Origin: Capsulimonadaceae bacterium
Lineage (GTDB): Bacteria; Armatimonadota; Armatimonadia; Armatimonadales; Capsulimonadaceae
DNA length: 64,000 nucleotides
NCBI GenBank assembly: GCA_965215505.1
Contig: OZ244065.1
Location: 3,232,001 to 3,296,000, forward strand
Direction: 5' to 3'
Shown: positions 1 to 64,000 of the stretch, one piece after another
How the letters are laid out: every line of letters begins with the position of its first letter
Position numbering within the stretch: the first letter of the stretch is position 1
The notes under the pieces: model-generated
Database searches by the model: none
Told to the model about the DNA's origin: nothing
The model's input: only the letters and a program-made list of their open reading frames with translations
Made by a program: the position numbers and the translations under genes

Positions 1-1324
1 GCTCCACGGGGGACTTGGCCGCCAGTGCCTCTTCGACCAGGGCAATCATCTGGGCCAGCGTGGTTTCCGCCCCCGTCCGGGTCACTTCCACCAAGAGGGG
101 CGCGTCGGTGGCGACCGTTCCGCCGGTGACCTCATCGCCGACGCGCTTGGCGACAGGCCGGGCCTCCCCGGACAGCAGGCTTTCATCCACCAGGCATACG
201 CCCTCGGCAACGCGCCCGTCGCTCGGGATGCGCTCGCCGGGCCGGACGATGATGCGGTCGCCGACGCCCAATTTGCCCAGGGCGACTAACACCTCGCGGC
301 CGTCGGCCGTCCGCACGAGGGCCTTCTTCGGCAGCAGGCCGTACAGCAGGGCGATGGCCCCCGAAGCGTCGTGCCGCGCCCCGGCCTCGATGTGCTTCCC
401 GATCATCACCAGGGCGATCAGCATGTCGGCGGTGTCGAAGTAGACGTGGACGCCGCCCTGCGCCACGACCCAGATGCTGTAAACGAAGGACACGGAGACA
501 CCAATGGCGATGAGTGTCTCCATGATCGCCCCGCCCTTGCGCGCCGCGCCCCAGGCCTTGACGAAGATGGGCCAGCCCGCCCAGAGGACGGGGAGCGAGA
601 GGAACATCTCGGCGCGCGGGAGCCAGTGAACGGCGTCCTCGGGGACGCCCTGACGCCAGAAGATGTCGGCATAGAAGGGGAGTTGGAACATCCCCGCGTT
701 GACCGCGAAGGCGATGGCGATGACCGCGCGGATGAACAGGTTCCTGCGCGCCTTGTCCTGCGGGCTGCCCTCTTTGGCCCCGTCCGCGCTGTACGGCTCG
801 GCGCTATAGCCCAGCTTGCGGATCACTGCGGCCACCGACTCGGGTGCGACGCGGGCGGGCTTGTAGACGACTTTGACCAGGTCGGAGGCGAAGTAGACGC
901 GGCACCGCTCGACGCCCTTGAGCTGGCCGACGGCGTGTTCGATGAGCCAGGCGCAAGAGGCGCACCACAGGCCGCCGACCTGGAAGGCGGCTTCCCGAGT
1001 GGTGTTAAGGGTGTCGGTCACGCCCAGGGCTGCGATGGTCGGGGGGGTGACGGCGCGCTCCTGCGCCCCCAGATCGCCCGCCTCTCCAGGCCGCGCGATC
1101 AGCCCCATCTGCAAACACTGCTGGTAGAGGGTCGTCTGCGTCGGGTCCTGGCCTTCGCGAAGCTGGTCGCTCTCGACGAGTATCTGGTAGACCTGGCGGC
1201 AGCCCGCGCAGCAGAAGACGTGCGCCCGTCCGCCGATCTCGGCGGCAAGGGGCGCGTGGGCGGGCAGCCCGCAGAGGTCGCAGAGGGCCTCTGTACTTGA
1301 ACGGTTGCTGATGGCGACGGCCAT
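1..1324 (-). CDS. ccoI: Heavy-metal (Cu) P1B-type ATPase, CcoI/FixI-like; 3' part runs off the window
   Basis: Manual translation from ATG 1324: [21 protein letters not shown]...[11 protein letters not shown] (FixI-type N-terminal metal domain), HMA motif [14 protein letters not shown] helices, actuator sequence PGERIPSDG...DESLLSGE; last gene of the cco cluster. Confidence 0.9.
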
Positions 1325-1355
1325 GAGGATTCTAGTTTCTAAAGGGCAAGCGGTG

Positions 1356-1511
1356 AAGACGAATGAATGAGTTCACTCGCTCCGCTCAGATTTGTCCAAG
1401 GGACAAGGGAATGGACAAGGGCCATTGTTCCCTGCCGCTGTGTCTCGCATCCCTTCTTTCTGTCCCCTGGACAGGTCCGGCGCGGAGCGAGTGAATGAAT
1501 TCACTCGTCTT
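1356..1511. repeat. Palindromic MITE/REP-like element, family A (about 50-bp imperfect inverted arms)
   Basis: 1356-1405 is inverted at 1461-1511; shares 'tcactcgct...tgtcca.gggaca' with 28655-28853. Confidence 0.75.
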
Positions 1512-1524
1512 TCTCGTCCGTGGC

Positions 1525-1737
1525 TCAGTCATCCTTCGGCGGATGCGCCAGATTGGGGATCTCGGTGATCGGGTGGCGCAGGACCGTGTTCATGGTGTAG
1601 GCGATCAGCCCGCCGAACAGGGCGAGGTTGAAGATAATCAGGAACACGAACAAGGTCAGGCTGGACGGCTTGTTCCGGATCTTCTGGGCGGCGCTGCGCG
1701 TCTCGGTGTATTTGATGTTGCTCCAGGTACGGGGCAT
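1525..1737 (-). CDS. Small single-TM protein at the usual ccoH position
   Basis: 70 aa with one hydrophobic helix; RBS-like aagga upstream; lies between ccoG and ccoI. Confidence 0.7.
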   Translation of the reverse strand: MPRTWSNIKYTETRSAAQKIRNKPSSLTLFVFLIIFNLALFGGLIAYTMNTVLRHPITEIPNLAHPPKDD

Positions 1738-1752
1738 CGGGTCCTTCTTTTC

Positions 1753-3042
1753 TTACGGCGCGGGCGTGTAGAAGATCGTTCGGATCTCCTTCGAGTCGCC
1801 TCCGCTGGACACACGCAGGCGAATCGGCGTCCGCCCGATCTTCAGCGATGCGGCGGGGCCGGTGATCGTGATCGGCACGGTCCGGCTGTCGTGCGCGCCG
1901 AGTGTGACGGATTGGGGCGTGATGCGCGCGCCCGCAATCCCCGCGACCGAGAGCGCGAACGGGGCGGCGTTCGGGTCGCCGCTGCTCAGACTGAGCAGAT
2001 AGCCGTTGCGGACCTCGCTGCCCGTGCGGACGATGTCCCCGCGCGCGTTGAGGCTGGCGGTCGGTGCCCAGTGCCCGTAGATCAGCAGCAGGACGGCGGC
2101 CAGCGAGATGGGAACTGTCAACGCGACCATGGCCCGCCGCCCGTCCCACAGGCCGAGCCGTTGCGGCAAGGTCAAAGCCTTCGTCGAGTGGGCGGGCTGG
2201 GTGCCGTAGCGGAACTCGATCAGGCCCGCCTTGCCGCGCCTGCCTAACACGTCGTTGCAAGAGTCGATGCACTCGCCGCAGCCGATGCAGGCGTGCTGGC
2301 CGACGCCCTTCTTGATGTCAATGCCCATCGGGCAATCCACTTCGCACTTGTGGCAGCCGATGCAGTCGTCGTTGCGCTCAGTCAGATAACGCACGGCCAA
2401 TGTGTTTTGATCCCCCAATGTACTCATCAGCGGCCCGTAAGGGCAGAGGTGGGAGCAGAAGCGGCGGCGCAGCCAGAGCATGTCGGCGGCCAGGACGGCG
2501 GCGGTCAGGTACACGGTCAGGCCGGCAGCCGGGTCCCGCCAGGGTGCCACTGTGGCCGCGAACACGTCACGAGGCGCGAGCCAGTAGCAGGCCAGGATGA
2601 CGCCGGTTCCGAGCGAGGCGGCCAGTATCGCTGAGGTCCAGAGCGACCGGGAGAGCGCGAAACGAGGCTTGCCGGGGCGGGTCTGTAGGGCTTTGTCCAG
2701 GCGCTTTCGGAGCGAGTCGGCGAAGTCGGAAGCTAAGGTCTGGGGGCAGACCCAGCCGCACCAGAGCCGGCCGTAGAGGAAGGAAACGGCGGACAGCAGG
2801 GCCGTTCCGAGCATGGAGACCCAGAACAGCAGGAACAGGTCATGGGCGGCCATCTTGTGCCAGCCGAAATAGAACTCGTCCCGCCTCATGTCCAGCCGCA
2901 GGCCGTTGGTCAGCGGCAGGGCGACGAGGAGCGCCCCGCAGAGCAGTTGCAGGAGGCGTCGCGGCGCGTGCCACTTGGCGTTGCCGTTCGGGGCGCGCGT
3001 CAGTGTCGGCGTCTGAATAAGGCGGTCGGTCAGGTCGATCAT
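1753..3042 (-). CDS. ccoG: CcoG/FixG-like membrane 4Fe-4S protein
   Basis: GRLWCGWVCPQT, FCSHLCPYG, CIGCHKCEVDCP and CIGCGECIDSC motifs, then a C-terminal soluble domain; start taken at ATG 3042. Confidence 0.9.
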   Translation of the reverse strand: MIDLTDRLIQTPTLTRAPNGNAKWHAPRRLLQLLCGALLVALPLTNGLRLDMRRDEFYFGWHKMAAHDLFLLFWVSMLGTALLSAVSFLYGRLWCGWVCPQTLASDFADSLRKRLDKALQTRPGKPRFALSRSLWTSAILAASLGTGVILACYWLAPRDVFAATVAPWRDPAAGLTVYLTAAVLAADMLWLRRRFCSHLCPYGPLMSTLGDQNTLAVRYLTERNDDCIGCHKCEVDCPMGIDIKKGVGQHACIGCGECIDSCNDVLGRRGKAGLIEFRYGTQPAHSTKALTLPQRLGLWDGRRAMVALTVPISLAAVLLLIYGHWAPTASLNARGDIVRTGSEVRNGYLLSLSSGDPNAAPFALSVAGIAGARITPQSVTLGAHDSRTVPITITGPAASLKIGRTPIRLRVSSGGDSKEIRTIFYTPAP

Positions 3043-3125
3043 TGCAAGCAAAAGAACGGGGCAGGCAAAAAGAAAAAGGCAGGCGCGTTTGCGCCCGCCC
3101 TCTTTAGTATACCTGAAACGGCGGC

Positions 3126-3992
3126 CTAGAAGATCGAACCCGGTGCGACGCGGTTCGTCGGCGAGAGGGCGTCGCCGCCGTGGACCGGCGTCGCCGCCCG
3201 GTTGACCTGGCCCTGGCCCGCGTTCTGCGTGTACTGCTGGTCCTCGGGCTTTAGCCACGGACGCCACCCACCGTTACCATCCGGCACTTTGCGGCCAAAG
3301 CCTAACGTCTGGACATAGGCGACGAGGTCGCGGGCGTCATCGTTGGGGATCGGGTTGGTCTTGTCCGAGTCGTTGAACAGCCAGGTGAAAGCGGGCATGA
3401 TCGAGCCGGGGACCATCTGGCGCGGGTAGTAGAAGTGCGAATAGTGCCAGTCGTCACTGTACTTGCCGCCCTCGCGGGACAGGTCCGGGCCGATGCGCCG
3501 GGTCCCGAGGAAGTGGGGCTGGTCCCAGATGTACTCGCGCTCGTCGGCGATGGGCGCGACCGAGGTGCCGATGGAGTACCGCTCGATCTCGTGCGTCAGG
3601 GGCCGGATCTGCTGCGAATGGCAGTACATACAGCCCTCGCGCTGGTAGATGCGCCGCCCATGTTCCTGCTTGTCGGTATAGCCGGTCAGCTCCTCATTGC
3701 CCGCCGTGCGGATGTCGCCGGTGAATAGCTTGGGGGCGCGGTTCTCGCGGGCGGCCGCCGCAAGCTCGGACTTGGCATAAATGGCGTGGTAGCGGCCCGC
3801 ATCGCGGGCGGTGTTCTGCGACCAGTTCTCGTTGAAGGACGGGATGATCGAGACGAACACCAGACCGATGATGAAGGTCATGCTGATGCCCAGGCCGGTC
3901 AGCAGCGCGCTCTTCTCCGGCACCTGCCGGATGATGGCGAGCAGGATGCCGACCAGCACGACGAACAGCAGTGGGATGAGATACTCTAACAT
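3126..3992 (-). CDS. ccoO: cbb3-type cytochrome c oxidase subunit II
   Basis: GRRIYQREGCMYCHSQQIR, GTRRIGPDLSREGGK, VPGSIMP; two N-terminal TM helices. Confidence 0.95.
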   Translation of the reverse strand: MLEYLIPLLFVVLVGILLAIIRQVPEKSALLTGLGISMTFIIGLVFVSIIPSFNENWSQNTARDAGRYHAIYAKSELAAAARENRAPKLFTGDIRTAGNEELTGYTDKQEHGRRIYQREGCMYCHSQQIRPLTHEIERYSIGTSVAPIADEREYIWDQPHFLGTRRIGPDLSREGGKYSDDWHYSHFYYPRQMVPGSIMPAFTWLFNDSDKTNPIPNDDARDLVAYVQTLGFGRKVPDGNGGWRPWLKPEDQQYTQNAGQGQVNRAATPVHGGDALSPTNRVAPGSIF

Positions 3993-4013
3993 AAGGTTAT
4001 CTTTAGACTATTT

Positions 4014-5513
4014 CTAGACGGTCGCCGTCAGCGACTTGGGCGTCCGAGACGTGTCATCGAGCCGGCCCGCGCCGTCGTCTCCGTCCATCGTGTCCACAGC
4101 CGGGCCGGTCGCCGTCTTGTACAGGTTGAAGGCGAACAGGAACAGGCCCGTCACCATCAGGGCCGCGCCGCCCGCGCGGACGTGCCAGAACGGCTTCATG
4201 TGGTCCACGGTCGTGATGAACGGCAGGGAGGGGTTGTTCCACTCCATTCCCTGGTTGAAGCCGCCGATCCACAGGGCGGTGCTGAACAGGATGAAGCCCA
4301 GAAACGACAGCCAGAAGTGCCAGTCGGCCATGCCCTCGGAATACAGAGGCCGCTTGTACATGCGCGGCACGGCGTAGTAGCAGCCCGCGAAGGCGTAGAA
4401 GGTCACGAAGCCGAACATCGCCATGTGCGAGTGGCCGATCACCCAGTCGGTGAAGTGGGTCACGGCGTTCAGGGCGCGCAGGGCCTGGAAGGACCCCTGC
4501 GTCGAGACCAGCAGGTAGAAAATAGTCCCGGCGATGATAAACTTCAGCGGGACGTTCGTGCGGAGCTGATGCCACTCGCCCCGGATGGTGCCGAAGAAGT
4601 TGGTGACGGCGGACAGGACCGGGACGAACAGCAGGAACGAGAAGATGGTCGCCACCGTCTGGAGCCAGTACGGGATCGGCCCGTAGATCATGTGGTGCGC
4701 GCCGTTCCAGATGTAGATCGAGCCTAACGTCCAGAATCCGATCAGGGACAGCTTGTGGCTGTAGAGCGGCGCGTTGGCCGTCTTCGGCAGGAAGTAGTAG
4801 GCGGTCGCAAGAGCCGCAGGGGTCGCGATCAGGCCGACGACGCTATGCCCGTAGAACCAGTTGACGTTGGCGTCGTTCAGGCCCATGAAGGCGGTCGAGG
4901 GGAAGAGCTGCGAGGGCCAGTTGCCGATGACGTAAACGAACGAGGTCCAGAGGACGCATCCCATGGTGTACCACAGGGCGACATACATCTGCTTGTAGGT
5001 GCGGCGCAGGAAGGTCTGGAAGATGTTGACGGTCAGCATGATCCAGCCGGCGACGATGAAGATGCTGGACGCGATCGGCCACTCCTCATACTCTTTGCCC
5101 TTCGTGCTCCACCAGGGGTTGATGGTGTCGGTCGGGTTCAGGACGCCCAGCACCATCAGCGCGACGCCGAAGGACCAGGTGAGGGTGGCGGCGATGCCCA
5201 GCTTCTCGCTCCACAGCCGAGTGCCGGTCAGGCGCGGGACCATGTAGTAGAACATGGACATGAAGACGGGCAAGGCCCAGCCGAAGATCATGCCCTGGAC
5301 GTGGACGGGCCGGATGCGCGGCCAGGAGAGCCAGTTGAACCCGTAGAAGAGGTCCGGCACCATGAACTTGATCGAGGCGATCAGGCCGATGACCCCGAAG
5401 AAGACGAGGTAGCCGACGCCCGCCCACAAGGCCCATTTGGCGGCGAGGTCTTCGTGCTGGATGCGCTCCGCCTCCGAAGAGGGCTGCATCCGCATTATCT
5501 GTTGGACTGCCAT
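4014..5513 (-). CDS. ccoN: cbb3-type cytochrome c oxidase subunit I
   Basis: RIRPVH, KEYEE, WFYGHSVVG, YIWNGAHH (helix VII Tyr plus CuB His pair), WVIGHSH; about 12 TM. Confidence 0.95.
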   Translation of the reverse strand: MAVQQIMRMQPSSEAERIQHEDLAAKWALWAGVGYLVFFGVIGLIASIKFMVPDLFYGFNWLSWPRIRPVHVQGMIFGWALPVFMSMFYYMVPRLTGTRLWSEKLGIAATLTWSFGVALMVLGVLNPTDTINPWWSTKGKEYEEWPIASSIFIVAGWIMLTVNIFQTFLRRTYKQMYVALWYTMGCVLWTSFVYVIGNWPSQLFPSTAFMGLNDANVNWFYGHSVVGLIATPAALATAYYFLPKTANAPLYSHKLSLIGFWTLGSIYIWNGAHHMIYGPIPYWLQTVATIFSFLLFVPVLSAVTNFFGTIRGEWHQLRTNVPLKFIIAGTIFYLLVSTQGSFQALRALNAVTHFTDWVIGHSHMAMFGFVTFYAFAGCYYAVPRMYKRPLYSEGMADWHFWLSFLGFILFSTALWIGGFNQGMEWNNPSLPFITTVDHMKPFWHVRAGGAALMVTGLFLFAFNLYKTATGPAVDTMDGDDGAGRLDDTSRTPKSLTATV

Positions 5514-5528
5514 TTTCTTATTTCCTAC

Positions 5529-6539
5529 CTACATGCCGCCGCCGCCGGCTCCGGCGGGGGTCGCCGTGCCGGAGGGCGTGGTCGGCGGGGCCTGAACGCC
5601 GCCGGTCGTCTGGTCAGTGGGCGCGTTCCGATTGACGTTGTCGGCTGCGGCCGGATTGGCCGAGCCAGACTGCGAGGGCGGCGCGGTGCTGGTCGCGGCG
5701 GCGGGGTTGCCTTCCACCTCCGGCGTGATCGGGGCGGGCGAGTTGGAGACGCTGCCGCCGCGCACCGACGACCCACCGGCCGTGCCGGTGGTCGAGCCGG
5801 AAGGCGACTTGCCGGCCCCGGACATCCCACCGTTCGCGTCCGGCTGGGTCATGCCGGGCGGCGTCGCGAGTTGGGCGGTCGTCGTGTCCGTGCCCTGAGT
5901 CGGCATGTTCCAGGTCAGGCTCAAGACGTAGGCGATCACTTCCTGGATCTCATGCTCACTCAGCGTGTTCTCCCAGCGCGGCATGGCTGTGCCGTGGACG
6001 CCGTAGTGCAGGCTGGTGTTGATACGCTGGTAGTTCAAGGTCTCGCGCATGAACGGCCCATCGTGCAGGTTGCGCGGCTTGGGGTTCAGCGAGGAGGCAT
6101 TGACGCCGTTGCCGTCCTGGTTCGGCCCGTGGCAGCCGATGCAGTAGCTCTGGTAAATCTTGGGGCCGCTGCTGCCGGTCGCCGAAGCCAGCGACTCGCC
6201 GCCGAGGAATGGCACGAGTTGGGTCATGTCGGCCTGCTTGGCGCTATTGCCGACGGCGGCCTGCGTGTTGAGCTGGCTCTGGATAGAGGCCAGGCTCTCC
6301 GCCGAGCCACTCGTCGGCTTGAAGCCGCCGCCGACCTTGGGGCCTAATGCGCCGCCGACGAACAGGTAGATGAGGGCGGCGGCGATCACCGTCCCCCACA
6401 GGACGTACAGCAGGGGGCTGACGCGCGTGTTCTCCAGCTCCTTGACTTCGCCGCCGGAGTAGTAGTGAAAGCCGGGCCGCTGCGGGTCCGTCTCGTTCGC
6501 CGGGTCCGCTTCGGGGCCGGATTTGTACGACTGTGCCAT
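5529..6539 (-). CDS. Membrane-anchored monoheme cytochrome c, CcoP-like, with long P/T/S/G/A-rich tail
   Basis: N-terminus HYYSGGEVKELEN plus TM resembles the CcoP N-terminus; one CIGCH and distal AMP. Confidence 0.8.
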   Translation of the reverse strand: MAQSYKSGPEADPANETDPQRPGFHYYSGGEVKELENTRVSPLLYVLWGTVIAAALIYLFVGGALGPKVGGGFKPTSGSAESLASIQSQLNTQAAVGNSAKQADMTQLVPFLGGESLASATGSSGPKIYQSYCIGCHGPNQDGNGVNASSLNPKPRNLHDGPFMRETLNYQRINTSLHYGVHGTAMPRWENTLSEHEIQEVIAYVLSLTWNMPTQGTDTTTAQLATPPGMTQPDANGGMSGAGKSPSGSTTGTAGGSSVRGGSVSNSPAPITPEVEGNPAAATSTAPPSQSGSANPAAADNVNRNAPTDQTTGGVQAPPTTPSGTATPAGAGGGGM

Positions 6540-6629
6540 GAATGAATCCTTGCTAGCGCCTCAAAGGAAGGCCAGGCGAGAGAAAGGGGGCCAATACACC
6601 CCGGAAAGTGGGCGCGATGAATCGCGCCC

Positions 6630-8417
6630 CTATTGCTGGTCTTTGTAATCCGCCGGCAGGTCCTGGTCGGGCGAGACGGGCCGGGCGGTGGACTTGGACG
6701 GGCGCAGGGAACCGTCGTACAGGGACAGGGCCGCGCGCTGCGAGTTCGAGAACGGGAAGATGGGCATGATGGAGCCGGGCACGAAGGCCTGCGGGTTCTT
6801 GTAATGCTCCACCATCCACTTCTGCGAGTGGCGCGTCCCTTCCCAGGACAGCTCGGGGCCGGCGACGCCGCCCTTGCCGAACTTGGGGTCGCCGGTCTGG
6901 TGCGGCTTGTCCGGGTTGCCGATGTAGTGGCAGGAGTAGCAGCCGGACTGCTCGAAGACCTGCTTGCCTGCCGCCGCCGTCAGCGGCACCTCGGCGGGCC
7001 GGGCGATGTTGTAGGCCGCGATGGTGCTGAAGCGGCTGGCCTGGCTGTCGGCGTAGTTCTGGCCGGTCTGCGAGTCTACAAAGGTGACGAGCGCGTCCAC
7101 ATCCGCCTGCCGCGTGGCGTCGGCGATGTAGCCGTGCTGGCGCAGGGTCGTTGCGATGTCTTCCTCATAGTCCGGGTTGATTTGGCCCTTGACCGGCTCG
7201 ACGGCGACCGGCGCGAGTTTAGCGGTCTGGGCGCGCTTGTCCACGATCTCGGTCTGGCGGACCGGGTCGGTGTCGTCCGTGTTGTTCGCGCGGAAGGCGA
7301 AAAAGTACGGCATGACGCAGGAGGCGACCTTGTAGCGCGGGTCCCAGATCTGGTGCGCGATGGCCGTCGTGCCGCCCGCCGCCCGGCCCTCGTAGGTCAG
7401 CTCGGGGCCGACGTTGCCCTTGGAGAAGCCCTCGATCTTGTGGCAGCCGTAGCAGGCCTGTGCCTTGAACAACTGCTCGCCCCGCGCGATGGTCGCCATC
7501 TGCGGCTGGTTCGCCACATAGTTCACGGCCGCCGCCGTCAGGTGGTTCTTGGGGTCGGCGACATACGCCTGCACTTCGTCCTCGGACACGTCCTGGCCGT
7601 CGAGCAGCTTGATGATGCGCGAGGCGGACAGGGGGGCCTGGTAGCCGATGGCGAAATTGGTGGAGTCGTACTGGGCGTGGCACTGGGCGCAGGCCGCCTC
7701 CATGTACTTCGCGGGCAGCATCGGCGTCTGCGACATCTCCGGGTTGCCGTGGGCGGCGTCCTGGATCAGCTCGCGGCCCGTGCCGTAGTGGCAGGTGGTG
7801 CAGCCGAAGGTCGGGAAGGGGTGCTGCTTGAGGTTGATCTTCTGGTACTGGTAGTCCTTGGTGTCCGCCTCGGTGACGCTGGCCTCGGTCGCGATGCCGT
7901 AGGTGAAGTTCGGCCCGTGGATGACGCCGAGGTCGCGCGACTGGTCCCCCGCCTCGATGCGGATGCCGGGGTGCGCGCCCAATGTCTTGATCAGTTCCAG
8001 CGTGTCCTTGTGCGCGGGGTCATTCAGATAGGCGGCAAGGTCGGCCGTCTGGACCGTCTTGTGGTCCACGGTCGCGATGATCTTCTCGGCCGTCATGCTG
8101 GGGTTGGCGAGGCCGACGTGGCAGGACTGGCAGCGGTCCACGCGCTGCTGCTCGGTGCCGTCCGCCTTGATGAGCGGGAACTGGAGGACGGTGACCTGCT
8201 TGACCTCCTCGGCGGCATTGAGGGCGGCTTCCTTGACGGCGTCGCTCTGGGCAAGGTCGGCGGAGATGGTACGGTAGTGGCCCTGCCAGTAGCGGAAATC
8301 GGGCGTGTCCGCGTTCTGATTGTTCCAGGTTGCTTTGTAAAGGGTGAAACCCACAAGTAACAGCAACGCGACGCTCCAGAAGGCGAACTTGGAGACCATT
8401 GACTTGAAGCCAAACAT
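6630..8417 (-). CDS. Membrane-anchored pentaheme cytochrome c
   Basis: N-terminal TM; CQSCH, CTTCH, CAQCH, CYGCH, CYSCH. Confidence 0.9.
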   Translation of the reverse strand: MFGFKSMVSKFAFWSVALLLLVGFTLYKATWNNQNADTPDFRYWQGHYRTISADLAQSDAVKEAALNAAEEVKQVTVLQFPLIKADGTEQQRVDRCQSCHVGLANPSMTAEKIIATVDHKTVQTADLAAYLNDPAHKDTLELIKTLGAHPGIRIEAGDQSRDLGVIHGPNFTYGIATEASVTEADTKDYQYQKINLKQHPFPTFGCTTCHYGTGRELIQDAAHGNPEMSQTPMLPAKYMEAACAQCHAQYDSTNFAIGYQAPLSASRIIKLLDGQDVSEDEVQAYVADPKNHLTAAAVNYVANQPQMATIARGEQLFKAQACYGCHKIEGFSKGNVGPELTYEGRAAGGTTAIAHQIWDPRYKVASCVMPYFFAFRANNTDDTDPVRQTEIVDKRAQTAKLAPVAVEPVKGQINPDYEEDIATTLRQHGYIADATRQADVDALVTFVDSQTGQNYADSQASRFSTIAAYNIARPAEVPLTAAAGKQVFEQSGCYSCHYIGNPDKPHQTGDPKFGKGGVAGPELSWEGTRHSQKWMVEHYKNPQAFVPGSIMPIFPFSNSQRAALSLYDGSLRPSKSTARPVSPDQDLPADYKDQQ

Positions 8418-8479
8418 GAGGTGTTTCTATCTACGCCGCTCACACTCAGGGGCGGCGCTCGGGAAGTCAGGGAAAGGCG

Positions 8480-9019
8480 TTACTGCACTTCCGGCGGCAT
8501 GTTGCCGGGCCAGTACCAGTTCCAGTTCGGGCCGCGGAAGTACTGGCCGATGATGATCAGCACGACGACCGCGATGACGTAGAGCGTCCACAGCGCGCAG
8601 GCAGTTCGGCGGCTCTTGGCGAACCAGCGCCCGATGCCGCTGTGGTGCCGGTCCACATAGGGGATCGCCATCAGGCCGATGACGACCAGGCCGGGGATGC
8701 CCAGGCCGCCCCAGAAGGCGTCATAGGCGACCAGCTCCTGGAGGCCCAGGAAGTACCAGGGCGCTTTGGCCGGGTTCGGCGGCTTCAGCGGGTTCGCTTC
8801 CAGCTCTAGTGGCGGCGGCTTGAAGACGCACAAAGCGAGGATGATGGCGAAGCAGGCCGCAAACAGGGCCGCCTCACGAATCAGGAGGTGCGGCCAGGAC
8901 GAAACCATGTCGTCCGGCCCCCGGTCCACGCGCGTGGACGACCCCTTGACCAGCTCCATCAGGCCGTAGGTCTTGTTGGGGTTGCGCGGGAAGATCTCTT
9001 CTTCTCGGATACGTTTCAT
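8480..9019 (-). CDS. Cytochrome b C-terminal subunit (subunit IV, PetD/QcrC-like)
   Basis: WPHLL...PPLELEANP..PNPAKAPWYFLGLQEL (PEWY-equivalent); 3 TM. Confidence 0.9.
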   Translation of the reverse strand: MKRIREEEIFPRNPNKTYGLMELVKGSSTRVDRGPDDMVSSWPHLLIREAALFAACFAIILALCVFKPPPLELEANPLKPPNPAKAPWYFLGLQELVAYDAFWGGLGIPGLVVIGLMAIPYVDRHHSGIGRWFAKSRRTACALWTLYVIAVVVLIIIGQYFRGPNWNWYWPGNMPPEVQ

Positions 9020-9039
9020 AGTGGTTTAGAGTGCTTCTA

Positions 9040-9233
9040 GGAACCCACCCCGCGACAAGTCGCTTCCCCTCCCGAAACGGGAGGGGCGGCGGGAGGGTTG
9101 TCGGGAGATTCCGTCTTCTTGACTGCGCCTTTTAACGGGAATGCCACACGGTCATCCCGCCAGACCTTCCGATCACCTTCTCAGCCCCCCCTCACGTCTC
9201 GGGAGGGGAAGCGACTTGTCGCGGGGTGGATTC
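9040..9233. repeat. Palindromic REP-like element, family B (inverted pair)
   Basis: 'gaacccaccccgcgacaagtcgcttcccctcccga' at 9040 inverted near 9195-9233; related copies at about 49901-49950 and 58005-58040. Confidence 0.8.
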
Positions 9234-9251
9234 GGGAGGTCTAGAGATTGC

Positions 9252-10169
<918 letters not shown>

Positions 10170-10212
10170 GGCGCTTGCTTTCTCTCTAGTCTTCGAGACG
10201 CGGGAGGGCTTC

Positions 10213-10692
10213 TCAGACCACCGTATAATAGTGGCCGGGATCGCCGAACTTCTTGCTCTTGTCTACTTCCAGATCGCCGCTCGGGGTCAGGGCGATGTCG
10301 AACCAGTACAAGGCGATCTGCGCGGGGCCGTGGGTGACGTTGCCCATGTCATCGTACTTGGAGCCGTGGCAGGGGCAGTCGTAGCCGGTCGGCGAGGCGG
10401 CGACGGTGCAGCCGAGGTGCTGGCAGACCATCGAGATCGCGCCAAGCTTCTCGCCGTGCCGGATGATCGAGACCTTCTGGTCGGCGATGTTCTGCTTGGC
10501 CCCGTCGGGGAAGTTGGTGGGCTTGCCGATGGAGAACTTGGAGGGGGGGCCGTAGGAGACGTTCGGCCAGAAGAATTTGCCGAAGATGCCCAGAGCACCC
10601 ACCGACCCGACCCCGATCAGGCCCCACGTCGAGAGGGATAGAAAATTACGCCGCGTCAGCTCCTGCTTCTCGCGGTCATAGTTGATTGCCAT
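10213..10692 (-). CDS. Rieske 2Fe-2S subunit (PetC/QcrA-like)
   Basis: Tat motif TRRNFL plus TM; CQHLGC and CPCHGSKY. Confidence 0.95.
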
Positions 10693-10723
10693 ACTTACTT
10701 CCTAGTGTCCCAGTCCAAGTGTC

Positions 10724-10870
10724 CTAGTCGTCCTCTTCGTCGCGGAAGACGATATACTTAGCGTCTTCGGCGTTCTCGAAGGCACCATTCTTGACGCCCC
10801 ATAGGAAGAAGATCAGGGCGATCATCCCCATGGTCCCGCCCGCGATCAGCAATGTCCAGATGCTCGCCAT
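10724..10870 (-). CDS. ccoS: cbb3 oxidase assembly protein CcoS
   Basis: 48 aa: TM then FLWGVKNGAFENAEDAKYIVF; GGAGG RBS upstream of ATG 10870. Confidence 0.85.
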   Translation of the reverse strand: MASIWTLLIAGGTMGMIALIFFLWGVKNGAFENAEDAKYIVFRDEEDD

Positions 10871-10918
10871 GGCCGCCTCCCTCCCGAATGAGTCTTCAGA
10901 GGCACTTTCGTTAGCATC

Positions 10919-10948
10919 ATTATACATTTGGGGGCGCGCGATTGTCAA
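10919..10948 (-). promoter_or_regulatory. Sigma70-type promoter of the respiratory operon
   Basis: Minus strand TTGACA (10948-10943) N18 TATAAT (10924-10919). Confidence 0.8.
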
Positions 10949-10963
10949 CAAAAATGGGGGGCA

Positions 10964-10981
10964 TTGTGAAAATAATCGCGA
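10964..10981. promoter_or_regulatory. Candidate Crp/Fnr- or Rex-type operator
   Basis: TTGTGA-AAATAA-TCGCGA resembles TGTGA-N6-TCACA; centred about 61 bp upstream of the predicted start site. Confidence 0.45.
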
Positions 10982-11055
10982 AGTCACGTTACCGCCCGGC
11001 GCGGGCTGGGTAGGACTACCGGTGAGGTTGTGCGGTGAGTCTGAATGAGGCGATC

Positions 11056-11877
11056 ATGCATACGAATGAACAGCGGCAAGACGGCGTTACCGTGGAGCGC
11101 CTGACCCACCCGGAGGCGTGCGAGGGGGATGAATGGCCCGCGCTGCCGACCCACTTCCTTTCGGTCAACCTCGCCCGCCCGGTCCAACTCGCCCAGCGGC
11201 GGGGTGCGCTGACGCGGGAACACCTGTTCCTGCCCGGAGAGTTCCTGCTGATGCCCGCCCACACGCCCAGCCGGTGGCAGTGCGCCGGGGCGACCGAAAC
11301 CCTCTTCCTCCGGGTGCGGCCACAAGCCCTGGAGCGGGTGGCGGCGGGCTGCGGCGTGGTGCCGGAGTCCGTCGAGTTACTTCCCACCTTCGGCACCCGC
11401 GATCCGCGCGTCTTCCAGATCGCCGAGACGCTGGAGGCGGAGATGCGCGGCGGCAGCCTGGGCGGGCGGCTGTACGCGGACACTTTGGCGATCCAGCTCT
11501 CCCTCCACCTGCTGCGCCGCTACTCGGCGCTTGCGTCCCCCGCCCCGGACGCCCCGGACCCTCTCCCCCGACCGGCCCTGCGCCGCGCCATCGAGTTCCT
11601 CCACGAACACATGGAGCGTGAGGTCACTCTCTCGGAACTCGCGGAAGCGGCGGGCCTGAGCGACGCCCACTTCGCGCGGCAGTTCAAGCGGTCGGTCGGG
11701 CTGGCCCCGCACCAATACCTGATCCACTGCCGCGTCGAGGCGGCCAAGGCCTTGCTGTCGTCCGGCGCGCTGCCCGTCGGCGAAGTCGCCCACCGTGTCG
11801 GCTTCGGCAGCCAGAGCCACCTGAGCCGCCACTTCAAGCGCCTCGTCGGCGTCACCCCCAAGCGATTCATGGGCTGA
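11056..11877 (+). CDS. AraC family transcriptional regulator
   Basis: C-terminal double HTH: LSELAEAAGLSDAHFARQFK...VGFGSQSHLSRHFKRLVGVTP. Confidence 0.92.
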   Translation: MHTNEQRQDGVTVERLTHPEACEGDEWPALPTHFLSVNLARPVQLAQRRGALTREHLFLPGEFLLMPAHTPSRWQCAGATETLFLRVRPQALERVAAGCGVVPESVELLPTFGTRDPRVFQIAETLEAEMRGGSLGGRLYADTLAIQLSLHLLRRYSALASPAPDAPDPLPRPALRRAIEFLHEHMEREVTLSELAEAAGLSDAHFARQFKRSVGLAPHQYLIHCRVEAAKALLSSGALPVGEVAHRVGFGSQSHLSRHFKRLVGVTPKRFMG

Positions 11878-11998
11878 AAAATTTCGCGGGTGAGCAGGAA
11901 CAGCCCCAAAAGCGCAGGAACGGTGTAGACGGCGCGGCGCGGAACCGCGCATACTCTTCGCCATCTCACGCACACCCGAAGACGAAGGAGAATCCCCG

Positions 11999-12424
11999 AT
12001 GAAGACCGACAGCCTGCGCCTTAATTCGCTTTCCCAAGACGCCTACGCCTGGTATCTGTCCTACCTCACCGCTCTGGACGCCAAGGACGTCGCGGGCTAC
12101 GGGGCATTCCTGGCGGAGAACTGCGTGATGCGGTTCAACAATGCCTCCGCCGTTGAAGGCAAGGCCGCCGTGCTGGACGGCCTCGGCCAGTACTGGCAGA
12201 CCTTCGGCACGCTGGAACACGACCTGCTCAACATCTACGGGACGGACGCGGCCTTCGCCCTGGAAGCCCTGAACCATTATACGCGCCTGGACGGCGGGCC
12301 GGTGACCCTGCGCGCCGTCGCCTTCACCGACCGGGACGCGCAGGGCCTGGTCACTTCGTTCCGGCTCTACACGGACACCGCGCCCCTGTTCGGCGGGGGG
12401 AACCAGGGAACCGGCGCGGCATGA
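11999..12424 (+). CDS. SnoaL-like/NTF2-fold protein
   Basis: YLTALDAKD...FLAENCVMRFNN...RLYTD pattern; AAGGAG RBS. Confidence 0.75.
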   Translation: MKTDSLRLNSLSQDAYAWYLSYLTALDAKDVAGYGAFLAENCVMRFNNASAVEGKAAVLDGLGQYWQTFGTLEHDLLNIYGTDAAFALEALNHYTRLDGGPVTLRAVAFTDRDAQGLVTSFRLYTDTAPLFGGGNQGTGAA

Positions 12425-12509
12425 CCAGGAACCCCGCCCCCATCCAGTGCGTTCAGAAAACAGGCGGCCCTTCAACCACAGGCCCGCCGCTTTAGAAACG
12501 AGACGCCCA

Positions 12510-14150
12510 ATGGCCGACCGCCCCGCCGACCGGCGGCGTGACCCCGATCCTGCCGAAGACACCACGAAAGACGGCCATCAGACCGAACACGACGCGCCCG
12601 ACCCGAACCGCTGGTTCATCCTGGTCGGTCTGGTCCTGTCGGTCATCATGGAGGCCCTGGACACCACCATCATCAACGTCGCCCTGCCGCAGATGGGCGG
12701 CAACCTGGGCGCGACGCCCAATGAGATCGGCTGGGTGTCTACGGGCTACATCCTGGCCGTCGTCACCGTCCTGCCGATCACCGCCTGGCTCGCCGCCCGG
12801 TTCGGGCGCAAGCGGTATCTGGTGACCTCGGTCCTGGTATTCATAGTGGCATCTTTCTTCTGCGGCACGAGTCACAGCCTGGGCCAGCTCGTCTTCTGGC
12901 GCGTCTTGCAGGGGGCCGGCGGCGCGGCCCTGCTCTCGACGGCCCAGGCGACCCTGCTGGAGATCTTCCCGCAGAGCCAGCAGGGCATGGTCCAGTCCAT
13001 CCTCGGGCTGGGCGTCGTGGTCGCGCCCGCCCTGGCCCCGATGCTGGGCGGCTGGCTGACCGACAACTACACCTGGCCCTGGGTGTTCTTCGTCAACCTG
13101 CCCATCGGGCTGGTCGCCGCCGTCATCGTGGTGACCTTCCTCAAGGACTCCAAGTTCGGCGGGGCAGGGGCGGCGGGCCGGGTGGACTGGGCCGGGATGG
13201 CCCTGCTGGCCGCCGGGCTGGCCTCCCTGCAATATGTTCTGGAGGAGGGGGAGCAGGACAACTGGTTCGCCAGCGTCCTGATCCTGCGTCTGGCGATCCT
13301 GTCCGCCGTCTGCCTGACCAGCCTGATCGCCTGGGAGCTGTCGCCCCGGAACTCCGCGCCCGTCATTGACCTGCGCGTCCTCAAAGACCGGAGCCTCGCG
13401 GGTGGGTCCCTGATCGGCATGGCGATGGGCTTCGGGCTGACCGGGGGCCTGTTCATCTTCCCGCTGTTCGTCCAGGGCATCCTGCACTTCACGCCCACCG
13501 AGACCGGCCTGGTCCTGCTGCCGGCGGGGCTTGCCATTGAGGTCGCCATCGTCGTCTGCGGGCTGACGCTCCAGAAGGGCATGGACCCGCGCCTCCTGAT
13601 TGCGGTCGGCATCGCGATCTTCATCTACGCCAACTGGGACCTGTCGCACCTGTCCAGCCTGAGCAGCGGCGCGAACACCATCCCCGGCCAGATCGAGCGC
13701 GGCCTGGGCATCGGCTTTCTGTTCATCCCCGTCACCGTCACGGCCTATGCCACTTTGAAGGGCGCGGCCATCGCGCAGGGGACGGCATTGTGGAACCTCT
13801 CGCTCCAGCTCGGCGGGTCGTTCGGCATCGCCGTCCTGAACACCTACGTCGTCAACATGACGCAGTTCCACCGGGCGAATCTGGTCACCAACCTTTACAG
13901 CGGCAGCCACGCCCTGGCCGACCGGCAGGCGGGCCTGACCCAGACCCTGACGGCGGGCGGCTACGGCTTGGCCCAGGCCAAATCCGGCGCGATGAGCCTG
14001 ATCGATCAGGCCGTCCAGGCCCAGGCGCAGACGCTGGCCTACAACAACGCCTTCCTGCTCATCGGCGTCGTGTTCATCCTCGTCTTCCCGGCCCTGTTCC
14101 TCTTGCAGAAGCCCAAGGGCGGCGGCCCACCGGCAGGGGCGGCGGTGTAA
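12510..14150 (+). CDS. DHA2 (EmrB/QacA) MFS efflux permease
   Basis: LDTTIINVALP, RFGRKR, WRVLQGAGG, WPWVFFVNLPIG; about 14 TM. Confidence 0.93.
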   Translation: MADRPADRRRDPDPAEDTTKDGHQTEHDAPDPNRWFILVGLVLSVIMEALDTTIINVALPQMGGNLGATPNEIGWVSTGYILAVVTVLPITAWLAARFGRKRYLVTSVLVFIVASFFCGTSHSLGQLVFWRVLQGAGGAALLSTAQATLLEIFPQSQQGMVQSILGLGVVVAPALAPMLGGWLTDNYTWPWVFFVNLPIGLVAAVIVVTFLKDSKFGGAGAAGRVDWAGMALLAAGLASLQYVLEEGEQDNWFASVLILRLAILSAVCLTSLIAWELSPRNSAPVIDLRVLKDRSLAGGSLIGMAMGFGLTGGLFIFPLFVQGILHFTPTETGLVLLPAGLAIEVAIVVCGLTLQKGMDPRLLIAVGIAIFIYANWDLSHLSSLSSGANTIPGQIERGLGIGFLFIPVTVTAYATLKGAAIAQGTALWNLSLQLGGSFGIAVLNTYVVNMTQFHRANLVTNLYSGSHALADRQAGLTQTLTAGGYGLAQAKSGAMSLIDQAVQAQAQTLAYNNAFLLIGVVFILVFPALFLLQKPKGGGPPAGAAV

Positions 14151-14174
14151 GCGGGGCAGCGAACTTATGACTGA

Positions 14175-14726
14175 CTACTGAGATTTTTTGTCCACGCGGC
14201 TGACCAGGACCAGGCCGACGACGAGCATCAGGATGCCGACGATGCTGACCAGCGTGCCCGCCGCGCTGTAGACGAACGGCAGCCCCATCTCGCCGGTCAG
14301 GGACGACTCGGCCCCGACCAGGAGCATCTTACGCACGATGGAGAGGATGGCGACGACCAGGAAGGCGCGGACGATGGCCCGGCTGCTGCGGTCGTGCAGG
14401 AAGATGACCGTCGTGTGCAGGACCTCCAGCAGGATGACCGCGAACAGGATGTTGCTGAGGAACTCGATGCTGCTGAGGATGAACAGGTCCACGGGGTGGC
14501 CGGCCGCCGCCGTCGTGGGCTGCGGGCGCAGGGCGGCGAGGGCATGCGGGAGTTGGGCGGCATAGGAGAAGCAGGCATACGCCAGCACCAGCACGGTCAC
14601 CAGGATCAGCAGAACGGCGACGGCGACGTGGGCCAGATCGCCCAGCAGGTTCAGCCCCCGCAGCGTGCCCACCGGGATGCTGCCCGCCTCCACCGGCGTC
14701 GTCTGCTCCTCCTCATAGTCTTCCAT
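14175..14726 (-). CDS. PsiE-like 4-TM membrane protein
   Basis: ILFAVILLEVLHT...FLVVAILSIVRKML. Confidence 0.7.
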   Translation of the reverse strand: MEDYEEEQTTPVEAGSIPVGTLRGLNLLGDLAHVAVAVLLILVTVLVLAYACFSYAAQLPHALAALRPQPTTAAAGHPVDLFILSSIEFLSNILFAVILLEVLHTTVIFLHDRSSRAIVRAFLVVAILSIVRKMLLVGAESSLTGEMGLPFVYSAAGTLVSIVGILMLVVGLVLVSRVDKKSQ

Positions 14727-14887
14727 GGAGGCAGTGTACCTGATGAAGCCCCGTCATCGATGCCTACGGCGGATCGGGCGCGTTGTCGGCCTGGGCGGCG
14801 GGCCGCAGGCGGGAGCGGCGATGGTGAGGAGGCAGGAGAATCGGGGGGCGGTGTGGAAACAGCGCGAGTAGAAACAGCGCGAGCAGT

Positions 14888-15238
14888 CCCCGGCCCTGAA
14901 GGGCCGGTCTCCTCCCGGCTTCGCCGGTGGGCCGCCCGCTTCGGGGCTTCCGAACAGGCGTCCGGCAGGAGCTAGCGGCGTGGCGGGAGGAGAGGGCGCG
15001 TTGGGAACAGGAAGGGCACGGCAAGCGGTGCCCCTACGCGGCCCGGCGGGCATCACGCGGCCCGGCGGGCATCACGCGGCCCGGCGGGCATCACGCGGCC
15101 CGGCGGGCATCACGCGGCCCGGCGGGCATCACGCGGCCCGGCGGGCATCACGCGGCCCGGCGGGCATCACGTTGTCCGAAGCTCCGAAGGGGCGGCCCAC
15201 CGGCGAAGCCGGGAGGAGACCGGCCCTTCAGGGCCGGG
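14888..15238. repeat. Element with about 68-bp inverted arms enclosing a REP-like hairpin and a 19-bp tandem repeat
   Basis: 'cccggccctgaagggccggtctcctcccggcttcgccggtgggccgccc' is inverted at about 15173-15238; arm core recurs near 45998-46025. Confidence 0.85.
15036..15171 (+). repeat. Perfect tandem repeat, 7 x 19 bp ACGCGGCCCGGCGGGCATC
   Basis: Counted directly; no spacers. Confidence 0.95.
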
Positions 15239-15294
15239 CACGCCCGAAACAGGCAAACCACATGTCACGCTGCTGTGACTTCCGAGGAAATCCA

Positions 15295-16779
15295 TTGCAG
15301 ACACCCAAGCAGCGCGAACGATTTACAAGACAGGGCCGCGCCATCTGGCAGCGACGGCCCACACTTCTTCTCTTACTCATCCTCTGGGCATCCCTAGCCG
15401 TCTGTCTCCTCCCCTCCCCCGCCCGTGCCGACACGCTGGGCGATGCCCTAGACCACATCCTGAGCATCCCTGCACTTAAAGGCGGCATCGTGGGTGCGGT
15501 CGTGTTGCGGGCGGGCGACGGCCAGGTCCTCTATGCCCGCGAGGCGGACCGGCGGCTGATGCCCGCCTCCAACCGCAAGCTGTTCACGTCAGCCGCCGCG
15601 CTGGAAGTGCTGGGGGACGGGTTCACCTTCAAGACGGAAGCCCTGGCGACATCCAAACCGGACACGGATGGGACTCTGCACGGCGACCTCTGTTTGCGCG
15701 GCGTGGGCGACTCGCTGCTGTCCCCGGACGACATGGAGGAAATGGCGAAGGAGGTCGCGGCGGCGGGGGTGAAGCGCGTCGAGGGCCGCATCATCGGCGA
15801 CGGCGGCTACTTCACGGGCAGCCCGTATGGGGAGGGCTGGTCGTGGGACGACCTGCCCTACTACTACGCCGCCCAGGTCGCCGGGCTGGAGGTCAGCCGG
15901 GGCGTTCTGGCCGTCCATGTGACGGCGGGGGCGGCCGTCGGCGACCCGGTGCGGGTGACCGTGGACCAGCCGACCGCGTACCTGCCCCTCGTCGTCACGG
16001 CGACGACCGGCGACAAGAGCGCCGCCAACGACTGCGACATATCGCGGCCCTCGGGCAAGAACCTGCTCGTGGTCACCGGCACGGTCCCCCTAGGCGGCAA
16101 GGCCGACGGGCTAGTCACAGTCGAGGACCCCGCGTGTTATGCCGCCACGGTCTTCAAGGAGACTCTGGCACGTCATGGAGTATCGGTGACCGGCCCGGCG
16201 GTGAATGGGGCGCAGCCCGAGGCGGCGACGGTCCTGCTCGGGTCTCATACCAGCGTCCCCCTGTCCCTCTACATCGCCCGGATGAACAAGCCGAGCGACA
16301 ACCTGCTGGCGGAAAGCCTGGTCCGCACTCTGGGCGCGGTCAAGGGCAAGGCGGGGACTTACGGCGCGGGGCACGCGGTCGAGACGAGCTTCTTCAAGTC
16401 GCTGGGCCTGGACACGGCGGCGATTGACCTGGTGGACGGGTCGGGCCTTTCCCGGTTCGACCTGGTCACGCCCCGCGCCGTCACCGACCTCCTGCGCGCC
16501 ATGCACGGCAAGCCGGACTGGTCGGCCTACTACGACTCGCTGCCGATCGCGGGTGTGGACGGCTCACTTCGGAACCGCATGAAGGGGACGCCGGCCGCCG
16601 GCAATGTCCACGCCAAGACCGGCTCTTTGGGCGGCGTCAGCAGCCTGTCCGGGTACGTCACCGGCACGGGGGGCGGGTTGTACACCTTCTCACTGCTCAT
16701 GAACAACTATCCCGGCAGCGAGGCCGACGTCCATGCGGCCCAGGACAGGTTCGCCGTCGCGCTGGCCTCGCTGCCGTAG
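15295..16779 (+). CDS. dacB: D-Ala-D-Ala carboxypeptidase/endopeptidase (PBP4, peptidase S13)
   Basis: PASNRK (SxxK), SDN, DGSGLSR, KTGSL; signal peptide; start uncertain (TTG 15295 with GAGG, or ATG 15262). Confidence 0.92.
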   Translation: MQTPKQRERFTRQGRAIWQRRPTLLLLLILWASLAVCLLPSPARADTLGDALDHILSIPALKGGIVGAVVLRAGDGQVLYAREADRRLMPASNRKLFTSAAALEVLGDGFTFKTEALATSKPDTDGTLHGDLCLRGVGDSLLSPDDMEEMAKEVAAAGVKRVEGRIIGDGGYFTGSPYGEGWSWDDLPYYYAAQVAGLEVSRGVLAVHVTAGAAVGDPVRVTVDQPTAYLPLVVTATTGDKSAANDCDISRPSGKNLLVVTGTVPLGGKADGLVTVEDPACYAATVFKETLARHGVSVTGPAVNGAQPEAATVLLGSHTSVPLSLYIARMNKPSDNLLAESLVRTLGAVKGKAGTYGAGHAVETSFFKSLGLDTAAIDLVDGSGLSRFDLVTPRAVTDLLRAMHGKPDWSAYYDSLPIAGVDGSLRNRMKGTPAAGNVHAKTGSLGGVSSLSGYVTGTGGGLYTFSLLMNNYPGSEADVHAAQDRFAVALASLP

Positions 16780-16856
16780 AGGGCAGGACGACGTAAAGGG
16801 CAGGACAACCGCCGCCTGGCGTCGAACAGGACGTCAATCAGACTTTTGGAGGCACC

Positions 16857-17690
16857 ATGCTGACACCCGAGCAGCGCGAGCAGTTTCTGGCCGAAGGCCA
16901 CATCGTCATCAAGGGCGCGTTCCCGCGCGAAGCCTCCCTACAATGGGTGCGCGAGGAGTGCGCGCGGGTCGGCTACGACGTGGACGACCCGCAGACCTGG
17001 CGCAAGGGGTATGAGCGGATGGACCTCGCCCGCCACGAGCCGCTGGCGAGCTACGCGCCCGCCGCGTGGTTGGCCTCGTGCGACCTGATGGGGGGCATAG
17101 ACCGGGTCAAGAACCGGCCCGCCATCTCGCTGTTCGCCATGAACTTCAAGCAGGGGGCCGACACCGCCTACCGGCCGCCGTCCGCCGGGTCGCCCGGCTG
17201 GCACAAGGACGGCTGGCATTTCCTGCACTTCCTGGACAGCCCGGAGCAGGGACTATTAGGCATCCCGCTGTTCACCGACGTTCTTCCGCAGGGCGGCGCG
17301 ACCTTCCTGGCCGTGGACTCCGTCCCGGTTGTCGCCCGCTACCTCGCCGCCCACCCTGAGGGCGTCGGCCCGGACGACTTCGACACCGCCTCCCTGCTGG
17401 CCGAGTGCCATGACTTCCGCGAGGCGACCGGCGAGGCGGGCGACGTGTACCTCCTGCACCCCTTCATGCTCCACGCCGTCGGCCAGAACGTCTTGCAGCG
17501 TCCCCGCGCCATCACGAACCTCTGCTACGAGTTGAACGCCCCGATGAACCTCAGCCGCCCGGACGGCGACTACTCCCCCGTCGAAGCCGCCGTCCTGCGC
17601 GGCCTGGGCGTAGACCACTACGACTTCCAGCCGACCAGGGAACGCTACCACACGCCCGACTACGGGCCGATGAACCAGGCGTATCGGTGA
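16857..17690 (+). CDS. Phytanoyl-CoA dioxygenase-family Fe(II)/2OG oxygenase
   Basis: MLTPEQREQFLAEGH, WHKD, GEAGDVYLLHPFMLH. Confidence 0.8.
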   Translation: MLTPEQREQFLAEGHIVIKGAFPREASLQWVREECARVGYDVDDPQTWRKGYERMDLARHEPLASYAPAAWLASCDLMGGIDRVKNRPAISLFAMNFKQGADTAYRPPSAGSPGWHKDGWHFLHFLDSPEQGLLGIPLFTDVLPQGGATFLAVDSVPVVARYLAAHPEGVGPDDFDTASLLAECHDFREATGEAGDVYLLHPFMLHAVGQNVLQRPRAITNLCYELNAPMNLSRPDGDYSPVEAAVLRGLGVDHYDFQPTRERYHTPDYGPMNQAYR

Positions 17691-17712
17691 GGGTCGCCCT
17701 CGGGCCAAACGG

Positions 17713-17748
17713 AAGCCGGGCATGGCTGTACAGCCATGCCCGGCTTTT
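17713..17748. terminator. Intrinsic terminator between convergent genes
   Basis: aagccgggcatggctg/cagccatgcccggctttt. Confidence 0.75.
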
Positions 17749-17768
17749 AGTTCGTGCCGAAGCATCTG

Positions 17769-18218
17769 CTAAGGAGTAGAACGACGCGGCCTCTTCAGAG
17801 TCAAGACCACATAGCCGTACTCCTGGCCTTCAACACCAGATGGGGCGCGGTGTTCGATGTCCTCCTCACGACCGAGTTTGCTGGTCCAAGCGCCTGTGAC
17901 AAGCTGCCTCGCGGCCTGGGTAGGCGATCCGTCCTCATCGGCGTACACGGCGATCTTCTCGACATCGGGTTCCAGGTCTACGTCGCCGCACGGCTCGGAG
18001 CCCAGCGTCCGGAATGCCTCGATGAACCTTTGCAGCGTGTTCCCGCGGGGGATGCTCGGCGGCCAGTAGGCGAAGGGGCTGGGGTCGGGCCACCACCATC
18101 TTCGGGTATCACCCGCCGCCCATGCGATGCAGTTATAGCGGGGCGTCTGTGGGCTGGTGACACTGTAACCCGTGAGGGCGAGTTCAGGGAAGCAGTCTTC
18201 CATGTCGGAAGACGTCAT
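17769..18218 (-). CDS. Hypothetical protein, possible papain-like fold
   Basis: YNCIAWA...EKIAVY...TQAARQ...WTSKLG; abuts the upstream gene. Confidence 0.65.
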   Translation of the reverse strand: MTSSDMEDCFPELALTGYSVTSPQTPRYNCIAWAAGDTRRWWWPDPSPFAYWPPSIPRGNTLQRFIEAFRTLGSEPCGDVDLEPDVEKIAVYADEDGSPTQAARQLVTGAWTSKLGREEDIEHRAPSGVEGQEYGYVVLTLKRPRRSTP

Positions 18219-18569
18219 CTAAAGGTAGCCATGTGCGCCGCCCCAAGATAGCCAATCGTCGGCCATTTCCTCTAAGTCACCGGCGTGGTCCTCGGGCACC
18301 GGATTCTCCCCCGTGATCGCCCCGAGCGCCCAGAACCAGTGGTCCGGCTCGCGGCGCAGCTCCTGAAAGATCAGCGGCAAGGCGGGTTCCCCCAGACCGA
18401 TGATCTGCCGATACGCCGGGTGCATGGCGATGGCGGTAACGGAAGGTCGCAGGGCTGTCTCCCGACGCCACCGGGCCGACAACTCCTGGAACTTCCGCCC
18501 CAAGGCGTCGGCCTCCTGGGTGTGCAGCGCGGACGAAACTTTTTCGGGGGCGGTAAGCGGAGCGGCCAT
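18219..18569 (-). CDS. Small hypothetical protein coupled to 17769-18218
   Basis: FQELSARWRRET...HPAYRQIIGLG...HWFWALGAITGENP; its stop abuts the next start. Confidence 0.7.
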   Translation of the reverse strand: MAAPLTAPEKVSSALHTQEADALGRKFQELSARWRRETALRPSVTAIAMHPAYRQIIGLGEPALPLIFQELRREPDHWFWALGAITGENPVPEDHAGDLEEMADDWLSWGGAHGYL

Positions 18570-18658
18570 GAGTTTATCTCTTCTGAACGGGCGCGGCGGC
18601 CCGCGCTGTCTTTGCTGTAACGGACTTTGCTGCACTCATTCTACCCGAACGCGAAAAG

Positions 18659-18695
18659 AAAAGCCCCGGCCTCCATGTGAGGTCGGGGCTTCTTT
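18659..18695. terminator. Intrinsic terminator after the PEP-CTERM gene
   Basis: aagccccggcctc/gaggtcggggctt hairpin with A/T tracts. Confidence 0.7.
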
Positions 18696-18714
18696 CGTTG
18701 TGCTGCCGCTGAAC

Positions 18715-19452
18715 TCAGCGCGCCGCGCCCGCCTTGCGTCGGCGGCTGATGGCGATGCCGCCCAGGCCCAGCAGGAGCAGCAGGCCCAGCGAAACGAAGG
18801 AGGAGGCTTCCGGGACGGGAGCGTTGAAGGTGGCACTAAAACCGGTGCTGTCATCATAAAAATTGCCGTTCGTGCCATAGCCGACCGCGAAATCCACGAT
18901 GTCCCCTTGCTTCAAGTTCAAGACGCTTGAAAAGGAAGGAGCACTGGTGGGAGCGTTGTAGGTGCCCGTCACCAGACCGCTGAACAGAGAAATGCCGTTG
19001 TCGAGGATATGAACGTCGGTCGTCGTGCCATCGGTCGTCACCGGAGTGAAGCCAACATTCAGGGTGTAAAGGCTGGCCGTCGGTGCCGTAAAGCGGACGA
19101 TGCTGAATTCGTCATTGGGACCGGGGTGAAACATCAATTGCCCCGGCTGGAGAACAATGTCGCGAAAATTATCCTGAGCGTTACTGAAGTTCTTCTGCAC
19201 GACAGGGACATCCAGCGAGATGTTTTGGTTCCAGCCTTTAGTGTTAGTCGTGGCTGTATACTGGTTGGTATAAAGGTTGAGCGTCGCGCCGAGGGTTGTT
19301 TCATACCCATAGCCCCAAACGCCGTTCGGGTTGTTCGTGGCGGAAAAGTCCTGGGCCGCGTTGAAGGCTTGAGCGGACGCGGAGCGCGGCGCAGAAAACC
19401 CGCCGACCGCGAGGAGTGCCAGCGCGAGGCCAGCAAAAGACTTAAACTGCAT
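18715..19452 (-). CDS. Secreted PEP-CTERM-like (PEAS variant) surface protein
   Basis: Signal peptide MQFKSFAGLAL...ASA; C-terminus VPEASSFVSLGLLLLLGLGG...RRRK. Confidence 0.85.
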   Translation of the reverse strand: MQFKSFAGLALALLAVGGFSAPRSASAQAFNAAQDFSATNNPNGVWGYGYETTLGATLNLYTNQYTATTNTKGWNQNISLDVPVVQKNFSNAQDNFRDIVLQPGQLMFHPGPNDEFSIVRFTAPTASLYTLNVGFTPVTTDGTTTDVHILDNGISLFSGLVTGTYNAPTSAPSFSSVLNLKQGDIVDFAVGYGTNGNFYDDSTGFSATFNAPVPEASSFVSLGLLLLLGLGGIAISRRRKAGAAR

Positions 19453-19577
19453 TGGGGTGTACCCTTTCGTGAAGTCGCGGCATGAGAACGATGGGAACGA
19501 CTCGGGACAGCAGGGTGGTCGGGTACAGCACGGTAGAACACGGCGAGGAAGTGCAATGCCGGTGGCAAAAGGACGCC

Positions 19578-19615
19578 GCAAGAAAAGTGTATCACTTTTC
19601 TTGCATGGATGTCAA
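19578..19615 (-). promoter_or_regulatory. Promoter with a perfect palindrome over the -10 element
   Basis: TTGACA N18 TACACT on minus; GCAAGAAAAGTG-N3-CACTTTTCTTGC at 19578-19604. Confidence 0.65.
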
Positions 19616-19658
19616 GCAGTCGTCAAGATACTTCGAGCAGCGGTGCGGGCAGGGTCGG

Positions 19659-19725
19659 CTAACTGGCCACCGGGACCGGCCTCCCCAGCACACGGGAGAC
19701 GCCGGGCTGGGTCATGGTGACGCCG
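19659..19725 (-). pseudogene. Diverged duplicate of the smc 3' end
   Basis: Encodes GVTMTQPGVSRVLGRPVPVAS* versus GVTMTQPGVSRVLGMQVPAAS* at 20637-20703. Confidence 0.9.
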
Positions 19726-19737
19726 CAGGACGGAGGC

Positions 19738-19767
19738 TTGACACTGCCGATTGAGAGTCAGTATACT
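19738..19767 (+). promoter_or_regulatory. Sigma70 promoter for the two-gene HEPN module
   Basis: TTGACA N18 TATACT. Confidence 0.7.
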
Positions 19768-19814
19768 CTCGGTGACAGTACCCACATAACTCTAGAGGTG
19801 GGAGAGGTTTAGCG

Positions 19815-20207
19815 ATGCCTTCAGTTGTAGCGCCGGAAGACATTCGATCTGATGCGGATGCATTCATGGAAGGGCCGAGTGTCTTTCTTGACCCCTCGGC
19901 ACTCAGCCTCCTGCCGGGTGACGTGACCGTCCTGACGCAGTTTGTTCAGTTCGTCCGCCGGGATGTTCTGCACGAGCAGATTCCGGCCAGTAGAATCGAG
20001 ATACGCGGTTCGGTTGACCCCGAAGACGATACCAGCCAGATCGTCGTCCGAGTATGGATACGCGGGCTGGCCGACGGCGAAGTCCGGCGTTATCACTATG
20101 ACCTTGGGGAGCGCGTGGATAATTGGACCGCGCACCTCCCGGAAGCACAAAGGCTGCACTTCATCTCGCGCATCAGCTTCCAGGCCCGACGGGAGACCAA
20201 TGCCTGA
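19815..20207 (+). CDS. Putative antitoxin partner of the HEPN gene
   Basis: 130 aa with DPED; overlaps the HEPN start; family not recognised firmly. Confidence 0.55.
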   Translation: MPSVVAPEDIRSDADAFMEGPSVFLDPSALSLLPGDVTVLTQFVQFVRRDVLHEQIPASRIEIRGSVDPEDDTSQIVVRVWIRGLADGEVRRYHYDLGERVDNWTAHLPEAQRLHFISRISFQARRETNA

Positions 20208-20571
20208 ACAATTCCGCCCGGCGCAGTTCATGGAAGTCGCCCGGCTTCTGGCACTCGCGCCCACGGATGAGCCGAAGCTGCGGGCAGCCGTGAGCCGCGC
20301 CTACTATGCGATCTTCTTGATGATTCGTGACAAAGCGAACATCACCGGCAAAGAGGGCGTACATGAGCGCGCGAAGATCGCCGCAGCCTCCCGGAGTTCG
20401 GCGGCGGGCGGCACATTCCAGACGTTGCGGGAATTGCGTACCCATGCGGATTATGTTCTCAGGCCGGGGGACCCAGGCTATGACGCTGCCTACGACGACT
20501 GGGAAGACAACTGGAAGAACGCGGAGTGGTGCTACGACTCCCTGCTGAGGTTTATCAGTCAGTGGCAGTGA
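20200..20571 (+). CDS. HEPN-domain protein
   Basis: RAAVSRAYYAIF and LRELRTHADY. Confidence 0.8.
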   Translation: MPEQFRPAQFMEVARLLALAPTDEPKLRAAVSRAYYAIFLMIRDKANITGKEGVHERAKIAAASRSSAAGGTFQTLRELRTHADYVLRPGDPGYDAAYDDWEDNWKNAEWCYDSLLRFISQWQ

Positions 20572-20636
20572 CGAGGCCGAACGGGGAACACAGCCGCTTG
20601 AATAGCGGCTTTTTTCATGCCGCACATAAACCCCAG

Positions 20637-23600
20637 CTAGCTCGCCGCCGGGACCTGCATCCCCAGCACGCGGGAGACGCCGGGCTGGGTCATGGTGACG
20701 CCGTACCAGACCGGGGCGGCTTCCATTGTCGTGGGATTGTGGGTAATGACGATCATCTGCGACCGCTGGCCGAAGTCGCGCAGGAGGTCGGCGAAGCGCT
20801 CGACGTTCGCGCCGTCGAGGGGGGCGTCTACCTCGTCCAGCACGCAGAAGGGGCTGGGCTTGACATAGAGGAAGGCGAACAGCAAGGCGGCGGCGGTCAG
20901 GGCGCGCTCGCCGCCGGACAGCAGGGCGAGCGGCTGGCGCTTCTTGCCGGGGACCTGGACGACGATGTCCACGCCGGTTTCCAGGATGTCGTCGGGGGCG
21001 GTCAGGACAAGCTCGGTCTTGCCGCCGCCGAACAGGCGGGTGAAGACGGTTTCAAAGGCGGCGGCGACGGCCTGGAATGTCTCCAAAAAGACGCCGCGCG
21101 TGCCCGCATCTATCTCCTGGATGGCGGCCAGCAGCTTGGCCCGCGCTTCCTCCAGGTCGGCGGCCTGGGTCAAGAGGAACTCGTGCCGCGCGCTCACCTC
21201 GGCGTACTCCTCGATGGCGGCGGGGTTGACGTCCCCCAGGGCGCGCAGGTCGCGGCGCAGGCGGGCGACCTCCTGCGGCATCCCGTCGGCCACTTCGGGG
21301 TCTTCGGTAAGCGCCAGAGCGGCTTCGAGCGAAATCTCGTATTCTTCCCACAGCCGCGTCGCCAGGGTATCCCGCTGGACCTGCAAACGCGCCTCGCGGA
21401 CCTCGTTCTTGTGGACGGCGTCCAGGGCGGCGGCCCGCGCTTCGCCCAGGGAGCGCATGAGGGCATTGGCGTCATAGGACTCTTGCAGGAGTTTTTGACG
21501 GGCCGCCGCCTGCGCTTCTAATGCGGCCTGGGCGTCGTCGCGCGCCGCGCGGGCGCGGGCCACTTCACCCTCACGCGCCTCGGCCTGGGCGACCAGTGCC
21601 TCTAACTCTTCCCCGGCCGTCACCGCCTGCCGCGCCCGGCGCTCCTCCTGGGCGAGCAAGGCGTCGGCCTCCCCGCGCGCGTTGCGGCCCGCCCGGTCCA
21701 GGCTGCCGGTCCGCTCGGCCACGGTGGCAAGCTGGATACGCACCGTCGTCAGGTCCGACTGCAAGCCGTCGCGCTCCACGGTCAAGAGGGCAAGCTGCTC
21801 CGCCTCGGCGGCCTGCGTTTCGTCGGCACCCGCCGTCTCGACGCCGCCGGAGGCCAGGGCCAGGACCGTTTTCGCGGCGTGTTCGCGCGCCTGAGCCAGT
21901 GTCGCCTGGGCGTTCTCGATCCGGCGGACGCCCGCCGCCCGCGCCTCATCCGCCCGCCGTGCCTCGCCCGCCGCCCGCTCCGCACGGCGTTCGACGTCGG
22001 TCCTGGCGGCTTGTGCGGACTGCTTCGCGGCCTGCGCCTCGGACAAGGCCCGCTCCGCCGCCTCGCGCGAGGCTTCGGCGTCTTTGAGTTCGTTCTGACA
22101 CTTTTCGAGTTCGCGCTGCCTTGCCACGATCTCGGTCTGGCCCGCCGCGATCTCCGTCTTGCGGCCCAGGATGTTTGCCGTGCGCCCGCTCTGACGCCCG
22201 CCGGTGAGCGCGCCCGAGGGCAGGACCAGCTCGCCGGTCCGGGTCACGACCCGGTTCCAGCCCCGCGCGACCGTCGAGGCGCGCAGGGCGTCGTCCAGGG
22301 TTTCGCAGACGAAGACGCGGCCCAACAGGACCTCCAAAGCGGGCCGGAACTTTGGGTCGAACGTGATGATGTCGAGCGCGGCCCCCAGCACCCCGGTCAG
22401 TCCCATGGCCCGGCCCATGTCGAGCGTGTCCCGGCCCGGACGCATCCGGTTCAGGGGCAGGAAGGTCGCTCGGCCCGCCCGATGCTCGTGCAAATAGGCG
22501 ATGGCGGCCTTGGCGGCATCCTCGGTGTCGGTGATGATGTCCTGGAGGCTGGCGGCCAGGGCGGTTTCAAACGCCGTCTCGTACCCCGCCGGGGTCTGGA
22601 ACGAGTCCGCGACGACGGTGAAGTCGCCGCCCAGCCCGCCGTGCTTTTTGGCTTCGAAGACCGCCTTGACGCCCGCGAAATAGCCCTCCTGCGCGGCCTC
22701 TAGCTCTTGCAGGGTCCGCAGCCGCGTAGATAGGGCGACGGAGGCCGATTGGGCGGCGTTGGCCCGCGCGCCGACGGCCCCCACCGCCTGCCGGGCGGCG
22801 TCCCGCTTGCCTAAAGCATCGGTCAATGCCGTTTCTGCCGCCCCGAGCGCCGACTTCGCTGCTTCGACGGCCGCCCGCGCCGCCGTCGCCTCTTGCTGGA
22901 GGTCGCCCGCGCCCGCTTCCGCCCGTGCGGCCTCATCGCGCAGGGCGGGCAGGCCGGCTTCCAGCTCCGCGACACGCGCACCGGCCCGTGCGGCGTCGGC
23001 CTCGCGCGATGCCTGCTGGCGGGCCAATGTCAGGCTTTCGGCCCGACGCCGCTCCGCCTGACGGGTCAGGGCGGCGATCTTCTCGGCCAGCGCCTGCACG
23101 GCCGCCTGCCGCTCGGCGGCCTGACGACGCAGGGCGATCTCCTCCGCCCGCGCCTCCCCTAACTCCGCTTCCAGGTCGGCCACCTGACTGACCAGGCGCG
23201 CGCGCCGCTCGGCAAGTTCCTCGCGCTCCTGGGCGGTCTGACGCAGGGATTGGGCCAGGCCTTCGGCCCGCTGGGCGGCCAGGGCGCGGGCGCTCTCGGC
23301 CCGCTCCGCCGTCCCGGACGCCGCCTGAGCCGCCCGCCGCCCTTCTTCCAACTGTGCCTCGGCCTCGGCGAAGCGGGCGGCGATGTCCTGCGCCCTTGCT
23401 TCGGCCTCGCTGAGATCGGCGGAGTGTTCGGCGGCCCGCGCCTGGTCCCGCTCGCGGACAGTCCGCGCCGCCGTCATCTCGGCCTCGGCGAAGCGCAGGT
23501 CTACCAGAAGCAAACTGCTCTCGATAGCCCGCAGCCGGTCCTTCAGGGCGGCATACCGCTCCGCCCGCTCGGCCTGACGGCGCAGCGGCTCGACCCGCCC

Positions 23601-25874
23601 GAGGATCTCGCTCTGGATGTCCCGGACGCGGTTGAGGTTAAGCTCGGTCGCCTCCAACTTCCGCAGGGCCTCACGCTTCTTGACGCGGTACTTCTTGATG
23701 CCTGCCGCCTCTTCGAACAGCCCGCGCCGGTCCTCGGCGTTCGCGGACAGCACGGCATCGATCTGCCCCTGGTTGACCAGCGAGTACGACTCGCGTCCGA
23801 CGCCGGTGTCTAAAAACAGCTCATAGATGTCTTTAAGCCGGCAGGGGACTTTGTTCAGGAAATACTCGCCCTCGCCGGTCCGGTAGGCCCGGCGGGTGAT
23901 CGTCACCTCGCCGAACTCGACCGGCAGGCCGCCGTCGGAGTTGTCCACGGTCAGGGACACCTCGGCCATGCCCATCGCCCGACGGCCCTCGCTGCCCGCG
24001 AAGATGACGTCGGCGGCCTTGGTCCCGCGCAGGGCCGACGCCTTCTGCTCGCCCAGTACCCACAGGATTCCATCGCCTATGTTGCTGTTGTGGACGATGA
24101 TGTCGTTCGCGACGAAGTTGTGGGTCCCGGCGACGCTCAGGTCATAGACCCACTCATCGGGCGGCTCCATCTGCCCGATGCTGACGACTTCATCCCAATA
24201 GATGTCGGAGCCGGCCAGCGCCGTGAGCTGCTTCAGCGTCTCCCGCGCCTGCGGGGCGGTGGTCCCGTGACGTTTGATCGCCGCGACGCACTCCCTGATG
24301 CCTAAGCGGCTTGCCTCGCAGCGCCCCTCGGCATAGGCCGCCATCTTCGGGTAAAGGCGGCGCAAGGGTTTCAACTTGAAACCGGCCTGCCGTATGCACT
24401 CCCGGATGAGCGGCGTGGCGGTGGGAATGATGTCGTGGTTAGGATTGCCGGTGACCGTCAGCGCGCGGAGCGCCAGCAGTCTCGTCTGCTTCTCCCCAAC
24501 GAAGTGGAGGTGGCTTGCGGCTGTCTTGAGCTGCTCCGCTCCGTAGATCATCACCGAAAAGTATTGCCGCTGCCGCTTCTCTAAGGTGTTCGTCGCGCAC
24601 TTCATCTTCGGGCGGAGCGTCGCGAAGATGCCCAGGCGCAGCAGAAGTGAGATCGTCTGCTCGGCCAACCGGCGGCTGGCGGTCACATACTCGATGTAGT
24701 TGACCTCCTTCTTCACCCCGGCGGCGGGATGCACACAGAGGTAAGCATCCCCTTCAAACATGCCGGAAAGGAACGCCCACTGCACCAAGGGCGGGCCGGC
24801 AAACACCTGCGGCGGGATGCACTTGTCCGCCGAACCCGCGTCCACACGGAAGCCGAACATCTGGTGCAGCACATGGCCCAGCGTTTTGGAAAAGAGGAGG
24901 CTGTCTACGGCATACGGCTTGTAGTTCTTGGCGCAGGCCACAAGCCCGAACAGGTCGGAGGCCAGGCGCGCGTAATCCGCATTGATGAGGGGGTCGGAGT
25001 TCACGAACCAGACCAAGCCATTGCCGTTGTTCCGGCCCTCGGCGATCAGCAGGCCGAGGAAACGTGCCAGTTCCGGGGTCATCGCCGGCGGCAGCCGAAA
25101 CGTCGCCGCGCCCCGAGATTTTAGCATCCCGTCAAAAGGGACCGGCAAGGATGCAGCCCCCGCCAGGCTCGTGAGTACGGCCGTATCGACGCCCTGCGCG
25201 TTGAGCGGGCTGCTGAACTGCGTGCTGGGGACTTCCGCCGCGCGCCGCCAGGCCGCCCAAGACCCGAACCGGGCGTACCCCCGGTCCGCCCAGGAGCGGA
25301 GCGCGGCGGACGGCGGGACGTAGATGTGGGAACCGGCGGCGAAAAGTGGGACAGGATTGGCCAGGGCAGGGAAGTCGTCGCCGGATTGGACCGGCAGGCG
25401 GCGCGGCAGAGCGACGCGCAGGCCCGGCGTCAGTTCGGCTGCCGTGAGCGCCTTCAAGCGCCCCTCGGAGAGCGTGAAGAACGGGTGGTAGGGCGTCGCG
25501 GTCACTTCCCGCCCTGAGCGGGTGCGTACGCGCAGGAGATGGTCGGGTGCCTGCCGCTTGATGAACCCAGCGACCGGCCGTGGTTCCAGGCGCAGCGTCC
25601 GGGGATTCAGCGAGAGGATGCGGATGGAGTCCGGATTCTCGCGCGTGAGCCACCCGTCATCCAGCGTCTTGGCGGCCGGGGCGGCGAGCGCCCTATCTAC
25701 CAGCTCCCTGATCGGCACGTCGCGCCCGTCGGCGAGTGTGACGCGCGTGTCGCCCGTGACGCACTTGCCCGAGCCATTTGGGCCAACAATGGCGGTGACG
25801 CCGTCGGCGAACTCGACTTCCGTTTTGTCGGCAAAGGTCTTGAACCCGTGCAGTTGCAGTTTCTTCAGGCGCAT
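20637..25874 (-). CDS. smc: Chromosome segregation protein SMC, intein-containing
   Basis: GFKTFAD, GPNGSGK|SN, EEAAGI, hinge GRATFLPL, LSGGE, LDEVDAPLD; 1745 aa precursor, 1186 aa after splicing. Confidence 0.97.
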   Translation of the reverse strand: MRLKKLQLHGFKTFADKTEVEFADGVTAIVGPNGSGKCVTGDTRVTLADGRDVPIRELVDRALAAPAAKTLDDGWLTRENPDSIRILSLNPRTLRLEPRPVAGFIKRQAPDHLLRVRTRSGREVTATPYHPFFTLSEGRLKALTAAELTPGLRVALPRRLPVQSGDDFPALANPVPLFAAGSHIYVPPSAALRSWADRGYARFGSWAAWRRAAEVPSTQFSSPLNAQGVDTAVLTSLAGAASLPVPFDGMLKSRGAATFRLPPAMTPELARFLGLLIAEGRNNGNGLVWFVNSDPLINADYARLASDLFGLVACAKNYKPYAVDSLLFSKTLGHVLHQMFGFRVDAGSADKCIPPQVFAGPPLVQWAFLSGMFEGDAYLCVHPAAGVKKEVNYIEYVTASRRLAEQTISLLLRLGIFATLRPKMKCATNTLEKRQRQYFSVMIYGAEQLKTAASHLHFVGEKQTRLLALRALTVTGNPNHDIIPTATPLIRECIRQAGFKLKPLRRLYPKMAAYAEGRCEASRLGIRECVAAIKRHGTTAPQARETLKQLTALAGSDIYWDEVVSIGQMEPPDEWVYDLSVAGTHNFVANDIIVHNSNIGDGILWVLGEQKASALRGTKAADVIFAGSEGRRAMGMAEVSLTVDNSDGGLPVEFGEVTITRRAYRTGEGEYFLNKVPCRLKDIYELFLDTGVGRESYSLVNQGQIDAVLSANAEDRRGLFEEAAGIKKYRVKKREALRKLEATELNLNRVRDIQSEILGRVEPLRRQAERAERYAALKDRLRAIESSLLLVDLRFAEAEMTAARTVRERDQARAAEHSADLSEAEARAQDIAARFAEAEAQLEEGRRAAQAASGTAERAESARALAAQRAEGLAQSLRQTAQEREELAERRARLVSQVADLEAELGEARAEEIALRRQAAERQAAVQALAEKIAALTRQAERRRAESLTLARQQASREADAARAGARVAELEAGLPALRDEAARAEAGAGDLQQEATAARAAVEAAKSALGAAETALTDALGKRDAARQAVGAVGARANAAQSASVALSTRLRTLQELEAAQEGYFAGVKAVFEAKKHGGLGGDFTVVADSFQTPAGYETAFETALAASLQDIITDTEDAAKAAIAYLHEHRAGRATFLPLNRMRPGRDTLDMGRAMGLTGVLGAALDIITFDPKFRPALEVLLGRVFVCETLDDALRASTVARGWNRVVTRTGELVLPSGALTGGRQSGRTANILGRKTEIAAGQTEIVARQRELEKCQNELKDAEASREAAERALSEAQAAKQSAQAARTDVERRAERAAGEARRADEARAAGVRRIENAQATLAQAREHAAKTVLALASGGVETAGADETQAAEAEQLALLTVERDGLQSDLTTVRIQLATVAERTGSLDRAGRNARGEADALLAQEERRARQAVTAGEELEALVAQAEAREGEVARARAARDDAQAALEAQAAARQKLLQESYDANALMRSLGEARAAALDAVHKNEVREARLQVQRDTLATRLWEEYEISLEAALALTEDPEVADGMPQEVARLRRDLRALGDVNPAAIEEYAEVSARHEFLLTQAADLEEARAKLLAAIQEIDAGTRGVFLETFQAVAAAFETVFTRLFGGGKTELVLTAPDDILETGVDIVVQVPGKKRQPLALLSGGERALTAAALLFAFLYVKPSPFCVLDEVDAPLDGANVERFADLLRDFGQRSQMIVITHNPTTMEAAPVWYGVTMTQPGVSRVLGMQVPAAS
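24087..25763 (-). mobile_element. Intein with LAGLIDADG homing endonuclease (559 aa)
   Basis: CVTGDTRV, TATPYHPF, FLGLLIAEG, FLSGMFEGDA, VYDLSVAGTHNF, terminal HN followed by Ser. Confidence 0.96.
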
Positions 25875-26010
25875 CCGTACTCTGAGTATAGCCGATTGGG
25901 GAGTCCGTTGTCAAAAGGAGGAGGGGGAGCAGGGGGCGAGCGGCCTTCAGCCATACGTCCGGTGGCTCAGGCGGCCTCCGTACATAGCCTCAAGAACTCC
26001 GTTTTCCCCC

Positions 26011-26667
26011 TCATCCGGCCAGCCGCCAATCGGCGCGGTCGCGGGTGCGCGCGACGATCTCAGCGTTGAGGCGGTCGTTGGCCGCCACCCGCGCCTCGGC
26101 CTCCTCTCGGGTCAGGCCCCAGGCGAACATGTGCCGCGTGGTCAGCCGCTCCATCGCGACTTCCATGGGCGTGTCCAAATACCAGCGCTCATCCCAGAGC
26201 GGGCCGAGTTCTCCCCAGCCGTCTTCCGTGTGCAGCAGGTACAGCCCTTCCACGAGGACCAGGCGCGTCGCGGGCGCGACGGTCTCGGCGTCCTCCACGG
26301 GGTCGCCGATCTCGTGCTGGAAGCCGGGCCAGCCGACCGCCGCCCGCCCCGCCGCGTTCTTCAACTCGCGCAGGCGGGACACGAGGGCGGGCGCGTCGAA
26401 GGTCCACGGGGCACCGCGCCGGGCGAACGCGGCCTCCGGGTCCGGCATCGCCCGCAGTTCGGCTTTCGTCAGATGGAACCCGTCCATCCCCAGCGCAGCC
26501 ATCGTCCCCGGCCCTTGGGCATCGTTCACTTCGGCGGCCAGCCGCGCGGCCAATGTACTCTTGCCCGAGCCGGGCAGGCCCGCCAGGGCGATGAGGGCGC
26601 GCGGGGTGCCTTGGGCGAGCCGCGCCAGGAGGGTTTGCAGGGGGTCATCTCGGAGGGGTACGGTCAA
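26011..26667 (-). CDS. P-loop kinase (uridine/pantothenate kinase-like)
   Basis: GLPGSGKST, MDGFH, RRGAPWTFD, VEGLYLL. Confidence 0.85.
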   Translation of the reverse strand: MTVPLRDDPLQTLLARLAQGTPRALIALAGLPGSGKSTLAARLAAEVNDAQGPGTMAALGMDGFHLTKAELRAMPDPEAAFARRGAPWTFDAPALVSRLRELKNAAGRAAVGWPGFQHEIGDPVEDAETVAPATRLVLVEGLYLLHTEDGWGELGPLWDERWYLDTPMEVAMERLTTRHMFAWGLTREEAEARVAANDRLNAEIVARTRDRADWRLAG

Positions 26668-27205
26668 CAGAAAACTCCTGTCTGCTCAAAATCCGGTGTG
26701 CGTGGCAAGCAAAGGCACCTACAGAGGGAGTAAGCCTTATATCCTACTCATGGATTTGCCGCCCCAGGGTCATTCAGTTTTCCAGCGGTTAAGACCGCAG
26801 CAACAAGTCCACAAAGTCTGCCTTCGCAGACTAATATCTATTCGGAAACTGGGAAGGCAGGTTTTGTGCCTTCGTTGCCGCGACTTTAGCCGCCTGCAAA
26901 GAGAACTGAATGCCCCTGCTTCCTGCCCGTATTATGACACATTACTCGGGGTGTTGTCGTCAGCACCGGGGCTTGGTACACCCCAGCCCCACGCCCTCCG
27001 GGTCTGCCAGTGTAAAGGCGGGGGTTTCTAGCCGCAGGCTGTATAGCCGTGCCACTCATGGCATGGTTCCGAGAGAGCCGTGAGTGAAATGCAGCAGTCC
27101 CATGTGCCACGCCAATTAGCCTTGACTTCCAGGGGACGAAGCGATATGATTGTGTCAGTAGAGACTCTTGAAGGGCAACATTATCATACACCGGTAAAGC
27201 GTACC

Positions 27206-27406
27206 ATGACCGAAAACGAGCAGCAGTATCATATCACGCAGGGCTGGATACAAAAGTTTACGCAGACGTTGGGCCGCCTCGATGCCCAGCCGGAGGAGGG
27301 CGCTGCCCGGCACCCGCTCTTGCGGAAGGCGGAGCGGGACGGGCTGGAAAGCCAGATCGAGGCGCTGCAACAGGAAGTGCGGCAGTATGAGGCGCTCCGC
27401 CGGTAG
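27206..27406 (+). CDS. Short coiled-coil protein resembling the N-terminus of XRE-family regulators; HTH absent
   Basis: MTENEQQYHITQ...LESQIEALQQEVRQYEAL; TTGACT N17 TATGAT at 27122-27150. Confidence 0.55.
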   Translation: MTENEQQYHITQGWIQKFTQTLGRLDAQPEEGAARHPLLRKAERDGLESQIEALQQEVRQYEALRR

Positions 27407-27415
27407 AAAGTGACC

Positions 27416-28642
27416 TCAGCGGCGGGGCAGCATCCGGACGATGAAGGGGGCCTGTTCGGGGCGCAGTTTGCCGTCATCACCGAGGCAGCCGTCGGGGACC
27501 TGGCCGGGGAGGTCGCCCCAAACCCACCAGTCGCCGCTGATGGGCTGCTGGCGGCCCCTGAAGGTCGGGCCGCCGGGGGCCTCGCCGTTCATGTAGGAGA
27601 GCAGGGTTTCGCCCCAAGCCCTGCTGGGGGCGGCTATCATGGAGGAACCCATCTCGCCGATCCAGACCGGGGCGACGTTTTCGGCCACGAGCCAGCCCCA
27701 GGTCTTGTTCATGCGGGCGATGTAGTCCGGGCCGGACTCGGCACCGGGGTAGCCGCCGATCTCCTTGGGGTACTCGTGGACCGAGTAGACCAGCTTGGAG
27801 GGGTCGCGCAGGACGACCGGCAAGGTGCGGACGACCGACAGGTCGCCCTCATAGGCGTTGATCTTGTAGTTGATGACCGACTCGCAGATGATGAGGGCGT
27901 CGGGGTTGACGGCGAGGACGGCATTGCCGACGTCCTGGTACATGGCGCGGATGTCGGTCGGGCCGCCCCCGCCCCATTGGGCGGGCGTCGCGGTGTGGGC
28001 ACACGGCTCGTTGCGGAGGTCGAAGCCGATCACGGTCGGGTTCTTCGCCCAGTGCCGGGCGAACGTCACCCAGTCGTGCTTGAACTTTTCCGCGCTCACC
28101 GTCCCCTTGTCCCCGCCCCCGTCGGTGCCGTCCGTGCCTGGCCCGGTGTCGAACCAAAGGCCATTGGACTGCTGGGCGGCGTTGCCCCAGTTGGCGGGCG
28201 TGGCCTCGTTATTATGGTTGTCGAAGATCACCTTCAGGCCGGTCTTGCCGCAGGCCGCAACAAATTCATCCAGTTGCGCCATCCCTGCGGGGTCGTCCAG
28301 GGTTTTGTCAATCCACTGCACGCGGGCGCAGTTGAAGCCCGCCGCTTTCATGGCGGTGACATGGCCTGGGATACCATGGAACGGCCCGACCAGTTCCATC
28401 CGCCCGCCGACGACGTTCAGGCCGGGCGCCCCGACGCTCGCGATGCGGACGGGGACGCCGTCCGGGCCAACGATCTGGCTGCCGCGCGTGTGGAGGAATC
28501 CCGCCGGGAGCAGGGCCGGGGCGAGTGTGGGCGGCTTGGCGGGTGTGGGTTGGGCGGGGGCGAGGCAGGGAAGCGTCAGCAGACAGAGGGCAGCGAGGAG
28601 TGAGTAGGCCCGTGTGTTACAAGCCCATGTGTTGATATGCAT
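27416..28642 (-). CDS. Secreted glycoside hydrolase family 5
   Basis: Signal peptide; FLHTRGSQIV, DLRNEP (acid/base), VYSVHEY, WIGEMG (nucleophile). Confidence 0.88.
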   Translation of the reverse strand: MHINTWACNTRAYSLLAALCLLTLPCLAPAQPTPAKPPTLAPALLPAGFLHTRGSQIVGPDGVPVRIASVGAPGLNVVGGRMELVGPFHGIPGHVTAMKAAGFNCARVQWIDKTLDDPAGMAQLDEFVAACGKTGLKVIFDNHNNEATPANWGNAAQQSNGLWFDTGPGTDGTDGGGDKGTVSAEKFKHDWVTFARHWAKNPTVIGFDLRNEPCAHTATPAQWGGGGPTDIRAMYQDVGNAVLAVNPDALIICESVINYKINAYEGDLSVVRTLPVVLRDPSKLVYSVHEYPKEIGGYPGAESGPDYIARMNKTWGWLVAENVAPVWIGEMGSSMIAAPSRAWGETLLSYMNGEAPGGPTFRGRQQPISGDWWVWGDLPGQVPDGCLGDDGKLRPEQAPFIVRMLPRR

Positions 28643-28654
28643 GGTTTTCTCCGT

Positions 28655-28853
28655 AGGGCGAACACAAGCACGAGCGGAAGCACGAGTGATTGAAATCACT
28701 CGCTACCGCCGGACCTGTCCAGGGGACAGCAGAGGGGGACAGCAGAGGGGGACAGCTAATGCGGCACCACCCTGTTCTCGCGTCCCTTGGACGCTTCCCC
28801 TCGCAGCGAGTGAATTCATTCACTCGTGCTTCCGCTCGTGCTTGTGTTCGCCC
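28655..28853. repeat. Palindromic element, family A; overlaps the LysR stop
   Basis: 'agggcgaacacaagcacgagcggaagcacgagtga' inverted at about 28819-28853. Confidence 0.85.
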
Positions 28854-29740
28854 TCTTTATCATGGTTCCCCGACAGCATCTCCCGGAACGCCCGCCCCGC
28901 CCGGCTCTCGTGCGCGCCGCGCCGGGTCAGCCGGTGCAGGGGGCGATTCAAGGTGAGGTCGAAGAGCGGCAGGAGAGCCAGGCGGCCCGTTTCCAGTTCC
29001 AGGCCCAGGGCGAGCCGGGACACGACGGCAAGGCCCGCCCCGGCGGCGACGGCGCGCTTGATGGCCTCGGTACTGCCCAGCGACATGAGCGGCTGAACCG
29101 TCAGGCCCAGGGCGGCCAGGGCACGTTCCAGGACGGCGCGGGTTCCCGACCCCGGCTCGCGCAGGATTAAAGGCTCCCCGAGGAGGTGGGCGGCGGTGAC
29201 GGGGGCTTGTGCCAGGAGCGGATGGTTTGGCGGCGCGATGGCGACCAGCTCATCGTGGGCGAAGACGGCGGCATCGAGGTCTGGGTCGTCGGCGAAGCCT
29301 TCGGTCAGGGCAAGGTCTAAGCGGCCGTCCCGCAGCATCTTCTGGATGTTCTCGGTGTTCCCGATCTCCAAAGTCAGGGCGATGTGGGGGGAGCGGCGGC
29401 TGTACTCGGCCAGCAGCTCGGGCATCAGGTAAGCCCCTACGGTCAGGCTGGCCCCGAGGGTCAGGCTGCCGCGCGCCAAGCCCTGAAGTTCGGCCATCGC
29501 CTGCCCGGCCTCGCGTTCCAGCGCGGACAGGCGGCGGGCATAGCCGAGCAGCAGGTGGCCCGCCTCGGTCAGCCGGACGCCTTTCGGCAGGCGGTCGAAG
29601 AGTTTCGCCCGGAGGGAAGCCTCCAGGACGCCGAGCTGCTTGGAGACGGCGGGCTGGCTGATGCAGAGCCGGTCCGCGCCCCGGCTGACGCTGCCCTCCT
29701 CGGCGACGGCGAGGAAGATCATCAGGTGGTTGTAGTTCAT
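28820..29740 (-). CDS. LysR family regulator
   Basis: N-terminal HTH ISQPAVSKQL...LTEAG; LREPGSGTR, GSTEAIKRAV. Confidence 0.93.
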   Translation of the reverse strand: MNYNHLMIFLAVAEEGSVSRGADRLCISQPAVSKQLGVLEASLRAKLFDRLPKGVRLTEAGHLLLGYARRLSALEREAGQAMAELQGLARGSLTLGASLTVGAYLMPELLAEYSRRSPHIALTLEIGNTENIQKMLRDGRLDLALTEGFADDPDLDAAVFAHDELVAIAPPNHPLLAQAPVTAAHLLGEPLILREPGSGTRAVLERALAALGLTVQPLMSLGSTEAIKRAVAAGAGLAVVSRLALGLELETGRLALLPLFDLTLNRPLHRLTRRGAHESRAGRAFREMLSGNHDKEGEHKHERKHE

Positions 29741-29756
29741 AGGGCGCGGGCCGGGT

Positions 29757-30203
29757 TCACTTCTTCTGCATCAGCAGGACGCTGACCAGCAGGCCCAAAG
29801 CGCCTGCGATGCGCCAGGGGTTCAAGGGGACGCGCGGGACGCCGAGCCAGCCGAAGTGGTCGATGACGACGGCGGCGGTGAGCTGGCCGAAGACGGTGGC
29901 GGCGATGACGATCCCCGCGCTGACCTTGGGGATGCCGATCAGCCCGACGGTGACGGCAAAGGCACCCAGCAGGCCGCCGCCGAGCCAGACCCACCAGTGG
30001 GTCTTCAGAAGCTCCGAGGGCTTCCCGTGGCCCAGGACGCCGAAGGCGGAGAGGGCACCGAGGAGGACGACGCCCACAGTGAACGAGATCAGAGCGCCGA
30101 GCATCGGCGACTTGACGGCGGAACGTAATTGCGCGTTCAGGGCGTCCTGGACGGGCAGGCCCATGCCCGACAGGGCGAGCAGGGCGATCAACAGATACTG
30201 CAA
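29757..30203 (-). CDS. DMT-family small transporter (YdcZ/DUF606-like)
   Basis: Q..LNAQL, ISFTVG, WWVWLGGGLLG, GQL..AVVIDHFG. Confidence 0.85.
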   Translation of the reverse strand: MQYLLIALLALSGMGLPVQDALNAQLRSAVKSPMLGALISFTVGVVLLGALSAFGVLGHGKPSELLKTHWWVWLGGGLLGAFAVTVGLIGIPKVSAGIVIAATVFGQLTAAVVIDHFGWLGVPRVPLNPWRIAGALGLLVSVLLMQKK

Positions 30204-30280
30204 ACACTTACCTCTGGCCGCACCCGCGTCGGCCGGCCCGCGCTATATACGGGCAAACGGGCGGTGGCGTTTCTGGCGCT

Positions 30281-30727
30281 CTACTTTTTGTGCTGCACCA
30301 GCAGGACGCCCGCAAAGACGAGGGCGACGCCCAGGACGCGCCAGATGTTAATCGGGGCGCGCGGGACGCCGAGCCAGCCGAAGGAGTCCAGGGCCAGGGC
30401 GCAGGCGAGCTGGCCGGCCACGGCGCAGGCGATCACCACGGCGGCCCCGACGCGCGGCACACCGATGACCGAGAGGGTCACATAGAAGGCCCCGAACAGG
30501 CCACCAAGCCACATCCACCAGGGGCTGCCGGCAAGCCCCGTTAGCCGCCCGCGCCCGAACAGCCCTACCGAAGCGGCGACGGCCAGCGGGAGGGACCCGA
30601 CCAGGAACGAGATCAGGGCGCTCAGGACCGGGGAGCCGACCGCCTCCCGCAGCCGCGCGTTGACGGCGGCCTGCAAGGTCAGCCCGGACCCGGCCAGGAT
30701 CAGAAGGAACACGAGTAGGATTTGCAC
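30281..30727 (-). CDS. DMT-family small transporter, tandem paralog
   Basis: Same motifs (QAAVNARL, WWMWLGGLFG, GQL...DSFGWLG); GTG start inferred. Confidence 0.85.
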   Translation of the reverse strand: MQILLVFLLILAGSGLTLQAAVNARLREAVGSPVLSALISFLVGSLPLAVAASVGLFGRGRLTGLAGSPWWMWLGGLFGAFYVTLSVIGVPRVGAAVVIACAVAGQLACALALDSFGWLGVPRAPINIWRVLGVALVFAGVLLVQHKK

Positions 30728-30830
30728 GGGGGCAGTATACCCCGTTTGGCGCAGGCAGGATTCCAGGCCCCCGCCGTCGAACAAGACACCGCCCGCCTGT
30801 CCCTATTGCGCCGAATGGAGAACAGCACAC

Positions 30831-32840
30831 TTGAACGAGGCTGCGCCGCCCGTCCCCGAAGCCGTCCGCCCACAGCAGGGCGCGAGCCTGCCCAAGTCCC
30901 CGCCCCAATGGCGGGCCATCCTCATCGGGCTGCTGCTGATCCCCGTCTCCACCTACTACGGCAACTACGCCTACGTCGTCGTCCAGGCCATGCTGTGGGG
31001 GCAGACCTCGCTGCTGCGCGGGCCGGTGTTTCTGCTGTTCGTGCTGACACTGGCAAATCTCCTGTTCCGTAAGGTGACGCGGCGGGCCGGTCTGCGGCCT
31101 TCGGAGATGCTGGTCATCTATTCCATGATCGCCGTCTCGGTCTGCGTCTCGGGCTTCGGGCAGGTGCAGTGGCTCGTCAACATCCTGCCCGCCGGGGACC
31201 ACTTCGCCAACCAGGCGAACCACTACGACCAGTTTCTATTCTATCTGCCTCCGTACCTCATCCCGCACGACCCACAGGTCATCCAGGACTTCTACCGGGG
31301 CGGCAGGACGATGTACCGCCCGGACATACTGAGGGACTGGGCGACGCCCGTTCTCGTGTGGTCTGCCTTCCTGTTCGTCCTGTGCTGGGTGACACTGTGC
31401 CTGACCTCGCTGTTCCGAAGGCAGTGGACGGACGACGAAAAGCTGACCTTCCCCCTGGTCCACCTGCCCCTCCAGATGGCTAACGGGGCGGCGGGCCGGA
31501 CGCCGTTCTACTCCAACCGCCTGATGTGGGGCGGGTTCGTGTTCGCGGGCCTGCTGGAGTCCATCAACTACATCAACTTCTTCTTCCCGGCCTTCCCGCA
31601 CGTCGCCATCAAGCCGAGCGACTGGCACATGGAGAACTCGATTGTCGTCCACCCGTGGAGCAGCGTGGGAACTTTAACGCTGGCCTTCTACCCGTTCGCC
31701 ATCGGGATCGCCTTCCTGCTCTCGCGCGAGGTCGCCTTCTCCTGCTGGTTCTTCTATTTGCTGACGCGCATCGAGAACGTCGCGGCGGCGGCTTTCGGGC
31801 TGAACGAGGGCGGCGGGACCGGGCTGCACGCCAAAGCGCCGTTCCTGGGCGAGCAGGGCGTCGGGGCCTTCCTCGCGCTCGGCCTGTTCCTGCTCTGGCG
31901 CGCGAAGGGGCCGCTCACCTTGGCCCTGCGGTCGGCCTGGGATGCGCGATTGGCAGCCCAGGCGGACGACCCGCACGCGCCGATCTCGCCGCGCGTCGCC
32001 CTGTGGAGCGGGCTGGTCGGGCTGGTGCTACTGACCGCCTTCCTGACCGTCATCGGCCTGCCTCTGGGGATCGTGCTGGCTTTCTGGGCGATCTACTTCC
32101 TGTTTTTGATCGTCCTGACCCGCATCTTCGCCGAGGCCGGGGCGGGCTGGGCCTGGGGGCCGATGGTGAACGTCCACACGGTCGTCATGGACGCGGTCGG
32201 CGTCAGCGGCATGGGGGCGCGCACCCTGACCACCTTCGGGTATCTGGACTGGTTTGATAACGAGTTCCGGGACACGGCCATGCCACACCAACTGGAAGCG
32301 ATGAAGATGGGGCGTGAGACGGACACGCCGCGCCGCCAGCTCTTCTACGCCCTGCTGCTGGCCGCCGCCGTCTCGGGCGCCGTCGCCTTCTGGGCCTACC
32401 TGCACATGTATTATGAGTTCGGGGCGGCCTCGGCCAAGGTCCGCCCCGCCCTGCAAGGGCTTGGCCTGGGGCACCTGAAGGAGATCGCGAGCTGGATCAA
32501 AAGCCCCACCCCCGCCGACCCGAACTCCCTGCGCGCGATGTTCGCGGGCGGCGTCCTGGTGCTGGCGCTTGCCGCTCTGCGTCAGGCCTTCGTCTGGTGC
32601 CCCTTCCACCCCATCGGCTACGCGCTGGCCGGGACCGCCTCGATGGAGTACATGTGGTGCCCGTTCTTCATCGCCTGGGTCGCCAAGTCCGTGATCCTGC
32701 GCTACGGCGGGTACACGCTGTACCGTCAGGCGTTGCCCTTCTTCCTGGGGTTAATTTTGGGTGACTACATCGTGCCGACGTTGTGGGGGCTGTGGGGGAT
32801 GGCCGCCCACACGCAGGTCTACATGTCGTTCCCGCACTGA
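30831..32840 (+). CDS. Large polytopic membrane protein, putative transporter (DUF6785/DUF6784-like)
   Basis: RRQWTDDEKLTFPL, FSCWFFY, WCPFHPIGY, ILRYGG..LYR...PFFLGLILGD; TTG start with GGAG inferred. Confidence 0.75.
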   Translation: MNEAAPPVPEAVRPQQGASLPKSPPQWRAILIGLLLIPVSTYYGNYAYVVVQAMLWGQTSLLRGPVFLLFVLTLANLLFRKVTRRAGLRPSEMLVIYSMIAVSVCVSGFGQVQWLVNILPAGDHFANQANHYDQFLFYLPPYLIPHDPQVIQDFYRGGRTMYRPDILRDWATPVLVWSAFLFVLCWVTLCLTSLFRRQWTDDEKLTFPLVHLPLQMANGAAGRTPFYSNRLMWGGFVFAGLLESINYINFFFPAFPHVAIKPSDWHMENSIVVHPWSSVGTLTLAFYPFAIGIAFLLSREVAFSCWFFYLLTRIENVAAAAFGLNEGGGTGLHAKAPFLGEQGVGAFLALGLFLLWRAKGPLTLALRSAWDARLAAQADDPHAPISPRVALWSGLVGLVLLTAFLTVIGLPLGIVLAFWAIYFLFLIVLTRIFAEAGAGWAWGPMVNVHTVVMDAVGVSGMGARTLTTFGYLDWFDNEFRDTAMPHQLEAMKMGRETDTPRRQLFYALLLAAAVSGAVAFWAYLHMYYEFGAASAKVRPALQGLGLGHLKEIASWIKSPTPADPNSLRAMFAGGVLVLALAALRQAFVWCPFHPIGYALAGTASMEYMWCPFFIAWVAKSVILRYGGYTLYRQALPFFLGLILGDYIVPTLWGLWGMAAHTQVYMSFPH

Positions 32841-32870
32841 GGCGTTCGGAGCAGGAAGAAGGGGGAGGGA

Positions 32871-32942
32871 GTGAGGGCGGGGGGACCCAGCCCCTACACG
32901 GACAGGACTATCATCCGTAGGGGTAGGGCTTGCCCCTACCCT
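32871..32942. repeat. Pair of GTAGGG-type REP-like hairpins
   Basis: ...cccagcccctac and gtaggggtagggcttgcccctaccc; similar hairpins near 6608, 15012, 51595 and 54816. Confidence 0.65.
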
Positions 32943-33142
32943 TTTTCCGGCTCTCTTTCCTGCCAACGACCGGGCCGTGCCGCGATCACGCCGGCCGGTT
33001 CGTCCTGCATCATGTCGGCGGCATTCAGGGCCACCCTAGTTTCCACCATCTCGCTTTCCTCTGGGGTCAGACCGAGAAAGTCAGCGACCGTGCCGACGCG
33101 GAACCCTGCTTGTTCCAGTCGTTCACGCTTGGCTGTGTCCAT
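32936..33142 (-). pseudogene. Truncated XRE/HigA-like antitoxin
   Basis: MDTAKRERLEQAGFRVGTVADFLGLTPEE.. then unrelated sequence; no HTH. Confidence 0.55.
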
Positions 33143-33147
33143 ACAGA

Positions 33148-34521
33148 TTATCCTCCCAATCTGTCAAGCCGCGCCTGAGCGCGGCGGGCATGGATGCTGT
33201 CAATGCCGGGCGCGACGGCCTGCCGGAAGGCTTCGCGGGCGGCGTCAGGCTCGCCTGAACCCAGGAAGGCTTCGCCCAAGCCATAATGCGCCTTCGTCAA
33301 GCCGATGACGTCCGGCTCGCAGTCCAGGTACTTGCGCCACCAGTCTAGGCTTTGGCCATAGTCGCCGAGCGCGGACGCCGCCGGGGCAAGTTCACTGTAA
33401 ACACCCAGCAGGCCGGCGCGGTCCTGATTGAAGCCCGGCAGGCGGCTCTCGACACTTTCCTGCATCCGGCGCGCGTCCTCGGCTTGACCTAATTGGGCGT
33501 AGACGCGCACAGCGGTCGCGTCACTGTAGAGGACCATCTTGTCCTCCCCGTCCGTCGCTGGCGGGGGCAGCGGGAACGTCTCCCGCGAGACGCCAAGCCC
33601 GGCCCATGCTTCCCGGAGGGCCGCCAGCGCCGCCTCGGGCCGATCGTCGTTCGCCTCGATCCAGGCCAGCGTGAGCGAGCAGATGACCTGCGTCCGCTGC
33701 TCCATGTCGGGCCTGTCCCAGCGCGGGCCTTTCTTCATGTCGGCGACCACGGCGCGCGCCTCCTCGTAACGCCCCGTGTCCCGCAGGCACTCTGCCTCCA
33801 GGAGTCGCCCGCCCCGACCGGGGTGAGCGAACGTATCCGTCGCAAGGCGGGCCATGGCGATGGCCGACGCGAACGCCCCGCGCTTGCGCTGGATTGTCGC
33901 CAGCGTTGTCAGGCCTTGCGCGATCTCCTGGGGCTTGCCGCCTGCCTTCGCGAGTTCCAGGGCTTGAATGTAGTGGGTTTCGGCCTTCTCTAGATCGCCC
34001 AGGGTGGAGTAGCCGACGCCGCACATGCGGTGCATAATGAGGCGGATCGTTGGGTCCGGGTAGTTAGCGAGGGAGGCACCAGCCCAGATGATGGTCTTTG
34101 CCGGGCGGCTCGCCTCGTAGTGCGCCAGCGCCAGCTTCGCCATGAGGTACGCGCGGCTCGGCCCCGGTGTGGGAGGCGCTGCGGATATCATAGGCACGGC
34201 GGGCATCAGGCGCAGGGCCTGCTCATAGGCGGCGCAGGCTTCATCATGGCGGTGGTCGCGCTTGAGCAGGTCGCCTTTGGTCATCAGAGCCATCGGATCC
34301 TCTGCCCCGCCTTCCGCGATGTTTGTGGCGAGTTCACGCTCCGCCGCCGCTTCCTCCACTTGCCCCAGGCTGGCTAAGGTGTCTGCCAGGCGTCGGCGCG
34401 TGTCGGCTTCCAGGCCTGCCGGGAGAGGCTGGGCCAGGAGGTGTCGGAACGCTTCGACGGCCTCCGTGTATCGCTTCTCTAAAAAGAGGCGTATGCCTAC
34501 TTCCTGCGTCATCTCATTCAT
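33148..34521 (-). CDS. TPR-repeat protein
   Basis: Repeated TPR-like helical units (LGDLEKAETHYIQAL, AHYGLGEAFL...AREAFRQA). Confidence 0.85.
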   Translation of the reverse strand: MNEMTQEVGIRLFLEKRYTEAVEAFRHLLAQPLPAGLEADTRRRLADTLASLGQVEEAAAERELATNIAEGGAEDPMALMTKGDLLKRDHRHDEACAAYEQALRLMPAVPMISAAPPTPGPSRAYLMAKLALAHYEASRPAKTIIWAGASLANYPDPTIRLIMHRMCGVGYSTLGDLEKAETHYIQALELAKAGGKPQEIAQGLTTLATIQRKRGAFASAIAMARLATDTFAHPGRGGRLLEAECLRDTGRYEEARAVVADMKKGPRWDRPDMEQRTQVICSLTLAWIEANDDRPEAALAALREAWAGLGVSRETFPLPPPATDGEDKMVLYSDATAVRVYAQLGQAEDARRMQESVESRLPGFNQDRAGLLGVYSELAPAASALGDYGQSLDWWRKYLDCEPDVIGLTKAHYGLGEAFLGSGEPDAAREAFRQAVAPGIDSIHARRAQARLDRLGG

Positions 34522-34569
34522 GCCGCCCTATACGCCGGGAACCATTCTTTCTCCTGCCGCATTCTACCT

Positions 34570-34590
34570 ATTGAGTGTGCTAAACTCAAG
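34570..34590. promoter_or_regulatory. HAIR (HspR operator)
   Basis: ATTGAGT-N7-ACTCAAG versus consensus CTTGAGT-N7-ACTCAAG, upstream of hsp20-lon. Confidence 0.8.
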
Positions 34591-34615
34591 TAAGTTCAGA
34601 AAAATCAACCGTTTG

Positions 34616-34641
34616 GGAACCTCGGGAGTGGGTACAACGTA
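34616..34641 (+). promoter_or_regulatory. Candidate ECF sigma promoter
   Basis: GGAAC N17 CGTA upstream of hsp20. Confidence 0.5.
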
Positions 34642-34708
34642 GCACTCCCTCAAGGGTTCATCTTTAGAAGCATCACTAGAAGCATCACTTAAGAGCAGGA
34701 GACGCACA

Positions 34709-35254
34709 ATGGCGTTCAATGATTACCGCGACATCATCCGGCAGATGGAGCGCGAAATGCAGCAGTTGTCGGATGAGGCGTTCCGGGGCTTCTTCGCCCT
34801 GCCGACCGGCACGGCGGGCCGCTTCTGGCAGCCGCCGGTGGATGTCCACGAGACGGCCGAGGCCATGCTGATCAAGGTGGAGCTGGCGGGGGTCAAGGCG
34901 GACGACATCCACGTCGCGCTGACGCCCGACGACCGCATCCTCAACATCAGCGGGACGCGGCGGGAGGGGCAGGATTCGCGCGAAGGCCGGGTCCGCAGCC
35001 ACCATCTAGAGATCTACGTCGGCCCGTTCGAGCGCGCCATCGCCCTGCCGAGCGGCTTCCGGCTCAACCGGGACGCCATCAAGGCCACCTACCGGGACGG
35101 CTTCCTGCTGGTGACGCTGCCGAAGCGGGCGCGGGCGGAGATGCCGACGGCGCGCATCATCCCAATCAGCACGGACGACGAGGCGACGCCCCTTGACGAT
35201 CAGTTTGATGCACAGAAGACTGAAACTGACAAGACAGAAAATGAGGACAAGTAA
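34709..35254 (+). CDS. Hsp20/alpha-crystallin small heat-shock protein
   Basis: WQPPVDVHET, VELAGV, GPFERAIALP, ATYRDGFL. Confidence 0.92.
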   Translation: MAFNDYRDIIRQMEREMQQLSDEAFRGFFALPTGTAGRFWQPPVDVHETAEAMLIKVELAGVKADDIHVALTPDDRILNISGTRREGQDSREGRVRSHHLEIYVGPFERAIALPSGFRLNRDAIKATYRDGFLLVTLPKRARAEMPTARIIPISTDDEATPLDDQFDAQKTETDKTENEDK

Positions 35255-35259
35255 CATCC

Positions 35260-37851
35260 ATGTCCGATAACAACTATAACGAGGCCGACGACATCCTGGC
35301 CGGGCATACGCCGGCCGAAGAAACCAAGGTAGACGAGATCGCCGAGGACATGCCGATTGACGGCGAGGTCGCCGACCAGATCGTCAAGCAGATCAACAGT
35401 GACGGGACGGGCCATCCCCCGATCCCCGATGAGCTGCCGCTGCTGCCGCTGCGCGACACCGTGATCTTCCCGGTCCTGGTCGCCCCCATCGCGGTGGGGC
35501 GCGAGAACAGCATCAAGCTGGTGGACGAGGCCGTCTCGCGCGGCGACCGCATCATCGGCGTCGTCGCCATGAAGGACTCGTCGGTCGAGAACGCCACCGC
35601 CGCAGACATCCACCCGATGGGCGTCGCGGTCGTCATCCGCATGATGGCGAAGGTGCCCGACGGCGGCATCCGCATGATCGTCCAGGGCATCGCGCGCATC
35701 CAGATCCAGCAGGTGCTGGAGGAAGAGCCGTACCTGCGGGCGCGGGTCAAGGTGCTGGACTCGAAGACCGAGATCGCCGAAGAGGACAAGGTCGAGGTCG
35801 AGGCCCTGAAGCGCGGCATCGGCGATCTGTTCGGCAAGATCGTCTCGCTGTCGGGGAACATGCCGGACGAGCTGGCCGGGCTGTCGTCGTCCATCGACGA
35901 CCCCGCCGTGATGACCGACCTGATCGCCGCCCACATGCCGATCGACGCCGAGGACAAGCAGCGCATTCTGGAGACGGTCAACCTGAAGGACCGCATGAAC
36001 GCCCTGCTGGAACTGATGACCAAGGAGCAGCAGGTGCTGGAGATCGGCTCCAAGCTCCAGTCGCAGGTGTCCGAGGGGATCAACAAGACGCAGCGCGAGT
36101 ACTATCTGCGCGAGCAGCTCAAGGCCATTCAGAAGGAACTGGGCGAGGGCGACGAGCGCGGCGAGGAGCAGGACGAGCTTCGCAAGAAGGTCGAAGAGGC
36201 CCACATGCCCGAGGACGCCTTGAAGGAGGCGAATCGGGAGATGGACCGCTTGCAGCGCATGTCGCCGGGCGCACCCGACTACACCACGACCCGGACCTAC
36301 CTGGACTGGCTGGTGGCGATGCCGTGGGACAAGGCCACGCCGGACAACCTGGACATCCCCAGCGTCAAGGCGCACCTGGACGCCGACCACTACGGGCTGG
36401 AGAAGATCAAGGACCGCATCCTGGAGTACCTGTCGGTCCGCAAGTTCAAGACCGGCGGCGACCTGCGCCAGCCCATCCTGTGCTTCGTCGGCCCGCCCGG
36501 AGTGGGCAAGACCAGCCTGGCGAAGTCCATTGCGGGAGCGATGGGCAAGAAGTTCGTCCGCATCAGCCTGGGCGGCACGCACGACGAGTCGGAGATTCGC
36601 GGCCACCGGCGCACCTACATCGGCGCCCTGCCCGGCCAGATCATCCAGGGCATCAAGCGGGCCGAGACGAACAACCCGCTGTTCGTGCTGGACGAGATAG
36701 ACAAGGTGGGCGCTGACTACCGGGGCGACCCGTCCTCGGCCCTGCTGGAAGCTTTGGACCCGGAGCAGAACACGACGTTCCGGGACAACTACCTGGACGT
36801 GAACTTCGACCTGTCCAAAGTGCTGTTCGTGACCACGGCCAACCAGCTCGACACCATCCAGCCGGCGCTCAGGGACCGCATGGAGATCATCGAGCTGTCC
36901 GGCTACACCGAGGAAGAAAAGACACAGATCGCCGTGCGCCACCTGGTCCCGAAGCAATTGGGCGAGCACGGGCTGACCGAGGTGACCTTCACCGAGGGCG
37001 CGGTCAAGGCCATCGTCCGGGGCTACACCCGCGAGGCGGGCGTCCGGTCTCTGGAGCGCGAGATCGCCGCCGTCTGCCGCAAGGTGACGCGCGAGTTCGC
37101 CGAGGGGCGGACCGAGCCACTGACGATTGATGGCGCGCAGGTGGAGAAGTATCTCGGCTCGCCGCGCTTCGAGTACGAGGAGGTGGCGGAGCGGACCGAG
37201 CAGCCGGGCGTCGTGACCGGCCTGGTCTGGACCCCGGTGGGGGGCGACGTGGTCTTCATCGAGGCGTCCCGGATGGCGGGCGGCAAGGGGTTGCAGCTCA
37301 CGGGCCAATTGGGGGACGTGATGAAGGAGTCGGCGCAGACGGCGCTGTCCTATGTCCGCGCCCACGCGGACGCCCTGCACATCGCGCCGGACTTCTACGA
37401 GACCAGCGACCTGCACATCCACGTCCCCGCCGGGGCCGTGCCGAAGGACGGCCCGAGCGCGGGCGTCACGATGACAAGCGCTATCGCCTCGCTCCTGACG
37501 GGCCGCCCGATCAAGACGGCCCTGGCGATGACCGGCGAGGTGACATTGTCGGGGAAGGTGCTGCCGGTCGGCGGCATCAAGGAGAAGGTGCTGGCGGCCA
37601 AGCGCGCGGGGATCAAGACGATCATCCTGCCCGAGAGGAACCGCAAGGACCTGATGGAAGACATCCCCGCCGAGCTTCGGAAGGGCATGGAGTTCATCTT
37701 CGCCCGCGACGTCCACGAGGTCATCGCCGCCGCCTTGCAGCCGATGGACGCCCCCAAGCCGGCGAAGGCCAAGAACGGCGTCCGCCTGAAGACGATGGAG
37801 GCGGCCCCGCCGTCCGCCGACATCGTCGCGAACGTGCCGGCGAATGCCTGA
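35260..37851 (+). CDS. lon: Lon protease (endopeptidase La)
   Basis: [34 protein letters not shown]. Confidence 0.98.
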
Positions 37852-37865
37852 TGGTAGATGAAGGA

Positions 37866-37898
37866 AAGCCCCCGCCTCGGTTGAGGCGGGGGCTTTTC
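37866..37898. terminator. Terminator hairpin present in three copies (37866; about 39490 inverted; 40318)
   Basis: aagcccccgcctcggttgaggcgggggctttt. Confidence 0.85.
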
Positions 37899-39380
37899 CT
37901 ACAGGTAAGCCAGATCTGAAACTACTATTGGGGAAAAGCCATCCTCGCCAGTAAGGGTTCCCGACCAGACTATATCATTCTGGTTTAGACCTTCTCTCTG
38001 CTTTATCACAGGAATAATCTGCTCAGCCAGCAGGGGTCTAGAACATATCAAACAGACGATGATGTCTGAAAATTCATTCCTGTTTTTCAACCTCTCGCCT
38101 TGTCTAAATACCGACGAAACATCTGCCGCAATCGAGTCGATTGGCCGAAATTCATCCACAAACCGAATCTCGAAGCCAACGAAGCGGCCGGATGGCAGTT
38201 GCACGGACACATCTGGGAAGGAAGAAGGATTGTGATTGATAGCAGCGAAGGGGTACTGAGCGTTAAGCCAATTGGCTAGGTGAACGCCTGCGTTGAGCTT
38301 TTTCAAGGTTCGCTGGCCCTGAAGTTGCTCTCTAAACTCTGGCGAAATTCGGAAGCCTATTTTTCGTCCTTTCACCGTGTCTCTATGATTTCTTTCAGAG
38401 TTTGGGGGTTCTTCCTGCTCCATCTGAGCGCTCTCAACTTCGTCCTGCTCCACGCGGCTTGCATCCGAAATCGAGGTGCTGGAAAACGAGGCTCCTAGGT
38501 ACTTCTTTGCGCCTTCCATGAATTGCGTTAAAGTGTACAGATAGAAGGGAGAATTCGACTCCTTGTACATCTCTTGGACCAGTTCCTTCCGCGCTCTTTT
38601 TGCTCTACCCCAGGACTCAACCCAGTCTGCCTTCTGCTCTTGGTTGACCATCAAGATAGGGCGACTCGCTTCTTTTGCCTTGTCTATAGTCTGATACCAA
38701 ACAAGCAAATCACCATACTTGTCATCGCCATCTTTTTTGCTATCCTCATATCCTGGCGGCACCTGCGGAACACGGCCATAACGTACTGCGCCCTCAGCAT
38801 ATATCTCCTTCAGCCGCTTCTCATCGTACTCATCTCCGACGTTATCACCCAGTAATTCCGTGATCCGCATGAGGATGGAGTCATTCGTGATGAGTGCCTG
38901 CTGTTCATCCCGTACTGCTTCAAGTTGCTGGGTGAGTTGCTTGACACTCTCCGCAATGGAGTCCGTACCCGCAATGATTTTAGAGAATAGGTCTTCAAAA
39001 TTTGAAGCAACCCGCTCGGCAACAGCTTTCACGGCTTCGGGGGCATCCAAGCCTTTTTGCGCTTCTTCCGCGCTCTTTTTCATGTCGGGTAGTAGACGCT
39101 CAAGTCTGCCAAGCGCCTTCCTGTACTTGTTCACTTGTTGCTCTATGACATCGACGCGGTTTCGCTGGAATTCCAAGCCAGCCTGGTGTGGAACCCAGAC
39201 TCGATCTTTTACCGAACCAAGAAATGTGAACAGTTCAGTGCGTGTGGTCTTTTCAAGGCTATAGAAATCAAGAAGGGCATTTGCATCAAACACAAAGATG
39301 CCGGTCTTCCACCACTCGGTAAGATCCTCCTCAGATGGAGGGTAATAGCCAAAAAAGAGTTTTTTGAATTTCATGGTCAT
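37899..39380 (-). CDS. PIN-like domain protein (PIN_8/DUF4935-like) with C-terminal extension; low GC
   Basis: FVFDANALLDFY, WVPHQAGLEF, PPGYEDSKK, GDLLVWYQ; start 39380 or 39374. Confidence 0.8.
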   Translation of the reverse strand: MTMKFKKLFFGYYPPSEEDLTEWWKTGIFVFDANALLDFYSLEKTTRTELFTFLGSVKDRVWVPHQAGLEFQRNRVDVIEQQVNKYRKALGRLERLLPDMKKSAEEAQKGLDAPEAVKAVAERVASNFEDLFSKIIAGTDSIAESVKQLTQQLEAVRDEQQALITNDSILMRITELLGDNVGDEYDEKRLKEIYAEGAVRYGRVPQVPPGYEDSKKDGDDKYGDLLVWYQTIDKAKEASRPILMVNQEQKADWVESWGRAKRARKELVQEMYKESNSPFYLYTLTQFMEGAKKYLGASFSSTSISDASRVEQDEVESAQMEQEEPPNSERNHRDTVKGRKIGFRISPEFREQLQGQRTLKKLNAGVHLANWLNAQYPFAAINHNPSSFPDVSVQLPSGRFVGFEIRFVDEFRPIDSIAADVSSVFRQGERLKNRNEFSDIIVCLICSRPLLAEQIIPVIKQREGLNQNDIVWSGTLTGEDGFSPIVVSDLAYL

Positions 39381-39558
39381 AGTTTTGGTTAGTTCATCGT
39401 CTTTGTGCTTAAATCCTGCTATATGGTGGAGATAGACGTTGGCGGCATAGTGATGGGTGCTCCAGTAACTTCTGACGGTGAGTGGGGTTAGCCCTCGCCT
39501 CAACCGAGGCGCTGGCTTTTTGTTACGCGGAATGGTACACTCTCCGTGAGGCTTATCT

Positions 39559-39993
39559 ATGACAGAGGATCAATGGAATGTGCGCCTTTGCTTTGTCGAT
39601 CCTCCGTGGGCTTACTTCACCACTCAGGACTTTGCAGAACAAACAGGCGAGAGGTGGGAAGATGCTCCCTACCAGGATTTCGCTGGGCCGCCGGAAGAGC
39701 CACCTGTGGGACAAAATCCCCCTGAATGGGAGATCGTCAAGGTCGCCTATGATTGTAGCAACCTCATCACCCCGGCCGTCATGTTGCAGGAGGCGCACTT
39801 GCCGATTCAGTTGAGCGTAAACGATATTAACAATGGCCGGGCACCTTGGCTCTACCAGAGGCCATTCGGAGACCCTGGCATCCAGGTGGCTGCTGGGTGT
39901 TCCCTCCGTAGCTTTGTCACTTGGTATATGCGGTCAATCGGCCAAACGGTTTACGTCCCGCTTGACGAGACAGCCACCCCGCCTCTGGAATAG
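39559..39993 (+). CDS. Hypothetical protein
   Basis: 144 aa ORF with GAGG RBS; WAYFTT...WEDAPY. Confidence 0.6.
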   Translation: MTEDQWNVRLCFVDPPWAYFTTQDFAEQTGERWEDAPYQDFAGPPEEPPVGQNPPEWEIVKVAYDCSNLITPAVMLQEAHLPIQLSVNDINNGRAPWLYQRPFGDPGIQVAAGCSLRSFVTWYMRSIGQTVYVPLDETATPPLE

Positions 39994-40004
39994 GAGAAAT
40001 CGAG

Positions 40005-40238
40005 ATGACGACTACGATAATGGGGCGCGACGGTCAAGTGACGCTGCCGGACGACGTTCAAGAGCGGTATGGGCTGAGGCCGGAAGTCTCGGTGCGCCTC
40101 ATCGAGACGCGCTCCGGCCTGCTGCTGGTGCCGCTGACGGACGCGCCGATGAGCGCGGAACTGACGCAGGAGCTTCAGGAGTGGCAGGCATTGGGCGCGG
40201 AGGCCTGGGCGCAGTTCCCGTATGAGGACGGGGAATGA
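40005..40238 (+). CDS. AbrB/MazE-like antitoxin
   Basis: GRDGQVTLPDDVQERYGL...LLLVP. Confidence 0.75.
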   Translation: MTTTIMGRDGQVTLPDDVQERYGLRPEVSVRLIETRSGLLLVPLTDAPMSAELTQELQEWQALGAEAWAQFPYEDGE

Positions 40239-40275
40239 ATGCGGGAACATATACTGGGCTGAGTTCCCGCCGTCC
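40235..40275 (+). pseudogene. 5' stub of a PemK/MazF-like toxin
   Basis: ATGA overlap with the antitoxin stop; reads MNAG then IYWAEFPPS with a frameshift; very short, so tentative. Confidence 0.45.
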
Positions 40276-40349
40276 AGACATCGTGGCGAACATCCCGGCG
40301 CACGCTTGACGACAAGGAAGCCCCCACCTCGGTTGAGGCGGGGGCTTTT
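40266..40349 (+). pseudogene. Diverged duplicate of the lon 3' end plus terminator
   Basis: PPS/DIVANIPAHA* versus [14 protein letters not shown] (37806-37851), followed by the same hairpin. Confidence 0.88.
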
Positions 40350-40361
40350 GCCCGTCGGCCT

Positions 40362-43016
40362 TCAGCGGCTTGGCGTGGCGGGCGGCTCTTCCAGGGCGTA
40401 GGCGGCGGCCTGCTCCGGTGTCATGGCCTGGCCCTCCGCCCAGGCGGCGGCGAAGACGGCGGGCGGGAGCGACCGGTGGGCGTCCTCGATGGCGCGGTGC
40501 AGGTTATCTAGGGCGGATGATTTCTCGTGGAAGCCGGCGGCGTCGTTCAGCCTTTTGCCCGCCCCGAGCAGCCGGGCGGCGTGTTCGGGCAGCCCCCGCC
40601 CGAGCGCGAACCGTCCCAGGATCGCCAGGCCATCACTGACCGTCTGGACGTCGCCCACCTCGGCGGCCGCCTCAAAGACCTCCCGGTAGAGTGACTGCGC
40701 CCGCGCGTAGTCCCCCGTCTCGGCGGCGATCTCCGCCTGGATGGAGTGGGAGAGCGCGGCTCCTCTTCGGTCGCCCAGGGTGCGGAAGATAAGCAGGCTC
40801 TCCTCGCAGGCGGCCTGGGCCGCCTTGAAATCCCCGCGCTCGCGCTCCAGGAACGCGATGTTGGTGAGAGTCGAGGCGACATTGCCTTCCTTTCCCAACT
40901 CCCGCCACAAGGCTTTGGCTTCTAACAGCAGCGGCTCCGCCTGCGCGAAATCCCCCATGAGCGCCGCCAATCCCCCCAGGTTGTTGAGCGAGGAGGCGAT
41001 GCCGCGCCCGTCGCCGACCACGCGCCAGATCGCCAGACTCCGCCGCTGCAACTCGCCCGCGCCTGCCATGTCCCCCACACGGCGCGTCAGGACGGCCAGC
41101 CCGCTGAGTGCCCGCGCCTGCGCGACGGTGCCGCCGTCCCCGTCCAAGCCGGACCGCTCCAGGGCGCATTCCAGGCGTCTCCGCCCTTCGCTCAGGGGGC
41201 CGCGGGTGGCCCAGAAACGCCACAAAGCCCCCGCGATACGCAGCCCGCGCGCGGCGTCCCCCTCTTGCGACTCGTCCCAATCCAGGGCGGCCCGCAGGTT
41301 GTCCTGGTCTTCCCCCAGGCGGTTCAGCCAGAGGGCCTGATCGGGGCCGGTCAGCAGCGGCTCCGCCGACTCGGCCAGGCGCAGGAAGTGGGCGGCGTGG
41401 CGGTCGGCGAGGCTGACCCGCTCGCCCTCCGCGAGCTGCGAGGCGGCGAACTCGCGCAGGGATTCGAGCAGGCGGAAGCGCATCCCGTCGTCGGCGTCCT
41501 CGGAAGTCACCAGCGAGTAGGAACGCAGCCGGCCCAGGGCGTCGAGCGCCTGCGGCTCCTCGCAGACCTCGCGCGCGGCGTCCGCCGTCCATCCGCCCCG
41601 GAACACGGACAAGCGCGCCCAGAACCGCGCAAGGTCCGGCGGCAGCAGGTCGTAGCTCCACGCGATGGCCGCGCGCAGCGTCTGGTGGCGCTCCGTCACG
41701 CCCTTGCGCCGGGACCGCAGCAAGGTGAATCGCTCGGCCAGGCGGCCCTGCATCTGGCCGGGCGTCAGCAGGGATGACCAGGCGGCGGCAAGCTCCAGGG
41801 CCAGCGGGATGCCTTCCAGGCCGCGGCAGACGTCGGCCACGGCCCCGGCGTTGCGGGCGGTGACCTGGAAGTCAGGCCGAGCCGCCCGCGCCCGGTCGGC
41901 GAAGAGCTGGATGCCGGGGAACAGCAGCAGGCTTTCGGGCGAAAGCGGGGGCCTGCCCTGGCCTTCCTGTGCCTGCGGCGTCGGCAGCGGCGACAGCGGG
42001 TATTCGTGTTCCCCCGCGACAAACAGGCGCGCGCGCGACGTGGCGAGGACCGTGAGCGACGGGACGCGCGTCAGCAGGGCGAGCAGGGGCGCGGCGGCCC
42101 CCTCCCCCATCTGTTCCAGGTTGTCCAGGACGAGCAGGGCGGGCGCGGCGCACAGGGCGGCGGCGACGCGGTCCAGCGGCTCGCCCGTGGTCGTGCGCGG
42201 CAGGCCCAGGGCGTCGGCGACGGCCTCGGGGATGAGGCGGGGGTCGGTGAGATCGGCGAGGGCCACGAAATGGACCCGGCCGTCCAGGCGGGCGGCGGCC
42301 TGACGGGCGGCTTCCAGGGCCAGGCGGGTTTTGCCGGTCCCGCCCGGCCCGGTCAGTGTCACCAGGCGGACAGACTCGCCGGCGAGCAGGGCGGCGAGGT
42401 CCGCCCGTTCCCGCTCGCGCCCGAAGAAGCGGGTGAAGGTCATCGGCAGGCGCGGCGGCGCGGCGGCGGGGTCGGGCGAGGCGATGACGGGCGGGGCGGC
42501 GGCCCCCGGCGACTCCGCCGTGTCTCCCGAGGCTTCCTCCCAGGCGGCGGTCAGCCGCTCGCGCTCCTCGATCACCCAGTCGTCATAGAGGCCCGGCAGC
42601 AGTTCGCCCCGGTACAGGCTCCGGGCGGCCACCAGGGCCTCGTGCCGCTTTTCGGGCGACCGGGCGGCGTCCCGGAGGGCGGCCTCAAAGTCGCAGACGT
42701 CGGTGGAAACGGCGGCGGGGTTGAGGCGCACCGCCCCCCGGTCGGCGATCAGCACGCCGCCCGCCGGGGTGCCGGGCGGCTCCAGCAGGCGGCGCAGGAT
42801 GGCGAGGCTCTGCTTGAGGTTGTTGCGCCCCGTTTCCTGGTCGGCCTCGGGCCACAGCAGGTCGGCCAACTCCTCGCGCGGGTGGGTGCGTTGGGGGAAC
42901 AGGGCGAGCCGGGCCAGAAGCAGGGCTGTCTTCCGGGTGCGGAAGCGCGTCACCGTCAGGTCGCCGGACTGGGCGCGCATCCAGCCGAGCATCTCGATCC
43001 GCCAGGGTGTGTTCAT
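40362..43016 (-). CDS. AfsR/SARP-like regulator: wHTH-BTAD, STAND ATPase, TPR
   Basis: LYRGELLPG..DDWV, FFGRERE, GPGGTGKTRL, LVLDNLE, GIPLALELAA, TPR repeats; start ATG 43016. Confidence 0.92.
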   Translation of the reverse strand: MNTPWRIEMLGWMRAQSGDLTVTRFRTRKTALLLARLALFPQRTHPREELADLLWPEADQETGRNNLKQSLAILRRLLEPPGTPAGGVLIADRGAVRLNPAAVSTDVCDFEAALRDAARSPEKRHEALVAARSLYRGELLPGLYDDWVIEERERLTAAWEEASGDTAESPGAAAPPVIASPDPAAAPPRLPMTFTRFFGRERERADLAALLAGESVRLVTLTGPGGTGKTRLALEAARQAAARLDGRVHFVALADLTDPRLIPEAVADALGLPRTTTGEPLDRVAAALCAAPALLVLDNLEQMGEGAAAPLLALLTRVPSLTVLATSRARLFVAGEHEYPLSPLPTPQAQEGQGRPPLSPESLLLFPGIQLFADRARAARPDFQVTARNAGAVADVCRGLEGIPLALELAAAWSSLLTPGQMQGRLAERFTLLRSRRKGVTERHQTLRAAIAWSYDLLPPDLARFWARLSVFRGGWTADAAREVCEEPQALDALGRLRSYSLVTSEDADDGMRFRLLESLREFAASQLAEGERVSLADRHAAHFLRLAESAEPLLTGPDQALWLNRLGEDQDNLRAALDWDESQEGDAARGLRIAGALWRFWATRGPLSEGRRRLECALERSGLDGDGGTVAQARALSGLAVLTRRVGDMAGAGELQRRSLAIWRVVGDGRGIASSLNNLGGLAALMGDFAQAEPLLLEAKALWRELGKEGNVASTLTNIAFLERERGDFKAAQAACEESLLIFRTLGDRRGAALSHSIQAEIAAETGDYARAQSLYREVFEAAAEVGDVQTVSDGLAILGRFALGRGLPEHAARLLGAGKRLNDAAGFHEKSSALDNLHRAIEDAHRSLPPAVFAAAWAEGQAMTPEQAAAYALEEPPATPSR

Positions 43017-43203
43017 GGTTCTTACAACAAAGGGTGCGTGGGATGGTAAGACTTGCTCTTTCCATTGTAACACGAAAGTCAGCGTTTCTCTCTTCCACGC
43101 CCACTTTCCGGTATTGTCACCGGCATTAGCAGACGAAAAAGCCCCCGGCGCGAGGCCAGGGGCGGGATGATGCGGTCCCCGTTTTCGGCGACTTTTTCGG
43201 GCT

Positions 43204-43977
43204 TTAGTGGGCCGCCTTCTTCCGCTTGGCGGCGACCACGACGCCGCCCAGGCCGAGGGCCAGCAGCAGGCCGAACGAAACCGTCGTGGAGGCTTCGGGC
43301 ACGGGACCGGCGGCATTCGTCTTGACGACCACGTTGTCCAAGCCCCAGCTCTCGTTGCTCAGGCTCTCGTCCGGCTGGCCCGTGAAACTCAGGGCCAGGG
43401 CGCTGGAGGCGTCGTTGAACGTGAACGACAGGTGGTAGACTGCGTCCTCAGCATCAGAGCCGAACCCGTTGCCGAAGACGTAGCCCAGCGTCTTCTTTTC
43501 CGCCGCGCCGGTATAAGGGGAGTAAGTGCCCCCCGTCAGGTAGCCCCCGGTCCCGTTGGCACCGCCGAAGGACTGCGTTTCGCCGGCTTGCAGATCATAG
43601 TTCGCGAAGTTTGTGGCGAGGAGCGTGTTGCCGTTTGCCGCGAACGACCACGGATCGGGGGCGCCGCCGAATTCGCCATTGCCGTCCATGGAGTCGATCA
43701 CATAGAGGTCGAAGGTGACGTTGACCGTGCTGTGCGCGGCAAGGCCGGCCAAAGAAAGAGTCGTGGTCTGGTTGCCGAACTGCCCGAGGAACTTGTCGGC
43801 GGCATGCGCGGCCGTGCCGGGCGTGGTGTCCGTGGCACCGCTTGACCACCCGAGGCCGGCACCATTGGTGAAATTGTTGCTGTAAACGGTCGTGTTCTGG
43901 GCCGACGCAGGGTGGGGGGCGGCGAGGCTGACGAGGGCGGCGGCGAGGCCGAGGCCGGAGAGGCGTGAGAAGATCAT
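43204..43977 (-). CDS. Secreted PEP-CTERM-like surface protein
   Basis: Signal peptide; ESWGLDNV; VPEASTTVSFGLLLALGLGG...KRKK. Confidence 0.88.
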   Translation of the reverse strand: MIFSRLSGLGLAAALVSLAAPHPASAQNTTVYSNNFTNGAGLGWSSGATDTTPGTAAHAADKFLGQFGNQTTTLSLAGLAAHSTVNVTFDLYVIDSMDGNGEFGGAPDPWSFAANGNTLLATNFANYDLQAGETQSFGGANGTGGYLTGGTYSPYTGAAEKKTLGYVFGNGFGSDAEDAVYHLSFTFNDASSALALSFTGQPDESLSNESWGLDNVVVKTNAAGPVPEASTTVSFGLLLALGLGGVVVAAKRKKAAH

Positions 43978-44079
43978 TGTGGGCGTGCCTTTCTTAGACG
44001 CGGCGGTCGTTGGACCATCAGAATGTTGGGGACGACAAGAAAGCCCTCGGCTGTGCCCCCCAGGGAGGACGCTAGCATT

Positions 44080-44154
44080 AGGGTTGGCTTTGCCACTTTA
44101 CAAGACCGGAGCGGGGCGGCGACCAAGAACGTGCTCCGACAGGACAGCTTCCCT
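44080..44154 (-). ncRNA. Structured leader RNA, c-di-GMP-II-like, copy 1
   Basis: AGGG/CCCU closing stem, GGAAGC, CGGAGC/GCUCCG stem, loop UUGGU..GCCGC pairing with downstream GUGGC..GCCAA. Confidence 0.6.
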
Positions 44155-44180
44155 GTGCCTGAGTTGATCAGGCAACGGCT

Positions 44181-44215
44181 ATTATACCATGCTGACGTAA
44201 ACACAGCGTAAAACG
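44181..44215 (-). promoter_or_regulatory. Extended -10 plus TTTACG direct repeats, copy 1
   Basis: TTTACG twice at 11-bp period, then TGGTATAAT. Confidence 0.65.
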
Positions 44216-44313
44216 GTATTGTAGCAAAGGCTACAGCAGGAGAAGCGGCGGATGGTGAGACTAAAATCCGCACCGAAAAACCGGCAATTTTCTGGGGCAA
44301 GAGGACACAAAAG

Positions 44314-44342
44314 AAGGCCCAGCCGGCAATGGCTGGGCCTTT
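44314..44342. terminator. Intrinsic terminator
   Basis: aaggcccagcc/ggctgggcctt. Confidence 0.7.
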
Positions 44343-44359
44343 CCGAGCGGGGCGCTTAC

Positions 44360-44654
44360 TCAGACAGTGCTTTTCTTCCGCTCGGCGGCGACCACGAGAA
44401 CGCCCAAAGCCAGCAGCAGGCCGCAGGAGACGGTCGTGGAGGCCTCCGGCGCGGGTGTGGGTGTGCCGTTCAGCGGCGTGATGGTGACGCCCGGTGCCCC
44501 GCTCATCAGGGTGACAGACCCTGACGGGCTGAACCGGAGGTCGAACAAGGAAGCGTCAGCCTGCCCTGGTGCCTGCAAAGCGAGGCTGAAGTCGCTCGGA
44601 TCGGCGCCCGGCGGCGGCAGCAAGGCCGAGGCCCAGAATGCGAGGGGTGATCGT
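44360..44654 (-). pseudogene. Decayed PEP-CTERM gene
   Basis: ACG at the start position, signal remnant ITPRILGLGLAAA out of frame with the APEASTTVSCGLLLALG tail. Confidence 0.7.
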
Positions 44655-44759
44655 GGCGTTAGCCTCTTTCTGCTCCACAGCAGTGCTGTCGGGAGACCGG
44701 CGGTTTCGGGCAACGAAAAAGCCCAAGACGAATGCCCTCCACAGAGGGGCAGTGTAATC

Positions 44760-44833
44760 AGGGACCGGTTTCGCCATCCAACAAGCCGGAGCGGACGGCG
44801 GCCAAGAACATGCTCCGGCAGGACTGCTTCCCT
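44760..44833 (-). ncRNA. Structured leader RNA, c-di-GMP-II-like, copy 2
   Basis: Homologous to copy 1; GCCGGAGC/GCUCCGGC stem; CGCCGU/AUGGCG pseudoknot. Confidence 0.6.
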
Positions 44834-44859
44834 CACGCGTGGATCATCACGCATGGGGC

Positions 44860-44895
44860 AATATACCAGGCCATCGTAAACGTATCGTAAAACGG
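44860..44895 (-). promoter_or_regulatory. Extended -10 plus TTTACG direct repeats, copy 2
   Basis: TTTACG twice at 11-bp period, then TGGTATATT. Confidence 0.65.
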
Positions 44896-45036
44896 TTTTG
44901 TAACTGGAGCAACAACAACGGGCAAAAAAGGGGTTTTTCAGGCCGAATCAGCCCGGAGCATGAAAAACCGGTACGAATAAGGGGGGAGCCAGGGGGCGTC
45001 TTGACAACTGCTCCCGCTTCTGCTAGACTTTGAGTT

Positions 45037-45672
45037 ATGGGCGATACACTCGAAACCAGCCAGCGAGACATGATGACACCTCCCCCGCCGAGCGGCGGCA
45101 TTGACTGGGACGCGCAGCCCGCGTCCCTGACGACGCGCGAGGTGGCGGCCCTTCTGGGCAAGTCGCCCGGCAATGTCCGCGCCCGCGCCTCCAAAGGCGA
45201 CTTCGGGCCGACGGCGACCGGACCAGACGGGCTGCCCCGCTACGACCGCGACCGGGTGCGGATCATCGGGGAGCGCATGGCCGCCCGTCAGGCGCAAGTG
45301 GCGGCGCTGATCGGCCCCGCCGCCCCGCCGGACCCGTCACTGGCCGTCCTGCTGGCGGCCTTGCAGGCGCAGCAGGGGGAACAGGTTGCGCTCTATAAAA
45401 TCTGGGTGGAGGAGTCGCGTGAGGCAGCCCGTTTGGCGAAAGAGGAAGCGAAGGAGTTGCGGGCCGCCCTGCGTGATCGGGAGGAAACGACCCGCGAAAC
45501 CCTGACGCACATGGACATGCTGTGTGAGCAGAGGGTCTCACAGGTGAAGGGAGTCCTGGAGCGGGAGCGCGCGTCTTGGGAGCGGGAGGTTGCGGCCAAG
45601 GACGCCGAGATCGAGCGACTGAGGGCGGCCTCGGTCCCGGAAAAGGGCCGCTCGCAACTTTGGCGCAAGTAG
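45037..45672 (+). CDS. HTH (MerR/excisionase-like) plus coiled-coil protein
   Basis: LTTREVAALLGKSPGNVRAR; long heptad region; TTGACA N17 TAGACT at 45001-45029. Confidence 0.7.
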   Translation: MGDTLETSQRDMMTPPPPSGGIDWDAQPASLTTREVAALLGKSPGNVRARASKGDFGPTATGPDGLPRYDRDRVRIIGERMAARQAQVAALIGPAAPPDPSLAVLLAALQAQQGEQVALYKIWVEESREAARLAKEEAKELRAALRDREETTRETLTHMDMLCEQRVSQVKGVLERERASWEREVAAKDAEIERLRAASVPEKGRSQLWRK

Positions 45673-45691
45673 GAAAGGGAAAGGGCAGACT

Positions 45692-45958
45692 ATGGCAACA
45701 AGGTATAAGGTCAGCGTCGCGTTCCAGGGGACGGCCGTCGTGGAGATCATCGCGGCCTCGCCCGAGGCGGCCCGCCTGGCGACGGCGGAGCTGACGCTGG
45801 CGGACCTGGCGCGGGAGGGGCATTCGGACGTCCATTCCCTGCGGATCGCCGCCAAGGAGATCACGCCCGCCGCCACCCTCACCGGGGAGGACGAGGCGGG
45901 CGCGGACGAGAACGCGCCGCGCAAGCCGCGGCCGTCAGGGTGGTATCGGCCCGCGTGA
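45692..45958 (+). CDS. Hypothetical protein
   Basis: 88 aa with purine-rich RBS. Confidence 0.6.
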   Translation: MATRYKVSVAFQGTAVVEIIAASPEAARLATAELTLADLAREGHSDVHSLRIAAKEITPAATLTGEDEAGADENAPRKPRPSGWYRPA

Positions 45959-46060
45959 GTGCGTGGAGGGAACAGTCCTGGCCCGTTAGTCCCCGGCAGC
46001 AGTCCCCGGCCCTGAAGGGCCGGGGGGTTCTTTCCATATCCCCCGCGTGAGAAACCCACA

Positions 46061-47125
46061 ATGCCACCCACCTTCACCCGCCGCAATCTACTCACCGCCG
46101 CGCTCACCGGCCTGGCCGGCGCCTCCCTGCCTGCCGCCCGGTCCGATGCCGACCTGTCCCCACCCCACCCGGACGATATGGCGATTAATGCCGAAACCGC
46201 CCTGCTCTTCCCGCCCCAGGCCCCGCTGACGCCTACGCCCGGCAAGCGCGATGCGCGGGCGGTCTGGGCGCGCGTGCCGACGCGCCCGGACCCGGCCGTC
46301 CTGCTGTTCCTGCACGGCTACGGCAACTACGTCACGGTGGACGACAAGGGCCGCTCCCGTGTCCCCGATTGGGCGGCAGATGACCCGGCCGCCCGCGCGG
46401 GCGCGCGGGCACGGCCCGCCGCGCCGCTGGCCTATGGCCTGGACCGGCTTGGTTTGGCACAGCCGGGGAGAAGCCCAATCGTCCTGGTGCCCGAAGACGG
46501 CGCGCTGGCGCACGGCGCGTTCTGGGCCAGGACGCCGGGCGGCCAGTATCAGGACCCTGCCCGACTCGGCGGCCTCGTCGCGGCTTCCCTCGCCCATCTA
46601 GCCCACCTGCGCCGTCCGGACGGGCCGCCGTATCTGGCCGGGCCGGACAGCGGGGATGTGGAGCGCGTTTACCTCTGCGGCCATTCGGGGGCGGGCCTGC
46701 CGCTCCAGGAGGCGGCGGGGTCGGACCTGGTCCTGCCCCGCGCGGGCGTCCCGACCGACCTGTGGCTGTTCGACTGCACCTACTGGTCGGAGGTGACGAA
46801 CTTCACCCGCTTCTGCGCCCGCTGGCACGGCGCGGGCCGTCTGGCCGCAGGGCGACGGACCGCCGCCCGGTTCGTCTGCGTCTACCGCCCGAAGACGCAA
46901 ACAGAAGCCGTCGCCGATGTCCTGCGCGGGGAGGTCGCACGGGTGCTGGGCGTCGCGCCTGATACTCTGGTTAAAGATCATGTCAAGGCCGGGGCCGGGG
47001 ACAACTACGCCGCCGAGATCCGCCCGGCGCTGCGGGCGAGCGGCGTTCTGTTCGTGCGGACGTACTTGGAACACGACGACATCCCCAACTATTTCATCCC
47101 CCGGCTGCTGGAGACGGCGGCTTAA
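46061..47125 (+). CDS. Tat-exported alpha/beta-hydrolase-like protein
   Basis: TRRNLL; FLHGY; GHSGAG; LFD; C-terminal His. Confidence 0.7.
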   Translation: MPPTFTRRNLLTAALTGLAGASLPAARSDADLSPPHPDDMAINAETALLFPPQAPLTPTPGKRDARAVWARVPTRPDPAVLLFLHGYGNYVTVDDKGRSRVPDWAADDPAARAGARARPAAPLAYGLDRLGLAQPGRSPIVLVPEDGALAHGAFWARTPGGQYQDPARLGGLVAASLAHLAHLRRPDGPPYLAGPDSGDVERVYLCGHSGAGLPLQEAAGSDLVLPRAGVPTDLWLFDCTYWSEVTNFTRFCARWHGAGRLAAGRRTAARFVCVYRPKTQTEAVADVLRGEVARVLGVAPDTLVKDHVKAGAGDNYAAEIRPALRASGVLFVRTYLEHDDIPNYFIPRLLETAA

Positions 47126-47149
47126 GAGCAATGCAGAAAGGCCGAGCGG

Positions 47150-47419
47150 ATGCGGAATGAGATCGGTGAGCCGACGGGGATGCGCGTCCGGCGCGAGTCG
47201 GGGGCGGAGGAGACTTTGGAGTTCGCCGCGTTCGTCGCCGCGATCGAGCGCGGCGACATCGGGGCGGACGAGGAGGTCTGTTCCCATATCGTGACGCGGG
47301 ATGCGTGGGTGCGCGTCGGGGAGATGCGGCTGTACCGGGAGATAATGCGCGATGGTGGCGGACCGGAGCGCGAGGCGGAAGAGGAGCGCGTGTGGCCGCC
47401 CGCGCCGCAGTGGGAGTGA
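47150..47419 (+). CDS. Small hypothetical protein ending EEERVWPPAPQWE
   Basis: 89 aa ORF. Confidence 0.55.
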   Translation: MRNEIGEPTGMRVRRESGAEETLEFAAFVAAIERGDIGADEEVCSHIVTRDAWVRVGEMRLYREIMRDGGGPEREAEEERVWPPAPQWE

Positions 47420-47445
47420 GAGGGATGGAAATGAGAGGGAGAAGG

Positions 47446-47573
47446 CACCGGCCATGAATGGCCGGCCTACTCTGGAATGAAAGTCGCTCCGCGACTGAGG
47501 ACAAGCCGATTGGCGCATCTTCAACCCCGGAGGGGTGTTCACTGAACAGTAGGCCGGCCATTCATGGCCGGTG
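47446..47573. repeat. 128-bp element with perfect 26-bp terminal inverted repeats
   Basis: caccggccatgaatggccggcctact / agtaggccggccattcatggccggtg. Confidence 0.85.
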
Positions 47574-47576
47574 TCT

Positions 47577-49844
47577 TTATTCCAGCACCACATACATCGT
47601 CTCGGCGGGCAGCTTCACCGTCAATCTTCCGCCCACGCGGATGATGGGGACAGCGCGGACAGCGTACCCGGCGGCGTCGAGCAGGGTGGCTTTGGTCAGG
47701 GCCGGGTTCGTCACCGTCAGGGTTACGTCGGCGTTGACGATCTGCCAGGGCGCGGCCCCGGTCTTGACGACCTCGTAGCCGTGCAGGGTGGCTTTGCCGT
47801 CTTCCGAGGGGAAGTCGGCTTCCTTCGCCGACCAGCCCGTGGGCCGGGCGGCCGTCCCCACCTGCACCAGAACCCGGTGCGAGCGGCGCAGCGGCAGGTC
47901 GTCCAGGGAGACGACGGCGACGGTGGCGTAGGGGTTACCCGACGTGACGGCGATGTCCGCCAGTGTCACCGTGCCGGCTTTTCTGAGGAAGCCCGTCACG
48001 CCCTGCGCTTTGGGGGCGTTCACCACGCACAGCCCCTTGCCGTAGTTCAGGCGGACCTCACCGGTCTCGCTCTTGACGGTCTTGGCCGGGGCGTCAATGA
48101 AGGGCGTCAGGTCCGTTAGCTTCGTCAAAGCCGGGTCGCCACCGTAGGTGACGCGGACGGGGCCGACCAGGAAGGCCAGGGGGTTCGCGCCCCGCACGAT
48201 GACAGATTGGCCCGCGCCGGTCCCCGCCCGGTTCGGGTCGAAACTCTTGTCTTCGGCGATGAGCGGCTGTTTACGCTCCCACAAGTCGGTCAAGGGCCGC
48301 TGCTCCTGGACGACGGGGGCACCCTGCTTCAGATAGCCTTTCCGGTACATCAGGGCGCAGGCGGGGAACTCGCCCATGATCTCGGGGACGCTGGCCGACC
48401 ACTTGATCAAGGGGTGTGAGCCGGCGATGTTCAGGAACGAGAAGCCCAGGTCGGTCCGGTACTCCGGCGCGTCGGCGCTGAACCAGTAGAAGGTGTTCAC
48501 GCCCGTCAGCGACTGGTAGGCGGCCATCAGGAACGGGCCTTCGGACTGATACCCGAGCGGCGTGACCCAGGAGCTTTCCGTGATGACCGTCGGGTGCCCC
48601 GCCACCTGCTTCAAGTTGGTCGGCAGGTCGCGCGGGTCCAGCAGGGCGGACTGATTGGAAAAGTGGTGGCCGGGGTCAATGCGCCAGCCGTTGTTGCCGC
48701 CCAGATGAACGCCGCCGTTGTAATACTTGTTTACGGCCACCACGTCGGCGGCGGTGTAGGTGTACCGCTCGACATCGTTCAGCTTCACCGGGTCCGCCGT
48801 GAACCAGTTGGACGCATTAACGAGCTGCTTGCAGCCCAAGGTTTTCTTGTAGTAGTCGGTGATGTCGGCGTAAAACCCGCGCTGGGTGTCGGCGAAGAAA
48901 TGGACTTGGTCCGCCACCCGCTTTTGCTTCGGCCCGGTTTCCTCGTGCGTCAGGTTCCAGGTCGGCAGGACGACGACCTGGCCGCTGCTCCAGTCATCCT
49001 TCGGCTCCAATGCCCCCGCCCAGGCGGCTTTTGCCGCATCTAGACTGCCGTACTGCCGGGTCAGCCAGGCGGCGAACCTCTTACCCAGCAAAGCCTGCTG
49101 CTCGGGGTGCATGGCCTGCATGGTCCAGAAGAACATGCCGTCCTCGTTCTGCACCTGGATGATGGCGACTGCCGGATCATTGGCAAGCGCGATGCCCGTG
49201 TACGGGTTGGGCCGGGCGTAGAGCGCCTTGGCCCAGGCCTTGTACCCGGCCTGGAGCTGCGGGTTGAAGAACAGCAGGCCCCAGATGTCGGTCTGGCCGG
49301 TGTAGCCGTTTATCCCCCACCCCGTCACCTTTTTGCCGTTCGCCCAGTAGGGCGAGAGGGTGGTGTAAATCCCCTCTTTTTTCAGGGCGGCCACCATGCG
49401 CCAGATGCCGTCGATCTCCTTCTCGTTGACGGCCGTGATCGGCCCGCCGTCCACGTCCGGCGCGATCTGCGTGTGCAGGCGGACCATGTTGACGCCGAGG
49501 CGGGCCAGGAACCGCGCCTGCCGCGCCATGTCTTCGGGCGAGTTCCGGTAGACGTCCGACCCGCAGGCCCAGAAGCGGACGGGTTTGCCGTCGCCCAGGA
49601 CGAACGATTGGCCGTCGACGCTGAGATGGACAAAACCGGTTTCCCCCGCCGTCTTCTCGTTCAGGGGCCGCAGGTCCAGCACCGCACCGGGCCGCGTGTT
49701 GCCGGGATAGGAAAAGGCCCAGGTGCCGAGTTCCTGCCCTTCCTGCGCGTGTGCGGGGGCGAGCGAGGCGAGGCCAAGCAGAGACGTGAGCAGGGCGAAA
49801 GCGGCAGCGGCGGTGCCGAAGGGGCGGCGTGATTTGGGTGTCAT
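47577..49844 (-). CDS. Secreted clan GH-A-like glycoside hydrolase
   Basis: Signal peptide; GVNMVRLH, NPYTG..LANDPA, QNED, ITES; start ATG 49844. Confidence 0.75.
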   Translation of the reverse strand: MTPKSRRPFGTAAAAFALLTSLLGLASLAPAHAQEGQELGTWAFSYPGNTRPGAVLDLRPLNEKTAGETGFVHLSVDGQSFVLGDGKPVRFWACGSDVYRNSPEDMARQARFLARLGVNMVRLHTQIAPDVDGGPITAVNEKEIDGIWRMVAALKKEGIYTTLSPYWANGKKVTGWGINGYTGQTDIWGLLFFNPQLQAGYKAWAKALYARPNPYTGIALANDPAVAIIQVQNEDGMFFWTMQAMHPEQQALLGKRFAAWLTRQYGSLDAAKAAWAGALEPKDDWSSGQVVVLPTWNLTHEETGPKQKRVADQVHFFADTQRGFYADITDYYKKTLGCKQLVNASNWFTADPVKLNDVERYTYTAADVVAVNKYYNGGVHLGGNNGWRIDPGHHFSNQSALLDPRDLPTNLKQVAGHPTVITESSWVTPLGYQSEGPFLMAAYQSLTGVNTFYWFSADAPEYRTDLGFSFLNIAGSHPLIKWSASVPEIMGEFPACALMYRKGYLKQGAPVVQEQRPLTDLWERKQPLIAEDKSFDPNRAGTGAGQSVIVRGANPLAFLVGPVRVTYGGDPALTKLTDLTPFIDAPAKTVKSETGEVRLNYGKGLCVVNAPKAQGVTGFLRKAGTVTLADIAVTSGNPYATVAVVSLDDLPLRRSHRVLVQVGTAARPTGWSAKEADFPSEDGKATLHGYEVVKTGAAPWQIVNADVTLTVTNPALTKATLLDAAGYAVRAVPIIRVGGRLTVKLPAETMYVVLE

Positions 49845-50124
49845 TAGATTGTTCCTGTGGTGCTTGCTGCTGTCATTATACAGGAAACGATGCGGATATG
49901 GGAACCCACCCCGCCGCGAGCGGCTTCCCCTCCGGAAACGGGTGGGGGAGGAGACAGGGGCAGGGGAGCGTGAAATTATCATCAGGTGAGACAAATAGAA
50001 AATGATCAAACCGTGGTCCGCCGAAGTCGCTGTGAATTGCCGGAGGCTCTGATACAATAGGCCGTACCGACGCTGTCAAAGTGGCTGAGGAGCGTCCTAG
50101 AAACGCTCAGGAAGGTTGGACCGG

Positions 50125-51240
50125 ATGAGTGGAGTGCGGGTACTGGTCGGGACGCGCAAAGGCGCTTTTATCCTGACGGCGGACGCCAAGCGCGAGCGCT
50201 GGGACATCAGCGAACCCTATTTTGGGGGCTGGGAGATCTACCACATCAAAGGGTCGCCGGCAGACCCGGACCGGCTCTATGCCTCGCAGTCCAGCGGCTG
50301 GTTCGGGCAGATGATCCAGCGCTCGAACAACGGCGGCAAATCATGGGAACCGGTGGGTAACGAATTCGCCTACGACGGCATCCCCGGAGCGCACCAGTGG
50401 TATGACGGCACGCAGCACCCGTGGGAGTTCAAGCGCGTCTGGCACCTCGAGCCGTCGCCGTCCGATCCCGACATCGTCTACGCTGGGGTGGAGGATGCGG
50501 CCCTGTTCCGCTCGGTGGACGGCGGCGGGTCCTGGCGGGAGATGTCCGGGCTGCGTAGCCACACCTCCGGCCCGCTCTGGCAGCCGGGCGCGGGCGGGAT
50601 GTGCCTGCACACGGTCCTTCTGGACCCCGGCAACCCTGAGCGGATCTACATCGCGATCTCGGCGGCCGGCGTGTTCCGGTCGGATGATGCCGGCGCATCG
50701 TGGCGGCCCATGAACCAAGGCCTGAATTCCGAGTTCCTCCCGGACCCGAAGGCCGAGGTCGGCCACTGCGTCCACCGGATCGCGATGCACCCTGCGCGCC
50801 CGGACGTCCTGTTCATGCAGAAGCACTGGGACGTGATGCGGAGCGATGACGCCGGCGAGTCGTGGCGCGAGGTCAGCGGCAACCTGCCGTCCGATTTTGG
50901 TTTTCCCATTGATGTCCACGCGCACGAGCCGGACACGATCTACGTCGTCCCGATCAAGAGCGACTCCGAGCATTATCCGCCCGAGGGGAAGCTGCGCGTC
51001 TATCGCAGCCGGACGGGCGGGGATGAATGGGAGGCCCTGACAAACGGCCTGCCGCAGAGCGACTGCTATGTCAATGTGCTGCGCGATGCGATGGCCGTGG
51101 ACACGCTCGATTCGTGCGGCGTGTACTTCGGGACCACCGGCGGGCAGGTCTACGCCTCCGCCGACAGCGGCGACACCTGGATGCCCATCGCCCGCGATCT
51201 CCCGGCTGTTCTGTCCGTCGAGGTGCAGACACTCCCATGA
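50125..51240 (+). CDS. BNR/Asp-box beta-propeller protein
   Basis: Repeated SxDxGxxW ([26 protein letters not shown]). Confidence 0.88.
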
Positions 51241-51557
51241 ACCGAGCCACAGACCCAGCCGTGATCCGGGTCGCCCTGCCCGCCCATTTGCGAACGCTGG
51301 CGCGCGTCGGAGACGAAGTGGAACTCACGCTTGAGGGTCCGGTGACTCAAAGGTCTGTCCTCGATACCCTTGAAGCCCGCTACCCGATGCTGCGCGGGAC
51401 CATCCGCGACCACGCGACCAAGCGCCGCCGTCCGTTCCTGCGGTTCTTCGCCTGCGGGCAGGACCTTTCCCATGAGAGTGCGGATGCCCTGCTGCCCGCT
51501 GCGGTCACGTCTGGGGAGGAGTCTTTTCTTATCGTGGGGGCCATCGCGGGCGGCTAG
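51237..51557 (+). CDS. MoaD/ThiS ubiquitin-like protein
   Basis: LPAHLR...RPFLRFF...AIAGG C-terminus; ATGA overlap. Confidence 0.88.
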
Positions 51558-51651
51558 TCCGCCGTTACCAGAAGGAAGCCAAGGGTTGAGTCTTGTAGGG
51601 GCGCCGCTTGCCGCGCCCTCCATATGGGATCGCCCTCCTGCCCCCACCCCA

Positions 51652-52497
51652 CTAAAACCGCCAGTCCAGGTCCTCGGTCGGCAGGCGGCGGTGGGTCCAG
51701 TTCAGTTGCCGCTCGGTCAGGCGGCAGTCCACGAACCACCAGGGGTAGGCGACGGGGTCGTGGATTCGGAAGGTGCGGCGGTAGGACTGGATGGCCGGGA
51801 AGGCGGTGCAAAATCCGCACCGGTGCAGAGTGAGGAACAGGGCCAGGAGCCGGACGCGCAGCTTGACGGCGTTGGTGTTTTCTAAAGGGATCGCAAGCGA
51901 CTCGGAGAGGGCGAAGACCTCGCGCTGGGCCAGGTGCAGGCTGACGGTGTCAATGCCTTTCAGGATGCCGATCTTGTCGGGGATCTCCGTCTCACGCATC
52001 CGGGCCGTCAGGGTCAGGACGTACCGCTCCATGCTCTCGGCCCAGCCGTCTTCCACACGCTGTGCGACGGTGACCACCTCTTCGAGCTGCGGGGCGCGGC
52101 CAAGGTAATCCCGCAGGTGGGTCTCGGCCCACTCCCACCGTTTGACCGACTTGCGCGGCAGGAGGCCCATGTCCGAAAGCGGGCACAGACGGCAGATTCC
52201 GCCGCGCGTCCCCAGCAGGCGGCTGTAGGCGAATTCGATGCCGGACGCGCTGGCGCGCGGGTCCAATATCCCTTCTACCAATTTAGCATAGCTCTCGATG
52301 AGAAAATCCAGGGCATCGTGGGACATCTCGAAGGGCGCGGCCTGCGCCCGCAGCCGCCGCGCCATGTCCGCGCACGGCTCGCGCATGGGGTCGCGCGGCG
52401 GCTGGATCGGCTCGGGCGGGGCGGTCAGTATTTCGGAGCGTCTCTGCGGGCGCTTTTCGATCACGAGGGTCATGAGTACGGGGTCTCCCGCCGTCAT
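51652..52497 (-). CDS. Hypothetical protein
   Basis: 281 aa ORF, collinear with upstream genes. Confidence 0.6.
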   Translation of the reverse strand: MTAGDPVLMTLVIEKRPQRRSEILTAPPEPIQPPRDPMREPCADMARRLRAQAAPFEMSHDALDFLIESYAKLVEGILDPRASASGIEFAYSRLLGTRGGICRLCPLSDMGLLPRKSVKRWEWAETHLRDYLGRAPQLEEVVTVAQRVEDGWAESMERYVLTLTARMRETEIPDKIGILKGIDTVSLHLAQREVFALSESLAIPLENTNAVKLRVRLLALFLTLHRCGFCTAFPAIQSYRRTFRIHDPVAYPWWFVDCRLTERQLNWTHRRLPTEDLDWRF

Positions 52498-52533
52498 TGT
52501 CGGCAGACGGCAGGCAGACGACGCACCGCAATT

Positions 52534-53169
52534 CTACGGGAGTTGCGGGACATCCTGCGGGGGCGACTTCGGAGGCAGCGCGAAAAAGAGGGCCAGCAAA
52601 ACATCCACGAGGACCGAAGCGGGAGCCGAGACGAACGCTAGGGCGAAGGCCACGAGGTACAGCAGCGGCCCGAAGCGGTACTGCTCGGTGATGCGCCGCA
52701 CCTTGTGCCGGTCGTGGTCGTCCGCCAGCAGCCGTTCCCCGACGGCGGCGTGCCGCCAGAGCGCGTTAAAGCAGAGCGCCATCACGACCGAGAAGGCGGA
52801 GTAGACGGCGGCGGCGATCCGCGCGTTCGGGCCGGGGTGGGCCAGGTACTCGGCCAGCAGGGCGGTCGGGAAGGGGAACAGCGTGATCACCATCAGCAGC
52901 AGGCCGTTATAGACCAGCAGCCCGTGGTCCTTGCGGTAGATCTGCTCGAACAGCCGGTCGTGATTGAGCCACATGATCAGGATAGTGGCGAAGCTCGTGA
53001 CGTAGGCCAGCAGGGCGGGCCACAAAGCCAGCAGGGCAGCCCCCAGCCCACCGGGCGGCAAGGCATCCAGCCGGGGTACATGGATGTCCAGGGCAAGCAG
53101 CGTGATGGCGACGGCGAACACGCCGTCGCTGAACGCCTCCACGCGGGCGGTTTCTTTCTCATTCATCAT
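52534..53169 (-). CDS. TMEM175-family K+ channel (DUF1211)
   Basis: RVEAFSDGVFAVAITLL; YVTSF..I..MWLNH; PFPT. Confidence 0.92.
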   Translation of the reverse strand: MMNEKETARVEAFSDGVFAVAITLLALDIHVPRLDALPPGGLGAALLALWPALLAYVTSFATILIMWLNHDRLFEQIYRKDHGLLVYNGLLLMVITLFPFPTALLAEYLAHPGPNARIAAAVYSAFSVVMALCFNALWRHAAVGERLLADDHDRHKVRRITEQYRFGPLLYLVAFALAFVSAPASVLVDVLLALFFALPPKSPPQDVPQLP

Positions 53170-53531
53170 CGATCTTCACCAGGGCGCGCTTTTTCTATCT
53201 CCAGAGAATGTTCTTTGGCCCAGGCGGAGAGTGCCTGAATCGGGCCACCCAGCGACTCGCCGAGTGGCGTCAGCGAATACTCGACTTTGGGCGGGACGAC
53301 CGCGTACTCCGTCCGCCTGACCAGCCCGTCCCGCTCCAAGCGGCGCAGCGTTTGGGTGAGCATCTTCTGCGTGATGCCGACGAGCTTCTGCTTCAGCACC
53401 CCATGTCTTTTGATGCCGCCCAGGAGGGCCAGCAGGACGAGCAGGCTCCACTTGTCCGCCACAAGTCCGAGCGCCTTGTGTGCCGGGCACTCCGCGTTGA
53501 ACACATCCGGCTCATATGATTTGGTTGGCAT
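53166..53531 (-). CDS. HxlR-family regulator
   Basis: CP...DKWS...ITQKMLTQTLRRLERDG...PPKVEYSLT. Confidence 0.93.
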   Translation of the reverse strand: MPTKSYEPDVFNAECPAHKALGLVADKWSLLVLLALLGGIKRHGVLKQKLVGITQKMLTQTLRRLERDGLVRRTEYAVVPPKVEYSLTPLGESLGGPIQALSAWAKEHSLEIEKARPGEDR

Positions 53532-53687
53532 GGCTCTATTATATCTCGTGATGAGGCCGAGTCAGGTATCCGGCAACCTGTCCTTTCGGGTGGGTACAAA
53601 AAAGTGCCTACTTGAAACCGCTTCTTCCTCTGGACATAATGAACGTCATGCAGACCTCTTCAAGAGGCACGAGGAAGGAAACCCGCC

Positions 53688-53987
53688 GTGAAAATCATCA
53701 CCTATGACCGCTTCAAGCCCGGCGTGACGATGGAGACGATCACGCCGCTGCTGCCGGAAGAAGCCGCCCATGCCTGGAAACTCTGGAAGGCGGGCATCAT
53801 CCGCGAGAACTACGCGATCACCGACCGGCCCGGCGTGGTCATCGTGTTCGAATGCGCGGACGCCGCCGAGGCGAAGCGCTACCTCGATGACTTCCCGATG
53901 ACCAAGGCCGGCTACCTGGAATGGGAGTGCATCCCCGTGGGTGCCCCGCTCCCCATCGAGAGCCTTTTCCGTGACCAGACCAACTAG
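53688..53987 (+). CDS. Muconolactone isomerase-like dimeric alpha+beta barrel protein
   Basis: EEAAHAWKLWKAGIIRE...LDDFPM. Confidence 0.6.
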   Translation: MKIITYDRFKPGVTMETITPLLPEEAAHAWKLWKAGIIRENYAITDRPGVVIVFECADAAEAKRYLDDFPMTKAGYLEWECIPVGAPLPIESLFRDQTN

Positions 53988-53996
53988 GGGAGGCTC

Positions 53997-54641
53997 TTGA
54001 TGCAGCACATCTTCGGTCTGGATGTCCCGCAATCGCTGGAAGAGGCCTGTGACCCGCGCACGACGGCGCTCCTGGTCTATGACATGCAGGTGGGGGTGCT
54101 GGGCCAGCTCCCCAATGCCCCGCAGATCATCCCGCAGGTGGTCCGCGTGCTGGAAGCCGCCCGCGCGGCGGGCCTGCGCGTCTTTTTCACCCGGCACATG
54201 TCGCTGCCGAAGGAGGTCATGGGCGTCACCCAGCTACGGACGGCGATGGCCTGGCAGCAGGCATCGGCGGCGGAAGTGACGCCCTGGTTCCTGCCGGGCA
54301 CCCCCGGCTTCGGCCTGGTGCCCGGAGTCGCGCCGCTGCCGCGCGAGGCGGTCGCGGACAAGATCACGATGTCCGCATTCGAGGGGACTTTCCTGAACAT
54401 CGCGTTCCGCGACTGCGGCATCCGGACGGTCATCCTCGTCGGCGTCGCCCTGGAAGTCGGCATTGAGCCGACCGTGCGCCACGCCGCCGACCTGGGCTAC
54501 ATCCCGGTCGTCGTGGCCGACGCCTGCGGGGGCCGGGACGAGGAGGCGCGGCAGCGCTCACTCGCGGGGCTGGCCTTCGCCGGCGACGCGATCATCACCG
54601 ATGTCGCGACGATGTGCCGGGTGCTGAGTGCTGCCGCTTGA
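53997..54641 (+). CDS. Isochorismatase-family hydrolase
   Basis: TALLVYDMQ, K..MSAFEGT, GVALEVGIEPT (Gly at the usual Cys position). Confidence 0.88.
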   Translation: MMQHIFGLDVPQSLEEACDPRTTALLVYDMQVGVLGQLPNAPQIIPQVVRVLEAARAAGLRVFFTRHMSLPKEVMGVTQLRTAMAWQQASAAEVTPWFLPGTPGFGLVPGVAPLPREAVADKITMSAFEGTFLNIAFRDCGIRTVILVGVALEVGIEPTVRHAADLGYIPVVVADACGGRDEEARQRSLAGLAFAGDAIITDVATMCRVLSAAA

Positions 54642-54683
54642 CTCGCTTCCCCCTTTCCGGCTATACTTCCTTGTCAGCACGGC

Positions 54684-55010
54684 ATTGATGGGGAAGAGTA
54701 GGCGGCGCACAAGCGCCAGAGAGGGGACGCCACCGGCTGCAAGCGTCCCCACGCCCGAGAGCCGCCGAAGGTCGCCCCGGAGCCGCAAGTCGAAGAACGA
54801 GTGTCCGCACCGCCCGTAGGGGCGAACCTTGTGTTCGCCCTTCCGGCGTCTGCCCTTTACAGGACGGTGCGGGAAGCAAGGTGGTATCGCGCGTCGGCCA
54901 CGTCTTGATCTGAGAGTTGTCTTAGGAAAAGACTGGTGAAGCCCTCGCGTCCTTGCGACTGGATTCCTTTGGGAGTCCTGTGTCGCACGGATGCGGGGGC
55001 TTTCGTGTTT
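54684..55010 (+). ncRNA. T-box riboswitch, Val specifier
   Basis: GAUGGGGAAGAGUAG, CAGAGAG, GCUG loop, specifier GUC (54771-73), T-box AAGGUGGUAUCGCG, antiterminator CGUCCUU, terminator; TTGACT N18 TATACT upstream; valS downstream. Confidence 0.88.
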
Positions 55011-55041
55011 CTGGCCGCATCGGGCCAGTCAGGAGTACAGC

Positions 55042-55284
55042 ATGAACTTTGTCCCTCTTTTCGTGCCCGCGCTGGCACACCTGCTGCGCGAGGCGGAACT
55101 GGCGAAGGGCAGCCCGTTGACCCGCGCCGAAGCCCTGGGAATCCGCGACCAGGGCGCGTGCATGATGGTGCGCCAGTCGGTGGCGCTGGAGATGGAAGAA
55201 AAGCGCGGCTTCCGGGACATCGACCCGGAGAACTGCTGGGAGGAATGGCAGGCGCTGCGGCAGGCGTTGGCCGGCGAGGGCTGA
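55042..55284 (+). CDS. Small hypothetical protein between the T-box and valS
   Basis: 80 aa with AGGAG RBS. Confidence 0.7.
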   Translation: MNFVPLFVPALAHLLREAELAKGSPLTRAEALGIRDQGACMMVRQSVALEMEEKRGFRDIDPENCWEEWQALRQALAGEG

Positions 55285-55326
55285 CGCGCGAATTTGCCAG
55301 TATGTATGGAGCAAAGGAAACCAACG

Positions 55327-57993
55327 ATGAAAAAAGCCTATGAACCCCAGGACGTGGAAGCGCGGCTGTATGCCGGGTGGGAGGCCTCGGGCCTGTTCCA
55401 CGCTGCCCCGACGCCGGGCAAGCCGAAGTACAGCATCACCATCCCGCCGCCGAATGTTACGGGCAGCCTGCACATGGGGCACGCCCTGAACCACTCCGTC
55501 CAGGACACGTTGGGCCGCTGGCATCGGATGCGGGGCTTTACGACCCTGATCCTGCCAGGCACCGACCACGCGGGCATCGCGACCCAGACGGTGGTGGAGA
55601 AGGAGATCGCCAAAGAAGGCTTGACCCGGCATGACCTGGGGCGGGAGGCATTCGTCGCCCGCGTCTGGCAGTGGAAGGAGCAGTACGGGGCGCGCATCAT
55701 CTCCCAGCTCAAGCGGCTCGGCTGCTCCTACGACTGGTCGCGCGAGAGGTTCACCATGGACCCTGCCTATGCCGAGGCGGTCGTGGAGGCCTTCGTGCGC
55801 TTCCACGACGCGGGCCTGATCTACCGGGGCAAGCGGCTGGTCAACTGGTGCTGCTTCCACCAGACGGTGATCTCCGACATCGAGGTGGAGGAGGAAGAGC
55901 AGGCGGGGCATCTGTGGCACATCCGCTACCCCTTCGCCGACGGCTCGGGGTCAGTGACGGTGGCGACGACGCGGCCCGAGACGATGCTCGGCGACTCGGC
56001 CGTGGCCGTGAACCCTAAAGACGCCCGGTATGAGGGCCTGATCGGCAAGATGTTCGCCCTGCCGCTCACTGACAGGCAGATTCCCTTGATCGCCGACGAC
56101 TACGCGTCGGCGGAGTTCGGGACGGGCGCGGTCAAGGTGACGCCCGCGCACGACCTGAACGACTACGAGGCGGGCCTGAGACACAGCCTGCCGCAGATCA
56201 CCGTCATCGGCTTCGACGGCACGATGACGCCCGAGGCCGGGGAGCGGTATTCGGGCCTGGACCGCTACGAGGCCCGGAACCTCGTGGTGGCCGACTTGGA
56301 AGAGCTGGGCCTGCTGGAAAAGACCGAGGACTACAAGCACAACGTTCCCACCTGCGAGCGGTGTCACACGACCATCGAGCCGCTGCTGTCAGATCAGTGG
56401 TTCATGCGGATGGCTGGGACCGACCTGGTCAAGCGGGCCATTGACATCGTGGAGGACGACGAAACGACGTTCGTCCCCGCCCGCTATAAGAAGGCCTATC
56501 TCGACTGGATGACCGGCATCCGGGACTGGGCATTGTCCCGTCAACTCTGGTGGGGCCACCGCATCCCCATCTACTACCGCCCCGACGGCACCTCGGTCGC
56601 CGCCCGCAGCTTTGACGAGGCCGTGCAGCGGGCGGGCACGGACGCGCTGACGCAGGACGAGGACGTCCTGGACACCTGGTTCTCGTCGGCCCTGTGGCCG
56701 TTCGCGACGATGGGCTGGCCCGAGGAGACGCCGGACCTTGCCTACTTCTACCCGACCGACATGCTGACCACGGCGGGCGAGATCCTGCGCCTGTGGGTGG
56801 CCCGGATGCTGATGACGGGCCTGGAGTTCCGGGGCGAAAAGCCGTTCGCCGATGTCTATATTCATGCGACGGTCCTGGACAAAAAGGGTCGCCGGATGTC
56901 CAAGAGCAAGGGCAACGGCATTGACCCCGTGGACATGATCGAGAAGTACGGCGCGGACGCCCTGCGCTTCTCCCTGCTCCGGCTGGCTTCCAAAGGCCAG
57001 GACATCCGGTTCAGCGAGGAGCGCGTACCCGAAGCGCGCAACTTCGGCAACAAGATCTGGAACGCCGCCCGGTTCGTGCTGCTGAACATGGGGGAGGGCG
57101 CGGCGCAGGAAGCCGCCGGACCCAAGAGTCTGCCCGAGCGGTGGATACTGTCGCGGCTCCAGCGGACGACCGGGGCGGTGAACGCCGCCCTGGCGGGCTA
57201 CGACATGGACGACGCCTGCGGGGCGCTGTACGAGTTCCTGTGGAACGAGTACTGTGACTGGTTCGTGGAGCTGTGCAAGCCCGCCCTTCAGGGCCAAGAC
57301 GGACCCGCCAAAGACGCGGCGCGGGCGACGCTCTTTACGGTGCTTCAGACGACCCTGCGCCTGCTGCACCCGATCATGCCGTTCGGCACCGAGGAGATCT
57401 GGCAGAACCTACCCGGCACGGAGGGCAGCATCAGCATCGCCCCCTACCCCGTCGCCGACGAGTCCCTTCTTGACCCCGAAGCCGAGGCGGGCATGGACTT
57501 GGTCATCGGCAGCATCACGGCCCTGCGCGGACTGCGGGCCGAGTTCACGCCGGGCGGACCGGAGAACGAGGCCGCACGGGCAGCTATAATCGCGCGGCGC
57601 TTCACCGTGATCGCCGTCCCCGAGGGCGCAACGGCAGCCGCAACATTGCAGGACCAGTTGCCCTCCATCGTCTCGCTCGCCCGGCTGGGCGCGGTGACGG
57701 TGGCCGGGGCCGCGCCGACTGAGGGCAAGTATGTCTCGGCGGGCATGACGGGCGTATCGTTCTATGTCCCGGCGGGTGAGCTGCTGGAAGGCATAGACCC
57801 TGCCCGCGAGTCGGCACGGCTGGCGACCGAGATCGTCAAGCTGGACAAGGAGCTGGCCTCAGTGCAGGGGCGGCTGAACAACCCCGGCTTCGTCCAGAAG
57901 GCCGCGCCGGAGGCGGTGGCGAAGGCGCGCGAGGACGTGGCAGAGCTTGGGCAGCGTCGGGCGAAGCTGGAGGGGCGGCGGGGGCTGCTGTGA
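55327..57993 (+). CDS. valS: Valine--tRNA ligase
   Basis: PPPNVTGSLHMGHA, GTDHAGIATQ, SRQLWWGHRIP, RMSKSKGN, C-terminal coiled coil. Confidence 0.98.
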   Translation: MKKAYEPQDVEARLYAGWEASGLFHAAPTPGKPKYSITIPPPNVTGSLHMGHALNHSVQDTLGRWHRMRGFTTLILPGTDHAGIATQTVVEKEIAKEGLTRHDLGREAFVARVWQWKEQYGARIISQLKRLGCSYDWSRERFTMDPAYAEAVVEAFVRFHDAGLIYRGKRLVNWCCFHQTVISDIEVEEEEQAGHLWHIRYPFADGSGSVTVATTRPETMLGDSAVAVNPKDARYEGLIGKMFALPLTDRQIPLIADDYASAEFGTGAVKVTPAHDLNDYEAGLRHSLPQITVIGFDGTMTPEAGERYSGLDRYEARNLVVADLEELGLLEKTEDYKHNVPTCERCHTTIEPLLSDQWFMRMAGTDLVKRAIDIVEDDETTFVPARYKKAYLDWMTGIRDWALSRQLWWGHRIPIYYRPDGTSVAARSFDEAVQRAGTDALTQDEDVLDTWFSSALWPFATMGWPEETPDLAYFYPTDMLTTAGEILRLWVARMLMTGLEFRGEKPFADVYIHATVLDKKGRRMSKSKGNGIDPVDMIEKYGADALRFSLLRLASKGQDIRFSEERVPEARNFGNKIWNAARFVLLNMGEGAAQEAAGPKSLPERWILSRLQRTTGAVNAALAGYDMDDACGALYEFLWNEYCDWFVELCKPALQGQDGPAKDAARATLFTVLQTTLRLLHPIMPFGTEEIWQNLPGTEGSISIAPYPVADESLLDPEAEAGMDLVIGSITALRGLRAEFTPGGPENEAARAAIIARRFTVIAVPEGATAAATLQDQLPSIVSLARLGAVTVAGAAPTEGKYVSAGMTGVSFYVPAGELLEGIDPARESARLATEIVKLDKELASVQGRLNNPGFVQKAAPEAVAKAREDVAELGQRRAKLEGRRGLL

Positions 57994-58004
57994 TCCTGTG
58001 CCGT

Positions 58005-58040
58005 GGAACCCACCCCGCGACAAGTCGCGGGGTGGGTTCC
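58005..58040. repeat. Family B palindrome
   Basis: ggaacccaccccgcgac-aa-gtcgcggggtgggttcc. Confidence 0.8.
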
Positions 58041-58073
58041 AACGGCTCGGCTTCTCTGGTACAATAACCTCCG

Positions 58074-59756
58074 ATGCCCAGACTCACCGCTGCTGCTCCT
58101 ACCGCCGCCTCTCTTGCCGCCACCCCTCTCCCCCTCCTTGGCATCCTGCTGCTGGCCCTCGTCCTCCGCACCTGGGGGCTGGCTTGGGGGCTGCCGTCGG
58201 CGACCCACTACTTCTCCTATCACCCGGACGAGAGCCGCGCACTGTTGGTCTGCTCGCCGCCCACTATGAACGTCTTCGCGGGGCGTCTGCTGCCGCACTT
58301 CTACAATTACGGCTCGCTCCAACTCTACCTGGTCTGCTTCGCCAACACGGCGGCGATGCTGGCGGGGGCGGTAGACATCGTACCCAAGGACTACGCCGTC
58401 TGGTATCCGCAGTGGGCGAAAATGTACCTGATCGGGCGCAGTTTGACCGTCGGCATGGGGGTTGGCACTGTTCTTGCAGTATATCGTATCGGGGAGCGGC
58501 TGTGGGGACGGCGAGCGGGCCTGCTCGCCGCACTGACACTGGCCGTGATGCCGCTGCACGCGCAGCACTCGCACTTTTTGACTGTGGACGTGCCGGCGAC
58601 GTTCTGGGCCATGCTGTCCCTGTTGTGGGCGGTCCGGCTGGCGACGGAAGACCCGAAGCCTCTGCGGGCGGCCTTGTGGGCGGGCGTCTTCGCGGGGCTG
58701 GCAGCGGCGACCAAGTACAATCTGGCCCTGGCTGTCCTGCCTCTTGTCGCTGCATGCATCCTGACGCGGCAATGGAAGGGCCTGGCGCTGGGCGTGCCCA
58801 TGTTCGTCCTGGCTTTCCTCGCGGCCTGCCCCGGCGTGGTCCTGGAAAACGCGGCGTTCCTGCGCGACCTACGGTTTGAGGCGGTCCACGTCCAGAACAC
58901 GGAAGACCCGACTTTCCGGGACACCGGCAGCGGGTTCGTCTACCATGTCGCGCGCAACCTAGACGCCGGGCTAGGGTTGCCGCTGCTGCTGCTGGCATTG
59001 GTTTCGGTCGGATACGCGCTGTATCGGCGCGGGCGCGGGGACGGGCTGCTGGCCGCCTTCGCCCTGCCCTACTACGTTTTAATCGGCCTGGCCGCCGTGC
59101 GCTATGCGCGCTACACCCTCCCGCTGCTGCCGGTGCTGGCGCTGTGGGTGGGCCGGATGGCGGCGGACTGGTCGCGGGCGACGGTGCCGGTCCGGCGCGA
59201 AATGGGCCGATGGGCCTCTGCCTTGGTCCTGGGACTGACATTGGTCTGGTGTGTGCGGCTGGTCGGCTTCATGGCGGATCAGGACATGCGCGACTGGGCT
59301 TTGCGCTTCATCAACGCCCCCAAAGACGGGGGCCGGTCGGCGGCCCTGCCGACGGTCGGCTTCGCCGCGCAGCCCTGGTTCGGGACGCCTCCGGTCAGCC
59401 CCTACTTTTCGCTGCCGGGGCCGGGCGGATGGCGACGACTCGTTTCGCCGCAGGAGGCGTCCCGCATCGTCTACGAGGGCAAGGACTGGGACGCGGCCCT
59501 GCTGGAAGCGCGCAAGCCGGACCTGGTGGTCCTCAGCGAGTATGATTATGCCGACGCGCTGCGCCTGAAGGACCCAGCGGCACTGCATTACCTTGAGGTG
59601 CTGCGGCGTGAGTATCAGCGGAGCTATGTCCTGGTGGACAACAACTCGGCGCTTTCCACGCAGTACGCGAGCATCGAAGGGCTGCCAACGCGGGGCTGGC
59701 CCCACGACATGCTCTACGCCTGTCCCATCATTTCACTCTATAAAAGGAAGCCTTGA
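58074..59756 (+). CDS. GT-C fold glycosyltransferase (PMT/ArnT-like)
   Basis: HPDE, GLAAATKYN, RYTLPLLP; polytopic. Confidence 0.82.
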   Translation: MPRLTAAAPTAASLAATPLPLLGILLLALVLRTWGLAWGLPSATHYFSYHPDESRALLVCSPPTMNVFAGRLLPHFYNYGSLQLYLVCFANTAAMLAGAVDIVPKDYAVWYPQWAKMYLIGRSLTVGMGVGTVLAVYRIGERLWGRRAGLLAALTLAVMPLHAQHSHFLTVDVPATFWAMLSLLWAVRLATEDPKPLRAALWAGVFAGLAAATKYNLALAVLPLVAACILTRQWKGLALGVPMFVLAFLAACPGVVLENAAFLRDLRFEAVHVQNTEDPTFRDTGSGFVYHVARNLDAGLGLPLLLLALVSVGYALYRRGRGDGLLAAFALPYYVLIGLAAVRYARYTLPLLPVLALWVGRMAADWSRATVPVRREMGRWASALVLGLTLVWCVRLVGFMADQDMRDWALRFINAPKDGGRSAALPTVGFAAQPWFGTPPVSPYFSLPGPGGWRRLVSPQEASRIVYEGKDWDAALLEARKPDLVVLSEYDYADALRLKDPAALHYLEVLRREYQRSYVLVDNNSALSTQYASIEGLPTRGWPHDMLYACPIISLYKRKP

Positions 59757-59760
59757 CCCT

Positions 59761-60768
59761 ATGAACACACAGCGCGCACAGGAGATATTAGACGGGTTCG
59801 TCGGCAAGAAGGTCCTCGTCATCGGCGACGTCATGCTCGACGAGTACGTCTGGGGGCGCGTCAGCCGCGTCTCGCCCGAGGCCCCGGTCATGGTCGTGGA
59901 CGCCGACAGCCACACCTTCGTGCCGGGCGGCGCGGCGAACGTCGTCAACAACGTCTGCGCCCTGGGCGGGGTCGCCCTGATCGCCGGGATCATCGGCGAG
60001 GACGGCGCGGCGGCGACCCTGAAGGAAAAGCTGGCCGAGGAGGGCGCGGACGTCGCCGGGCTGGTGGCCGTGGCGGAGCGGCCCACGACCCTGAAGACGC
60101 GCGTCATCGCCCACACCCAGCAGGGGGCGCAGCAGGTGGTGCGCGTGGACCACGAGCGGCGCGACGGCATCGGGGCGGACGTCCAGGCGCGCGTGCAGGA
60201 GTATCTGGACGCGGCCATCCCGACCTGTGACGCCCTGCTGCTGTCGGACTACCAGAAGGGCCTGCTGGTGCGGGACCTGGTCGCGAAGACGGTCGAGGCG
60301 GGCCGGCGGGGCGGCAAGGTGATGACGGGGAACCTCAAGCCCAAGGGCATCGCCGGCCACTGCCGGCTGACGATGATCACGCTCAACGTGTTCGAGGCCA
60401 GCGAGGCGTCGGGCCTGATGCTCGGCGACGGCGGCGGGGCGGACGAGGGGAACCTGCGCGAGGCGGGCCGGATGCTGCTGAAGAAGTCGGGCGCGGAGAA
60501 CGTCCTGATCACGCGCGGGGCGCACGGGCTGACCCTGTTCGGGCCGGAGAACTCCGTCGTCAGCCTGGCCGCCCACCCGGTCGAGGTCTTCGACGGCACG
60601 GGGGCGGGGGACACCACGATCACGACCCTGACATTGGCCCTTGCGGCGGGGGCGACGCCCCTGGAGGCGGTGACTCTGGCGAACGCGGCGGGCGCGGTGG
60701 TGGTGCGGAAATTGGGGGTGGCGACGGCCACGCGGGAGGAGATACTGGCGCAGGTGGCTTTGGATTAG
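59761..60768 (+). CDS. HldE/RfaE kinase domain (heptose-7-phosphate kinase, PfkB family)
   Basis: GDVMLDEY..G.VSRVSPEAPV, GGAANV, SDYQKG, DGTGAGDT. Confidence 0.9.
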   Translation: MNTQRAQEILDGFVGKKVLVIGDVMLDEYVWGRVSRVSPEAPVMVVDADSHTFVPGGAANVVNNVCALGGVALIAGIIGEDGAAATLKEKLAEEGADVAGLVAVAERPTTLKTRVIAHTQQGAQQVVRVDHERRDGIGADVQARVQEYLDAAIPTCDALLLSDYQKGLLVRDLVAKTVEAGRRGGKVMTGNLKPKGIAGHCRLTMITLNVFEASEASGLMLGDGGGADEGNLREAGRMLLKKSGAENVLITRGAHGLTLFGPENSVVSLAAHPVEVFDGTGAGDTTITTLTLALAAGATPLEAVTLANAAGAVVVRKLGVATATREEILAQVALD

Positions 60769-60813
60769 GGACCCGCCCCAGGCGGGGCGGGTCCGTTCCG
60801 GCTACTGTTCCGG

Positions 60814-61260
60814 CTACTGCGCGGCGGGCGGCGTCGCCGGGGCGGGAGTCGCCGGGGCGGCGGGCGGGGCGGCACCCTTCGGGGCGCGGAGATGGATCTC
60901 GGTGGCGACCGGCTTGTCGGCGTCGCCGCTGGTGCGGGCCGTGATGCGGGCGTCCACCGTCAGGTCGGCGAAGGTGCCGGTCGGGGACTTGCGGGTGTCG
61001 CCGACCTTGAAGATCTTCGTGCCGTCGGGCACGGACAGGACGGTCGGCGTCTTGCGGACCGTGACCGTGATGGTCTTGGCCGCGCTGTCCACCGACGTGA
61101 TCTTGCCGCTCAGGCGGTTAGGGGTCGTGGTCGGCGGCGGTGCGGGCGTCGCCGGGGCGGCGGGTGCCGGGGGCGTCGCAGGGGCGGGTGCCTGGGCGGA
61201 CGCGGCCAGCGGGGCCAGCAGGACGGCGGCTAGGGTCAGGGGGATGAAATGTCGCAGCAT
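60814..61260 (-). CDS. Secreted Pro/Ala-rich small beta-barrel protein
   Basis: Signal peptide; GKITSVD..KTITV...ADL core between PA-rich linkers. Confidence 0.7.
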   Translation of the reverse strand: MLRHFIPLTLAAVLLAPLAASAQAPAPATPPAPAAPATPAPPPTTTPNRLSGKITSVDSAAKTITVTVRKTPTVLSVPDGTKIFKVGDTRKSPTGTFADLTVDARITARTSGDADKPVATEIHLRAPKGAAPPAAPATPAPATPPAAQ

Positions 61261-61395
61261 TGGTCGTGTTCCTCCGGGATCGTCGTGGGTTGTTTCGGTT
61301 AATGGACGCAGGAGAATGGGGATTGTTCACGGAATAGCATTCCCCGACGGGAAAAGTACCGGGAAAGTACCAGGGAAAGTAAGGACGAAAAGTTT

Positions 61396-62139
61396 ATGAC
61401 CTATTGTTTAGGCGTCATGACCCGCGAGGGGCTGGTGATGATGTCCGACTCGCGCACGAACTCCGGCTACGACCAGGTGAACGTCTGCCGCAAGATGTAC
61501 ACGTTCGTGCTGCCCGGTGAGCGCGTCTTCGTGCTGCTGGCGAGCGGCAGCCTGTCTTTGACCCAGAGCATCATCACCCTGCTCGGGCGCGACTTCGACC
61601 GGGGCGTGGGGCTTGCCGCCGCGCCGTCGCTGTATGACGCCGCCCGCGTGGTCGGCGACCAGGTGCGCCAGGTGTCGGACCTCGACCGCGCCGCTTTGGA
61701 GCGCGACGACTACCGCTTCAACGTCCACTTCATCCTGGGCGGCCAGATCGGCGACCAGCCGCACGACCTGTACCTGGTCTACCCGCAGGGGAACCCGCTG
61801 CGGGCCACCGAGGACTCGCCGTTTTTGCAGGTCGGCGAGCACAAGTACGGCCGGCCCATCCTGGTGCGCGGCATCCAGTACGGCGAGACGCCGCTGGAGG
61901 AGGCGGCCAAGTACGCCCTGATCTCGATGGACTCGACGATGCGCTCCAACGTCACCGTCGGCCCGCCGATTGATCTGGCCGTCTACAAGGCGGGTGATCT
62001 GGAGATCACCAAGCGCCGCCGCCTGACCGCGAGCGACCCGGACCTCCGCAGCATCCACGTCCAGTGGGAGCTTGCCCTGCGCCGGGGCGTGAGCGAGCTG
62101 CCCAAGATTGACTTCGAGACGTTCGGGCAGAAGATCTAG
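61396..62139 (+). CDS. Anbu proteasome-type Ntn protease
   Basis: MTYCLG..SDSRTN, GSLSLTQ, YPQGN, GEHKYGRPIL, SMDSTMRSNVTVGPP. Confidence 0.9.
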   Translation: MTYCLGVMTREGLVMMSDSRTNSGYDQVNVCRKMYTFVLPGERVFVLLASGSLSLTQSIITLLGRDFDRGVGLAAAPSLYDAARVVGDQVRQVSDLDRAALERDDYRFNVHFILGGQIGDQPHDLYLVYPQGNPLRATEDSPFLQVGEHKYGRPILVRGIQYGETPLEEAAKYALISMDSTMRSNVTVGPPIDLAVYKAGDLEITKRRRLTASDPDLRSIHVQWELALRRGVSELPKIDFETFGQKI

Positions 62140-62161
62140 CGGCGACACGAGCCCCGAAACC

Positions 62162-62545
62162 ATGAACGCCATAAAAATCGTTGCACTGCCGCCAGGGGAG
62201 GCTCCCCAGGACGTGCGGGAGGCATGGGTCGGCCTGGTGCTACCATTGGCTCTGCCGGGTAGACGGCGAGGGAGGGGAGCGGGCGTTTTGACTGGTCCCA
62301 AGAGCCTTTTTCGCTGGCCCTTGTGGTATTTAGTAAACCGTCAGCCGGTTCAGCAGTGCTACGTCGTAGAGAGCGCGACAGCCATCAACATCCTTGCCTT
62401 CTACAATCCGGAGTCGGCCCGGTGGTGGCAGGAGAATACCCCCGACTTCCTCATCCCCGGCCGCCGCTTCATGTTCGCCGCTCAAGTCTGTGATGAAACA
62501 GAGGAAGCCGTGTGGCCCCCGCCGCCGGAGCGCCCTGCGGTGTGA
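62162..62545 (+). CDS. Hypothetical protein ending EEAVWPPPPERPAV
   Basis: PPGEAPQDVREAWVGLVLP; ATG 62162. Confidence 0.65.
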   Translation: MNAIKIVALPPGEAPQDVREAWVGLVLPLALPGRRRGRGAGVLTGPKSLFRWPLWYLVNRQPVQQCYVVESATAINILAFYNPESARWWQENTPDFLIPGRRFMFAAQVCDETEEAVWPPPPERPAV

Positions 62546-62603
62546 GCAGCACAGCTGAGGAGCGGAAAATTCAGGATCGACTGAGCAGGGGAGTAGCAGG
62601 AGC

Positions 62604-62819
62604 ATGGTTTTGGAGTGGCTGGTAGGCGTGTTTCTGGCGGCAATGACGCCCGTGGTCATCGTCGGGATCGCAGGCTTCGCCGTCGCGCGCCTTGCGGGCC
62701 GGATCACCGCCCGTCACCAGGACCGGGAGTACCCGACAGCGCAGATGCTTGCCCTGACTTACCAAGAACCGCCCGAACAGTGGCCGCCTGCGCCGATCAT
62801 CGAGGCACCCTTAGACTAG
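62604..62819 (+). CDS. Small TM protein ending EQWPPAPIIEAPLD
   Basis: AGGAG RBS; N-terminal hydrophobic helix. Confidence 0.6.
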   Translation: MVLEWLVGVFLAAMTPVVIVGIAGFAVARLAGRITARHQDREYPTAQMLALTYQEPPEQWPPAPIIEAPLD

Positions 62820-62863
62820 TTCCCCCACCCAATCAGGCACGGCAGATGGAGGGCGGTTCAAAG

Positions 62864-63208
62864 ATGAAGCAAGAGCGACAAGAGGTTTCAGCGGAGGGCT
62901 ACGAGTCAAAGTGGGCCGCGCTCGCAGCCCGACAAAGGGCTGCTAAGGTGACTGTTGCGACGGAACTGTTTTCAGGGCTGTTGCTCGTCGGCCTGTTCCC
63001 ACATCCGATATTTGCTTACTTTTTGGCTTTCATGGCACTCTGCATTGGGGGCAATATCACCCTTTGGAACCGGGTCGCCGGCTTTCGCTGTCCGCGCTGT
63101 CATCAGAAGTTCTTTGACACGGGCCGGCGGCGTGATGTAGGATCGGGACGGTGCTTGCATTGCGGCCTGCCTAAAGGGGCGAAAGAAGAGAAAGGCGGGG
63201 GCAGGTAG
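62864..63208 (+). CDS. Two-TM protein with C-terminal Zn ribbon
   Basis: CPRC...CLHC; GGAGG RBS. Confidence 0.7.
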   Translation: MKQERQEVSAEGYESKWAALAARQRAAKVTVATELFSGLLLVGLFPHPIFAYFLAFMALCIGGNITLWNRVAGFRCPRCHQKFFDTGRRRDVGSGRCLHCGLPKGAKEEKGGGR

Positions 63209-63345
63209 GCGGAGCATCCTGACACCGCCCTGCACCTGATGCCGCCTGCTGTTCTGTTTATTATCGGGTGGCGGCATCGCCGGTAAGTTTTACCGCTTGC
63301 CTTTCAACTGAGGTGGCCGCTGGCGGAGGTAATACGAGGCAACGT

Positions 63346-63582
63346 ATGGATGAGCGATTCGCTCGTTACCTTGTACGCGAGCTATGCTGGGAACTCGACC
63401 AGCATGATGTCGCGCCGCAAGAATTGAAGGAAGCCTTGGCGGGGCAAGCCGAAGTTTTATCCCACTCCGGCTATACGTCCTTGCGCGTTCGGGTCGCGTC
63501 TGCTGTCTTTGATGTAGGTCTGTCATGGCGCAAGGATATACCGCCCACTGTTAGAAAGCTGATAGACGGCGTAGTGCCATAG
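63346..63582 (+). CDS. Hypothetical protein
   Basis: 78 aa ORF with GAGG upstream. Confidence 0.45.
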   Translation: MDERFARYLVRELCWELDQHDVAPQELKEALAGQAEVLSHSGYTSLRVRVASAVFDVGLSWRKDIPPTVRKLIDGVVP

Positions 63583-63767
63583 AACACTCTAATGAGGTCG
63601 TCCGGGTGAGCCTGGTCAAGCGCCTCGGCTGAGACGAAGCCGGGGCGCGGGCGAAAAAAGCGCGAAATAATTTCCGTGTGCCCTAAAGAAGCCGGAGACT
63701 TGCGCCTATAATAGAGGTGTCGCCGGGCAGAGTGTCCGCGACGCCGGGACAAAGACGAGAGAACGAA

Positions 63768-63903
63768 GACGACTAATGGCAAACCCGCCGGCTGGACCGG
63801 CCCGCCCTGAGGTGGAGTCGAAAGACGGGGACGCAAAGCTAAAGGGTCTAAGGCAGCACCCCGGCTGGGGAAGAAGACGCTGCTATGACAGCCAAGCCGC
63901 CGC
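63768..63903 (+). ncRNA. c-di-GMP-I (GEMM) riboswitch with insertions
   Basis: GGCAAACC...GUCGAAAGAC GG GGACGCAAAGCU..AGGGUCUAAG...CUAUGACAGCC; candidate ATG at 63994. Confidence 0.82.
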
Positions 63904-64000
63904 ACCGCCTGCGTTATCGGGAGCATTCCTTCCGCCTGGGAGAGTCCCAGACGGAAACACCCAACTAGCAAGGCATATCAGGGGGCAACAACCATGAAGA

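Follow-up and report, generated by a model that had tools for sequence, protein, structure and literature searches.

We analyzed a 64,000-nucleotide stretch of contig OZ244065.1 from a Capsulimonadaceae bacterium (hereafter the window), the minus strand of which carries two homologous elements of ~75 nt at 44154-44080 (copy 1; AGGGAAGCUGUCC...CCAACCCU) and 44833-44760 (copy 2; AGGGAAGCAGUCC...GGUCCCU). The order in both loci is a conserved promoter, a 5' hairpin and then the element, which precedes a protein-coding gene in copy 1 and a pseudogene in copy 2. The features of the two loci are as follows.

44196..44212, minus strand: copy 1 promoter, direct repeats TTTACG-N5-TTTACG with 11-bp spacing, in place of a -35 element
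44181..44189, minus strand: copy 1 extended -10, TGGTATAAT, conserved between both copies
44157..44173, minus strand: copy 1 5' hairpin GCCUGA...UCAGGC at the predicted transcript start (folds)
44080..44154, minus strand: aptamer of copy 1 overall (sequence, model and pair counts, comparison with GAG-type relatives)
44154-44151 with 44083-44080, minus strand: copy 1 P1
44150-44149, minus strand: copy 1 AA junction
44148-44145, minus strand: copy 1 P2 5' strand, GCUG
44144-44141, minus strand: copy 1 UCCU bulge
44140-44133 with 44112-44104, minus strand: copy 1 P3
44126-44116 with 44096-44084, minus strand: copy 1 pseudoknot strands
44035..44070, minus strand: copy 1 downstream hairpin GUCCUC...GAGGGC, then UUUCUUGU (fold)
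43995-43988, minus strand: Shine-Dalgarno sequence of the copy 1 gene, AAGAAAGG
43204..43977, minus strand: gene of copy 1, encoding a signal-peptide protein of 257 aa whose C-terminus is VPEASTTVSFGLLLALGLGGVVVAAKRKKAAH (open reading frame list)
44891-44875, minus strand: copy 2 promoter repeats TTTACG-N5-TTTACG (whole promoter 44860..44891)
44868-44860, minus strand: copy 2 promoter element TGGTATATT
44834..44855, minus strand: copy 2 5' hairpin CAUGCGUG...CACGCGUG (folds)
44760..44833, minus strand: aptamer of copy 2 (sequence, model, comparison with GAG-type relatives)
44725..44748, minus strand: copy 2 downstream hairpin CCCTCTGTGGAGGG with tail CATTCGTCTT (terminator-like scan, hairpin at 44748-44735)
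44360..44654, minus strand: pseudogene behind copy 2 (frames, homologue comparison)
44304..44341, minus strand: strong intrinsic terminator ending the copy 2 unit (11-pair stem, 8 G-C pairs, tail CTTTTGTGTC)

The TTTACG repeats of the copy 1 promoter recur in front of copy 2, at one further genomic site, and in related loci, and may be bound by an activator. The extended -10 of copy 1 is missing from a consensus promoter scan because there is no -35 match. An earlier note, made from the letters of this DNA, had described 5' hairpins of different sequence and a downstream hairpin with a U-rich stretch in both copies. The 5' hairpins were seen in folds of both copies and differ in sequence while occupying an identical position. 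The downstream hairpins of both copies are G+C-rich, with a U-rich stretch after each. That of copy 2 was recovered by a terminator-like scan (two in the region vs. 1.4 expected from shuffles); that of copy 1, which has a 16-nt loop, was seen by eye and folding only, and may act as a terminator. The copy 2 unit ends in the strong terminator, which stands upstream of the copy 1 promoter.

The two leader RNAs occur exactly as the earlier note had quoted them, on the minus strand, with every structural part that it had listed. Both copies share a closing stem (AGGG/CCCU), GGAA, a central stem (CGGAGC/GCUCCG), and a split pseudoknot in which UUGG-UCGCCGC pairs with GUGGCAA-(AG)-CCAA. The change in the pseudoknot between copies (GCCGC/GUGGC vs. 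GCCGU/AUGGC) is indeed compensatory, with C-G exchanged for U-A at pair 50-71. Nested minimum-free-energy folds of the leaders and cores were no better than shuffles (z of 0.29, -1.03, 1.04, and 0.17), which is expected because the structure is a pseudoknot. Strain contigs over the region showed 4-5 differences, too few to evaluate constraint, and none within the aptamers on locus-spanning contigs. Only these two copies are real in the 6.18-Mb genome according to BLAST-type and fuzzy core searches; other matches from these searches were situated in coding-like sequence and were rejected.

A covariance-model search of related genomes, which the earlier note had proposed, revealed that the motif recurs. 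A model built from variant sequences only (R1) identified it in 7 of 39 genomes of one family, including the genome studied here. A second model (R2), in which the pair annotation was off by one column in P1/P2, still recovered all members plus one new copy, for 10 copies in those seven genomes. Four real copies were identified on metagenome contigs among 15 pattern matches, yielding 14 variant copies in total. Three of five foreign matches from a BLAST search over 101 relatives (G037, G004, G031) were spurious on inspection, and two metagenome loci (L162 and L171; 17 and 15.8 bits) were rejected as they are without P3. Weak R2 matches in G041, G052, and G008 (25-27 bits) are without Rfam support and were not counted as members; the match in G008 is doubtful and partial and may be a truncated remnant.

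Among 13 sequences and 27 pairs (344 cells), 92.2% of cells were paired, compared to 30-52% when partners were slid by 1-3 columns. Pairing by helix was 92.3% for P1, 75% for P2, 95.2% for P3, and 96.3% for the pseudoknot. Both-side changes were detected in five pairs, with exchanges at P3 pair 29-57 (A-U to G-C, three sequences), P3 pair 30-56 (G-C to A-U, one sequence), and P1 pair 8-86 (G-C to A-U, one sequence). This covariation is thin, since the sequences are few and related, and shuffle controls reach it 3-26 times in 500. The pseudoknot core is invariant across variant sequences, and conservation across genera is highest at the unpaired bases of pocket and junction (GAAGC, AG-UGGCGAAACCGG).

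These data bear on whether the two copies are merely a duplicated local 5' UTR without conserved structure, a reading that the earlier note had set against its own proposal. The copies in the window are tandem paralogues, and their loci share 76% column identity in an alignment across promoter, aptamer, and leader, as a duplication would produce. However, other genera and metagenome contigs also carry the motif, where the promoters upstream of it differ, the genes it precedes are not homologous, and its base pairs show compensatory changes. This recurrence and pairing in other genomes refutes the duplication reading, to which we attach next to no probability.

Screening against Rfam, as the earlier note had suggested, did not detect the copies in the window with existing models: neither matched any family, including RF01786, RF03169, and the GCG variant, at E ≤ 10, even when only 111 nt were submitted. 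RF01786 had no match at E ≤ 10 on 1.1 kb or 111 nt, and none at E ≤ 1 in the whole genome. Among the 14 variant copies, 10 had no match to the clan models at E ≤ 10 (L168 being counted through the identical aptamer of L030). With gathering cut-offs of 53.5 bits for RF01786 and 40 bits for RF03169, one copy (L159) passed RF03169 at 42.8 bits, and three were subthreshold at 27.4, 26.5, and 24.8 bits. Because L159 passes the Rfam cut-off for c-di-GMP-II-GAG, the variant represents divergence within a known clan and not a new fold. R1 in turn aligns Rfam-positive GAG and c-di-GMP-II loci over their full length (13-29 bits), and a GAG riboswitch of the sister family that has a kink-turn (56.5 bits) shares the AAUGGCGAAACCGG tail. 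A pseudoknot-strand pattern occurred at no fewer than 120 loci (at least 120) in genome contigs, of which 80 were scanned; these yielded no new variant member and were mostly chance matches in G+C-rich genomes. Among the matches listed for 19 loci tested in this pattern scan, eight loci were called c-di-GMP-II-GAG (43.9-59.1 bits) and one c-di-GMP-II (54.1 bits). Further subthreshold RF03169 matches (G018, G005, G030, G009, G001, G035:C408, and position 4612230 of the genome studied here) resemble coding sequence and were rejected.

The variant resembles c-di-GMP-II-GAG (RF03169, clan CL00127) in having P1 followed by A-A-G-C, a P3 of 8-10 bp, a length of about 85 nt, and a P3-loop strand, (U)UGGUCGCC, that pairs with a 3' tail, A(G/A)UGGCGA-A-ACCG(G/A), abutting the P1 3' strand. 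It differs in being without tandem G.A pairs, with a UCCU bulge instead; in a P2 3' strand that is (U)UGU(U) in the variant whereas it is GCY in GAG; and at positions 67-69, which are GAA in the variant and GAG in the Rfam consensus UGGCGAGACCG. The 3' tail reads GGCGAA in 13 of 14 variant copies and GGCAAA in copy 1. The 3' signature of the kink-turn (GGAG[CU]..A) is present in none of the 14 variant copies vs. all 11 Rfam-positive sequences, and the 5' signature matched one of 14 copies, spuriously, inside P3. With c-di-GMP-II (RF01786; structure 3Q3Z as described in PMC13715770), the variant shares the three-helix junction with pseudoknot, equal spacing of pocket bases A13, A61, A69, A70, and G73, and putative control of surface-protein genes. 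In contrast, its pseudoknot is CGCC/GGCG and not GCAC/GUGC, position 68 is an A paired to U and not a C paired to G, and the kink-turn between P2 and P3 (a 3-nt bulge plus tandem G.A pairs) is missing. Collectively, the earlier assignment to a c-di-GMP-II-type variant holds, given the shared P1, A-A-G-C junction, P3, pocket spacing, and nearly identical pseudoknot strands, as does the observation that a pyrimidine-rich loop replaces the kink-turn. The accompanying claim that the junction bases differ does not, as junction and pocket instead match GAG-type relatives almost letter for letter. Literature searches of main texts returned no report of a kink-turn-less class II variant.

The roles of A61, A69, A70, and G73 in contacting the ligand in the solved class II c-di-GMP complex have been described (PMC13715770). 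We mapped these residue numbers onto the Rfam consensus ourselves, on the basis of identical spacing, and the equivalents in the variant are spaced exactly as in class II. A69 is retained in all 14 copies, and A70 and G73 in 12 each. One of the deviating copies is copy 1, which precedes an intact gene and has G at A70, A at G73, and a C-A mismatch in the pseudoknot, such that its 3' pseudoknot strand is GGCAAAGCCAA where the consensus is GGCGAAACCGG. The other is the second copy in genome G035 (G035b; GGCGAAUCCAG), which is changed at A70 (to U) and G73 and is followed by a short open reading frame with an early stop. Copy 2, which had been thought to be possibly decaying, keeps the consensus pocket GGCGAAACCGG, with GGCCGCC rather than GGUCGCC as its 5' pseudoknot strand; it is copy 1 that is changed at two ligand-contact positions.

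The gene behind copy 2 is a pseudogene, as proposed earlier. It has ACG at the position of the start codon, which is ATG in homologues, and a remnant of a signal peptide followed, in another frame, by the last third of an NF038129-like protein; this portion is 69% identical over 87 aa to residues 145-231 of a 236-aa protein from genome G011. The proposal that these are PEP-CTERM genes stands in part. The copy 1 protein has a signal peptide and a C-terminus (VPEAST, a hydrophobic stretch, and KRKK) that by eye resembles an exosortase-type signal and is nearly the same in the G011 homologue, which itself matches the NF038129 PEP-CTERM family at a subthreshold 34.1 bits (cut-off 65). The copy 1 and G011 proteins did not align in BLASTP, and the likeness of the last ~30 residues was seen by eye. 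Domain models do not support the assignment: the two open reading frames in the window had no NCBIfam match at E ≤ 10 and no Pfam match at E ≤ 0.01, and were not among the 15 matches in the genome to the PEP-CTERM domain model (PF07589/TIGR-type) at E ≤ 10. The genome encodes three exosortases (PF09721, 162-183 bits), and genes downstream of variant copies encode signal-peptide proteins, one of them a HAF-repeat protein. PEP-CTERM genes preceded by c-di-GMP riboswitches have been reported (PMC12530212), as have surface-anchor genes preceded by class II riboswitches (PMC9481103).

The best explanation of these observations, which we regard as probable, is that both elements are cis-acting riboswitch aptamers that descended from the c-di-GMP-II/c-di-GMP-II-GAG clan and lost the kink-turn. 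Such an aptamer would still fold as an H-type pseudoknot with three helices (P1, a short P2, and P3 with its loop pairing to the 3' tail) and retain the nucleotides that form the c-di-GMP pocket of the solved class II structure. The conserved 4-nt UCCU bulge would replace the kink-turn between P2 and P3, presumably supplying the bend that brings the P3 loop to the 3' tail. The aptamer most likely binds c-di-GMP and would control the downstream gene for a surface or secreted protein.

Our best guess is that the element is an ON switch. Without ligand, the 3' strand of P1 would pair with a downstream RGGGC before the U-rich tract, forming a terminator-like helix that ligand-stabilized P1 would prevent. 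In copy 1, the P1 3' strand CCCU can pair with AGGG directly before the U-rich tract at -8.7 kcal/mol, which is not above shuffles. In the two kink-turn-bearing relatives from the same taxonomic order, the P1 3' strand forms the 5' arm of a terminator. The switching helix (P1 3' strand and linker with GUCC(A/G)GGGC) beats shuffles in only 3 of 13 leaders (G025a, G035a, and M170), which gives the proposed direction of control a weak foundation. No clear two-state picture emerged when whole leaders were folded under constraints. Sequestration of the Shine-Dalgarno sequence by the P1 3' strand was rejected, as the duplex was above shuffles in 0 of 12 leaders at 0.05. The analysis thus demonstrates conservation, a base-pairing pattern, kinship with the Rfam clan, loss of the kink-turn signature, and a gene context; what the aptamer binds, what the bulge does, and in which direction and at which level expression is controlled are inferred.

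The same fold and ancestry could serve another ligand, with the variant or a subset of it (copy 1 and G035b) sensing another cyclic dinucleotide or related nucleotide. Rfam separates the GAG and GCG groups from c-di-GMP-II, the variant is closest to GAG, and a literature search on c-di-GMP-II-GAG gave no report of the ligand of that group. Moreover, copy 1 and G035b both alter the intercalating A70 and G73, which reads the lower guanine, and a single-nucleotide change is reported to move a class II aptamer towards cGAMP isomers (PMC13715770). Yet 12 of 14 copies have the A69, A70, and G73 seen in the solved c-di-GMP complex, and the surface-protein context is classic for c-di-GMP. Because copy 1 and G035b do not share the same base at A70 (G vs. 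U) and G035b precedes an open reading frame with an early stop, drift is as likely an explanation as new specificity. A new ligand for the variant is thus possible and, for most members, not indicated; overall, we consider this reading unlikely. A bolder version, to which we give lower probability still, is that the kink-turn-less scaffold began a diversification of ligands, with copy 1 and G035b being class II aptamers switched in specificity (e.g., to cGAMP or a mixed or linear dinucleotide). In both, A70 is replaced by G or U and G73 by A, which is now Watson-Crick paired to U, and the fold is kept.

It is similarly doubtful that the element is a conserved leader that binds no ligand, possibly a relic of class II that functions in stability, in processing, or as a protein-binding element. 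The loss of the kink-turn, weak or absent Rfam scores, the patchy distribution (7 of 39 family genomes), the pseudogene behind one copy, the possible truncated remnant in G008, and several more conserved hairpins in the leaders are all compatible with such a role. However, the conserved unpaired bases of the pocket and junction fit ligand contact and not a mere stability element, and they stay fixed while P3 covaries. We therefore retain a c-di-GMP-II-derived aptamer as the preferred reading.

The genome also encodes 11 c-di-GMP-I riboswitches (RF01051), several in tandem, before secreted proteins, and one of these lies in the window:

63768-63904: c-di-GMP-I riboswitch (Rfam scan)

c-di-GMP-I is a functional analogue of the variant with an unrelated fold, and no homology was detected between proteins controlled by class I and those controlled by the variant (BLASTP, 1e-3).

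If the preferred reading is correct, class II c-di-GMP aptamers lacking a kink-turn can function or are at least maintained by selection, and the pyrimidine bulge that takes the place of the kink-turn would constitute a natural experiment on the contribution of the kink-turn to the fold. The two copies with changed pockets would be ready candidates for altered specificity. The element would also connect exosortase-type surface proteins with a riboswitch of the cyclic-dinucleotide type, in a group in which the recognised riboswitches for this signal have so far been only class I. Because Rfam-based pipelines miss most of these elements, the c-di-GMP regulons of this lineage would be under-counted.

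Two tandem transcription units of identical layout were identified on the minus strand of the window.

Features of the two leader loci
Both units, minus strand: promoter comprising a pair of TTTACG repeats at 11-bp spacing, plus an extended -10 element
44189-44181, minus strand: extended -10 element of copy 1, TGGTATAAT
44868-44860, minus strand: extended -10 element of copy 2, TGGTATATT
44173-44157 (copy 1) and 44855-44834 (copy 2), minus strand: 5' hairpin between promoter and aptamer, unlike in sequence in the two copies
44154-44080, minus strand: ~75-nt element, copy 1
44833-44760, minus strand: ~75-nt element, copy 2
3' of each element, minus strand: ~100-nt leader region containing G+C-rich hairpins, then an AGAAAGG-type Shine-Dalgarno sequence
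43977-43204, minus strand: intact 257-aa ORF behind copy 1
44341-44314, minus strand: strong terminator (terminator scan) that ends the gene remnant behind copy 2

The earlier note had observed two homologous pseudoknotted leader elements here, and these were confirmed, as were the strings, stems, and C-G to U-A pseudoknot change that it gave for both copies. Sequence and fuzzy core searches revealed only these two copies in the source genome. R1, a covariance model made from four copies, detected the motif in 7 of the family's 39 genomes, the source genome counted, and a second model (R2) identified 10 copies in those same 7 genomes among 71 genomes of the order. When stricter filters were applied to a phylum sample of 151 genomes, including the source genome and seven others of its family, the only match outside the source genome was in one of those seven (G006), and the motif was not found in the 143 genomes searched outside the family. 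A pattern scan of metagenomes yielded 15 loci, four of which are true members (73.6-97.9 bits). In all there are 14 copies, which between them have 13 different aptamer sequences (the metagenomic L168 copy and the copy in genome G011 differ by one base in their flanks), and the variant is lineage-restricted. In another genome, a 64-nt stretch (L194; G008:C1:2738005-2738068, minus strand; 25 bits with R2) has the 5' end of the variant (GGAAGCAGUCCGG) separated by just ~10 nt from the 3' tail (AAGUGGCGAAACCGAUCC). It lacks P3 and the loop strand, and its resemblance is due either to truncation of a former copy or to chance.

At Rfam gathering thresholds neither copy was detected, and the sole match in the window was a c-di-GMP-I riboswitch near its end (63768-63904, plus strand, 47 bits). 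Permissive scans of 43900-45000 and of 44060-44170 returned nothing relevant at E ≤ 10, while in the whole source genome c-di-GMP-II (RF01786) had no match at E ≤ 1 and c-di-GMP-II-GAG (RF03169, hereafter GAG) none above cut-off. By this standard test, which the earlier note had proposed, the window copies have no family membership. Among the 14 variant copies, the GAG model matched four over their full length, namely metagenomic locus L159 (42.8 bits, above the cut-off of 40), G035a and G025b (27.4 and 26.5 bits; each one of two copies in its genome), and the G006 copy (24.8 bits). The remaining 10, both window copies among them, drew nothing from this model at E ≤ 10, with L168 represented in the scan by the G011 copy (L030), which has the same aptamer. 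The variant is mostly invisible to Rfam.

The c-di-GMP-I riboswitch in the window is one of 11 in the source genome (G000); the others are in G000:C1 at 2464509, 597538, 3917774/3917937, 3920257/3920454, 4268279/4268418, and 4270544/4270684. Eight of the 11 form four tandem pairs that precede secreted proteins of 600-693 aa, and the 108-aa ORF behind the one in the window has, by eye, the look of a FlgM-type anti-sigma factor.

A scan for nothing but the two pseudoknot strands (TGGTCGCC ... GGCGAAACC, joined by a P3-like spacer), in which each species was represented by a single genome, yielded at least 120 loci, of which 80 were examined and 19 were passed to Rfam. These 19 included eight GAG riboswitches (43.9-59.1 bits) and one c-di-GMP-II riboswitch (54.1 bits), which R1, although built without them, aligns end to end at 13-29 bits. 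The GAG-type relatives and the variant have in common A-A-G-C after P1, a P3 of 8-10 bp, the loop strand UUGGUCGCC, and a tail, A-G-U-GGCGAAACCGG, that runs directly into the P1 3' strand. A genome from a sister family in the same order (G050) encodes a bona fide GAG-type riboswitch (56.5 bits) that combines a kink-turn with the tail of the variant, and another sister-family genome (G047) encodes a near-threshold one (37.9 bits); none was above cut-off in the 39 genomes of the family itself. Collectively, the two-way model scores, the common blocks, and the sister-family GAG riboswitch provide the decisive evidence that the variant is a diverged branch of the c-di-GMP-II clan that grades into the clan at one end.

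The 3' half of the kink-turn beside P3 (GGAG[CU]..A) is present in 11 of 11 Rfam-positive sequences and in none of the 14 variant copies. On the 5' side, relatives read AGC-GUU-GA-P3 whereas the variant reads AGC-AG-UCCU-P3 (the bulge is AUCCU, UCUU, or UCUCC in four copies), and on the 3' side GGA-GCY of the relatives has become (C)UU-GU(U). The variant is without tandem G.A pairs and has a conserved 4-nt pyrimidine bulge between P2 and P3, which we infer would supply the bend given by the kink-turn in the solved structure. The proposal of a c-di-GMP-II-type aptamer with its kink-turn replaced by a pyrimidine bulge was largely right, and the variant is a structural variant of a known clan and not a new class.

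In the solved class II complex, the upper guanine is read by A69, A70 intercalates between the two bases, and the lower guanine is read by G73; A61 forms the ceiling, A13 with a G the floor, and the side is lined by A14-U60, the first pair of P2 (PMC13715770). When the class II numbering is applied to the Rfam consensus, the spacing agrees exactly, and that of the variant is identical. The A69 position is A in all 14 copies, while the A70 and G73 positions are A and G, respectively, in 12 of 14 each, and the equivalents of A13 and A14 are an invariant-looking AA after P1, with exceptions in metagenomic locus L170 (UA) and genome G007 (AAC). Positions 67-69 are GAA in the variant, GCA in class II, and GAG in the Rfam GAG consensus, and the ligand-reading A69 of the variant is that of class II. 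Since the pocket bases and spacing are as in class II, c-di-GMP is, on sequence grounds, the most likely ligand.

Copy 2 had been suspected of decaying, but the reverse was observed. Copy 2 keeps the tail of the consensus, GGCGAAACCGG, and departs from it in the loop strand, which reads GGCCGCC, and in the bases immediately 5' of the tail (GGA versus CAG or UAA), whereas the deviant is copy 1, which precedes the intact gene. Its tail reads GGCAAAGCCAA, with G at the A70 position, a pseudoknot C-A mismatch, and A at the G73 and G74 positions, such that two U.G pairs become U-A pairs. The second G035 copy has independently acquired U at A70 and A at G73. The copy 1 aptamer may be either drifting or changed in specificity. 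The GAG-type riboswitch of G047 (GGCGAAUCCGG) has U at the A70 position, like the second G035 copy.

In a 13-sequence model alignment, the proposed structure (P1, P2, P3, and the pseudoknot; 27 pairs) had 92.2% of 344 cells paired, as compared to 30-52% with partners slid by 1-3 columns. Both-sided changes occur in five pairs among the 13 sequences. The clearest covariation is in P3, where A-U becomes G-C in three sequences and G-C becomes A-U in one, and P1 of G006 has changed from GGG/CCC towards AAG/UUU. Because the pseudoknot core (CGCC with GGCG, GG with CC) is invariant across the alignment, it provides no covariation evidence for or against. P2 is only 75% paired; two pairs (G.U and C-G) make up its conserved core, which in the main group lengthens to AGCAG/UUGUU. 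According to the measure, 3 to 26 of 500 shuffles reached the observed values. Given this, and a small set of related sequences, covariation would not suffice by itself. The UCCU bulge (44144-44141 and 44823-44820, minus strand) is complementary to the P1 5' strand AGGG and could compete with the P1 3' strand in the free state; bulge and P1 change together in G007 (UCUU with AAGG), and G006 does not follow.

The kink-turn-bearing relatives in G050 and G047 have plain, clear terminators in which the P1 3' strand is the 5' arm, indicating that they are ON switches. For the variant leaders, a duplex is possible between the P1 3' strand, together with the UGAC-like linker behind it, and a conserved GUCC(A/G)GGGC or GAGGGC element further downstream, after which comes a U-rich stretch (UUUCUUGU in copy 1, UUUUUCGUU in copy 2). 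In copy 1 this pairing closes a long hairpin, with CCCU and AGGG at its base, beside the U-rich tract. The switching duplex is clearly above shuffles in only 3 of 13 leaders, and downstream hairpins fold independently in several. A freed P1 3' strand would pair with the GGGC-type element beside the U-rich tract, and the variant is most likely a transcriptional ON switch, a reading held with confidence barely above even. Masking of the Shine-Dalgarno sequence by the P1 3' strand was rejected, with 0 of 12 leaders beating shuffles.

Signal-peptide proteins are encoded behind the variant copies. Five copies (G011 and metagenomic loci L168, L172, L170, and L159) precede one small protein family, of which the complete G011 protein (236 aa) scores 34.1 bits against the NF038129 PEP-CTERM family, short of the cut-off of 65, and ends in VPEASTTVSLGLLLALGLGGTMVAAKRKKAAH. 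A HAF-repeat protein (99.3 bits) follows the G007 copy, and proteins with long, basic N-terminal leaders follow both G025 copies and the copy in genome G022. The copy 1 protein, which has no homology to the G011 protein by BLASTP, ends in an almost equal C-terminal signal. The PEP-CTERM models themselves match neither of the ORFs behind the window copies. Three exosortases are encoded in the source genome. The gene behind copy 2 has ACG where homologs have the ATG start codon, and its signal-peptide remnant leads, in a different frame, into a stretch with 69% identity to G011 protein residues 145-231; the earlier view that copy 2 fronts a pseudogene is thereby borne out, and the pseudogene has an internal deletion. 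Published work reports c-di-GMP riboswitches 5' of PEP-CTERM genes in a Methylophaga strain (PMC12530212) and class II tandems 5' of surface-anchor genes (PMC9481103). The GAG-type riboswitches of G050 (L197) and G047 (L198) both precede small membrane proteins that share a LxxLLFGWTxxGW-like stretch.

Five copies (L030, L168, L172, L170, and L159) have a longer conserved 5' hairpin, GUUCGUGAGG...CCUCACGAAC, between promoter and P1, where the window copies have short, unrelated hairpins. Directly downstream of the copy 1 gene is a large regulator-like ORF (40362-43316, minus strand) with AAA_16 and TPR domains; the start as called lies within the final part of the copy 1 gene, so the real one is probably more internal. 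Its N-terminus resembles, by eye, a winged-helix and BTAD (SARP/AfsR-type) DNA-binding region, for which Pfam gave no report at E ≤ 0.001, and its product is a candidate factor for reading the promoter repeats. The repeats (TTTACG-N5-TTTACG, 9 bp 5' of the extended -10 element) occur at three sites in the source genome, two in the window (44212-44196 and 44891-44875, minus strand) and one at G000:C1:5563830 (plus strand), which drives a 920-aa secreted repeat protein with no aptamer. The same repeats lie 5' of the variant in G011, G022, L172, L170, and L159, and G007 has the first repeat only, diverged. They look like a putative site of a direct-repeat-binding activator, and the genes behind them like a small surface-protein regulon.
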